Positions 1 to 64,000 of a stretch of DNA of 64,000 nucleotides are shown in pieces (within the stretch, counting starts at the first letter, position 1; every line of letters starts with the position of its first letter). The position numbers and the translations under genes were made by a program. Source of the stretch: Octopus vulgaris (lineage: Eukaryota); assembly GCA_951406725.2 (NCBI GenBank), contig OX597818.1, forward strand, positions 137,206,001 through 137,270,000, in the 5' to 3' direction. The notes below the pieces were generated by a model that did not search any database, was not told the DNA's origin, and saw only the letters and a list, made by a program, of their open reading frames with translations.

Positions 1-45
1 TAATAATAATAATAATAATAATAATGATAATAATAATAATAATAA

Positions 46-493
46 GCATCCATGAGCATCCCCTGTGATCATAATATCTCAGCGAAAGAGTTTGACAAGC
101 TCAGAAAATATAAAGACCTACTCATTGAAATTGAGAAAATGTGGCATCTCAAGGCGGTTACAATACCAGTGATCGTAGGAGCACTAGGAATGATCAAGAA
201 GGGAACCGAAAATTATATGAGAATGATCCCTGGCTTACCATCCCTGCAAGAAGTGCAAAAGATTGTCTTAACTGGTACATCACACGTATTGAGAAGAGCA
301 TTGTCGATGTGAGAACTGTTGCTGCTCATGTATTTTAACTTAACTTTAAAAAAAAAAAAAAAAAAAAAAAATGAACGAACTACTGAGTTTGGTTTAATGG
401 CCTACCAATATACACTATGAGTTTCTTTGCCCTAGGAGTCGGGAAGACACTCGGCAAGAAATGGAAGAAAATTTGAAAGAAGAAAAAAAAAAA

Positions 494-494
<1 letters not shown>
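46..494 (+). mobile_element. 3' fragment of RLE-type (R4/Dong-like) non-LTR retrotransposon, family 1 (ORF end 52-312 plus 3'UTR), embedded in (TAA)n
   Basis: ORF ...DHNISAKEFDKLRKYKDLLIEIEKMW...IPVIVGALG...LQEVQKIVLTGTSHVLRRALS is a typical RLE C-terminus; flanked on both sides by (TAA)n. Confidence 0.85.
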
Positions 495-1518
<1,024 letters not shown>

Positions 1519-1648
1519 CATCCTTTCTACTATAGGCACAGGGCCTGAAATTTTGGAGGAGGGATTTAATTGATATTTTACCCTTTATTTTCTTTGTTTA
1601 CTTATTCTTTTTTCTCTTTTTCTTTTTCTCTTTCACACGACTTTTTAA

Positions 1649-1761
1649 ATGAACAATCTGGTGTGTTTATTTAAATGGCCTACCAATGTTTGCAGTGCGT
1701 TTCTCTGCACTAGGTGCCAAGAAGACACTCGGCGAGAATTGGAAACAACATTGAAAGAAGA
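1649..1761 (+). mobile_element. Diverged second copy of the family-1 RLE 3'UTR
   Basis: atgaac...aatggcctaccaat...gaagacactcggc..gaa..tggaa...ttgaaagaaga aligns with 371-484. Confidence 0.7.
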
Positions 1762-2381
1762 CCCACTTGGTAAGTGGATGTGAGAGCCTTGCACAAAAAG
1801 AATACAAGCGCAGACACGATAAAGTGTGTGTGTGTGTGTGTATCTTCATTGGCTCTTACGTCGTAAATACCAATATGAAGTAACAGAGAACTGGTATGAG
1901 CATGTACCAAGTAAAGTTATGCAGGAGGATGGAAAAGTAACGGTACTCTGGGACTATGATTTTCAGACGGATCGTGTAATCGAACACCGTCGGCCGGATA
2001 TTGTGATATTGAATAAGAGAGACAAATATTGTCAGATCATTGATGTAGCCATACTAAATGACATGAATGTTGTGAGTAAAGAGGTTGAAAAATCACCAAG
2101 TACTCTGAATTGAATGTGGAAATGGCAAGACTGTATGGAATGCGAGAGGGTAATGTAAAAGTGATACCAGTGGTGATCGGAGCGTTGGGCTCAATCTCAT
2201 TGAAACTTCAAAACTTCTTAAGGTAACTGGAAATCCCATGCAAGATTGATGTCTTGCAAAAAGCAGTCTTAAGATTGGGCACAGCGCACATCTTAAGGAA
2301 AGTATTATCTGTCTGAGGTCCTTGTTGTGACTTGACAGATGATTAAAGACTCCGGTGCATTTTTACCTACACTGTGTTACG

Positions 2382-2384
<3 letters not shown>
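1762..2384 (+). mobile_element. 3' fragment of R4/Dong-like retrotransposon, family 2 (zinc-knuckle end plus PD-D RLE), frameshifted
   Basis: HLVSGCESLAQKEYKRRHDKV, WYEHVP, HRRPDIVI...IIDVAI...KEVEK, VIPVVIGALG, GTAHILRKVLSV*. Confidence 0.9.
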
Positions 2385-2451
<67 letters not shown>

Positions 2452-2477
2452 GTTAATAATAATAATAATAATGATAA
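2385..2477. repeat. (ATT)n immediately followed by (AAT)n
   Basis: Directly visible inverted junction. Confidence 0.95.
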
Positions 2478-3236
2478 GACGACGGAAGAATTTTTAATTG
2501 CAGCACAAGATCAAAGCCTTCACACCAGAAACTACCAAAACACACAGTGAAAATAAATATAAGTAACTGTAGAATATATGGTGATGGAGAAGAAACAACA
2601 AATCATATCGTCTCTGGTTGCTCAGCCCTGGCTAAGAAAGAATATATTCGCAGATATGACTGAGTTGGGACCTGTATACACTGGAAGCTGTGGAATGACA
2701 ATAGAAAAAGATGGTATAGGCACACCCCAAAGAAGGTCACACAAAATGAGAAATCAACCGTATTCTGTGATATGCCAATGCACACATACAAAGAAATCAA
2801 GGCTAATAGGCCGGATATGGTTGTCAGAGACAACCAAGAAATCTGTGCTTTCTAATCGATGTATCAATAAAAACAGATGACAACGTTTCTCTAAAAGAAA
2901 CGGAGAAACTTTCAAAATACAAAGATCTGGAAAGAGAGGTAACTCGAATGTGGAGTAAAAAAAAAACAAAAAAAAACAGAAACAATTCCTATTATAGTAG
3001 GCGCATTAGGTATGATAAAAAAAATCAGACAAGTACATAACAAAACCATCAGGACTTACAAGTATATATAACATAGAGAAAATAGTACTACTGATCACCG
3101 CAACACTTCCTATGTAAAACACTTTTGATACAATGAAAATACGAGCACCACACCAAACCATCACATACCCAAGGCACACAGAATTGTACTCGGTAGTGCA
3201 GTGAAAGCACGTGATAAAAGTAAGAATACTGAATAA
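2478..3236 (+). mobile_element. 3' fragment of R4/Dong-like retrotransposon, family 3, multiply frameshifted
   Basis: EEFLIAAQDQSLHTRNY, CRIYGDGEETTNHIVSGCSALAKKEYIRRYD, ANRPDMVV, KETEKLSKYKDLERE, IPIIVGALG. Confidence 0.88.
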
Positions 3237-3282
3237 CTACAGAATTTTAATCTCTTTCAACAATTTATTATTATTAAATAAT

Positions 3283-3490
3283 AAATGGCTAAAAGAGATT
3301 GAAATAGAATGCCCGGAAGAGTACCTACAAAAAGTTTGTCTTTTAGGGACAGCAAGGATTATTAGGAGAGCTCTAGGCACTTGAAACACTGCTGAACACT
3401 TGTGGATACCTAAGGTTACCGGTAGTAACCTGTTAACCACATAATTCCTATCAGGAATAAGACATAACGTGCGCCAAACCAAAATAATAA
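3283..3490 (+). mobile_element. Short 3' fragment of R4/Dong-like retrotransposon, family 4
   Basis: KWLKEIEIECPEEYLQKVCLLGTARIIRRALGT* followed by a 3'UTR ending aataataa. Confidence 0.75.
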
Positions 3491-3504
3491 GGTCAGTAAT
3501 TTCG

Positions 3505-3675
3505 TCGGGTAGGTTAAGTCGATTACGTCGACCCAGTGCGCAAGTGGTACACATTTCATCTATCCCAAAAGAATGAAAGGTAAAGTCGACCTCGGCCGAA
3601 TTTGAACTCAGAATATATGAAATGTCGCTAAGCATTTTGGCCGGCGTGCTAACGATTTTACCTGTTCGCCGCCTT
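3505..3675 (-). mobile_element. SINE family C, diverged copy
   Basis: Reverse-complement match to 49797-50026 (gtcgacctcggc.gaatttgaactcagaa). Confidence 0.8.
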
Positions 3676-3739
3676 AATAGCAAAGGTAATAATGACAAAA
3701 AATAGAAACGTTACTTTATATTTCACTTTACCATCTAAT

Positions 3740-3995
3740 TCTTTCAGTCTTTTAACTGCGGTCATGCTGGGGCACCGCCTTGATGAGTATAGTCGAAAAA
3801 TCGTTCCCAGCCTTCTACTTACTCTAGCGGTCTATTTCGACGAAACATTAAGTTATGCGGACGTAAACAAACCAACACCTGTTATCAAGTGGCTATAGGG
3901 TACAAACAAAAGCACAAAAAAACTCCACACAGCAATATACATGTATATTATACGACGGGCTTCTTTTAATTTCCGTCTACCAAACCCACTCACAC
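3740..3995 (-). mobile_element. SINE family B, diverged partial copy
   Basis: actgcggtcatgctggggcaccgcct ... tacgacgggcttct...ttccgtctaccaaacccactcac. Confidence 0.8.
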
Positions 3996-4451
3996 GGATA
4001 CACTATTTCGATTTATTTTCACACTTAGCATATTATCTAGGACTTCATAATCAAAGTTTCCTACCATTTTTGCATTTTAAAGACGTTGAAGAATTTTGAT
4101 TTGAAGTTGATTTGACCGATATTTGTAGCCAGTTGTGGAACCACGTTTAAGACCGCTTCTTTTGTTATTTTGTTATGTTTCTGTGTTCTTTGTTCAAACA
4201 GCAACAACAACAAAATTCATTTAGGAATTAACAATGAGGAATATGAAGACTTCATTAAGATCCTACCGAAAATAACCAATCGAAAATGGACCGTATATAA
4301 AATTCTTTTCTTCTTACCTCAATTTAGAAGTTGTCAAATGGCAAGTGTTACTAAGGAGGAGAATGTTGACGTCATGACGTAAAAGTGTTCTGTGATGTCA
4401 TATAAACAAAAACAAACAATATTTTCCCTCAATTCGTTGGAAAAAATTATA

Positions 4452-4869
4452 GGCGCAGGAGTGGCTGTGTGGTAAGTAGCTTGCTAACCAACCACATGGT
4501 CCCGGGTTCAGTCCCACTGCGTGGCATCTTGGGCAAGTGTCTTCTGCTATAGCCCCGGGACGACCAATGCCTTGTGAGTGGATTTGGTAGACAGAAACTG
4601 AAAGAAGCCTGTCGTATATATGTATATATATATGTGTGTGTGTCTGTGTGTGTGTTTGTGTGTCTGTGTTTGTTCCCCTAGCATTGCTTGACAACCGATG
4701 CTGGTGTGTTTACGTTCCCGTCACTTAGCGGTTCGGCAAAAAGAGACCGATAGAATAAGTACTGGGCTTACAAAAAAAATAAGTCCTGGGGTCGAGTTGC
4801 TCGACTAAAGGCGGTGCTCCAGCATGGCCGCAGTCAAATGACTGAAACAAGAGAAAAAGAGAAAGAGAG
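4452..4869 (+). mobile_element. SINE family B, full length (tRNA-like head, CORE-like ttgggcaagt, internal (TG)n)
   Basis: A box tggctgtgtggtaa, B box gggttcagtccc; more than 10 copies in the window. Confidence 0.92.
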
Positions 4870-5116
4870 TTGATCTGTTAATGTTTTAACATATACAATA
4901 CTTTGATCAATATCTTATAGACTCATGAATTTAGAGTTTGCATGGGCATTTGGAGAAAATGCATTAATAAAATGAAATTCCGAATGAAATCAATCAACGG
5001 AACACATAAAATATTCATTCACTTTAAAGTGTGTATTGCTTGGAAATATTTATTTTGTACATTGATAACATAGTTGAATGCTATTATACCAAATTTAAAT
5101 TCCAGCTCGTTAACAT

Positions 5117-5297
5117 ACGGCGAGCTGGCAGAATAGATTGGTACGTCAGGCAAATTGCTTGGAGGCATTTCGTCCGTCTTTACTTTACCTTTCATCCTTT
5201 CGGGGCTGATAGAATAATTATCAGTTGAGTACTGGGGTCGATGTTATCAACTTACCCCCAGACCCGAAATTGCTGGCTTTATGCCAAAATGAAACCA
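5117..5297 (+). mobile_element. SINE family C, old copy with alternative tail
   Basis: ggcgagctggcagaa...cctttcatcctttcgggg...actggggtcgatgttatcaacttacccc. Confidence 0.75.
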
Positions 5298-5529
5298 GTA
5301 TTTTACACGTGTTTTTTATTTGTTTAGTTTTCGATTAAATTATAATAATGCTGTTGCTGCTACTGCTGATGTTGTTGATGATAATGATGATGATAATGGT
5401 TTCTATGATTTGTCTCCATGACGAAAGATGAGGAGGACGATACAAAGACAGACAAAGTATGTGTGGGGTAATGAGAGAAAAAATATATAGAAAGTATGCA
5501 CAGTATTCAATAAAACAAAGAAGGGTTAA

Positions 5530-5910
5530 CCTGCTTGACTAGGTTGGAGCATCTTTTATTTTAAGGGACGCATTCCAAGGGTCAGACAGTCAGTTTGCTA
5601 CCAGCACCCTATAAGTGGCGGTTAGGGATGCCGCGGCTTCTGATGCAGAGACACGTGCCCAGGTTGCGCCACCTGAAATGATTCCTGGACCATGAGCGTG
5701 TATGGATTAAGTTTGTGAGGCACATCTTTCTACAGCTCGTCTCCTTGACAGAGTTTCAGTCCAGACCGAGACCGGGCGTCTGACACCTAGAATATCGTCA
5801 GGTGGTCACAGTCCTCTACCAGTTGGGCAATGAGTTCCGTGGAAGTTCCACTTTAGCAGTATATAGAGGATTAGTGGCGGGGAATTTGCGACGACGTTCT
5901 TTTGCTATGG
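5530..5910 (+). mobile_element. Tx1/L1-clade LINE ORF2 fragment (post-RT region), degraded
   Basis: Manual translation IPRVRQSVCYQHPISGG(L)GMPRLLMQRHVPRLRHL across a frameshift; GGLGMP-type motif. Confidence 0.65.
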
Positions 5911-6033
5911 GAATGTAAGAATATTTGTCTTTCTAATAAATATGTGTGTTTTCTTTCTCGCAAATAGGTGATGCATGCTGTACATGTGTATGTTTGTGTG
6001 TGTATTTGTGTATGTGTATGTGTGATTGTGATT

Positions 6034-6103
<70 letters not shown>

Positions 6104-6344
6104 ACAATTTGCAGCAAAAGGCCTGATTCACCATTCTTGATAAACGTTTCAAAAATAAACGCATGATGTGCATCGGTTCAAACCATGATGGTAACTAGAA
6201 AACGATAAAACAGTAGAGCTACACAATGACTTTATTACCATGACAATATCTGTGTGAAACATCGGAGGTGTTTCTGTCGCTTGCGGCTGGGTACCTGGAG
6301 AGACAAGTTGATGTCGTTGTGAGGACGCTGAACTGGCCTGGAGA

Positions 6345-6553
6345 GACAAGTCGATGGCGTCGTAGGACGCTGAACAGACCGACCAGTTAAACTATTCGCG
6401 GTCAGGTTCGGTCCCAACCTTCAGGTGGATAATAATTTGGACTAGGTGACGAATTAGGTGACCAGACTTACCCAGGAGTGGACTGAGAGGAAGCTGTCTC
6501 TGAAATGTCAGGCAGGGTTGGTGAATACCTACATTGTCTCTGTTATCAGTAAT
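6345..6553 (+). mobile_element. Tx1/L1-clade LINE ORF2 fragment
   Basis: EWTERKLSLKCQAGLVNTYIVSVI resembles the W..R.LSLKGR motif after the L1/Tx1 RT domain. Confidence 0.65.
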
Positions 6554-7124
6554 CTATTTCTTTACTACCCACAAGGGGCTAAACACAGAGGGGACAAACA
6601 AGGACAGACAAATGGGTTAAGTCGATTATATCAACCCCAGTGCGTAACTGGTACTTAATTAATCGACCCCGAAAGGATGAAAGGCAAAGTCGACCTCGGC
6701 GGAATTTGAACTCAGTACGTAGCGGCAGACGAAATACCTATTTCTTTACTACCCACAAGGGGCTAAACACAGAAGGGACAAACGGATTAAGTCGATTACA
6801 TCGACCCCAGTGCGTAACTGCTACTTAATTTATCGACCCCGAAAGGATGAAAGGCAAAGTCGACCTCGGCGGAATTTGAACTCAGAACGTAGCGGCAGAC
6901 GAAATACCTATTTCTTTACTACCCACAAGGGGCTAAACACAGAAGGGACAAACGGATTAAGTCGATTACATCGACCCCAGTGCGTAACTGCTACTTAATT
7001 TATCGACCCCGAAAGGATGAAAGGCAAAGTCGACCTCGGCGGAATTTGAACTCAGAACGTAGCGGCAGACGAAATACTGCTAAGCATTTCGTCCGGCGTG
7101 CTAACGTCTCTGCCAGCTCGCCGC
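6554..7124 (-). mobile_element. SINE family C trimeric array with a 16-bp TSD
   Basis: One head plus three body-tail units; TSD ctctgttatcagtaat at 6538-6553 and 7125-7140. Confidence 0.93.
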
Positions 7125-7175
7125 CTCTGTTATCAGTAATTGCTCGACCGTTTGTATGAGGGTATGTGTGTAGTA

Positions 7176-7350
7176 TCTGGAGTCAGTGCATCTGTAGATT
7201 TGCATGTCTTGTTTTATGTATGTATTCTCGTGCATTTAGTTGCATGCTTAGACAGGTGCATATATACTTAAATGGTAAATGTCTGGAAAGTTTTAAAGAT
7301 TTTTACAGTTCTAGTAATGGCTTGGATCTAGAGCCTTCGAATTATCATAC
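7176..7350 (-). mobile_element. 3' end fragment of the (TACA)n-associated RLE element
   Basis: Reverse complement aligns with 63260-63390 (actagaactgtaaaaatc..taaaactttccaga...tgcaacta). Confidence 0.8.
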
Positions 7351-7354
7351 AAAT

Positions 7355-7356
<2 letters not shown>

Positions 7357-7386
<30 letters not shown>

Positions 7387-8044
7387 TGTATGTATGTATG
7401 TATGTATGTATGTATGTATGTATGCATGCATGTATGTATGTATGTAGGTATGTATGTATGTATGTTTCTATGTATATATGTATGTATGTATGTATGTATG
7501 CATGCATGCATGTATGTATGTATGTATGCATGCATGTATGTATGTATGTATGTATGTATGTGTGTATGTATGTATGTATGTATGTATGTATGTATGTATG
7601 TATGTATGCATGTATGCATGTATGTATGTATGTATGTATGTGTGTGTGTGTGTGTATGTGTGTGTATGTATGTATGTATGTATGTATGTTTCTATGCATG
7701 TATGTATGTATATATATATGTATGTATGGATGGATGGATGGATGGATGGATGGGTGTATGTATGTTTCTATGCATCTATGTATGTATGTATGTATGTATG
7801 TATGCATGTATGTATGTGTGTATGTATGTATGTATGTATGTATGTATGTATGTATGTATGTATGTATGTATGTATGTATGTATGCATGTATGTATGTATG
7901 TATGTATGTATGTATGTATGTATGTATGTATGTATGTATGTATGTATGTATGTATGTATGTATGTATGTATGTATGTATGTATGTATGTATGTATGTATG
8001 TATGTATGTATGTATGTATGTATGTATGCATGTATGTATGTATG

Positions 8045-8076
<32 letters not shown>

Positions 8077-8680
8077 TGTATGTATGTATGTATGTATGTA
8101 TGTATGTATGTTTCTATGCATGTATGTATGTATGTATGTATGTATGTATGTATGTATGCATGTATGTATGTATGTATGTATGTATGTATGTATGTATGTA
8201 TGTATGTATGTATGTATGTATGTATGCATGTATGTATGTATGTATGTATGTATGTATGTATGTATGTATGTATGCATGTATGTATGTATGTAGGTATGTA
8301 TGTATGTATGTTTCTATGCATGTATGTATGTATATATGTATGTATGTATGGATGGATGGATGGATGGATGGATGGATGGGTGTATGTATGTTTCTATGCA
8401 TCTATGTATGTATGTATGTATGTATGTATGTTTGTATGTATGTATGTATGTATGTTTCTATGCATGTATGTATGTATGTATGTTTCTATGTATGTATGTA
8501 TGTATGTATGTATGTATGTATGTATGTATGTATGTATGTATGTATGTATGTATGTATGTATGTATGTATGTATGTATGTATGTATGTATGTATGTATGTA
8601 TGTATGTATGTATGTATGTATGTATGTATGTATATGTATGTATGTATGCATGTATGTATGTACGTATGTATGTTTATGTA
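7357..8680. repeat. ~1.3 kb (TATG)n satellite with recurrent higher-order variant blocks
   Basis: Directly visible; the tttctatgcatg..(ggat)n gggtgtatg..catctatg block recurs at ~7690-7780 and ~8310-8405. Confidence 0.97.
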
Positions 8681-10271
8681 TGCATATAAAAGGCAGCAAA
8701 GTACAAAATAGCCTTCATAAGCATAATGCGTCTTGTCATGAAAGACAAGAGAGACAACTCTAACACTGGCTAAAATTTAAAAACTAAGATCAACATATTG
8801 TTTGGAGATGATCAGATCTTTGGTAAATGTGGTTTAAAATATGTTACCCTCTTATTAGACAGCCTCACAACTCATTGTATTACTGGTACTCATGGAAATA
8901 ACGATGATAGTATTCTATATTAATGGACACCGAATGGATTAAAGCACACTTGTCCAGAGTGTGGTTTGAACTCAGGAGCCATGTATGCATGCATGTATGT
9001 ATATATGTATATATGTTTGTATGTATGTATGTATTATGTATGTATGTATGTATGTATGTATGTATGTGTGTATGAATGTATTTATGTAAGTTTGTATGTA
9101 TGCATGCATGCATGTATGTATATATGTATATATGTTTGTATGTATTATGTATTATGTATGTATGTATGTATGTATGTATGTATGTATGTATTATGTATGT
9201 ATGCATGTATGTATGTATGTATGTATGTATGTATGTGTGTATGAATGTATTTATGTAAGTTTGTATGTATGCATGCATGTATGTATATATGTATGTATGT
9301 ATATGTGTGTGTGTATGTATCTGTCCGTCTGTCTGTCTTTTGTCGATCCGTCCGTCTGTCTGTCGTTCTTCTATCTATCAAGATACTAACTCATGTATTT
9401 TACGCTGATCAGTTCATTAGTTGATACCCGGCAATTTATGGACTGTAAAATGTTTTAATTGTTTTATGCCAATGCAAATTGCTTAAAACTTGTATGATTT
9501 ATTATGTTCTTTTTGTTCGATGCACGGAAGATATTTAATCGAGCATGGCGTAGCTATTATAAATGGCATCACGATACGATCGAAACAATTGTAATAGCAG
9601 TGTATGTGGCCGTGATTTAGTCCAGATAGTTCGGACACCAATCGACAATTTCTCCACGTCCAGCTCAGCTAGCCAATATCTCATACAATTTCCTCAATTT
9701 CGTTTTCTGTTTTATTACTTAATTCTAACCTCCGAAAGCATAATTAACCAAAGACGAATCGAACCATGATAAAAAAAAAAAGAAAAAGGAAAAAAAAAAA
9801 AAAAAGAAAAGACAGGAGGAATTTAAAAAAAAAATGAGGAAAAAGAAGAAGAAAAAAAAAGGAAAAGTAGAAAACGTTTACGTCAGCAAATAATATACGA
9901 ATGTTTCCGACATGTGAAATGTCCATTCTCTCATTTCGGAAATGACCGCTGGAAATTGTCACTTGGAACTCCTGCCTGACACAAAAACTACTTGGCGTTT
10001 GTCCTCTTCAGCGTCCACACAGCTCGCAAATAAAACTCGAAACCACATAATATAAACAGCCAATAAAAATTGCTCGAAAATGAGATTGGTGAAAGGTCAA
10101 CGCTATAACTGCAATTCCCTGTAAGTGAATATTTCGTAATTCGGTTTGTGGCACGAAATCCGGGTCTTTTCTTATTCCCTTCATTATATGGTTTCTGTGT
10201 GGACTTCAGCGTAACTGTCTGAATGTCTGTGCTTTATGCATGCTTGTATTACACACATCGTCATTACGTAT

Positions 10272-10306
<35 letters not shown>

Positions 10307-10474
10307 GTAGTTGCTTACTAGAGGTTTTCATTTATTCTATCGATGATGTACACACCCATATAACCATGCTTAACTAAGCATGTATGTATCCATATATATA
10401 TCTATATACGTATGTGTATGTGCGTGTGTGTATGATTACATACACACACACATATGTATCTCTATCTATCTAAA

Positions 10475-10540
<66 letters not shown>

Positions 10541-10583
10541 CACACACATTTAATATATATTTAATATATGTGTTTCTATATAC

Positions 10584-10615
<32 letters not shown>

Positions 10616-10764
10616 ACATACAATCATATACATAGATATATATATCCATAGGTATGTATTTATGCGTGTGTGTGTATGTATATATATATTTATATACACA
10701 CGCATATATACTTATATATAAAAGCGCGTACGCACACGCACACACATAGACACACACACTCGCT

Positions 10765-10796
<32 letters not shown>

Positions 10797-11260
10797 TTAA
10801 CGCGGTCGTTTACCGAAAAGTTCTACTTGATATGATACACATGTTTGCAGCCGACTATTTTCATGTCATGTCAGGCGGTTCCATCTGACGAAATTAACTT
10901 GTTTCCTGTAGGCTTTGGTACTACTATTATTTTGTACCTGTTGGCTACCACAAATGTTATAATCATTTAATCTTGTAATAATTATTTAATCTTGCATTTA
11001 ATAATTATTTAATCTTGCATTTAATAATTATTTAATCGTGTAATAGTTTCAGTCAATGGATAGTTGCCGTGCTTTTGCTACAGATCTTGTGTATGTCGAT
11101 CGCAGTGAATTCGGTACTTATTTCAATGTAGTGGTTCTTTTCTCGATTTGTATTAATCGCATGTGGTGGCTTTGCAACCACCGTTGCGCGCCGAGGAAAT
11201 AAACGAACACAAACACACATACATACACAAAAGTGTTTTGAAATTTTATTTGAACTTATA

Positions 11261-12240
11261 GGCATAGACGCTGCTGTGTGGCCAAGAAGGTCACATTGCA
11301 ACCTCGTCGTTTCGGGTTCAGTCCCACTGAGCGACACCTTGGGTAGATGTCTTCTACTAGAGTCCCGGGTCGACCAAAGCCTTGTGAATGAATTTGGTTG
11401 GCAGAAACTGTGTAGAAGCACTAAGGCGGCGAAGCTGACAAGAACGTTAGCATACCGGGCGAAATGCGTAGCTGTATTTCGTCTGCCGTTACGTTCTGAG
11501 TTCAAATCCCGCCGAGGTCGACTTTACCTTTCATCCTTTCGGGGTCGATTAAATAAGTACCAGTTACGCACTGGGATCAATATAATCGACTTAATCCGTT
11601 TGTCTGTCCTTGTTTGGCCCCTCTATGTTTAGCCCCTTGTGGGTAATAAAGAAATAGGTATTTCGTCTACTGCTACGTTCCGAGTTCAAATTCCGCCGAG
11701 GTCGACTTTGCCTTTCATCCTTTCGGGGTCGATTAAATAAGTACCAGGTAGGCACTGGGGTCGATGTAATCGACTTAAACCGTTTGTCTGTCCTTGTTTT
11801 TCCTCTCTGTGTTTAGCTCCTTGTGGGTAGTAAAGAAATAGGTATTTCGTCTACTGCTACGTTCTTAGTTCAAATGTCGCCGAGGTCGACTTTGCCTTTC
11901 ATCCTTTTGGGGTCGATTAAATAAGTACCAGTTATGCACTGGGGTCGATGTTTGTCTGTCCTTGTTTGTCCCCTCTGTGTGTAGCCCCTTGTGGGCAGTA
12001 AATAAATAAAAGACTGTGTGGAAGCACGTCTTATATGCACAAGTGTGTGTTTGTGTTTGTAGTTTACCCTCGCTTGCTAAGAAGTGTTCATTTCTTTATA
12101 TCCCTGTAGCTTAGTTATTTGGCAAAAGAATTAGATAGAATAAGTACCAGTCTTTAAAATAAATTTGTTCGTCTCAAATCCTTCAGGGCGATGTCCAAGC
12201 ATGGGTGAAGTCCAACGAATGAAACAGACAAAAGATAAGG
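11261..12240 (+). mobile_element. SINE family B copy interrupted by a SINE C array
   Basis: Head at 11261-11421 and tail at 12028-12240 separated by the insertion. Confidence 0.8.
11422..12012 (+). mobile_element. SINE family C trimeric array with a 15-bp TSD
   Basis: TSD actgtgt(a/g)gaagcac at 11407-11421 and 12013-12027; internal junctions aaagaaatag|gtatttcgtc. Confidence 0.92.
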
Positions 12241-12345
12241 TAAAAATTGCAACTAAGCAACTTGTTTAACTGCATAAATTCGGTGGTGAGATGCAAAAAG
12301 AGTATAACCTGCGAAGGTGAACTCTTTTTGACCGCGAAACAGAGT

Positions 12346-12736
12346 GGGGGGAAGCACTCCGTCGGTTACGACGACGAGGTTTCCGGTTGATCCGAATCAA
12401 CGGAACAACCTGCTCGTGAAATTAACGTGTAAGTGGCTGAGCACTCCACAGACACGTGTACCCTTAACGCTGTTCTCGGGGATATTCAGCGTGACACAGA
12501 GAGTGACAAGGCCGGCCCTTTGAAATACAAGGTACAACAGAAACAGGAAGTAAGAGTGAGAGAAAGTTGTGGTGAAAGAGTACAGCAGGGATCACCACCA
12601 TCCCCTGCCGGAGCCTCGTGGAGCTTTTAGGTGTTTTCGCTCAATAAACACTCACAACGCCCGGTCTGGGAATCGAAACCGCGGTCCTATGACCGCGAGT
12701 CCGCTGCCCTAACCACTGGGCCATTGCGCCTCCACT
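12346..12736 (-). mobile_element. SINE family A, full length
   Basis: tRNA-like head (A box tggcccagtggtt, B box ggtttcgattccc); TSD gaaacagagt at 12336-12345 and 12740-12749. Confidence 0.93.
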
Positions 12737-13070
12737 CGTGAAACAGAGTATTACTTGTAAGATTTGAATAAAATTAAGAATAATTTATATATTCTACATT
12801 TAAAATATATTAAACTTTTTACCCCCATTAATGTGCCATCCTTTTGATCCTTTGATCAGGATTATCACCCATACTCGGACGTACACAACACGCGTAATCT
12901 TTCTCTTTCTCTCATACGCATACGTACTGTATACAGGCACATACACACACGCGCGCGTGCACACATACCCACTCATACCCATACGTATGTGTTTGAGTAT
13001 TTATACGCTTAGGTTAGTTATTGTAGTCTGGGGTATAACAAACTTCTGATATGTAGGTATTAGGGGTTGC

Positions 13071-13461
13071 GTGGAGGCGCAATGGCCCAGTGGTTAGGGC
13101 AGCGGTCTCGCGGTCATAGGATCGCGGTTTCGATTCCCAGACCGGGCGTTGTGAGTGTTTATTGCGCGAAAACACCTAAAAAGCTCCACGAGGCTCCGGC
13201 AGGGGATGGTGGTGATCCCTGCTGTACTCTTTCACCACAACTTTCTCTCACTCTTACTTCCTGTTTCTGTTGTACCTGTATTTCAAAGGGCCGGCCTTGT
13301 CACTCTCTGTGTCACACTGAATATCCCCGAGAACTACGTTAAGGGTGCACGTGTCTGTGGAGTGCTCAGCCACTTACACGTTAATTTCACGAGCAGGCTG
13401 TTCCGTTGATTCGAATCAACCGGAACCCTCATCGTCGTAACCGACGGAGTGCTTCTATTCC
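13071..13461 (+). mobile_element. SINE family A, full length
   Basis: TSD attaggggttgc at 13059-13070 and 13462-13473. Confidence 0.94.
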
Positions 13462-14019
13462 ATTAGGGGTTGCACTACACTTGGTCGGATAATATATGTT
13501 TGGTTAAGTTAATGTAATTGAAAATATTATCAGACCCTTTATTTTTATTTAGATCAATGGAGTCTTCGCCCTTATTTAAGCAACAGGGTTGCTAACTCTG
13601 ACTCGATCCGTGAAGTAGTCCGCCGGGTATTGCTTGTATAAATAAGAAAGCTCAGCAGTAATGAGATAATTTGAGTTCAATTTCGCCAAGGTCAACTTTG
13701 CCTTTCATCCTTTCGGGGTCGATAAATTAAGTACCAGTGAAACACCGGGGTCGATTTAATCCATTTGTACCCTCCTCCAAAATTCCAGGCCTTGTGCCAA
13801 TAGTAGAAAGGATTAACATGATTATTAATGGCTTGAAAGGACACCGTATTTCGTTATGCAATCATACTATGCTACAAACTATATTAAACGCTTTGTTAGT
13901 CAATACTGTGTTTTACTGTGCTAGCAGTGTCATAAAGGTTATCCCTACAGATATATATAGTGATGATGAAGAAGCAAGAACACCTGAAATATGGCATGAA
14001 AAAAAACGTCGCCTTTTTC

Positions 14020-14345
14020 AAGTTTAGCCAGGCTCATAGACCCGGTTTCCCGGTTTCTGTGGCGTATGTGTTCCCCCACACCTAGCTGGACGGGACGCCA
14101 GTCCATCGCAGCGTTACTCAAGAAACAGGAAAGAGAGAGTGAGAGAAAGTTGTGGCGAAAGAGTACAACAGGGGTCACCCCCTCCCCTGCCGGAGACTCG
14201 TGGAGGCAAGGCGTGATGGAGCGAAGACACCTAAAATTTAGGTGTTTTCGCTCAATAAACACACACAACACCCGGTCTGGGAATCGAAACCGCGATTCTC
14301 TGTCCGCGAGTCCGCTGCCCTAACCACTGGGCCATTGCGCCTCCG
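14020..14345 (-). mobile_element. SINE with family A head and a different 3' half
   Basis: Head and body match family A; the tail (ggactggcgtcccgtccagct...gaaaccgggtctatgagcc) differs. Confidence 0.8.
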
Positions 14346-14714
14346 AAATATGGTATATACACCCATTAACCACTCTTCCATCTTCGATTGCATCGTTGTT
14401 TACATTAGACGCACTCGAATACGAAACGTCGTGACAAGTCTGTGCTGGTAAAAAGCTTATCTCTTTAGAATATCTGCAGAGATAATCCTAACATGTAATG
14501 AGATTATACTAGGTGTATAGTATAACATACATTGATATTACGTGATTTTCATTCAGTGGGATTCTAATTCTGGTAAGTGTAATACTTGTTTAGGGGTTTC
14601 TAGTTTATAGGGGTTTTGTTGCACATGATACTGTTATGTTGGTGCTTTTGTTGTTGTTGTTAGCCCCACAACAACCCTGGTTGGTCAGACATATGAATAA
14701 AACTATTCAAAATG

Positions 14715-14898
14715 GTTGCATGGTAAAAAAATTTGCTCGCCAACCACATGGTTCCTGGTTCGTCTTTTCTGCGTGGTACCTGGGACAGATATCTACTACA
14801 GTCGCGGGCCGATCGAAACCTTTTGTGTGGATTTTGTAGACAGACCCCGTCGTATCTGCATAATATGTGTGCCTATGTGTGTGTGTATGCGTGCATAT

Positions 14899-14937
<39 letters not shown>

Positions 14938-15143
14938 TTTGCGTCTGTGTTTGTTTCCCCAACCACTTCACAACCGGTGTTGTCTAAGTCCCCGTAACTT
15001 AGAGGTTCGGCAAAAGAGATCGACAGGATATGTACCAGACTTAAAGAATGAATATTGGGGTCAATTCGTTCGGCTAATATTCTTCAAGGCAGTGCCCCAG
15101 CATGGCCGCAATCCAATAACTTAGACAAGTAAAAGATAAAAGA
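14715..15143 (+). mobile_element. SINE family B, diverged
   Basis: Colinear with 4452-4869. Confidence 0.8.
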
Positions 15144-15174
15144 TCATGCTATACATTTAGATCTATATGTTGTT

Positions 15175-15490
15175 ACTCTTTCACTCTTTTCAGTTATTTG
15201 ACTGTGGCCATGCTGGAGCACCGTATTTAGTCGAGCAAATCGACCCCAGTACATATTTTTTGTAAGCCTAGTATTTGTTTTATCGGACACTTTTGCCGAA
15301 CCGTTAAGTTACGTGGACGTAAACACACCAGCAAGGGACAAACACAGACACACAAATACACACACACACACACACACATATATACGACGGGCTTCTTTCC
15401 GTTTCCGCCTACCAAATCCACTCACAAGGCTTTGGCTGGCCAGAGGCTATAGTAGAAGTGTCACGCAGTGGGACTGAACCCGGAACCATG
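15175..15490 (-). mobile_element. SINE family B, tail-to-tail with the previous copy
   Basis: Reverse-complement match with internal deletions. Confidence 0.85.
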
Positions 15491-15550
15491 TTATTCCTAC
15501 GCCTTGGAATAAATATTGAGAATATATATTTTAAGCGTTTATTTTAAAAT

Positions 15551-16178
15551 CGGTGATTCTCAACCATTTTTTGCTTATGGCCCCTTTTAGCCCCTGTTTT
15601 ATTCGGGTTTACCCTCATAACCATTTGATGTTTAGAATATTCTATTATACTTTTATAGTTTAACTAGCAGTATCGCCCGGCGTTGCTCGGGTTTGTAAGG
15701 GAAATAACTATGTAAGCATTTTTAGAGAGTTATAGCCAAAAAATAGCAAAAAATGCATTAAAAATGGAAAAAAATGATGGTAATTTTTTTAAAAAATCGT
15801 TGACTCATCGTAGACATTTTTAGAGAGTTACTTCCCTTCTTTTAATAGCGAAAAAATGCATTAAAATGGAAAAAAATGATGGTAAATTTTTTTAAATCGT
15901 AGACTCATCGTAGACGCGCGCTAATACCCAGAAGGGCTCGATATGAATCACGACTATAAGATACCCGGTTTTGGTTAAACTGAACCGCAAAATGTGGGAG
16001 TAGTTAGGAATCTAAATCGTAGGAGACAGACACACAACTTGACTTTTATATATATAGATATTGTCAAGAAGCGTGTAAAAAATTGTTAGAATATTTTGTG
16101 TACTGTAGAAGTGTAACCAATTTATTGCTCGTAAATTTTAGCAACAAGAGTCATATACATCCCCGTTAAGAACCCCTG
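15551..16178. mobile_element. Putative hAT/Charlie-type MITE interrupted by a Helitron
   Basis: Imperfect termini cggtgattctcaac / gttaagaacccctg; 8-bp flanks tttaaaat / cttaaaac. Confidence 0.5.
15664..16058 (-). mobile_element. Non-autonomous Helitron
   Basis: On the minus strand it starts TC(tatatatataaaa) and ends with hairpin cccgagcaacgccggg followed by CTAG; inserted between A and T; internal tandem duplication. Confidence 0.8.
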
Positions 16179-16441
16179 CTTAAAACCAATACGTGTGTAA
16201 TTTGAGGGAGGTTTGGTTGGTGTTTCTAGCAAGTTGTCGTGAGCATGTAGCAGCTCACGCAGTGACTCCTACCCATAACATGAATACGTACGCATACATG
16301 CGATGCTTATGATTGTAGACGGGCTTATACACAATCGTCTCTTTGTGCATTAACACATAAACACACACCACACACAAAGGTTTGACCTTCACAACTATAC
16401 AGACATTCACATATACATACATACTTATGAACACCTAAACT

Positions 16442-16477
<36 letters not shown>

Positions 16478-16998
16478 CACACACAAACACAGCTGTCCAT
16501 GTTTCTGCACACTGCCCACTCGTTATCTCAAGTCCTGGGAATGAAAGACGAGATGGCTAAAAGTCCATCGAGCCTCTTGCACCGTTACTGTTGACTTAAT
16601 CATTATAAGGCAATTTCTTTGTCTGATATTACGGTTGGGGCATTTCCTCTTTGGTGATGGACAGAGCGTGAGCGAGCGGCTGCGTTTATTTGTGAACCTA
16701 CGTGCGTGTCCGTTTGGGATACTAAATGTATGTGTGTAAGTGTGGTGGCCCTGGAGGTGGTAGTGGTCGTGATGGTGGTGACGGTGGCGGTGGTGCTGTG
16801 GTGGTGATGTGTGTACGTGTGTGTGTGTGTGTACGCCGTGGGCATTTGCCTGTATTGCATGCGTCTGAGATGGTGTGGAGTGGACAATGTCCGTTCCTGT
16901 TTTTCTATTGGAAGCGAGTGAAGCTAAAATAAATACTGACATGCATGCACGCATATATACACACGCGTTGTACATATGTATGAGCGTACACACACACA

Positions 16999-17049
<51 letters not shown>

Positions 17050-17241
17050 ACACGCACACACATACATACACATTTACATATATACGTATGCATATATGTA
17101 TATGCAAACAAGTATATGCTTATATGTGTGTGTTTGAGTGCGTTTAGGCGCATAAACACACACACACACATACACAAGCCCACGTATATACGTATGTATG
17201 CCTATGTATACGCATGTGCGTGCGTATGTTTTTTTTACGCA

Positions 17242-17341
17242 NNNNNNNNNNNNNNNNNNNNNNNNNNNNNNNNNNNNNNNNNNNNNNNNNNNNNNNNNNN
17301 NNNNNNNNNNNNNNNNNNNNNNNNNNNNNNNNNNNNNNNNN
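17242..17341. other. Assembly gap (100 N)
   Basis: Run of exactly 100 N. Confidence 1.
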
Positions 17342-18931
17342 TGCATATAAAAGGCAGCAAAGTACAAAATAGCCTTCATAAGCATAATACTTCTTGTTAT
17401 GAAAGACAAGAGAGACAACTCTAACATTGACTAAAAATTTAAAAACTAAGATCAACATATTGTTTGGAGATGATCAGATCTTTGGTAAATGTGGTTTAAA
17501 ATATGTTACCCTCTTATTAGACAGCCTCACAACTCATTGTATTACTGGTACTCATGGAAATAACGATGATAGTATTCTATATTAATGGACACCGAATGGA
17601 TTAAAGCACACTTGTCCAGAGTGTGGTTTGAACTCAGGAGCCATGTATGCATGCATGTATGTATATATGTATATATGTTTGTATGTATGTATGTATTATG
17701 TATGTATGTATGTATGTATGTATGTATGTGTGTATGAATGTATTTATGTAAGTTTGTATGTATGCATGCATGCATGTATGTATATATGTATATATGTTTG
17801 TATGTATTATGTATTATGTATGTATGTATGTATGTATGTATGTATGTATGTATTATGTATGTATGCATGTATGTATGTATGTATGTATGTATGTATGTGT
17901 GTATGAATGTATTTATGTAAGTTTGTATGTATGCATGCATGTATGTATATATGTATGTATGTATATGTGTGTGTGTATGTATCTGTCCGTCTGTCTGTCT
18001 TTTGTCGATCCGTCCGTCTGTCTGTCGTTCTTCTATCTATCAAGATACTAACTCATGTATTTTACGCTGATCAGTTCATTAGTTGATACCCGGCAATTTA
18101 TGGACTGTAAAATGTTTTAATTGTTTTATGCCAATGCAAATTGCTTAAAACTTGTATGATTTATTATGTTCTTTTTGTTCGATGCACGGAAGATATTTAA
18201 TCGAGCATGGCGTAGCTATTATAAATGGCATCACGATACGATCGAAACAATTGTAATAGCAGTGTATGTGGCCGTGATTTAGTCCAGATAGTTCGGACAC
18301 CAATCGACAATTTCTCCACGTCCAGCTCAGCTAGCCAATATCTCATACAATTTCCTCAATTTCGTTTTCTGTTTTATTACTTAATTCTAACCTCCGAAAG
18401 CATAATTAACCAAAGACGAATCGAACCATGATAAAAAAAAAAGAAAAAGGAAAAAAAAAAAAAAAGAAAAGACAGGAGGAATTTAAAAAAAAAATGAGGA
18501 AAAAGAAGAAGAAAAAAAAAGGAAAAGTAGAAAACGTTTACGTCAGCAAATAATATACGAATGTTTCCGACATGTGAAATGTCCATTCTCTCATTTCGGA
18601 AATGACCGCTGGAAATTGTCACTTGGAACTCCTGCCTGACACAAAAACTACTTGGCGTTTGTCCTCTTCAGCGTCCACACAGCTCGCAAATAAAACTCGA
18701 AACCACATAATATAAACAGCCAATAAAAATTGCTCGAAAATGAGATTGGTGAAAGGTCAACGCTATAACTGCAATTCCCTGTAAGTGAATATTTCGTAAT
18801 TCGGTTTGTGGCACGAAATCCGGGTCTTTTCTTATTCCCTTCATTATATGGTTTCTGTGTGGACTTCAGCGTAACTGTCTGAATGTCTGTGCTTTATGCA
18901 TGCTTGTATTACACACATCGTCAATACGTAT

Positions 18932-18970
<39 letters not shown>

Positions 18971-19128
18971 GTAGTTGCTTACTACAGATTTTCATTTATT
19001 CTATCGATGATGTACACACCCATATAACCATGCTTAACTAAGCATGTATGTATCCATATATATATCTATATACGTATGTGTATGTGCGTGTGTGTATGAT
19101 TACATACACACACACATATGTATCTCTA

Positions 19129-19198
<70 letters not shown>

Positions 19199-19244
19199 CT
19201 ACACACACGTTTAATATATATTTAATATATGTATTTCTATATAC

Positions 19245-19276
<32 letters not shown>

Positions 19277-19425
19277 ACATACAATCATATACATAGATAT
19301 ATATATCCATAGGTATGTATTTATGCGTGTGTGTGTATGTATATATATATTTATATACACACGCATATATACTTATATATAAAAGCGCGTACGCACACGC
19401 ACACACATAGACACACACACTCGCT

Positions 19426-19459
<34 letters not shown>

Positions 19460-22400
19460 TTAACGCGGTCGTTTACCGAAAAGTTCTACTTGATATGATA
19501 CACATGTTTGCAGCCGACTATTTTCATGTCATGTCAGGCGGTTCCATCTGACGAAATTAACTTGTTTCCTGTAGGCTTTGGTACTACTATTATTTTGTAC
19601 CTGTTGGCTACCACAAATGTTATAATCATTTAATCTTGTAATAATTATTTAATCTTGCATTTAATAATTATTTAATCTTGCATTTAATAATTATTTAATC
19701 GTGTAATAGTTTCAGTCAATGGATAGTTGCCGTGCTTTTGCTACAGATCTTGTGTATGTCGATCGCAGTGAATTCGGTACTTATTTCAATGTAGTGGTTC
19801 TTTTCTCGATTTGTATTAATCGCATGTGGTGGCTTTGCAACCACCGTTGCGCGCCGAGGAAATAAACGAACACAAACACACATACATACACAAAAGTGTT
19901 TTGAAATTTTATTTGAACTTATAGGCATAGACGCTGCTGTGTGGCCAAGAAGGTCACATTGCAACCTCGTCGTTTCGGGTTCAGTCCCACTGAGCGACAC
20001 CTTGGGTAGATGTCTTCTACTAGAGTCCCGGGTCGACCAAAGCCTTGTGAATGAATTTGGTTGGCAGAAACTGTGTAGAAGCACTAAGGCGGCGAAGCTG
20101 ACAAGAACGTTAGCATACCGGGCGAAATGCGTAGCTGTATTTCGTCTGCCGTTACGTTCTGAGTTCAAATCCCGCCGAGGTCGACTTTACCTTTCATCCT
20201 TTCGGGGTCGATTAAATAAGTACCAGTTACGCACTGGGATCAATATAATCGACTTAATCCGTTTGTCTGTCCTTGTTTGGCCCCTCTATGTTTAGCCCCT
20301 TGTGGGTAATAAAGAAATAGGTATTTCGTCTACTGCTACGTTCCGAGTTCAAATTCCGCCGAGGTCGACTTTGCCTTTCATCCTTTCGGGGTCGATTAAA
20401 TAAGTACCAGGTAGGCACTGGGGTCGATGTAATCGACTTAAACCGTTTGTCTGTCCTTGTTTTTCCTCTCTGTGTTTAGCTCCTTGTGGGTAGTAAAGAA
20501 ATAGGTATTTCGTCTACTGCTACGTTCTTAGTTCAAATGTCGCCGAGGTCGACTTTGCCTTTCATCCTTTTGGGGTCGATTAAATAAGTACCAGTTATGC
20601 ACTGGGGTCGATGTTTGTCTGTCCTTGTTTGTCCCCTCTGTGTGTAGCCCCTTGTGGGCAGTAAATAAATAAAAGACTGTGTGGAAGCACGTCTTATATG
20701 CACAAGTGTGTGTTTGTGTTTGTAGTTTACCCTCGCTTGCTAAGAAGTGTTCATTTCTTTATATCCCTGTAGCTTAGTTATTTGGCAAAAGAATTAGATA
20801 GAATAAGTACCAGTCTTTAAAATAAATTTGTTCGTCTCAAATCCTTCAGGGCGATGTCCAAGCATGGGTGAAGTCCAACGAATGAAACAGACAAAAGATA
20901 AGGTAAAAATTGCAACTAAGCAACTTGTTTAACTGCATAAATTCGGTGGTGAGATGCAAAAAGAGTATAACCTGCGAAGGTGAACTCTTTTTGACCGCGA
21001 AACAGAGTGGGGGGAAGCACTCCGTCGGTTACGACGACGAGGTTTCCGGTTGATCCGAATCAACGGAACAACCTGCTCGTGAAATTAACGTGTAAGTGGC
21101 TGAGCACTCCACAGACACGTGTACCCTTAACGCTGTTCTCGGGGATATTCAGCGTGACACAGAGAGTGACAAGGCCGGCCCTTTGAAATACAAGGTACAA
21201 CAGAAACAGGAAGTAAGAGTGAGAGAAAGTTGTGGTGAAAGAGTACAGCAGGGATCACCACCATCCCCTGCCGGAGCCTCGTGGAGCTTTTAGGTGTTTT
21301 CGCTCAATAAACACTCACAACGCCCGGTCTGGGAATCGAAACCGCGGTCCTATGACCGCGAGTCCGCTGCCCTAACCACTGGGCCATTGCGCCTCCACTC
21401 GTGAAACAGAGTATTACTTGTAAGATTTGAATAAAATTAAGAATAATTTATATATTCTACATTTAAAATATATTAAACTTTTTACCCCCATTAATGTGCC
21501 ATCCTTTTGATCCTTTGATCAGGATTATCACCCATACTCGGACGTACACAACACGCGTAATCTTTCTCTTTCTCTCATACGCATACGTACTGTATACAGG
21601 CACATACACACACGCGCGCGTGCACACATACCCACTCATACCCATACGTATGTGTTTGAGTATTTATACGCTTAGGTTAGTTATTGTAGTCTGGGGTATA
21701 ACAAACTTCTGATATGTAGGTATTAGGGGTTGCGTGGAGGCGCAATGGCCCAGTGGTTAGGGCAGCGGTCTCGCGGTCATAGGATCGCGGTTTCGATTCC
21801 CAGACCGGGCGTTGTGAGTGTTTATTGCGCGAAAACACCTAAAAAGCTCCACGAGGCTCCGGCAGGGGATGGTGGTGATCCCTGCTGTACTCTTTCACCA
21901 CAACTTTCTCTCACTCTTACTTCCTGTTTCTGTTGTACCTGTATTTCAAAGGGCCGGCCTTGTCACTCTCTGTGTCACACTGAATATCCCCGAGAACTAC
22001 GTTAAGGGTGCACGTGTCTGTGGAGTGCTCAGCCACTTACACGTTAATTTCACGAGCAGGCTGTTCCGTTGATTCGAATCAACCGGAACCCTCATCGTCG
22101 TAACCGACGGAGTGCTTCTATTCCATTAGGGGTTGCACTACACTTGGTCGGATAATATATGTTTGGTTAAGTTAATGTAATTGAAAATATTATCAGACCC
22201 TTTATTTTTATTTAGATCAATGGAGTCTTCGCCCTTATTTAAGCAACAGGGTTGCTAACTCTGACTCGATCCGTGAAGTAGTCCGCCGGGTATTGCTTGT
22301 ATAAATAAGAAAGCTCAGCAGTAATGAGATAATTTGAGTTCAATTTCGCCAAGGTCAACTTTGCCTTTCATCCTTTCGGGGTCGATAAATTAAGTACCAG

Positions 22401-23561
22401 TGAAACACCGGGGTCGATTTAATCCATTTGTACCCTCCTCCAAAATTCCAGGCCTTGTGCCAATAGTAGAAAGGATTAACATGATTATTAATGGCTTGAA
22501 AGGACACCGTATTTCGTTATGCAATCATACTATGCTACAAACTATATTAAACGCTTTGTTAGTCAATACTGTGTTTTACTGTGCTAGCAGTGTCATAAAG
22601 GTTATCCCTACAGATATATATAGTGATGATGAAGAAGCAAGAACACCTGAAATATGGCATGAAAAAAAACGTCGCCTTTTTCAAGTTTAGCCAGGCTCAT
22701 AGACCCGGTTTCCCGGTTTCTGTGGCGTATGTGTTCCCCCACACCTAGCTGGACGGGACGCCAGTCCATCGCAGCGTTACTCAAGAAACAGGAAAGAGAG
22801 AGTGAGAGAAAGTTGTGGCGAAAGAGTACAACAGGGGTCACCCCCTCCCCTGCCGGAGACTCGTGGAGGCAAGGCGTGATGGAGCGAAGACACCTAAAAT
22901 TTAGGTGTTTTCGCTCAATAAACACACACAACACCCGGTCTGGGAATCGAAACCGCGATTCTCTGTCCGCGAGTCCGCTGCCCTAACCACTGGGCCATTG
23001 CGCCTCCGAAATATGGTATATACACCCATTAACCACTCTTCCATCTTCGATTGCATCGTTGTTTACATTAGACGCACTCGAATACGAAACGTCGTGACAA
23101 GTCTGTGCTGGTAAAAAGCTTATCTCTTTAGAATATCTGCAGAGATAATCCTAACATGTAATGAGATTATACTAGGTGTATAGTATAACATACATTGATA
23201 TTACGTGATTTTCATTCAGTGGGATTCTAATTCTGGTAAGTGTAATACTTGTTTAGGGGTTTCTAGTTTATAGGGGTTTTGTTGCACATGATACTGTTAT
23301 GTTGGTGCTTTTGTTGTTGTTGTTAGCCCCACAACAACCCTGGTTGGTCAGACATATGAATAAAACTATTCAAAATGGTTGCATGGTAAAAAAATTTGCT
23401 CGCCAACCACATGGTTCCTGGTTCGTCTTTTCTGCGTGGTACCTGGGACAGATATCTACTACAGTCGCGGGCCGATCGAAACCTTTTGTGTGGATTTTGT
23501 AGACAGACCCCGTCGTATCTGCATAATATGTGTGCCTATGTGTGTGTGTATGCGTGCATAT

Positions 23562-23600
<39 letters not shown>

Positions 23601-25104
23601 TTTGCGTCTGTGTTTGTTTCCCCAACCACTTCACAACCGGTGTTGTCTAAGTCCCCGTAACTTAGAGGTTCGGCAAAAGAGATCGACAGGATATGTACCA
23701 GACTTAAAGAATGAATATTGGGGTCAATTCGTTCGGCTAATATTCTTCAAGGCAGTGCCCCAGCATGGCCGCAATCCAATAACTTAGACAAGTAAAAGAT
23801 AAAAGATCATGCTATACATTTAGATCTATATGTTGTTACTCTTTCACTCTTTTCAGTTATTTGACTGTGGCCATGCTGGAGCACCGTATTTAGTCGAGCA
23901 AATCGACCCCAGTACATATTTTTTGTAAGCCTAGTATTTGTTTTATCGGACACTTTTGCCGAACCGTTAAGTTACGTGGACGTAAACACACCAGCAAGGG
24001 ACAAACACAGACACACAAATACACACACACACACACACACATATATACGACGGGCTTCTTTCCGTTTCCGCCTACCAAATCCACTCACAAGGCTTTGGCT
24101 GGCCAGAGGCTATAGTAGAAGTGTCACGCAGTGGGACTGAACCCGGAACCATGTTATTCCTACGCCTTGGAATAAATATTGAGAATATATATTTTAAGCG
24201 TTTATTTTAAAATCGGTGATTCTCAACCATTTTTTGCTTATGGCCCCTTTTAGCCCCTGTTTTATTCGGGTTTACCCTCATAACCATTTGATGTTTAGAA
24301 TATTCTATTATACTTTTATAGTTTAACTAGCAGTATCGCCCGGCGTTGCTCGGGTTTGTAAGGGAAATAACTATGTAAGCATTTTTAGAGAGTTATAGCC
24401 AAAAAATAGCAAAAAATGCATTAAAAATGGAAAAAAATGATGGTAATTTTTTTAAAAAATCGTTGACTCATCGTAGACATTTTTAGAGAGTTACTTCCCT
24501 TCTTTTAATAGCGAAAAAATGCATTAAAATGGAAAAAAATGATGGTAAATTTTTTTTAATCGTAGACTCATCGTAGACGCGCGCTAATACCCAGAAGGGC
24601 TCGATATGAATCACGACTATAAGATACCCGGTTTTGGTTAAACTGAACCGCAAAATGTGGGAGTAGTTAGGAATCTAAATCGTAGGAGACAGACACACAA
24701 CTTGACTTTTATATATATAGATATTGTCAAGAAGCGTGTAAAAAATTGTTAGAATATTTTGTGTACTGTAGAAGTGTAACCAATTTATTGCTCGTAAATT
24801 TTAGCAACAAGAGTCATATACATCCCCGTTAAGAACCCCTGCTTAAAACCAATACGTGTGTAATTTGAGGGAGGTTTGGTTGGTGTTTCTAGCAAGTTGT
24901 CGTGAGCATGTAGCAGCTCACGCAGTGACTCCTACCCATAACATGAATACGTACGCATACATGCGATGCTTATGATTGTAGACGGGCTTATACACAATCG
25001 TCTCTTTGTGCATTAACACATAAACACACACCACACACAAAGGTTTGACCTTCACAACTATACAGACATTCACATATACATACATACTTATGAACACCTA
25101 AACT

Positions 25105-25140
<36 letters not shown>

Positions 25141-25661
25141 CACACACAAACACAGCTGTCCATGTTTCTGCACACTGCCCACTCGTTATCTCAAGTCCTG
25201 GGAATGAAAGACGAGATGGCTAAAAGTCCATCGAGCCTCTTGCACCGTTACTGTTGACTTAATCATTATAAGGCAATTTCTTTGTCTGATATTACGGTTG
25301 GGGCATTTCCTCTTTGGTGATGGACAGAGCGTGAGCGAGCGGCTGCGTTTATTTGTGAACCTACGTGCGTGTCCGTTTGGGATACTAAATGTATGTGTGT
25401 AAGTGTGGTGGCCCTGGAGGTGGTAGTGGTCGTGATGGTGGTGACGGTGGCGGTGGTGCTGTGGTGGTGATGTGTGTACGTGTGTGTGTGTGTGTACGCC
25501 GTGGGCATTTGCCTGTATTGCATGCGTCTGAGATGGTGTGGAGTGGACAATGTCCGTTCCTGTTTTTCTATTGGAAGCGAGTGAAGCTAAAATAAATACT
25601 GACATGCATGCACGCATATATACACACGCGTTGTACATATGTATGAGCGTACACACACACA

Positions 25662-25719
<58 letters not shown>

Positions 25720-25900
25720 CATACATACACATTTACATATATACGTATGCATATATGTATATGCAAACAAGTATATGCTTATATGTGTGTGTTTGAGTGC
25801 GTTTAGGCGCATAAACACACACACACACATACACAAGCCCACGTATATACGTATGTATGCCTATGTATACGCATGTGCGTGCGTATGTTTTTTTTACGCA
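17342..25900 (+). repeat. Copy 2 of the 8.56-kb duplication (SINE C array ~20085-20675, SINE A ~21009-21399 and ~21734-22124, Helitron 24327-24721)
   Basis: Begins at the first base after the gap; differs from copy 1 by a few substitutions and microsatellite lengths. Confidence 0.97.
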
Positions 25901-26544
25901 TATACATGTGTAATATACATACATGTATATACAGTATATAAACATATATACATAGTATATATATGTATATACACTATATATACATATATACATAGTATAT
26001 ATATGTATATACAGTATATATACATATATACATAGTATATATAGGTATATACAGTATATATACATATATACATAGTATATATATTGTTTATATACATATA
26101 CACATACACAGACATAAACATCCTCACTCAACGCCTGTGTCATGCATAGGTATACAGATACCCCTGTAAAAACACACACATGCATTCACATATTTACACA
26201 CACACACACGCACACACACACACACACACAGATGTATATATCTGTATAATACGCATAAAAACACTTCATTGGGGGGTTAGATTTACCCCTCCACCCTTGT
26301 CTAGTTTCAGCCATCCCTCTTTGTTCGCTTCTTACACGTTTGTTCATTCGTCTGACAAGGAAACGCGCCGCTCGGAAGCCAAAAACCGAAGACCACTCAC
26401 ACCAGTCCAAGACCAACGGAATTATTTTTGTCCCTTTCCGTAAAGGCAATCAAAATAGGAACGCAAAACGGAACGGCGATGAAATGAAAACAAAACAAAA
26501 CGGTAAACACTAAATTTCTAATTCCAAGAACAACAAACAAAGCT

Positions 26545-26548
<4 letters not shown>

Positions 26549-26610
<62 letters not shown>

Positions 26611-26724
26611 AACCACCACCACCACCACCACCACCGCCACCACTACTTCTACTACTACTACTACTACTACTAATAATAATAATAAATAACAATAACAACA
26701 TTAGTAACAACTCCAACAGTAATG

Positions 26725-26773
<49 letters not shown>

Positions 26774-26915
26774 TACTAATAACAATAATGATAATAGTAC
26801 TACTACTACTAATAATAATAATGATAATAACAATAACAATGATGATGATACTAATAACAATAATGATAATAATAATAATAACAATAACAACAATAATAAT
26901 AAAAATAATAATAAC

Positions 26916-27001
<86 letters not shown>

Positions 27002-27013
27002 TGATGATGATGA
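26549..27013. repeat. Compound trinucleotide tract (CTA/CCA/AAT/ATG)
   Basis: Directly visible. Confidence 0.95.
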
Positions 27014-27690
27014 TGCCAATATGTAAAGATAAAAACTAAGACAAAACAAAAGAAAAAAAAAAGATAATGATGGCTGCCGCAAACAAGAATCCAATATCTG
27101 TTGGCCACGAACGGTATCAATATATTTGGTTTCCATTATTGTTTTTGGAGTGGTCAGTAAACATTGCAAAGGCTACCACTGGTCATCTCTTGATGATTGA
27201 CTGAAATCAATTTGGAATTTGCATGGCTGCAGTCATGTTCGCTTGGCTAAACAACCGAACGAGGGGAGACGTCCAGACCATTCGCCCAGACGGTTGGTTC
27301 GTTGGCGGCATGGCACAATTTAAACTTAACGTTGCAATTAGAATTTTGCTTGCTTTTTTTTTTATTTTTTTTATTTTCATTTTTTTTTTAGTTTTTTTAT
27401 TTATTTATTATTCTTTGTGTCCAGGGTCTTGCGTGATTTCACATAGTTTTATGTGCTTGCGATTACGTGTGTATGCGTGTGTGTGTGTGTATTTGTTTAT
27501 GTGTATGTGTCTGTTATGTTTTATAGCAAACCGTGTTTATGTTTAATGTTACGTCCTGTTTAATGTTACGTTTCTGTTTCTAGCGTGTTTGGTTACGTTA
27601 TTAAGTATGGCGAGGTGTATTTTACGATATTGGTGTTGTGAAGCGTATGTGAATCATTATGTACACGTATATGGCTATGTGTGTATGCGT

Positions 27691-28073
27691 GGAGGCGCAA
27701 TGGCCCAGTGGTTAGGGCAGCGGACTCGCGGTCATAGGATCGCGGTTTCGATTCCCAGACCGGGCGTTGTGAGTGTTTATTGAGCGAAAACACCTAAAAG
27801 CTCCACGAGGCTCCGGCAGGGGATGGTGGTGATCCCTGCTGTACTCTTTCACCACAACTTTCTCTCACTCTTACTTCCTGTTTCTGTTGTACCTGTATTT
27901 CAAGGGGCCGGCCTTGTCACTCTCTGTGTCACGCTGAATATCCCCGAGAACTACGTTAAGGGTACACGTGTCTGTGGAGTGCTCAGCCACTTACACGTTA
28001 ATTTCACGAGCAGGCTGTTCCGTTGATTCGGGTCAACCGGAACCTTCGTCGTCGTAACCGACGGAGTGCTTCC
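27691..28073 (+). mobile_element. SINE family A, full length
   Basis: TSD atgtgtgtatgcgt at 27677-27690 and 28074-28087. Confidence 0.94.
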
Positions 28074-28418
28074 ATGTGTGTATGCGTGTGTATGTGTATA
28101 TATGTGCATATATATATATGTCTGTGCGTATCTGCATGTCTGTCTCTTAGAATGTGTTACCGTTCAGATTATTGTATGTGGAGTATGATAATCTGTTCTA
28201 ATATATTTGCACTCTTCAGTATCTCCTGTATATCGCTCTATGCCTGCATATTGCTGTACGTGGTTATTACATAACCGCGTAAAGGCAAATGAATTGACAG
28301 AGTTGTCAGAATGTTGGACTAAGGGTCTTGCTGCATTAATTCTGTCTTTTTACATCCTGAGTTCAAATCCCAAAGAAAACCTTGTTTTTCATCCTTTCCG
28401 GATCGACAAAATAAAGTA

Positions 28419-28982
28419 TTGGGTTGTCCGGAAAGTTCGTGCCGATTTATTGCCTACCTTTCGACTTATTTTATAGAACATGGTTGGTTCCATAAAATAG
28501 GATTTGACTACATCTCCATTTAGAGTACAATTTAAGCTATCTTTTCGTGGAAGAAGGTTTACGTTCCTATAACCTGTTTCAATTCTGTAACCCTTTAAAA
28601 TGGAAGATAAGAAAGTTTATTTTCGGCACTTGATGCTTTCGGAACCAGATAAAAATTGTTGGAGCTCGGCTGGGATGTGTTACCTCACCCTCTATTTTCA
28701 CCAGATATTGCTCCTTCGGATTTCCACTTATTCAGGTCTCTGCAGAATAGTCTAAATGGTAAAAATTTCAATTCCTTGGATGACGTAAAAAGATACCTTG
28801 ATGAATTCTTTGCCATGAAACCACCTCACTTCTGGAAGAGGGTATTTTCAAGTTAAAAGAAAGATGGAGACGCAGTGTGCAACAAAATGGTTCATATTTG
28901 GTTGATTAAAAATGTAATGGCAAGTATTTATTGACCTTTTTCTTTCCTTTAAAAATCGGCGCGAACTTTCCGGACAACCCAA
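28419..28982 (+). mobile_element. Internally deleted mariner (Tc1/mariner DD34D) element inserted in an old SINE C
   Basis: ~30-bp TIRs ttgggttgtccggaaagttcg(t/c)gccgattt; TA TSDs; N-terminus MEDKKVYFRHLML fused to LELGWDVLPHPLFSPDIAPSDFHLF. Confidence 0.93.
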
Positions 28983-29706
28983 TACAATTCAAGTTCTGGG
29001 ATCGATGGTATCGGATATCCCATCTACTGACCCTGTGCCTTAATTAAAAACAGTTGCTTTAATAACATTCAGTAATATAGAGGAACGCACCGACTCACAC
29101 CAATTATTATTCAACCACATTGTTTTTATATGTGCTTGTTATAAATTACTATGTTGTACAATATTGTGTTAGTCTGTGTTTTGCTGTAATATGCTGCATG
29201 GTTAATTATTATTGTTGTCATCCTATTTTACAGTATTTAACAAAATTCGTATTTCACTGTTTGTTGTATCATGTACTTCAATATATTTGCATAAGACCGT
29301 AATGTTTCAAATGTAAAACATTACTACCATGCTAGGGTATCATCTTAGTCGATCAACGAATACGAGCTTATTGGCGTTATGTATTTTGTCGATTAATATT
29401 TGTCGAACTATTAAGTCACGGAGTATAAACGGACAGAACATAACAGCGTGCTACTTATACGTCTCCATAATGTTTATCTGCGTCGATATATATATATGTC
29501 ACTCTAGCTTTATTGAGTTAAGTAGTGAAACAATACATGGAAAATCAGTAAGAAATAGCTTGTAATTTGATAACTTTCTTCAAATTACGCCATATATGTG
29601 CACAAATACATACATACATACATACATACATACATACATACATACATACATACATACATACATACATACATACATAAATACATACATACATACATACATA
29701 CATACA

Positions 29707-29736
<30 letters not shown>

Positions 29737-29737
<1 letters not shown>

Positions 29738-30040
29738 GAGTTGCGTTCAAAAAGTATGACTTTATTTTTGCCCACCAAAACTAATGCTTCATGAGCAACA
29801 TCTTTTGGGTGGGAGGTAACGCCACCCTTTCTGCATATCCGAGAAAGTCTTCACGCATGTGGGTTTCGTCAGTTCCAGGCTGTTACGTCTCGAGTACAGA
29901 CGTGTAGTTCGCGCTCGTCGGATTTTCACGCAAAATGACCAAACACATCGAGCAGGAACCATAAACCTATGTCTCATCACCAGTGATGTTGGTCTTGATG
30001 AAGTCTGGATCGTGGTTTGCATAGTCCAGCATCTTCTGAG
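29737..30040 (-). mobile_element. Mariner remnant
   Basis: Minus-strand DPDFIKTNITGDET motif; TIR-like gagttgcgttcaaaaagt at the left end. Confidence 0.6.
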
Positions 30041-30203
30041 TGATTTCCCGGATTTGTTGCATGTGTACTGCCAGTCTGTCCCTCAAGGTCAAATGACTTT
30101 GATCTATGTAGTCTCCATCACACCCACCACATTTGAGGACATACATTAAGTTCTCTGATGCCCAAGTGAAATGATTTTTGAGTAGCAATTTTAGGGATTG
30201 CAT
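30041..30203 (-). mobile_element. Penelope-like element GIY-YIG endonuclease fragment
   Basis: FTWASENLMYVLKCGGCDGDYIDQS..LRDRLAVHMQQIR matches NLIY..CxxC..YIGQT..L..R..H. Confidence 0.75.
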
Positions 30204-30289
30204 TTGTCTCTTGCTTTAAATAGTCCTTTGTGTTTACAGTGCTGTTTTCACTCGCCAGTCATTCATAAGAAGGGGTATGTTCTGCTGGA

Positions 30290-30510
30290 TGATGCTTGAA
30301 AGAATAAAATTCATCCTACAGAACAACTTCTTCAACTTCAACCAGTACACCTACAGGCAAAAATCGGGCACTGCAATGGGAACGAGGGTAGCCCATACTT
30401 TCGCTAACCCTCTCATGGCATACTTGGAAATCGTAATATACGAGCACGCAAGACTGAAATTTGGAGACAACTTCCAAAAGTACTTACTCACCAACTGGAA
30501 ATGCAACTCC
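30290..30510 (+). mobile_element. Penelope-like element reverse transcriptase fragment
   Basis: FILQNNFFNFNQYTYRQKSGTAMGTRVAHTFAN.LMAYLE, a PLE RT motif. Confidence 0.85.
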
Positions 30511-31177
30511 AAGTCACCATGCAATGACACCAGTCTGTAGACCAACGAAATTTTATCTCCAATTAGAACCGGACACTGAGGAAAAAAGCAAACTGACCCT
30601 TTAAGAGAATCAACCATTCCCTACAGGGAAGTCAACCAGGCAGAACACCAAACTTGACCACCAGTAAGAATAAGACGTCATCAGAATTATAACGAAACAA
30701 AAATTAGATCCGTTCACAGAAAAGCTTATAAGATGCACTCATTCCAAAACACTCCGTTACCAGCGAATAACCCTGTACGCGACGGAAATAAGAGTCACGC
30801 AAGATGACCTCTTTCTGTTTACTCTTTTGTTTTTTTAATCCATCTTTCTTTATTTTTCTCTCAGTATGACCTAACTTTTGGTGATTCACATCTTTTATAT
30901 TCTTCGCCGATCATTTTTGATATTTTTGAATTTTGTGAACGTTTAATAATTTAAATAGGTTTTCTACTTGGCAATTTTAAGTTTTTATAATCCCGTACGT
31001 TTATACAATTGATAGGCAAAAAATTGTTGAAACTAGTTTGGTATCTATGCAAATAAATTTATTTAAAAACAATTACAAGGTTTTCAAATTCAGATGCATT
31101 TTCAAAAACAAATTCTCTTAAAATTTTTCCTGCATGTAAATACAGCACTTTTTTCCATACATACATACATACGTACA

Positions 31178-31242
<65 letters not shown>

Positions 31243-31970
31243 TTGTATATTTATACACACACACATATATATATATATGTGTGTGTACACACATATATAT
31301 ATATATGTGTGTGTATATAAATATATATGTATGTGTGTATGTATTTATGTTTGTACATATATGTGTATATGTATTAAGAGAAAGAGGGAGAAGGTCGTAA
31401 TATTATAAACAAATTTAGTAAATACAGGTAACAAATATATAAAAATATAAGGAGAATAAGTAGGAGACAGTTGACGGTGTATGAGAGGGGGAGGTGCGAA
31501 GGAATAGAGAAAATTATACCACATAAGGAGTTGGTGGATGGGGGGGGGGGATGAAAAGGAGGAGACAACTGGGAGACTGTTAGAAGGAGTAAGTGGTGAG
31601 AGCGAACTCAAAATACAAGAGAAAGATTGAATGTAAGCAAATCTCATAATTTCGTGGAGGTTATGGTGGAGCCGTATTAGGAGTGTGCGGAGAGATAATG
31701 GAGAATGGAGTATGGAAGCCATTTTATGGAATCCGTCCAAATAAAATTCATTACAGGAAATTTCGCGTCATTTTTAATCGACGGAAACATACGTAAGCGA
31801 AAAGAAGTTGTTGTTTGCGAAATAATCACTCATCGTGGTTGGTGTGTTCCTCTCATACCCATCTAATTTCATCGTTACATTTGCGCGCGCGCGCGCGTGT
31901 GTGTGGTTGTTTATGTGTGTGTTTCTATATATATATATATATTTGCTTGTGTGTGTGTTTGTTTATGTGT

Positions 31971-32025
<55 letters not shown>

Positions 32026-32076
32026 TATGCATATATATATATATATTTATATATATTTATATATAATTTCATATGA

Positions 32077-32123
<47 letters not shown>

Positions 32124-32396
32124 TACATATATATGCATATATATATTTATATACATATATATGCATATATATATTTATATATATATACATATATATACAT
32201 ATATATGCATATATATATATTTATATATATTTATATATAATTTCATATGAATATATATATATATATATATATATAAATAGTATCATGCAAAAATGTATAT
32301 GAATAAATGCATTATAGAAATATTGTATTTTAATGTTTATATGTGTGTGTGTGCATGTATGTACAAAAAACACGTACATTAACACACACAAACACT

Positions 32397-32445
<49 letters not shown>

Positions 32446-32604
32446 ACACACACACACACAAAAATACACATGTCTGACCTCTTCCAGATCATGAACTCTT
32501 ATTTTAAGATACCAGCAGAAATATTTGTAGCGTTGCTATCATTTTTTATATAGCTTTTTGTTACAATTGTCGCTGTTATTGCCACTGTCGTTATAGTCAT
32601 ATGG

Positions 32605-32701
<97 letters not shown>

Positions 32702-32952
32702 CGTTGTTGTTGTTGTTGTTTTCGTTGATATGTGTTGATCTGTAGTGATGGTTTCGTAAATATAGTTGCTCTTGGCTGTTAGGAATTCGGAAGTTCCACA
32801 CAGAAATGACATATATACGTCCATGACAGTAATGTTATCCACTATTTTGCTATTTTGTCGTATCTACTTTCGTTTCATTCTTTCTTTATTTTGTTCCCCT
32901 AAACTCGACATAAACCTACGAATGAATATATATTGTATGTATATATATGTAT

Positions 32953-32987
<35 letters not shown>

Positions 32988-33063
32988 GGTATATGTATAG
33001 TTATATATATATACATATACATTTATCTATCTACCTCTCTCTCTATATATATCTAAATCTATA

Positions 33064-33133
<70 letters not shown>

Positions 33134-33252
33134 ATATATATATGTATATATATACTATATATGTATATATATATATATATATATTATATATGTATATATG
33201 TGTATATTATATAATATATATATATGTATATATATATATTATATATATATGT

Positions 33253-33283
<31 letters not shown>

Positions 33284-33310
33284 GTATATATGTATAGAGA
33301 TATATTATAC

Positions 33311-33391
<81 letters not shown>

Positions 33392-34022
33392 TGTATGTAT
33401 GTATGTATGTATGTATGGCTTTTCTTCTGTTGGATGATAAATCATACTAGGGTTACAAAATTAACCTGTTTATAGTTTTAAAGATAAACTCCGCAAATTA
33501 TACTCTGCTAAGACAGATAGTAGGACAATCGCATAAGCAGTTATGCATATGTCATGAAACAAATATTTATTACTTAAGAACAAACGGAAAAAAATACACA
33601 CATATAATATAGAACGTAAGATAATTAGCTTACAAAAAAAAAACAGCAAAAAAGATTTGTCATAGACATAGAAACATTTCGTAATTTCAACATCGAATCT
33701 GTGTGTAAAAGAAAAAAATTGCTAATAACATATACAGTAAAACGTATTGAGAAATTGTTATTTCTAATAATGTAAAAAAATTCCCTAAATGTAGTATGAT
33801 GGAAGAGTTTTATGCCAACTTTTGTTTCAGGTGTGCAGCACAAAATTGAATCAAGCGAGATATTGTTGGCACTGAATTGTCGCAGCTCAATTACAACTAT
33901 CACCGTGATTTGTTTTTGCTGATGTAATGTTTTATATATGTACACACAAACACACAAATGTATATGGGTATATATATGTATGCATATATGTGTGTGTGTG
34001 TATGTATCTCTCTCTCTCTCTC

Positions 34023-34075
<53 letters not shown>

Positions 34076-34139
34076 ACATATAAAAGGTACGATGGGGAAA
34101 TTGTCACAATTATATATTTTTAATTTCGCGCGTGCGCAT

Positions 34140-34940
34140 TGTTTTCTTTTAATTATGTAGACTACACAGAATAGTAGGGTCAGTAAGAAAAACAGCAGCA
34201 TGATGCAATTCACTCTGCTAGAAATTTGGAAACGACATATTGTACTGCTTGGCATTCGCACTAGGAGTTCCAATACGAACATTTCAGAGTGTTTGGGTGT
34301 CAATCTGAGGACATTTACCGAGAGGGATAAAATGCAAGCATCTAGGCAATATCATTGTGTTTGTAGTGATCACTAGTGATGGCGACATTATGCCTCTATG
34401 AATCTTGCCACACAGCCTCAAACTCAATACGGAGGAATACATCAAGTGCCTGGAGGAGGTAGTGCTGCCCTGGGTCAAGAGTGTGGCTGCTGGAAGACGC
34501 TATGTCTGGCCACAGGACTGTGCACCAAGCCACACAAGCAAGAGAACCCAGTCATGGCTCTCAGACAATTTCTGCGACCCCATTACCCCAAATATCAGGC
34601 CATCTAACTCCCCAGACTGTAACCCTCTTGATTGTTATGTGTGTGGTACACTTGAGCGAGGGACCAACCAAACTCTTTGTCACACCAAAGGTGAACTGAA
34701 AGCAACGATTATGGCAGCATTCACCAGTTTAAACGAGAAGATCATCCAGAAGAGTTGCAGGATATTCCGAAGTCGTCTGGAGGCCGTGGTTGAAGACAAT
34801 GGCAATTTTATTGAATAAATTTACTCTTTAATATTTCCCGATATTTTTATGTAATTTTGGTAAATATATGTTAAAATGAGATGTCAGTGTTATTCTCGTT
34901 TTAGCGTTATTTAGCCGACAGTTTATGTATCACACCCTGT
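34140..34940 (+). mobile_element. Internally deleted Tc1/mariner-superfamily (maT/DD37D-like) transposon
   Basis: ORF 34405-34818 with QDCAPSH...PSNSPDCNPLD...RLEAVVEDNGNFIE; HTH-like N-terminal piece at ~34200; right end cacaccctgt. Confidence 0.85.
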
Positions 34941-35030
34941 TCGAACCCTTAAATGGATAAAGATGTAGCTGTCTTGTGCATGTGTTTTAGGTACGTATTT
35001 GCAACTTCATAATTATTCATTAATTAGCGA

Positions 35031-35089
35031 TTTAGCTGACGAGCTACAGATTCCAAATTAGTTTATTTGGCAATTAATAGCGAAACACG
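35031..35089 (+). ncRNA. Degenerate hammerhead-like motif (3' part lost)
   Basis: CTGACGA-gcta...tagc-GAAAcacg with an internal ccaaat/atttgg hairpin; no NUH or stem I partner. Confidence 0.35.
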
Positions 35090-35206
35090 AGGTGGGGATA
35101 TAACATACGTACATAAGCACATGTCTAGACGTGCAACTATATATATATGAATATACATACATAGAAGAAAATCTAACAGATCTGCAGACGCAATGATTCG
35201 AAATAC

Positions 35207-35288
<82 letters not shown>

Positions 35289-36064
35289 ACACACACACAC
35301 ACCGATATATGCACAACTACTGAAGAAGCCTTGGGGCTATATCAAAATCCTATTTTTTCTCCATAGGCCATAAAAAAATCCATAGATCTTGAAATAATAA
35401 TATGCATACATATATGTATGTGTTCGTATATGCCTGGGTATATGTGTGCTCATGTAGGTGCATCTGTATATGTGTGAGGCTATGTATGCTTAACATGACT
35501 TTTACATACTTATATTCTGTGTGCGTGTGTGTTAAAAATGCTATATATATATATCAACTAATATCTTTACATCATTGCATTGCACTGTTGTTATGATAAT
35601 TAATAATCAGTTATTAACCTACCATTAAATTAATAACATTATATTTGTCTCCAATTTGTTTATATTTATTACAAAAGAAATTTAAACGGCCTCTCCATTT
35701 CTAAACTTCGGCAGCTGAAAGGCAGGGCAAGCGATCACTGATAACTATTTAATGAGAACGAAACTTGTCGCTCTCAGCTCCATTTAGAATATTCATGTGG
35801 TTTATCCGTTAGATATCTACTCGGAGAAAATGTATATATATAATTGATATTGAATAAGATTCTTGTGTGTGTGTGCTTGTATGTGTCTGTCTGCACTTAA
35901 ATATGTATATATGTATGTGTATATGTGTATATGTCCATATCTATTTCTATCTCACTATATTTATATGCCTCTATATATGTGTGGGTGTTTGTATATGTGA
36001 ATATACGTGTAGGTATATATGCGTATGCATATACATGGATATATAGATAAATATGTTTGTATTC

Positions 36065-36102
<38 letters not shown>

Positions 36103-36291
36103 GTGTATGTGTTTGTATGTGTCTGTATGTGTGTCTATGCACGTGCGTATATATATTATATATATACCTAATATATCTTAGGGGCAAAAGTTCTCTAAAC
36201 TGATCAATATGAACGCATACACACACAAACATATGTTTATACATATATATATACATACATATATATATATATAAATCTATCTATCTATCTT

Positions 36292-36340
<49 letters not shown>

Positions 36341-36365
36341 ATCTGTATACATATATATATATATA

Positions 36366-36482
<117 letters not shown>

Positions 36483-37054
36483 CATAACTACATGTATGTA
36501 TTCGTGGGTGCTCGTGCATGCATACGTATATGTTTGTGTATTTGTTTTCGACCGAACAAAACTCATAGGTTGTTAGTGAAATTACTAATCAGCTGCTCAA
36601 CCTTGGCAATAGTCCACAGAGATTTCCTCTCTGCTAATTCCATTGCTGTTTTCCCATTAAGCTGATCATCCAACCACAAATAATGAGGCTTGATCTCTCC
36701 TCCTCCTGTTTTTGCTCTTCCTCCTCCCCCTCCTTCTCCACCTCCTACATTACGTTGGCAAATTAATGAAAATAACGAAACGCAATTCTTGAAACCACCA
36801 CCTAATGAAAGAAATCCCCTGTGGTCGATCAACATCTGTAATGTCTATTTCAGCAGAGGAAGGGCATTGTCCGTGAAGTTTTTACAGGAAATTTGGGAGA
36901 CTTGGCCAAAACAAATGCAATAGGCTGGACTCTGCTGAAGGCGCCCAAGGCGGTGGTGTTGAACCGGATGTCCGATTTAGTAAACCACTTAAAAAATATT
37001 AATCAAATGTCCAATAATCTAGTTCTGTTATCTTTATTTATTATTTTTATCTTT

Positions 37055-37259
37055 TACTTGTTTCAGTCATTAGAGAGCGGCCATGCTGAGGCACCGCCTT
37101 GAAGAATTTCAGTCGAACAAATCGACACCAGTTCTTATTTAGTTTAAGCCTAGTACTTATTCTATCGGGCTCTATTGCTGAACCACTAAGCTACGGGAAT
37201 GTAAACAAACCAACAACGGTTGTCACAAAGATACACGCACACATACATGCTATGTACAT

Positions 37260-37311
<52 letters not shown>

Positions 37312-37450
37312 GAAGGTATTCTTTCAGTTTCCGTCTGCCAAATCCACTCCCAAGGCTTTGGTCCCCCCCCGAGGCTATAGTAGAAGACACTTACCCAAAA
37401 TGCCATGCAGTGGGACTGAACTTGGAACAATATGGTTGGGAAGCAAACGT
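37055..37450 (-). mobile_element. SINE family B
   Basis: Reverse-complement match to 4452-4869. Confidence 0.85.
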
Positions 37451-37799
37451 TTCATAATATAGCCATGCCTGTGTCTGTTACAGATTTAAAAAAAATAAGC
37501 GTTGGCGTTGTTCCGCACCAGCCACCGTCATCAGCGGCATCACGCGCACGTGGTCCGCTAGTGGCTCGTCGGCGGGCTGGTTTGGTGTCGAGGTGTCGAG
37601 CGCAGTTACGACGATGAAAATCGCCACTTCCGTAGTTTCCTTATTATCTTGTATTAGATATTTCATGTCTTCATTAAAGATGGGATGGTCATCTTAGTGT
37701 ACAAGTCTGTGCAATCAAGGTTGACCCCAGAAAAAAACCCACAACCACCACTACCATCACCACCACCACCAACAACAACAATAATAGCCTAATCACGAA

Positions 37800-38250
37800 G
37801 GCATTTTGGCCTCGCTCTCTCTCTCTGTTAGAAATAGCAGACACATTATTAGTCCAAGACATATTTAACTACCATGAACAAAGGAAGTCCAGATTAGATA
37901 TTGTAGTCTTTAATGCATTATCTGAAAGATAAGATGTTTATAACTGTGACGCGTTGATCATATGTCTGCCTCGTTAGGTCTGTCCTGGAGCTAAACAATT
38001 ACAATAGCACTCATGATAGAACGAGTCAAATGGCAAAAAGAGATCCTATACGAGGTCATTAGACATGCTAGAGAAAGCAGCTAAATCCCGTTGAAATTAC
38101 ACCGACCCATACCCGTCTTTAAAAAAAAAATCCATTGGATAATGAAGACAACTGCCAGTAAAAAGGATAAAAACATTGGAAAGTTTAGACCTCAGTAGGG
38201 ATGGTCACGGTCAGAACTACTTAAACATAAATTTGGATATGACTGATTAT
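37800..38250 (+). repeat. Old dispersed repeat family in tandem fragments (also at 53510-54100)
   Basis: Recurring motifs tagaaatagcag..., gatggtca.ggt.agaa..., gctaaacaa. Confidence 0.5.
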
Positions 38251-38645
38251 GGCGCAGGAGTGGCTGTGTGGTAAGTAGCTTGTTTACCAACCACATGGTT
38301 CCGGGTTCAGTCCCACTGCGTGGCACCTTGGGCAAGTGTCTTCTACTATAGCCTCTATATAGATTTGGTTGACGGAAACTGAAAAGAGGCCCGTCGTATA
38401 TATGTATATGTATATATGTATGTGTGTGTTTGTATGTCTGTGTTTGTCCCCCTAGCATTGATTGACAACCGATGCTGGTGTGTTTATGTCCCTGTTACTT
38501 AGCGGTTCGGCAAAAGAGACCGATAGAATAAGTACTGGGCTCACAAAAGAATAAGTCCCGGGGTCGACTTGCTCGATTAAAGGCGGTGCTCCAGCATGGC
38601 CGCAGTCAAATGACTGAAACAAGTAAAAGAGTAAAGAGTAAAGAG
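38251..38645 (+). mobile_element. SINE family B, young
   Basis: High identity to 4452-4869 and 51293-51720. Confidence 0.92.
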
Positions 38646-39344
38646 ATTATATTCCAAGCATAACCTAACCAGAACTGCATTAGCATTAGGTAGGTCTGTT
38701 TTCTTTTTCAAAGACAGAAAGAGGTGGTTTTAGGTTGGATTTTTCGATCCATCTATGATTATATTATATAACATGCCCTTCCTTTACTGTAAACGGTGAT
38801 TAAAGGAAAATTTGCTACACACACACACACACACGGGCGCGCATATGTAGCGCAATGACCCAATCATTTACACAATGTGCAGTTTCGTTCATACACAAGT
38901 GCATACAGTAATTGCTCCAGTTAAAAATGAAGTCTAAAAGCACCGTAATAAAATAGCTAGATGCACATACAACTGCATGTTACTCTTCTCCTTTAGCCCA
39001 ATATTAACATGGGTAAGATCCTGTAATACTTACAAACACTCGAAATCTGTTAATAGTTTTCTTGTCTTTGTGTATATCTGATATTCATCGGCCTTTTAAA
39101 TTGTTTACAAATATGACATCTGTTGTTTCATTTCTAGTATCGTTTCTGGATCGACAACGTGAAACTCCCAATTGCAATTCGAGAAATTTTAGCGTAAGAT
39201 AAATTAAATTATATTACTCTACGTCATTTACATTAGTATTGGGATGCATTAGACTTATGTGTGCGTGTGTATGTGCACATATATATATAAATATATGTAT
39301 TTATATATGTGTGTATGTATGAATGTATGTATGTGTATATATAC

Positions 39345-39478
39345 AGGAGTGATTGCGTGATAAGAGGCTTCCTTCCCAACCAAATGGTTCCGGGTTAAGC
39401 CCCACTGCGTGGCATTGGCATCTTGGGCAAGTGTCTTCTACTATAGCCTCGCACCGACCAAACTTAAAGAAGCCCGTC

Positions 39479-39545
<67 letters not shown>

Positions 39546-39775
39546 TATGTATGTGTGTATGTATGTACTTGTGTGTCTGTGTTTGTCCCCACCACCATCG
39601 CTTGAAAACCGATGTTGGTATGTTTACGCCCCGTAAATTAGCGGTTCGACAATAGAGACCGATGGAATAAGTACTAGGCTTATAAATAATAAGTCTTCGG
39701 GTCGATTTGTTCGACTAAAAACGGTGCTTCAAAATGGACGCAGCCAAATGACTGAAACAAGTAATAGAGTAAGAG
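39345..39775 (+). mobile_element. SINE family B
   Basis: Colinear match with an expanded internal (TA)n. Confidence 0.85.
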
Positions 39776-39789
39776 AATATATGTGTGTG

Positions 39790-39847
<58 letters not shown>

Positions 39848-39848
<1 letters not shown>

Positions 39849-40230
39849 AAGCAAAACCCCACCCGTCCAATGGACGGTGCTGAGTTGTCAAACATTTAAA
39901 CCAAACTTTATCAAAACAACTTGTCCGACCATCCCATTTTGTGGTATTATTTCAAGCCAGCCGGCTTTTTTTGCGCAAACTGCACGTGCATTTTTCTTGC
40001 GTACGCGTAGTATCGATCGCAACATCTGATGTACTTGCGCGTACAAATGCACGTTCCCACGACTTTATCGATCGCATTCTCACCTGGAATCAATTTTTGC
40101 AATTTTTTCAAGATTATAGACGCCCTGATACAGTCGGTATCTACACATGAAATTTGAGCGCAATCGGATGGCGGATGCCCGAGGTCCTAGAAGACACACA
40201 CACACAGAACGGATTTTATATAATATATAT
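39848..40230 (-). mobile_element. Putative non-autonomous Helitron (second family)
   Basis: Subterminal hairpin ccgtccaatggacgg; other end gaaattt..gcaatcgg...(ca)n..ttttatata has the same layout as 15664-16058. Confidence 0.5.
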
Positions 40231-40236
40231 ACGCAC

Positions 40237-40271
<35 letters not shown>

Positions 40272-40326
40272 TCTGGTCGTCTTCGCTACGTAAGGTTGGT
40301 AGTTTATTTATGATGTGTTCAGAATC

Positions 40327-40384
40327 AGTTCTGCTGAGGATCATAAGACGCAAGTTGAATGTGAAATCACGGTGATACAGAACT
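40327..40384 (+). ncRNA. Type I hammerhead ribozyme candidate
   Basis: Stem I agttctg/cagaact (7 bp), CTGAGGA, weak stem II, GAAA, stem III tca-cgg-tga, cleavage triplet ATA. Confidence 0.6.
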
Positions 40385-41361
40385 AAATTCATTTTTTTAA
40401 ATGTCTTGCTTTGAAAAACTGCATTTGGGTATGATTAGTATAATTTTGGTAGTAATGACTTAGTCCCTCTTAGTGTGAGGCATTTATGTGTAATAATGCC
40501 CTCTATACAATATAGATATATATATATATATATATAGACACATTCACGCACACATATTTATGTATGTATATACACCTTAAACATACTAATTTGCATTTAT
40601 GTAGAAAATTTGCATAATGTCAATTCAGTTTTCTGTTTATTTCAAGTTTGCACAGTTTTCATTTTTGCTGTTGATGTTATTGGTGTTTATGTTTTAGTTG
40701 CATAATATATACACGTACATACATGCATACACACACACACACACACATACACACACACATACACACACATACTTATACATATACATATATACAAATATAC
40801 ATACATACACATCTGTATTTGTGTCAATATCCTGAGGGACGGTTATCGTGGCTCACTCATTATAATAGTTATTGTAACCGTTACTATTTCAGTTGTTTGT
40901 CTACCTCTTAAAAAAAAAAACAGAAAAAAAAGATACGAATAACAACATCGAAATCCAGTACAGATGTTTTCCTCGTCTACGATCAATCACGTGACACGGA
41001 TTTAGTAATGGCGAATCTTTCCTTGTTTCTGGCATTTAAAAGAAAAAAAACAACCTTTTTCCTCATATCTTTTGCTGTAAATACGGAAAAGATTTTTGCT
41101 CTGAACTATAAACACGAAACTCAACAATTAACATGGATTTCCTTTTACTTTTTTCTTTTATTCCGTCTTCGTGAATTGTCTTTTTCTCGCTCTCTCACAC
41201 ATAACTCTCTTTTATTCTTTCTCTTTCCCTCTCATCTGTTTCTTCATCGAAACGTTTTTCTGGAATATTCTCAACCTAATCTAAAACAACATTTTCTTTC
41301 CCGTAATTCTCATGTAGTTTATTCCAGATGTTTCTAAAATGAGGGTGCTGGTTACTTGCGT

Positions 41362-42190
<829 letters not shown>

Positions 42191-42499
42191 TTGTTGTTTC
42201 TTACAATGTCGACTAAAAACAAGTAGCGACAGAAAAAAATTGAGAACAAGAGATGCAATCTTAACAGTCGCAAGAACAACAACGAACAGCGGGAATTACA
42301 ACAACAATGTCATCAGTGACCTTCGACTAAAGTAAACAATAATGACAACGACGACGACGACGACGATCATAACAACCTTTAACAATGACAGCCACAACAA
42401 CAATAACAATAACCACTTGATAATAATAACTCGATGAACGACAAACAGAAATAATTGCAAACATAATAGTAGCTGTATATTCACCATCGCTTTTATTAT

Positions 42500-42985
42500 T
42501 ACTAGCATCGTTATTATCAACATCATCTTCATCCTCGTGGTCGAGGTCGTGGTCGAGGTCGTGGTCGTCATCCTCATCATCAACACAATTATCCGTCGTT
42601 ATAGTCCTCCTCCTCCTCATCATCATCATTATAAACATCATCTTCATCCTCGTGGACGTGGCCTTGATCGTGGTCGAGGTCGTGGTCGTGGTCATGGCTA
42701 CAGTCGTCGTCATCATTACCATCAGCCATTGTCATAGTCATCACCATCCTCCTCCTCCTCCTCCTCCTCCTCCTCATCATCATCATCATCATTATCAACA
42801 TCATCTTCATCCACGTGGTTGTGGTCGTGGTCGTCATCAGCATCATCATCATCACCATCATCCATTGTCATAGTCATCACCATTCTCCTCCTCCTCCTCC
42901 TCCTCCTCCTCATTATAAACATCATCTTCATCCTCGTGGACGTGGCCGTGATCGTGGTCAAGGTTGCGGTCGTCGTGGTCGTAGG
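42500..42985. repeat. Higher-order repeat built of trinucleotide blocks
   Basis: Unit attat(a/c)aacatcatcttcatcc..cgtgg... occurs 4 times. Confidence 0.85.
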
Positions 42986-43315
42986 ATCGTATTTATTTTG
43001 TTCATGTGTTTATACCTACTTATTTTTTTATTCTTTCTTTTTTTTTTGCATTTAATTTAATATAATTTTGTTAACGTATATAGTTATTTAATTAAAAAAT
43101 ATTAAAATAATAAAAATAAAAGCAAATTAAACGAACGTGTATAAATAGAGGATACAGATATACAGACATTTCCCCCCCCCACACGCACTTACTAAACATA
43201 GACACACATAGGGGGATACGCATGTACAAATAAAGACACATACAATAGGAATACAAAATACAAAATGGCTGATCGTTAGTAAGGAAGACACATAAATAAG
43301 AAAGAAGTAAGCAAA

Positions 43316-43360
43316 GGACCACTGATGAGGTCACAGAAGTGTGACGAAAGAACTCTGGCC
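43316..43360 (+). ncRNA. Minimal type I hammerhead ribozyme candidate (PLE type)
   Basis: ggacca-CTGATGA-g-gtcaca GAAG tgtgac-GAAA-gaac-TC-tggcc. Confidence 0.65.
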
Positions 43361-43844
43361 GAAATACGATTAATGTAAAAAATAAAATAAAGCTGAAGCA
43401 AATTAACACCAAATATATAGTGCGTTTGTTTTTATTGGCTAAACTGCCAACATGACCATCCCCAAATACAACAATATCTGTTTCAACACACGAGGTGTGA
43501 AAACATTCAGTTCCTACAGCGTCGCCCTCTCTCGGAAATCTCAGGCTTTCATGTTTCGAGTTTATTGTCTCTTGTCAATAAGATGTACCTAAGTGAGGCA
43601 AATCTGAACGAACTAAATAAAGCTTATAACTTTATTTATAATTCAGCCCACACATTGACTGATTTGCGCTAGTAGATTGCCCGATCGAGAAGAATATCGG
43701 AGTAATAGCGCAAAGCAGTATTTATGTATAATCACAATTTAGGTTAGCTGAAATACGTTTATCACATATTTCGACTGCTAAAGGCGTTCAGAGTTGCCTC
43801 TCTTAGGTAAATCTCATTGACAAGAGTTAATAAACCGGAAACAT

Positions 43845-44165
43845 GTGCCTTCTAGTATAGCTTTGGGTCGACCAAAGCCTTGTGAGTGGATTTACTAGAC
43901 AGAAGCTGAAAGAAGCCCGTCGTATATATATGTATATATGTATGTGTGTGTGTGTGCGTGTATTTTTGTGTGTCTGTGTTGTCTCCCCAAGATCGCTTGA
44001 CAACCGATGCTCGTGCGTTTACGTCCCCGTAGTTTAGCGATTCGGCAAAAGAGACCTATAAAATATTACTCGGCTTGCAAAGAATAAGTCCTGGGGTCGA
44101 TTTGCTCGACTAAAGGCGGCGCTCCAGCTTGTCTGCAGTGAAATGACTGAAACAAGTAAAAGAAT
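43845..44165 (+). mobile_element. SINE family B, 5'-truncated
   Basis: Match to body and tail. Confidence 0.85.
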
Positions 44166-44203
44166 AACAGAATAAAAGAATATTTTAAAATAAAATTGAA
44201 AAA

Positions 44204-44561
44204 CAGAATGCCATGAACGTTTTGGGGATAAGTTTTCGCATTGCGTGTATTGTGTGTAAGCGCTTTCGTTATTTCATCTTGTGAACTACAAGACATTTGG
44301 GCAAATGGAAAAACCAAAATATTTCCATATTTTTTTCGCAATAAATTGTTATAAAATATTCTTATTTTACCTTCGAAAGGTAAAATAAGAATATTTTATA
44401 ACAATTCTAAATCCGAGGCTAAACCGAAAATATTCGATACCATTACTAAAAACAGCTGCCACTATCCGGATTAGCTCAGAAAACTTGTGTTTGAAAAATT
44501 GAACAACGAAAGTTCACAAACACAATACGGAGACTTTTTCCAAAAGATTCGTGGCATTCTG
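44204..44561. mobile_element. Foldback/MITE-like element with long imperfect TIRs and a perfect central palindrome
   Basis: cagaatgcca(t/c)gaa...caag arms at both ends; 30-bp perfect inverted repeat at 44344-44373 and 44377-44406. Confidence 0.7.
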
Positions 44562-44569
44562 GGCAAGTA

Positions 44570-44600
<31 letters not shown>

Positions 44601-45204
44601 TGTATGTATGTATGTATGTATGTATGTATGTATGTATGTATGTATGCATGTATTTATCTATCTATCTATATGTCAGTCTGTCTGTCTGTCTCTCTGTCTA
44701 TTGATGTGTGTGGATGCAGGTGTGTGATTAAAGCGTGAAATGCGAAATATACGAGATTATCGACTAAATAAAAAGATTGCATATGTGAATAAAGAGTATG
44801 AACGGAGCATCTATGTTTTTATTAAACATGAAATATGTGCAATATATGTGTAATAAAACGGTAAACATAAATATACTGGAATTTCCTGAAATAGCAAGAA
44901 AGAATAAAGGTAGGGTGAATATAGATTGTAAATTTGCAGATTGGCAGAGCGGTTAGAGAGTCGCATAGAATTAATGTCTCCAAGAATTTGCTGCAGTCTT
45001 TTAGGTTCCGAATCTCAATCCCACCTAGCTGATCTTTACTTTTCCTCCTTCTGAGTTTGATAAAAGAAAATACCAGCCAATTATTGGAAGTTGATATAAT
45101 CAACTTCTACAGGTGTCTGTCGAGTTTCTTCCAATAAGAGACAGCAAGAGAGAAATCCAAATAATTCTTCTTAGTGCTGTTTATGCTTTAAAGACGGAAG
45201 ACTG

Positions 45205-45522
45205 GCATCCCGTCGGTTACGACGACTAGGGTTCCACTTGATCCAATCAACGGAACAGCCATCTCGTGAAATTAACGTGCAAGTGGATGAACACTTCACA
45301 GACACAGTTACCCTTAACGTGGTTCCCAGGAAGTATGAGCTTCATACAGAATGTGAGAAGGCTGGCCTTTTGAAATACATGCAGTACTCATTTTTGCCAG
45401 CTGAGTGGACTGGGGCAACGTGAAATAAGGTGTCTTGCTGAAGAACACAACGCGCCGCCGTGCATCGAACTCGCGAACCTAACGACCATGCATCGAATAC
45501 CCCAACCACTAAACCACGTTCC
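45205..45522 (-). mobile_element. Old SINE related to family A
   Basis: cgtcggttacgacgac...caacggaacagcc..ctcgtgaaattaacgtg, with a tRNA-like head at the right. Confidence 0.8.
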
Positions 45523-45912
45523 CTCAAAAAGAGCGAATGTGGGTGAAGAAGAAAAGAGAAAAAACAGTTTATAAAGGGGAACAAATGAAGGTCATCCTCT
45601 TAGAGAAGTCTGAGACACACTTTCTATAATGGTCACGTTTTAGAATACCTTTTATCAAGCTGGATCAGTATAGGTCAGGGGACACACAAGAACTTCTACT
45701 AGCACGACAGCTTTATGACAAATTTCTGCTGGTGTGTATCGAGCATACTGTTGTTGTTATATGAAACCAAGGCAGCAACTAAACCACACACAGGCACCTA
45801 TGTACATACACACACATGCACGCACGGGATCAGGCCCCCCCCCACGCGCAGAGTAGCATACAAAAACAGATACACAGCACACGTACGTATGCCAGTAAAT
45901 ACATTAACAAAC

Positions 45913-45997
<85 letters not shown>

Positions 45998-46859
45998 CAT
46001 ACATATATATATACATATATATATATACACATATATATATATATATATATACATATACATATGTATACAGAAATATATGCATAAATATATATATAGATAT
46101 ATAAACACATTTACATATACATATATATATACAGAAATATATGCATATATATATATATATACATATATATAATTATGTATATATATAACTTTAGATTCAC
46201 ACATATTCCTTATATTTTTCACTGTCACACATTGACACACATTTAGACGCACACACACCACACACGCACACGCACATACACACATGCACATACACACACA
46301 CCCACACACGCGTACACACATGCATATATAATGCATGGACAGCTTATATACACTTTTACTGACATGTGATTCGTTGTAGAACAGGCAGAGAGGTGTAAAA
46401 GGAAATTCCATCAATTTGGAATATTGCTTTCTACAGTTTTAACTACATTAACAAAAGTCTATTTATGTCTGACATAAATCATTTAGAGTCCATAAATTGG
46501 CAATCAATTATATCATATCAATCATCATTATCATCTTCATCATCATCATCATCATTTTCATCATCGTCATTAGCAGCAGCAGCAGCAGCAGCAGCGGTGC
46601 GGTGGTAGCGTCAGTTCTACGTTTTAGATATTATAAAACTATAAATAACACATGGACTTGATTTTTTTTTACGGCTGCCACACGTTTAATGTTTGGAAGA
46701 AATATTTGACCGGTTTCGAAAAGGGAATGGTAAATGGTGTAGAATATACATAGCAATAAATAAATAAATAAATAAATGAGCAATAAATCGGCCCGAGGGG
46801 AACGTAAGTTAAAACTAGGCGCAGTAGAGTTTGAACTGAAAATGCGAAACACATATAAT

Positions 46860-47445
46860 TGGTTTGGCTGCGTGGTAAGAACTTTGCTTCCCAACCACAT
46901 CATTCCGGGTTCAGTCCCACTGCGTGACACCTTCAATAAGTAACTTCTATTATATTGTTTGGGGAGCTTTCCCCGGACGTTATCCTTCAGCAAATTCGGC
47001 GTATAATCCAAATACATCTACTATATATGTGCGATCGATAATGTATGTGTGTATGTGTGTGTGTGTGTGTGTGTATGTGTGGTGATATAGGCGATAGACG
47101 GTTTTGGTTGAGGGAAACTGAAAGAAGCCTGTCGCATATATTATATGTTTATATATATGTGCGTGTGTGTATCTTAGTGTCTGTATTTGTCCCCAACCAA
47201 TGCTTGACAGCCGGTGTTGGTGTATTTTCGTCCCCATAATTAAGCAATCCAACAAAGTGACTGAGAGACATAAGAACCATGTTTGAAAAAGTTAGGCGAG
47301 AAACAGGCTACACAAAATACGTCCTACCGTTGACGAAGTGGCTGAAAATTTCAGAAAGGTATATGTCCCCACATAGAACATTAAACTAAGGCGGTGCCCC
47401 AGCACGGCCGCAGTCTAATGGCTGAAACAAGTAAAAGATAAACGG
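46860..47445 (+). mobile_element. SINE family B, diverged, carrying two foreign inserts
   Basis: Head, body and tail match; inserts at ~46945-47040 and 47294-47382. Confidence 0.8.
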
Positions 47446-47773
47446 TAAACGATATAAGGTATTTCTCAACCGATAAGACGCACATTCTGCTACACAGAAG
47501 CCAGGGCTTCATTCAATTCTTCTCTCTAGAATATATACAAATATATTTATTTTCTTTAACCCTTTTAAAACGTTTAAGATTTGTAGGTACGTGGCACTTT
47601 GTTATTCAAACACAATATACTATGAAGTATACTAAATGTTTTTATAAGTCAGTACCACGTCCCACTGTGTTAGCAGCGCTTGTTATATTATAGAAACTAC
47701 AGCCAGCTCTGATTTTTGTTATAGTTTCTATAGAATGTCTGCAGAAACAACCTTTTAAAATGGTTGACGTAAA

Positions 47774-49789
<2,016 letters not shown>

Positions 49790-49796
49790 CCGTAAA

Positions 49797-50026
49797 GGCG
49801 GCGAGCTGGCAGAAACGTTAGCGCGCCGAGCGAAATGCTTAGCGGTATTTCGTCTGCCGTTACGTTCTGAGTTCAAATTCCGCCGAGGTCGACTTTGCCT
49901 TTCATCCTTTCGGGGTCGATTAAATAAGTACAGTTACGCACTGAGGTCGATATGATCGACTTAATCCGTTTGTCTGTCCTTGTTCGTCCTCTCTGTGTTT
50001 AGCCCCTTGTGGGTAATAAAGAAATA
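49797..50026 (+). mobile_element. SINE family C monomer (reference copy) with a 12-bp TSD
   Basis: tRNA-like head with B box gagttcaaattcc; central gcctttcatcctttcggggtcga resembling a shared SINE central domain; TSD ggttaccgtaaa at 49785-49796 and 50027-50038. Confidence 0.94.
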
Positions 50027-50399
50027 GGTTACCGTAAATATACACCGAACATTATCTCACACTGAGTGCTGACCTCAATCAGCGCGATCACCGTTGCCGC
50101 GCGCAGGCAACCGATTGAATCACCCCCGTATAAACTGGTTAAAGACGTTGATATAAATATTCGTTGAACCATTGTCGGGCGCCAATTGCTGATTTCAACT
50201 GAGATGATTACCGTTAATGCAACCCAGCTGCTTGATACCCCCCCCCCCCCACAAAAAAAAAAAAAAAACCGTTGCCATAGGATTAAACAAGGACACCTTT
50301 TTACTTCTGAAAGAAAATTCGTCCAGCAAGGAGGCACTGAATTTTATGACGAAACTCGGCCATTTCTTCTCATCTTTGAGTTTCCAAATCTCCAACTAG

Positions 50400-50620
50400 G
50401 ACCAATCAAAATCCCCATAGATCCAAGATTAACCTGACCCGCAAAGATACAAGCCTTCCTTCTTGTTCTCCAGTCTACAGGCGCATACTTAGTGATTGGC
50501 CATTCACTCTAACCATTTTTGACACAGTCACCTACCTTTTCAGAAATTTATTGGGAAGAACCGTTTCCCTCTCCACCTTCACTTTCCTTTCCACGTGGAA
50601 CTTAGAAAAAGGAAAGAGGT
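50400..50620 (-). mobile_element. Probable 3' end of a Tx1/L1-like LINE
   Basis: Minus-strand FHVERKVKVERETVLPNKFLKR*VTVSKMVRVNG resembles an ORF2 C-terminus; recognition only. Confidence 0.4.
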
Positions 50621-50652
50621 GGGTCGATCACTCAATAATAGAATTCAATATA

Positions 50653-51081
50653 ATATTGAGATGACAAATATACCTCACATTGTCGTGCAGTTACTGTCTA
50701 TACCTCGTTCAGAGATTTATTATTGCTTGCATACAGTTTTTCGAGATCAGTGACGAAAAGTTACTGGAAAAACGATATAAGTATTTGCATTGGGACTCCT
50801 TTCATCGAAAACCGGTGATTGTCATACGCTGAGGACAGGTCAATACCTAGAAACTGCAGTCCGTGCGTATCACTTAGGTTGACGAGGGAAGGATGACCTC
50901 CCTTTGCAAATACCATAAGGGCACAGAAAGTGTGCCTAAAGCCAGCTGGAGACGATGTACTCCTGGGGCTACAGGCTACTGTAACACCCACCCTTAGTGA
51001 TTAGCCATATTGAGATGGCAAGTATACCTCACATTGTCGTGCAGTTACTGTTTATACCTCGTTCAGAGATATATTATTGCT
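50653..51081 (+). mobile_element. Candidate non-LTR retrozyme: 354-bp unit plus 75-bp terminal direct repeat containing a hammerhead
   Basis: Direct repeat at 50653-50727 and 51007-51081; hammerhead at 50825-50865; many hairpins; no recognisable protein-coding ORF. Confidence 0.65.
50815..50873 (+). ncRNA. Type I hammerhead ribozyme
   Basis: tacg-CTGAGGA-c aggt CAAT acct a-GAAA-C TGCA G-TC^cgtg; palindromic stem III (ACTGCAGT); predicted cleavage after C50861. Confidence 0.75.
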
Positions 51082-51292
51082 CAATATGATAATCTTTTCT
51101 ACAATAGGCACAAGGCCTGAAATTTGTGGGAGGAGACTAGTCGATCACATCGACCCCAGTGTTTCACTGGTACTTATTTCATCGACCCCCGAAAGAATAA
51201 TAATAATAATAGCAACAAGAACAAATAAATGATATTGAGTATTATTATTATGATGATGATGATGATGATGATGGGGATAAATGTGATATTTG

Positions 51293-51448
51293 TGAGTGGC
51301 TGTGTGGTAAGTAGCTTGTTTACCAGCCACATGGTTCCGGGTTCAGTCCCACTGCGTGGCACCTTGGGCAAGTGTCTTCTACTATAGCCTCGGGCCGATC
51401 AATGCCTTGTGAGTGGATTTGGTAGACGGAAACTGAAAGAAGCCCGTC

Positions 51449-51500
<52 letters not shown>

Positions 51501-51720
51501 TTGTGTGTCTGTGTTTGTCCCCCTAGCATTGCTTGACAACCGATGCTGGTGTGTTTGCGTCCCCGTCACTTAGCGGTTCGGCAAAATAGACCGATAGAAT
51601 AAGTACTGGGTTTACAAAAGAATAAGTCCCGGGGTCGAGTTGCTCGATTAAAGGCGGTGCTCCAGCATGGCCGCAGTCAAATGACTGAAACAAGTAAAAG
51701 TGAGTAAAGAGAGAGTAAAT
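51293..51720 (+). mobile_element. SINE family B, young
   Basis: Near-consensus copy. Confidence 0.92.
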
Positions 51721-52439
51721 AGCATAACAACAACAACAACAACAACAACACTAAGCGATGATAAAAGATGATGTTGGTGACAGAATGACTTTGAAAGCTA
51801 TTTAGATATTGAAGAGAAGAATAAAGTGTCCAACCATCATCGCAAAGTTTGAGTTCGAGTAACAGAATCACGAATCACAGCGCGAAGGAATGAGAAGTGG
51901 GAGGAGGATGGAGGGAGCGTAGGAGGCGTAGGAGGGATAAGGGTTGGGTTTGAAGTGTGTGAGTGTAGGAGGAAAAAGGAAGAGGAAGAGGAAGGAGAAG
52001 AAAAGGAGCTAGTAGCAAAAAAGAAAAAGAAAAAGGAGAAACACGACGGAGGAAGGGAAAAGGTCAACGAGAAGTAAGAGAGGGAGTGGGATGGATGGAG
52101 GGTGAAGAAGAGACGAGTAAAGTAAAGAATGTTATAAGGAGGAGTAGTTGGAGGAGGAGTTGGTGGTAGAGGAGGAGGAGGAGGAAGAGGAGGAGGCGGG
52201 GGAGGGGGCGGAAGGGAATGGCTCACCACATATTTTGTCACCATGTTTTGGAGAGTTTCAATTAATTACTTTTTTCTTATTACATTTCCACATTTATGTG
52301 GACGGTGATGACATCGATGGTGTCGGCGGTGGAGGCGGTGGCGGCGGCGGCGGTGATAGTGGCAGTGGTGGTGTTGGTGGTGGTGGTGATGGTGGTGATG
52401 GTGTGTGGTGATCACGATGGACATGATGACGATCGTGAT

Positions 52440-52449
52440 GGGGATGAAG

Positions 52450-52529
<80 letters not shown>

Positions 52530-52566
52530 GGTGGTGTGATGGTGGTATGAATAATGTTAATAATAG

Positions 52567-52661
<95 letters not shown>

Positions 52662-52739
52662 GTGTGGTGGTGGTGTGATGGTGGTAGTGGTGGTGGTGGT
52701 GTTAGTGGTATGAATAATGCTGATAATAGTGATGATGAC

Positions 52740-52772
<33 letters not shown>

Positions 52773-52842
52773 GATGATGATGATGATGGTCGTGGTGGTG
52801 GTGGTGTGGTGGTGGTAGTGGTATGAATAATGCTGATAATAG

Positions 52843-52879
<37 letters not shown>

Positions 52880-52884
52880 GATGA

Positions 52885-52918
<34 letters not shown>

Positions 52919-52958
52919 GGTGGTGTGGTGGTAGTGGTATGAATAATGCTGATAATAG

Positions 52959-53005
<47 letters not shown>

Positions 53006-53087
53006 GTGGTCGTGGTGGTGGTGGTGTGATGGTGGTAGTGGTAGTGGTGGTGGTGGTGTTAGTGGTATGAATAATGCTGATAATAGC

Positions 53088-53120
<33 letters not shown>

Positions 53121-53196
53121 GATGATGATGATGATGATGATGGTCGTGGTGGTGGTGGTGTGATGGTGGTAGTGGTATGAATAATGCTGATAATAG

Positions 53197-53240
<44 letters not shown>

Positions 53241-53347
53241 GTCGTGGTGGTGGTGGTGTGATGGTGGTAGTGGTAGTGGTGGTGGTGGTGTTAGTGGTAT
53301 GAATAATGCTGATAATAGCGATGATGATGATGATGATGATGATGAAG
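52440..53347. repeat. Higher-order minisatellite: (GAT)n-(GGT)n-gtggtatgaataatgctgataatag units
   Basis: Anchor motif tatgaataatg occurs 7 times with variable-length triplet runs between. Confidence 0.92.
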
Positions 53348-54479
53348 ATCACCGTCAAAATCACGATCACTGTCACCACCATCACCGCCACTACCAAGTT
53401 AGACATTCTCCTCAGCCACCAGCATCACCACCATCGCGGAAGCAAACTAACGAAGAAATCGCCTTGAAAATGGACAGTCGCAGAGTATAATGCAGTCTTA
53501 GGTACTCATTATCAAACAAAAAGAAGAGATGGTCATGGTTAGAACCTCTTCAGTAAGCTCTGGCCTAGAGCTAAGCAACAACATTGACAACTAACCATTA
53601 GGAAACAAAAATAAGAAAACACCTTCACCCGCTCTCGTGCCCTAGATATAGCAACCAAACCTCGCTCAATTCGACACTCACTCGTCTAAAAACCCAAAGG
53701 ACGTTGTAGATAATACAGTCGAAGATACCCAATAACAGAATGGTCACTGTTGGAACGTCTTTGGTTATATGCATTCCTAAAGAAGGCTACCCTGAAGCTA
53801 AACAGAAATGACAACCAAAACAATGTTTTATATAGAGTAAATTGTGAGGGTAAAATATGAAAATGTTGGAGTCATATCATATCTCAATTTAAACTCAGCA
53901 ACATTTACAACCAAACCAAATGGGAGGGAGGCTCCTCGCGGTTACTGACCTGCTAGAAATAACTGCCAAATTTTCTCAATATAAACTTAAAAAACCTTAC
54001 GTGAAATTTAGTCCCTGATATACGGAAATACGTGATTGTTGCGGTTGGAGCCATTTCGCCATATCTGTTTTCGGTCCGGCCCGAACTAAGGTTAAACAAC
54101 AAATGTATGTTTGTATAATTGTTGTGAAATACACTGTACTTTACTGGCTCTATTACACTTCTTACCTCCATTCCCATCAGTCTAGCAGTGCTCCATATGC
54201 GGTAGAGGCTACCGAGCACGCATGGGACTGATCGGCTATAGCCGGGCACTCTGTGACCCATCTTCTCCGACGTGATGACCGTGGTCATCGTCGACAATGA
54301 CGGACGAACATTATTATAATACACCTTACTACAATACACAGTATTGCACTGTACTATACTACTGAATACTACGAACATGGTAGTCCTGACGATAACGTTA
54401 TACTGCGTTCACATAAAGACATGTTTGTAGGGAAGGATTGTAGATTATTAGACAAGAATACGGCTGGCACGTGTATTTA

Positions 54480-55204
54480 TTTCTGCTCTAGGCACTGATT
54501 CCGAAAGGTTGGAAGGCAAAGTCAATCTCAGCAGAATTTGAACTTAGAACATAAAGACAGACGAAATACTGTTAAGCATTTCGCCCGGCGTGCTAACGTT
54601 TCTTATTTGTTTATTGCTCACAAGGGGCTAAACATAGAGGGGGCAAACAAGGACAGACAAACGGATTAAGTCGATTACATCGACCCCAGTGCGTAACTGG
54701 TACTTATTTAATCGACCCCGAAAGCATGAAAGGCAAAGTCGACCTCGGTGGAATTTGAACTCAGGACATAACGGCAGACGAAATACCTATTTCTTTACTA
54801 TCCACAAGGGGCTAAACACAGAGAGGACAAACAAGGACAGACAAACGGATTAAGTCGATAATATCGACCCCAGTGTGTAACTGGTACTTAATTAATCGAC
54901 CCCGAAAGGATGAAAAGCAAAGTCGACCTCGACGGAATTTGAACTCAGAACGTAGCAGCAGACGAAATACCTATTTCTTTATTACCCACAAGGGGCTAAA
55001 CACAGAGAGGACAAACAAGGGCAGACAAACGGATTAAGTCGATAATATCGACCCCAGTGTCTTACTGGTACTTAATTTATCGACCCAGAAAGGATGAAAA
55101 GCAAAGTCGACCTCGACGGAATTTGAACTCAGAACGTAGCAGCAGACGAAATACTGCTAAGCATTTCGCCCGGGGTGCTAACGTTTCTGCCAGCTCGCCG
55201 CCTT
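54480..55204 (-). mobile_element. SINE family C array: three young units plus an older target copy
   Basis: Head at ~55203; two aaatag|gtatttcgtc junctions; last tail joined to gaaacgttagcacg of a diverged copy. Confidence 0.9.
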
Positions 55205-56300
55205 TACTGGCAGGTATGTTAAAAAGCGTCTGGAGAGAAGAAAGGGAAAATCGATCGAGGACGTAGAAGATTTGAAATAGGAATATATTGAGAGTGGAGA
55301 AATTACTGTTATGCAGTTTGTCCACCACATGACCATCTGTGTTACTTTCGCTGCTGTTATAGTTATTAAAAAAAAAAAAAGAATGCATCAGTCACCGAAA
55401 TATTTGTGTTTTTATTACTTGCTTGTCTTATTTTATTTATTTATTTTTTCAATTGGCATCCAAAATGTTTCAATCAATCATTTGTTCTTGTAGAGGCCAT
55501 CAAAACAGGATCTTTTGCAAAGGCTAGAAATCTAAAAAAAAAGAAAACAGTTGGCAGTAGGAAGACAAGATGGCGGAAACCAATTGCGATTTAAATGAAG
55601 GGAGTGAGTGGTAGAGAAGAGATGGCTGAATATGGAAAAAATAGAAAAAAAAAAAAAAAAAGCAGGGTGAAAGATGGAGGAGAAAGAAATGTCATTATAC
55701 TCAGGAAATTCATACAGGTTCAGATGAACACAACAGAAAAGTCATGACAAAAATCAGGCAAAATAAATAAATAAAAAAAGTAAAAATAAAAAAATAAAAG
55801 AATGGATACAAATGATAGTGAAATCTTGAATGAAATTTCATTCTAATCATTCATAAATTGAGCAAAGAACGAATGGAAATTAGGCATGTAATTACACCAT
55901 TCCTCTCAAGACAAGATTTGTTTCATATGTCAGAGGTAAAAAGGTTACAACAACATGGCAAACTTTCAAGATTCGTTTCAACACAATTTTTAGACATCCA
56001 ATTGTTTGGTGGTTATAAAAGTCAATTTTCATTTCTCTCGAGTGTCGGTAATTTATGCAGATTTTTGAATGATTTTTTATATTTTGTTTTTAACTTTCAA
56101 TTGCTGTTTTTATCTATTTTTTTCTACAAAAAAGAAAAAAATAGGCTTACAACTTTGTCACAACTTTTTAATGACGGTCTCAAAATTTGGATCTTTTGTC
56201 TTGCAAAATAATTTTTTTTAATGAAACCAAAAGTTGAATATCTGAACTGGAATCAGTAATATATATACATATGTATATACATACATACATACATACATAT

Positions 56301-56403
<103 letters not shown>

Positions 56404-56678
56404 AGTATGTATATATACATGTATGTATATATATATATATATCCTTCGAAACGTTTAGTAGATGAAACCTTAGCGACTGAAGAAGGGGATTTTTCGTTGT
56501 GCTTATTGTCCTGTATCTCTTTTTTTTTGCTTGTCTTGTTCCTTGGTTTGTGTCTATGTTTTTCGTCTCTCTATGTGTTCGACGTCTTTTTGGTGTCCTG
56601 TACACATATATGCGTGTATATGTACATGTAGAGGTAGGTACGTACATATATGTTTATATATATGCATATATTTTATTA

Positions 56679-56733
<55 letters not shown>

Positions 56734-57174
56734 CATGTATATATACATACTTACATACACATATATATATATATATGAGCATGTATATGTATATACAGGT
56801 ATACAAGTTTAGTGTATAAGTGCGAACGTGTGCGTTTGTAAGTATGCGTGCATGTGTGTCTCTAGGCGTGTGTGTGTGTACGTATAGCGTTGTTTAGTGC
56901 TAAACTCTTGGCAAGTCGAGGTCACAGAGGAAGCCTTATTCTCTATTACTTTAATTCACATAGCTGAAACTTCACAGTTGCAATTTTAGGTCATTGGCAA
57001 CTGATTGCAGAATGGCGATAAATCGACATGTCTTCGACAAACAAAGTAACCTGAATCTTTGTGAGATAATTCAACGGCACTTTTAGTGTTGCAAGCTGTA
57101 GGGAATCACAAAACAAATTTTCTAAAGGGCTGAACCGAACAACCAGTCATTTTATTTGATAATCTATGTTTTAG

Positions 57175-57385
57175 GGCGGCGAGTTGGTAGAACCGTTCGC
57201 ACGCCTGGCAAAATCTTTAGCGACATTTCGCCTATTTTTACGTTCTGAGTTCAAATTCCGCCGCAGTTGACTTTGTCTTTCATCCATTTCGGGATCGATA
57301 AAATAAGTATCAGTTGAAGACTGGGGTTCATGTAATCGACTTACCCACCCTCGGAATTATTGGCCTCAAACCAAAATTTGGAATC
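57175..57385 (+). mobile_element. SINE family C, old, alternative tail
   Basis: ggcggcgagttggtagaa...gttctgagttcaaattcc...atcgacttaccc. Confidence 0.82.
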
Positions 57386-57906
57386 GTTATTAATTCATAC
57401 TTTGCGAGTTTTGTTGAAACTTCCATATTCTTACACTTCATTTATTTAAGCGCTTTTTCTCCATGTACTATAGGCCACCACCATATTTTCTCCCATGTTC
57501 TCGACGCTAGGCTGTCTTTTATGCTCCTCTTCATTTGGATCCCTACCTTTTCACGTTTGTCCAAGTAACCTACCTTATATATTTCCCTGAAGGTAGGTCA
57601 CCCTCTCATAAGTTTTGTTGATTTTCAGTTTTTGAGCTGTCATCGATGTTCTGTAACTTTGCTTATTTTTTATATAGGGGTGTTGGCCTTATGCAGACCC
57701 ATTTTTCCTCTTGGAAGAAAAGATAAATATTAGGGAAATCGACGTTGCCATGCACAGGTGCTCGGTGTACGCATACGTTAGATGTCGAAGCGATCGCAAA
57801 GCAACTTGAAATGAACTCTGTTCCTCAAGAACACATCATACCGCTCAGTCCGAGAACTGAAACCACGAGCGCAAGATCATAAGTTCTACACCCTAATCAC
57901 TAATCG

Positions 57907-58180
57907 CGTCGGCTGCGGGGTCATTCCGAAAAGCTCTACCTGCGACGATTTCATCTCAATCGAAGGAGAGGAGCTTTCTCCGTCCGGGTTGCGGATCCGT
58001 GGAACAAGCTGCCAGACGAGATGGTGAAGATGCCGACGACCGCTTTGTTCAAAGCCTCCCTGGACCTCAAGTGGCCTGAACTCTTTACATGAACACCACC
58101 CTGTACTTAACTCCATGTCTCCCTACATGGCCTTGCTATTTGCTTTTGAGCCAAATTAACTAACTAACTAACTACCTAAC
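57907..58180 (+). mobile_element. CR1-clade LINE 3' end with (TAAC)n tail
   Basis: LRGHSEKLYLRRFHLNRRRGAFSVRVADPWNKLP...FKASLD motif; tail taactaactaactaac. Confidence 0.85.
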
Positions 58181-58261
58181 TTGAACACCTAATTTTTAAA
58201 AGAACTTTCATACCCGGAATACTAACGATTCTGCAACTCGCCGCCTGCTCTGTTGCTGAAT

Positions 58262-58664
58262 TGGTTTAAAATTTTGGCACAAGACCAGTACTTTCAAGTA
58301 AGAGTCTAAGTCGATTACATCGATCCCAGCGTTCAAGTGGTACTTATTTTATCGACCCCGAAAAGTTGAAAAGAAAATTCGACCTCGAAAGAATTTGAAC
58401 TCAAAACTTAAAGATGGATCAAATACCAATTTCTTTACTACCCACAAAGGGCTAAACACAGAGGGGACAGACAAACACAAGGACAGACAAACGGATTAAG
58501 TCGATTATATCGATCCCAGTGCGTAACTGGTACTTATTTTATCGACCCCGAAAAGTTGAAAGGAAAATTCTACCTCGAAAGAATTTGAACTCAAAACTTA
58601 AAGATGGATCAAATACCGTTAAGCGTTTTTCAGGTGTGCTAATGATTCTGCCAGCTCGTCGCCT
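58262..58664 (-). mobile_element. SINE family C chimera: young tail between two copies of a diverged body
   Basis: Private variants (aaaagttgaa, cctcgaaagaa, aaacttaaagatggatcaaatacc) present on both sides of the young tail. Confidence 0.85.
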
Positions 58665-59759
58665 TAGAGTAACACTATATTAGTAACAGTTGATGATGAA
58701 AACCAAATCGTACGCACATTTTTATCAGAATTTGTACCGTTTCTTTTCTCATAAATAAACAATATTAAAAACGTCTTGCTTTTGCAGACTTCGTTCAATA
58801 ATAATTTAGTATCACGTGACCGAGGAACACTCATGAACTTTCCTCGTGTCATTCTCGAGTCTGATGGAAGGAAATTAATTCCCCTCCCAAACAGAAACAG
58901 ACCCTGGAAACTTAGCCTAATTGCGTGTAACAATGTGAACCGTGCTACAGTTACCCCAAAACCAGATAATGCTGCTTAAGCTAGCAAAGTATTATGTGTA
59001 CGACACAAAAGCATGAACAGTTCCTCCGACCTGCCATCATAGATCTTCTCACTGCCAAGTTTCACTTACAAGATTTGGTCGACACCGCACTAATGTATAA
59101 GACAGTTGGTGAAGATGCTTCGTGGTGGGCTTGAACTAGAGTCCGCGTTGTCACGAGAGAACTTTTTCATCGCATAACCAAGTCTGTTTACTTGCTTCAC
59201 AACGGAATTGAACACGAGATCACGTAATTTCGAAGGGAACACCTTTCCCATACAACATTGCCAGTTGCCAGGCAGACCGCGTGTTAAGTAAATATATTTT
59301 GTAGGTTTAGCTAATTAATACGCTAACTCAAACATTAATACCTGAACATACACAAGAACGTTAACCTAGCAAAGTTACACTCGGATTATTGATATAAAAC
59401 CTTGCATTTGTTGATATCTTTGAAGCGATACAGATTCGCAGCAGGCTTATTTGCGTCAAAGATCTCTTTCTTTGTAGTTCTGTTGGCGTCTGATAAATAG
59501 TGTTGATTGTACTTGATTGACTCCATTTAGATCAAAACCAGACTTTAAATTCAATCATTTGGCGCAAATGTCAATGCAAACACAATAAGCATTCGTGAAT
59601 CTGTTCAAATACAAATATGCCGGCGGTTGGGGGTAAATGTTACGTTGTCCCAGATTTCACATATCAGTGAAAAAGCATATGTATGTGCATATTCGTATAA
59701 ATGTATACACATGTATACACACATACAATATGTATATAAATAATAATAATAATAATAAT

Positions 59760-59799
<40 letters not shown>

Positions 59800-60123
59800 C
59801 ATATACATATATATATATTTATGTATCTATATACGTATATGTATGTATATAAATATACAATATATCTATCTATATATATATATAAATCTATATAATGTGT
59901 ATATTTATGTATATACATAAATATATATATACACAGAGAGAGGAAGAGAGAGCAGACAGACAGATAGACAGACCTGTGTGTGTTTGCGTGTGTATATGTG
60001 TATGTTGGATTTAATCTTCCTGTAATGAAGGGTATTATTAACTACGTCTTATTTTAGGTTGACTGTATCTATGTTATCTGTGTATTGTAATATTAATGCT
60101 CACATCACATTTCTTGGAATCCA

Positions 60124-60546
<423 letters not shown>

Positions 60547-60808
60547 TTAGTTTATATGTATGTGTGTATGCATGTATCTATATTGCATATATGTATGTAT
60601 GCATGCACGTATGTATATATGCATGTATGCATACACACATACACACTTATGCAAACACAAATATCACAAATGTAAAAAGGCAGGCAGAAAACAGAGACAC
60701 AGTGGTCCAGGTAAATAAAAGTGTCCGTCTGTAAAGGTTTATACTATTATTGGGTTTGTAATTGTCTGTTTGAATGAGTATGTTTAGTTTGTTTGTGTGT
60801 GTGTGTGT

Positions 60809-60864
<56 letters not shown>

Positions 60865-60945
60865 ATGTGTGTGTGAATTTGCGAGTGTTGTATGTGTTTA
60901 CATTTTTGAAGAGACAATAACTTTATTAATATTATCAGTGGTATA

Positions 60946-61390
60946 AGGTGGCGAGCTGGTAGAAACGTTAGCACGCCGGGCGAAATGCGTAGCCATATTT
61001 TGTCTGCCGTTACGTTCTGAGTTCAAATTCCGCCGAGGTCGACTTTGCCTTTCATCCTTTCGGTGTTGATTAAATAAGTACCAGTTACGCACTGGGGTCG
61101 ATGCAATCGTCTTAATCCGTGTGTCTCCTTGTTTGTTCCCTCTGTGTTTAGCCCCTTGTGGGTAGTAAAGAAATAGGTATTTCGTCTGCCGTTACGTTCT
61201 GAATTCAAATTCTGCCGAGGTCGACTTTGCCTTTCATGCTTTCGGGGTCGATTAAATAAGTACCAGTTACGCACTGGGGTTGATGTAATCGACTTAATCC
61301 GTGTGTCTGTCCTTGTTTGTCCCCTCAGTGTGTAGCCCCTTGTGGGTAGTAAAGAAATAGGCATTCGTCTGTCTTTACATTCTGAGTTCT
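60946..61390 (+). mobile_element. SINE family C dimer plus an old body remnant
   Basis: Junctions aaagaaatag|gtatttcgtc and aaagaaatag|gcattcgtctgtctttac. Confidence 0.9.
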
Positions 61391-61516
61391 TATACATATG
61401 TGCATGCATACATACATGCATCCTCTATACATACATACACACATACATCTCCTATACATACTTACTTACACACACACACAAACACACACACACACACACA
61501 AACACACATACATACA

Positions 61517-62492
61517 TCTCTCATACAGCCCCAAAACAGCTGGGCTCTCTTACCCCAGAGAAGACCTGGATGGAAATCACTCAGCATTTACAAATACGAA
61601 GAAAACATGCATGAATATGTTACTCGTAAGTTTGAAGAAGATAGTAGAATTGACACGAAGCGCAGCCTCTCTTGGACACAAGACCACTACATCACATCAC
61701 ACTTCGAAGGCTATGCATTTGCAATCCAAGAACAGGAGATTGCCACAAACTGCCAGGTGAACAAGAGGGACAGTGACGCTCTTGTAATTCCAAGGTGCAA
61801 CCGCATGTGTAGGCATGTGGAAGAGATTACGTGTGTGATTAGAAGATATCCTAAAATGTCACGGTACTACCTCCCATCGCGGTACGATTTTGTTGCTAAA
61901 ACAATTTACAATGCCAACCGCAAAAAAGACTATCCTGAAATAAACTTAAAAAAACTCTCTCTTATGGAATACATTCATAAACATCAACTCAAGGAATACT
62001 GGTGGAATATTCCCATCAAACTTCCGTTAAATGTAAGCGTAACAGGCCGGATATTATTATTTGGGACAGAGGGGTCAGTGGACCTGCAGATATAAATACC
62101 ATAGGGGTTAGTGGCCCTGTAGATATAAATATCTCTTTGAAAATCAAAGAAAAAGAGGATATCCATGGACAACTGCTTCGAAACCTCAAGCTTCTATATC
62201 CAGACTATGAAATCATATTCATACCAATAATAATCGCAGCATTAAGTTTTGTTAGCAAATACTCAAAGGAGAATCTGGAGAAACTGGGATTTTCAGAAAG
62301 AGAAATTAACCGGTTGATTCGTACGTTACAAATCCAATCTGTGAGTGGAACAGTAAAAATATGCAAGACTTTTCTCAAGTTCCAAGTGTGAATTTCACTG
62401 TGTTAACCACATCCGAAAGATGGATCATTATATCTTTGTTGGAAACCGGCTCTCTCCTCAGTGGAAGATTTATAATAATTAAAAATAGAAGA
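61517..62492 (+). mobile_element. 3' fragment of RLE (R4/Dong-like) retrotransposon associated with (TACA)n
   Basis: FEGYAFAIQEQEIAT, RYDFVAK, EYWWNIPIK, KRNRPDIIIWD, KEKEDIHGQLLRNL, GTVKICKTFLKF; flanked by cata repeats. Confidence 0.87.
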
Positions 62493-62543
62493 TACATACA
62501 TACATAATACATACATACATACATACATACATACATACATACA

Positions 62544-62579
<36 letters not shown>

Positions 62580-62584
62580 TATAC

Positions 62585-63520
62585 AATAGACCTGATATGA
62601 TTTGGGATAGATAACAGAAACTGTGTACATTTGTGGAAATCAGCTTCACAATAGGTGTTAACACGAAGCAGAAGGTCAGTGAAAAAGAGAATACCTACGC
62701 TGGACTATTGAGAAATCTGCAGTTATTCTAAACACATTACAAGTTCACGTTTATACTTGTAATCATTGGGGCACTGGGATATGTGGAGGCGCAATGGCCC
62801 AGTGGTTAGGGCAGCGGACTCGCGGTCGTAGGATCGCGTTTTCGATTCCCAGACCGGGCGTTGTGAGTGTTTATTGAGCGAAAACACCTAAAAGCTCCAC
62901 GAGGCTCCGGCAGGGGATGGTGGTGATCCCTGCTGTACTCTTTCACCACAACTTTCTCTCACTCTTACTTCCTGTTTCTGTTGTACCTGTATTTCAAAGG
63001 GCCGGCCTTGTCACTCTCTGTGTCACGCTGAATATCCCCGAGAACTACGTTAAAGGTACACGTGTCTGTGGAGTGCTCAGCCACTTACACGTTAATTTCA
63101 CGAGCAGGCTGTTCCGTTGATCGGATCAACCGGAACCCTCGTCGTCATAACCGACGGAGTGCTTCCACTGGGATATGTAACACACTGTCTCAAAACCAAT
63201 CTTGAGAAATTAGGCTTCTCAAAATCAGAAAGGAGAAACCAAATTCGTGATTACTGTTCCAATCCATCACTAGAACTGTAAAAATCTGTAAAACTTTCCA
63301 GAAGTTTATCATTTAGGTATATATGAGCATGTCTAGATATGCAACTATATGCATGAAAATACATACATAAAATAAAACATACAACTCTGCATGTATACAT
63401 ACATACATACAAAAATACCCTGTTGTTGATGTTGAAATTCCAATGAAGGAGCCTTGGATCTAGGTTAGAAACCGGTTCTTTCGCTTTTGGCAAGAAATCT
63501 TGAAATAAAGCTGAATAGTA
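62585..63520 (+). mobile_element. Second (TACA)n-associated RLE fragment, interrupted by a SINE A
   Basis: NRPDMIWDR..CTFVEIS..KVSEKENTYAGLLRNLQL..VIIGALGY|V..NLEKLGFS; begins after and ends in (TACA)n. Confidence 0.85.
62785..63165 (+). mobile_element. SINE family A with a 13-bp TSD
   Basis: TSD cactgggatatgt at 62772-62784 and 63166-63178. Confidence 0.95.
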
Positions 63521-63607
63521 ACATACATACATACATACATACATACATACATACATACATACATACATACATACATACATACGTACATACATACATACGT
63601 ACATACA

Positions 63608-63638
<31 letters not shown>

Positions 63639-63639
<1 letters not shown>

Positions 63640-63690
63640 GGAATACTTGTGGAACATTCCCATCAAAACATCTGTCAAGTAAAACAGTAA
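63639..63690 (+). mobile_element. Tiny third fragment of the TACA-associated RLE family
   Basis: aggaatacttgtggaacattcccatcaaa matches 61992-62020; directly follows (TACA)n at 63521-63638. Confidence 0.65.
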
Positions 63691-64000
63691 ATGCAGCAAA
63701 CTGAGTTAAAAACCTTTTTAGCTCTCCCTAAGGGTCTTTCCATCATATATGACGACCATGTACTGTATCTTTATGAAGGACACTTAAGCTTTAATCGTAC
63801 AACTTCCATTAACCTTAATTACATCCTCACAAGTTCGTGGACATAGCCTTGAGTAAAGTATAATCCCACGAGCCTGCGGAGAGTAGGTCATGGCCACAGC
63901 CTTGAGTAAAATATAGTTACACGGATGGGAGTGTCTTCTGTGAAGATGAAGCTAGCAATCTCGACGAGGCTATAATCCTACGAATATAGAAGGGCCTGGG

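What the first reader, a model, noticed from the sequence alone, without database searches (positions are those of the whole stretch)
58262..58664. Snapshot of a SINE inserting into its own family with a ~95-bp homology-driven target duplication
Seen, in sense (minus) orientation: old head, diverged body, near-consensus young tail, the same diverged body again with identical private mutations, then an old tail of a different type. Simple tandem duplication would not produce two different tails. Inference: a young SINE C RNA primed at the GGTATTT site of an old copy and the cDNA was resolved by annealing to the homologous body downstream, duplicating the target. This would be a homing or tail-replacement mode of SINE propagation.
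Basis: partly seen in the sequence, partly recalled or inferred. Interest (0 to 1): 0.72.

Follow-up and report, generated by a model that had tools for sequence, protein, structure and literature searches.

The report
SINE inserted into an older relative
An old short jumping repeat here holds a young sister repeat's tail between two 90-base copies of its own body; the family likely pastes itself into one fixed spot in older copies tens of thousands of times, and this long duplication is a rare outcome that likely arose by base-pairing during insertion, though later DNA exchange could give the same result.

Summary
Observation confirmed. On the minus strand lie an old head, body 1, a young tail (T1), body 2 and an old tail of another type (T2). 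The bodies match at 88 of the first 90 bases, then body 1 turns young-type. This is neither plain tandem duplication nor a dispersed chimera. Self-insertion is real: 36,550 of 118,651 exact T1 ends run into GGTATTTC, and full-length copies sit at that site with ordinary short target duplications. The long duplication is the exception: 9 of 230 young-into-old junctions carry a target-derived tract starting near the site (null 0.9), only 4 behind an old head, and this tract is among the longest. Usually head and first body are young. Pairing of cDNA with the target during insertion (0.45) cannot be separated from later gene conversion or crossover (0.40), which other loci show. No empty allele was resolved. 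The scan found the self-targeting system before on other DNA of this genome; this locus adds the rare long-tract outcome. My paper searches found no description in octopus.

The parts
58618..58665 (-). Old SINE head, 5' part of the tRNA-like region with an A-box-like motif (box labels recalled)
   Evidence: 19% from family consensus; sequence
58528..58617 (-). Body 1, positions 1-90: target-type copy starting at GGTATTT; holds three T4 runs (58596, 58567, 58554), so likely not a transcribed source copy
   Evidence: 88 of 90 identical to body 2; T2-like or neutral score; T4 runs
58498..58527 (-). Body 1, positions 91-120: young T1-type sequence
   Evidence: Differs from body 2 at 91, 94-96, 98, 110; T1 score +7.9 and +5.3 bits
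58428..58497 (-). Young T1 tail; its last ~40 nt resemble the 3' end of zf-RVT-bearing LINEs
   Evidence: About 5% from consensus; tail match in 22 of 30 zf-RVT loci
58308..58427 (-). Body 2: the old target body, starting at GGTATTT
58262..58307 (-). Old T2-type tail
   Evidence: 24% from T2 consensus
58206..58246 (-). Separate truncated SINE head downstream, not part of the duplication
   Evidence: Read directly from sequence

Best explanation
An old T2-tailed SINE carries a young T1 segment between two 90-base copies of its own body; the young SINE likely inserted by target-primed reverse transcription at the family's GGTATTT hotspot, and its cDNA likely paired with the old copy's matching body, so that 90 bases of target were duplicated. 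Steps. (1) Shown: T1 ends join GGTATTTC family-wide, and full-length copies sit there with ordinary short target duplications. (2) Inferred: the enzyme comes from an L1/Tx1-type LINE, whose 3' end the T1 tail shares. (3) Inferred: T1 has no T4 terminator, so its RNA would read on into GGUAUUU and could pair with the nicked strand. (4) Inferred: the cDNA is homologous to the target on both sides of the nick. Pairing in the head upstream would replace the head (the common outcome); no pairing would leave an extra head (about 1 in 8); pairing in the body downstream would duplicate the body (2-4%, this locus).
For: Site use: 36,550 of 118,651 exact T1 ends are followed by GGTATTTC, about 2 expected by chance; 3,941 run into an old-type body start. 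Retrotransposition at the site: 71 exact nested heads. Of 29 distinct loci examined, 25 have the downstream junction, 22 a duplication of 9 bp or more, and 14 repeat a non-consensus base of the target on both sides. 5'-truncated inserts with ordinary duplications exist (L313; L470). Polarity: 9 tracts begin near the site against 2 internal ones among 230 pairs (shuffles 0.9 and 0.37). In 60 trimers the middle unit's sharing with the downstream unit falls along the unit (0.13, 0.07, 0.04, 0.03); of 10 middle units with two or more such shared bases, 4 do not match the upstream unit, 2 do, 4 are uninformative. In this locus, L235, L340 and L260 the tract follows an old or degraded head. Insertions outside SINEs start their duplication with GGT in 14 of 25 GGGT-type tails and 0 of 16 GGGC-type tails (counted; p=1.4e-4).
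Against: The outcome is rare (9 of 230, of which 4 behind an old head). DNA-level exchange does act on these arrays. L046 has an ordinary short duplication and an extra head yet shares a body tract. L303 and L320 have internal tracts. L086 and L186 are mosaics of both neighbours, and 16-22% of rare variants are shared evenly between first and middle units. Inserts that keep an extra head are slightly younger than headless ones (0.042 vs 0.053, p=0.017), as expected if heads are lost later. The two bodies differ at 2 of 90 sites where 4-6 would be expected from the T1 part's divergence (P=0.06-0.24, not significant). RNA-templated overwriting of the 3' duplication was not detected (4 vs 2). Recognised duplications at non-SINE sites are 12-22 bp (41 of 110 elements; the search covered only 12-23 bp). 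I found no LINE at this site myself.
Confidence: 0.45

Rival explanations
1. The young SINE inserted at GGTATTT in the usual way (young body, short or no duplication). Body 1 was later overwritten by DNA exchange: conversion or crossover with the empty allele entering through the head, or conversion from body 2.
For: Shared tracts occur in loci where they cannot be target duplications (L046 nested; L303 internal). Neighbour mosaics L086 and L186 and evenly shared variants in trimers. Nested inserts are younger. Only 2 differences in 90 bp, and a shared base at position 104 beyond the switch. Exchange with an empty allele also predicts an old head and a tract that starts at the site (inference).
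Against: Conversion from body 2 alone should give tracts at both ends of the body, but 9 start near the 5' end and only L303 approaches the 3' end. The bodies would have been about 15-19% apart, which suppresses homologous exchange (general knowledge). The asymmetry does not count against the empty-allele route.
Confidence: 0.4
3. The whole head-body-T1-body-T2 chimera is a dispersed subfamily, or a plain tandem duplication with later tail decay.
For: Whole-array transposition remains possible for other arrays: heads of mixed arrays track the first body (rho 0.40), not the last (rho 0.15). Whole-unit sharing occurs in 10 of 84 T1-T1 pairs.
Against: No other body carries more than 8 of the 17 shared bases. 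The best other genomic match is 84% identical (40 of 3,284 candidates scored). The two tails belong to different, non-alignable tail families. Body 1 holds three T4 runs.
Confidence: 0.04

Closest known systems
SINEU-3 and Tx1-Mar LINEs of crocodilians (PMC4494074; passages seen)
   Same: A SINE inserts at one site inside another repeat, with short target duplications and sequential tandem insertions; a Tx1-type LINE is the proposed carrier.
   Different: Their target is a Mariner element, not the SINE's own family; tandem copies are separated by a target duplication; no homology-based loss of the head or long duplication appears in the passages seen. Preference there is 90%, here about 31% of exact T1 ends.
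Chimeric L1 and templated insertions by cDNA annealing to nearby homologous DNA (Gilbert et al. 2005, not held; seen only as cited in passages of bioRxiv 10.1101/2024.08.27.596794)
   Same: Growing cDNA leaves the RNA and pairs with homologous genomic DNA, duplicating a segment; this is the mechanism proposed here.
   Different: There it is a sporadic by-product at dispersed sites; here the target site lies inside the homologous element, so homology flanks every such insertion.
TSD1-(SINE)n-TSD1 arrays of the clam Scapharca broughtonii (PMC11481361; section 15 read whole, other passages seen)
   Same: One full head followed by head-truncated units inside one target duplication.
   Different: Attributed to unequal recombination between target duplications; no self-target site, tail polarity or target-derived tracts in what I read.
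SINE-derived satellites of squamates (PMC10702118; passages seen)
   Same: Tandem repeats of SINE parts at many loci.
   Different: Long arrays ascribed to unequal recombination and homogenisation; here arrays are mostly 2-3 units of mixed subfamily.
Octopus OR1/OR2 tRNA-derived SINEs (Ohshima and Okada 1994, not held; OR2 named as a CORE SINE in a passage of PMC4758252)
   Same: A tRNA-like head with several tail types in what is probably an octopus; the likeness is recalled, not tested.
   Different: No sequence comparison was possible; self-insertion is not mentioned in the passages seen.

Membership tests
tRNA-derived SINE | Dispersed high-copy short non-coding element | tested here: met
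   118,651 exact T1 tail ends; 29 T1, 16 T3 and 12 T2 full monomers in 800 kb of random stretches
tRNA-derived SINE | Variable short target-site duplications | tested here: met
   12-22 bp duplications in 41 of 110 T1-ended elements
tRNA-derived SINE | tRNA-derived head with A and B boxes | tested here: inconclusive
   Box-like motifs and paired ends visible (box consensus recalled); no Rfam tRNA match at this locus; the fold is a long hairpin, not a cloverleaf
tRNA-derived SINE | 3' tail shared with a partner LINE | tested here: met
   T1 tail matches the 3' end in 22 of 30 zf-RVT loci
CORE-SINE / Octopus OR1-OR2 | CORE domain and identity to published OR consensus | not testable with these tools
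   No SINE library is held; the resemblance is recalled
Target-specific SINE of the SINEU/Tx1-Mar kind | Repeated insertion at one site in a repeat, with target duplications | tested here: met
Target-specific SINE of the SINEU/Tx1-Mar kind | A Tx1 LINE that uses the same site | tested here: inconclusive
   None of the 22 tail-sharing LINE ends is followed by the SINE site; the two hits were SINE fragments; earlier scan notes report such a LINE, not confirmed here
Homology-resolved (chimeric) non-LTR insertion | Target-derived tract starting at the nick, switch inside shared homology | tested here: met
   Positions 1-90 target-type, switch by position 91; 9 of 230 such tracts
Homology-resolved (chimeric) non-LTR insertion | Tract formed during insertion, shown by an empty site or a de novo event | tested here: inconclusive
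   No read or contig bridged the element in 7 runs laid
Plain tandem duplication / SINE satellite | Whole units, body and tail together, share variants | tested here: not met
   Different tails at this locus; family-wide 10 of 84 T1-T1 pairs

The most novel reading that the evidence does not exclude
A terminator-less SINE homes into its own family: read-through RNA pairs with a fixed site inside older copies, and the cDNA is resolved by homology on either side of the nick. Dead copies of other subfamilies are thereby given a new head or a new LINE-recognised tail, with the long duplication seen here as the downstream-pairing outcome. That would be a retrotransposition-driven route to SINE module swapping and to seeds of tandem repeats, at tens of thousands of loci.
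Probability: 0.35. Interest if true: 0.75.

Novelty: new variant of a known kind. Interest (0 to 1): 0.52.

Why it matters
SINE families are known to swap heads, bodies and tails, and to seed tandem repeats, but the steps are rarely seen. Here one genome holds at least 36,550 junctions made at one site inside the SINE's own family, with three outcomes (extra head kept, head replaced, body duplicated). That is a large natural record of how the 5' end of a non-LTR insertion is joined when homology is at hand. It makes testable whether cDNA pairing or later gene conversion drives SINE mosaicism. The locus itself is one rare outcome of that system, not a mechanism of its own.

Tried and rejected
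Empty allele: 7 public runs were laid. Contigs stop at 58336 and resume at 58636-58638, and raw reads gave 0 and 27 placements, mostly from other copies; nothing can be said about presence or absence of the insert. A genome-wide two-by-two count of first-body against second-body type was not obtained; samples were used instead (80 random 10-kb stretches, coordinates, and junction sets chosen for a diverged target start). The 230-pair set is therefore enriched for old targets, and the rate is an estimate. Search for a LINE at the site: no LINE junction in the loci held at that point; L300 was a single unrelated case; the LINE-tail pattern gave two SINE fragments; a 1,140-aa zf-RVT family uses a different target. 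RNA-templated overwriting of the 3' duplication: 4 vs 2, no signal. Rfam gave no relevant match. My first nested-head filter missed degraded heads and was replaced. Eight of 169 junctions without a full upstream unit and 23 with a T1-tailed target were dropped before the count of 138. Rejected: dispersed chimera and plain tandem duplication. Papers: searches returned no account of a self-targeting SINE in octopus; some searches returned little on mechanism. Ohshima and Okada 1994 was not read, and Gilbert et al. 2005 was not held. Passages of PMC13282606 mention SINE and L1-Tx1 families but no nesting; its supplements were not read and may bear on family names. PMC1920257 (passages) added nothing specific.

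Full report
What is there. The window comes from a 2.8-Gb, 227-contig animal genome, probably an octopus (inference from size and SINE likeness, recalled). On the minus strand the locus reads: head 58665-58618, body 1 58617-58498, tail T1 58497-58428, body 2 58427-58308, tail T2 58307-58262. Profiles built from random stretches and the window show one head and body with three tail families, T1, T2 and T3. T1 copies are young (body about 6% from consensus) and T2/T3 monomers older (about 19%). Here the head is 19% and the T2 tail 24% from consensus, the T1 tail about 5%.

The two bodies match at 88 of the first 90 bases and then differ at 91, 94-96, 98 and 110. They share 17 non-consensus bases; none of 1,186 other body rows has more than 8 of them. 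Both are T2-like or neutral to position 90; after it body 1 is T1-like and body 2 T2-like. The best other match in the genome is 84% identical (40 of 3,284 candidates scored), so this chimera is not a dispersed subfamily.

The site is a family-wide target. Of 118,651 exact T1 ends, 36,550 are followed by GGTATTTC, against about 2 by chance. In 800 kb of random stretches the tail upstream of 27 of 28 array junctions was T1. In 79 arrays from the random stretches, the window and the list (the last chosen for a T1 junction), terminal tails were T1 40, T3 26, T2 7, none 6. There are 71 exact cases of a new full head placed just after an older head's GGTATTT. Of 29 distinct ones examined, 22 have a duplication of 9 bp or more and 14 repeat a non-consensus base of the target on both sides. 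That is the signature of retrotransposition at this site. Outside SINEs, duplications were recognised in 41 of 110 elements (12-22 bp). They start with GGT in 14 of 25 GGGT-type tails and in 0 of 16 GGGC-type tails, which favour AGAA or TATA; a second site in the head starting AGAAAC has 2,777 exact junctions. The last ~40 nt of T1 match the 3' end in 22 of 30 zf-RVT LINE loci, so an L1/Tx1-type carrier is likely; I did not find one at the site. The T1 consensus has no T4 run, so read-through into the site is plausible, but RNA-templated overwriting was not detected.

The long duplication is the exception. Among 138 junctions into old targets with a diverged start, 13 keep an extra head, 33 follow another T1 unit, 80 follow a single head, 4 follow a head placed behind a T1 tail and 8 are unclear. 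Four of the 88 single-head or unclear cases carry a target-derived tract. Over all 230 T1-into-old pairs, 9 tracts start near the site and 2 are internal (shuffles 0.9 and 0.37). Tract ends range from 16 to at least 76. This locus has shared bases to 64 and identity to 90, so it is among the longest. Four tracts follow an old or degraded head (this locus, L235, L340, L260). In most mixed arrays the first body is young and the head is closer to young heads (0.113 vs 0.090 and 0.207) and tracks the first body (rho 0.40), not the last (0.15). The estimated share of old-type head bases is 9-29% by segment. The usual outcome is therefore head replacement, loss of an extra head, or transposition of a ready-made multimer, not body duplication.

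Mechanism. Preferred (0.45): the bottom strand is nicked at GGTATTT, cDNA is made through the T1 tail into the body, pairs with the target's top-strand body, and second-strand synthesis from about position 90 duplicates the target. The polarity of tracts, the old head in front of them, and the cDNA-annealing route reported for L1 fit this. Close rival (0.40): ordinary insertion followed by DNA exchange. L046 shares a body tract despite an ordinary short duplication; L303 and L320 have internal tracts; L086 and L186 are mosaics of both neighbours; 10 of 84 T1-T1 pairs share body and tail; inserts with an extra head are slightly younger (p=0.017). Exchange with an empty allele predicts the same polar tract and old head. 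The 2 differences in 90 bp against 4-6 expected lean towards the rival but are not significant. Reads and contigs of 7 runs did not bridge the element. Body 1 has three T4 runs, so this copy likely was not revived as a source.

Comparison and novelty. It works like SINEU-3 with Tx1-Mar (site-specific insertion into a repeat) combined with chimeric L1 formation. It looks like the clam one-head arrays and squamate SINE satellites, which are ascribed to recombination. It differs in that the target is the SINE's own family. Searches found no such account for octopus; the library lacks most subscription journals. The scan's earlier notes describe the self-targeting SINE and a Tx1 LINE at the same site on other DNA of this genome. 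I confirmed the SINE part and the shared tail, not the LINE's site. Verdict: real, a new variant of a known kind; the system is striking, while this locus is a rare outcome of uncertain timing. Interest 0.52.

Noticed in passing
window 57899-58178 (+): 3' fragment of a CR1-like LINE (C-terminal motif recalled) with a short tandem tail. Contigs of runs X19 and X20 join 57898 directly to 58179, so it is absent there: a young or polymorphic insertion.
   Followed up: partly
window about 8980-17130 and 17640-25790: An 8.66-kb tandem duplication; SINE arrays at 11421 and 20084 and the microsatellites repeat at this offset. A real segmental duplication or an assembly artefact.
   Followed up: no
L453-L468 (G000:C2:73.04-73.07 Mb and others): A zf-RVT LINE family, with ORFs near 1,140 aa in intact copies, is followed by the same target motif at all 15 3' ends found in 14 of 16 fetched loci, and stacks head to tail on C2 (my note's count of 11 of 12 was wrong). 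The target is not this SINE.
   Followed up: partly
L280-L291: Second self-insertion site in the SINE head (starting AGAAAC, about head position 16): 2,777 exact junctions; 10 of 12 loci viewed have GGGC-type or closely similar tails.
   Followed up: partly
window 49797-49886 (+): The young head folds into a long hairpin (z -2.97) whose 3' arm begins at the GGTATTT site; a hairpin or cruciform might help the nick. Untested.
   Followed up: no
L275/L276 (G000:C24:39989153-39989233): Two 60-bp units share one private deletion, the first with a young-type start and the second with the target's start: a likely unequal exchange.
   Followed up: partly
L148 7059 (+): A six-unit array alternates two unit types (ABABAB), so a dimer was amplified as a block.
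   Followed up: no
L221, L011: Back-to-back inverted SINE pieces joined near the body-tail border, resembling inversion during insertion.
   Followed up: no
window 6607-7126, 11421-12007, 49795-50029, 54400-55204, 60926-61389: Other T1 arrays and one monomer of the same family; the 54400 array ends at the second head site, followed by an old-type body.
   Followed up: yes
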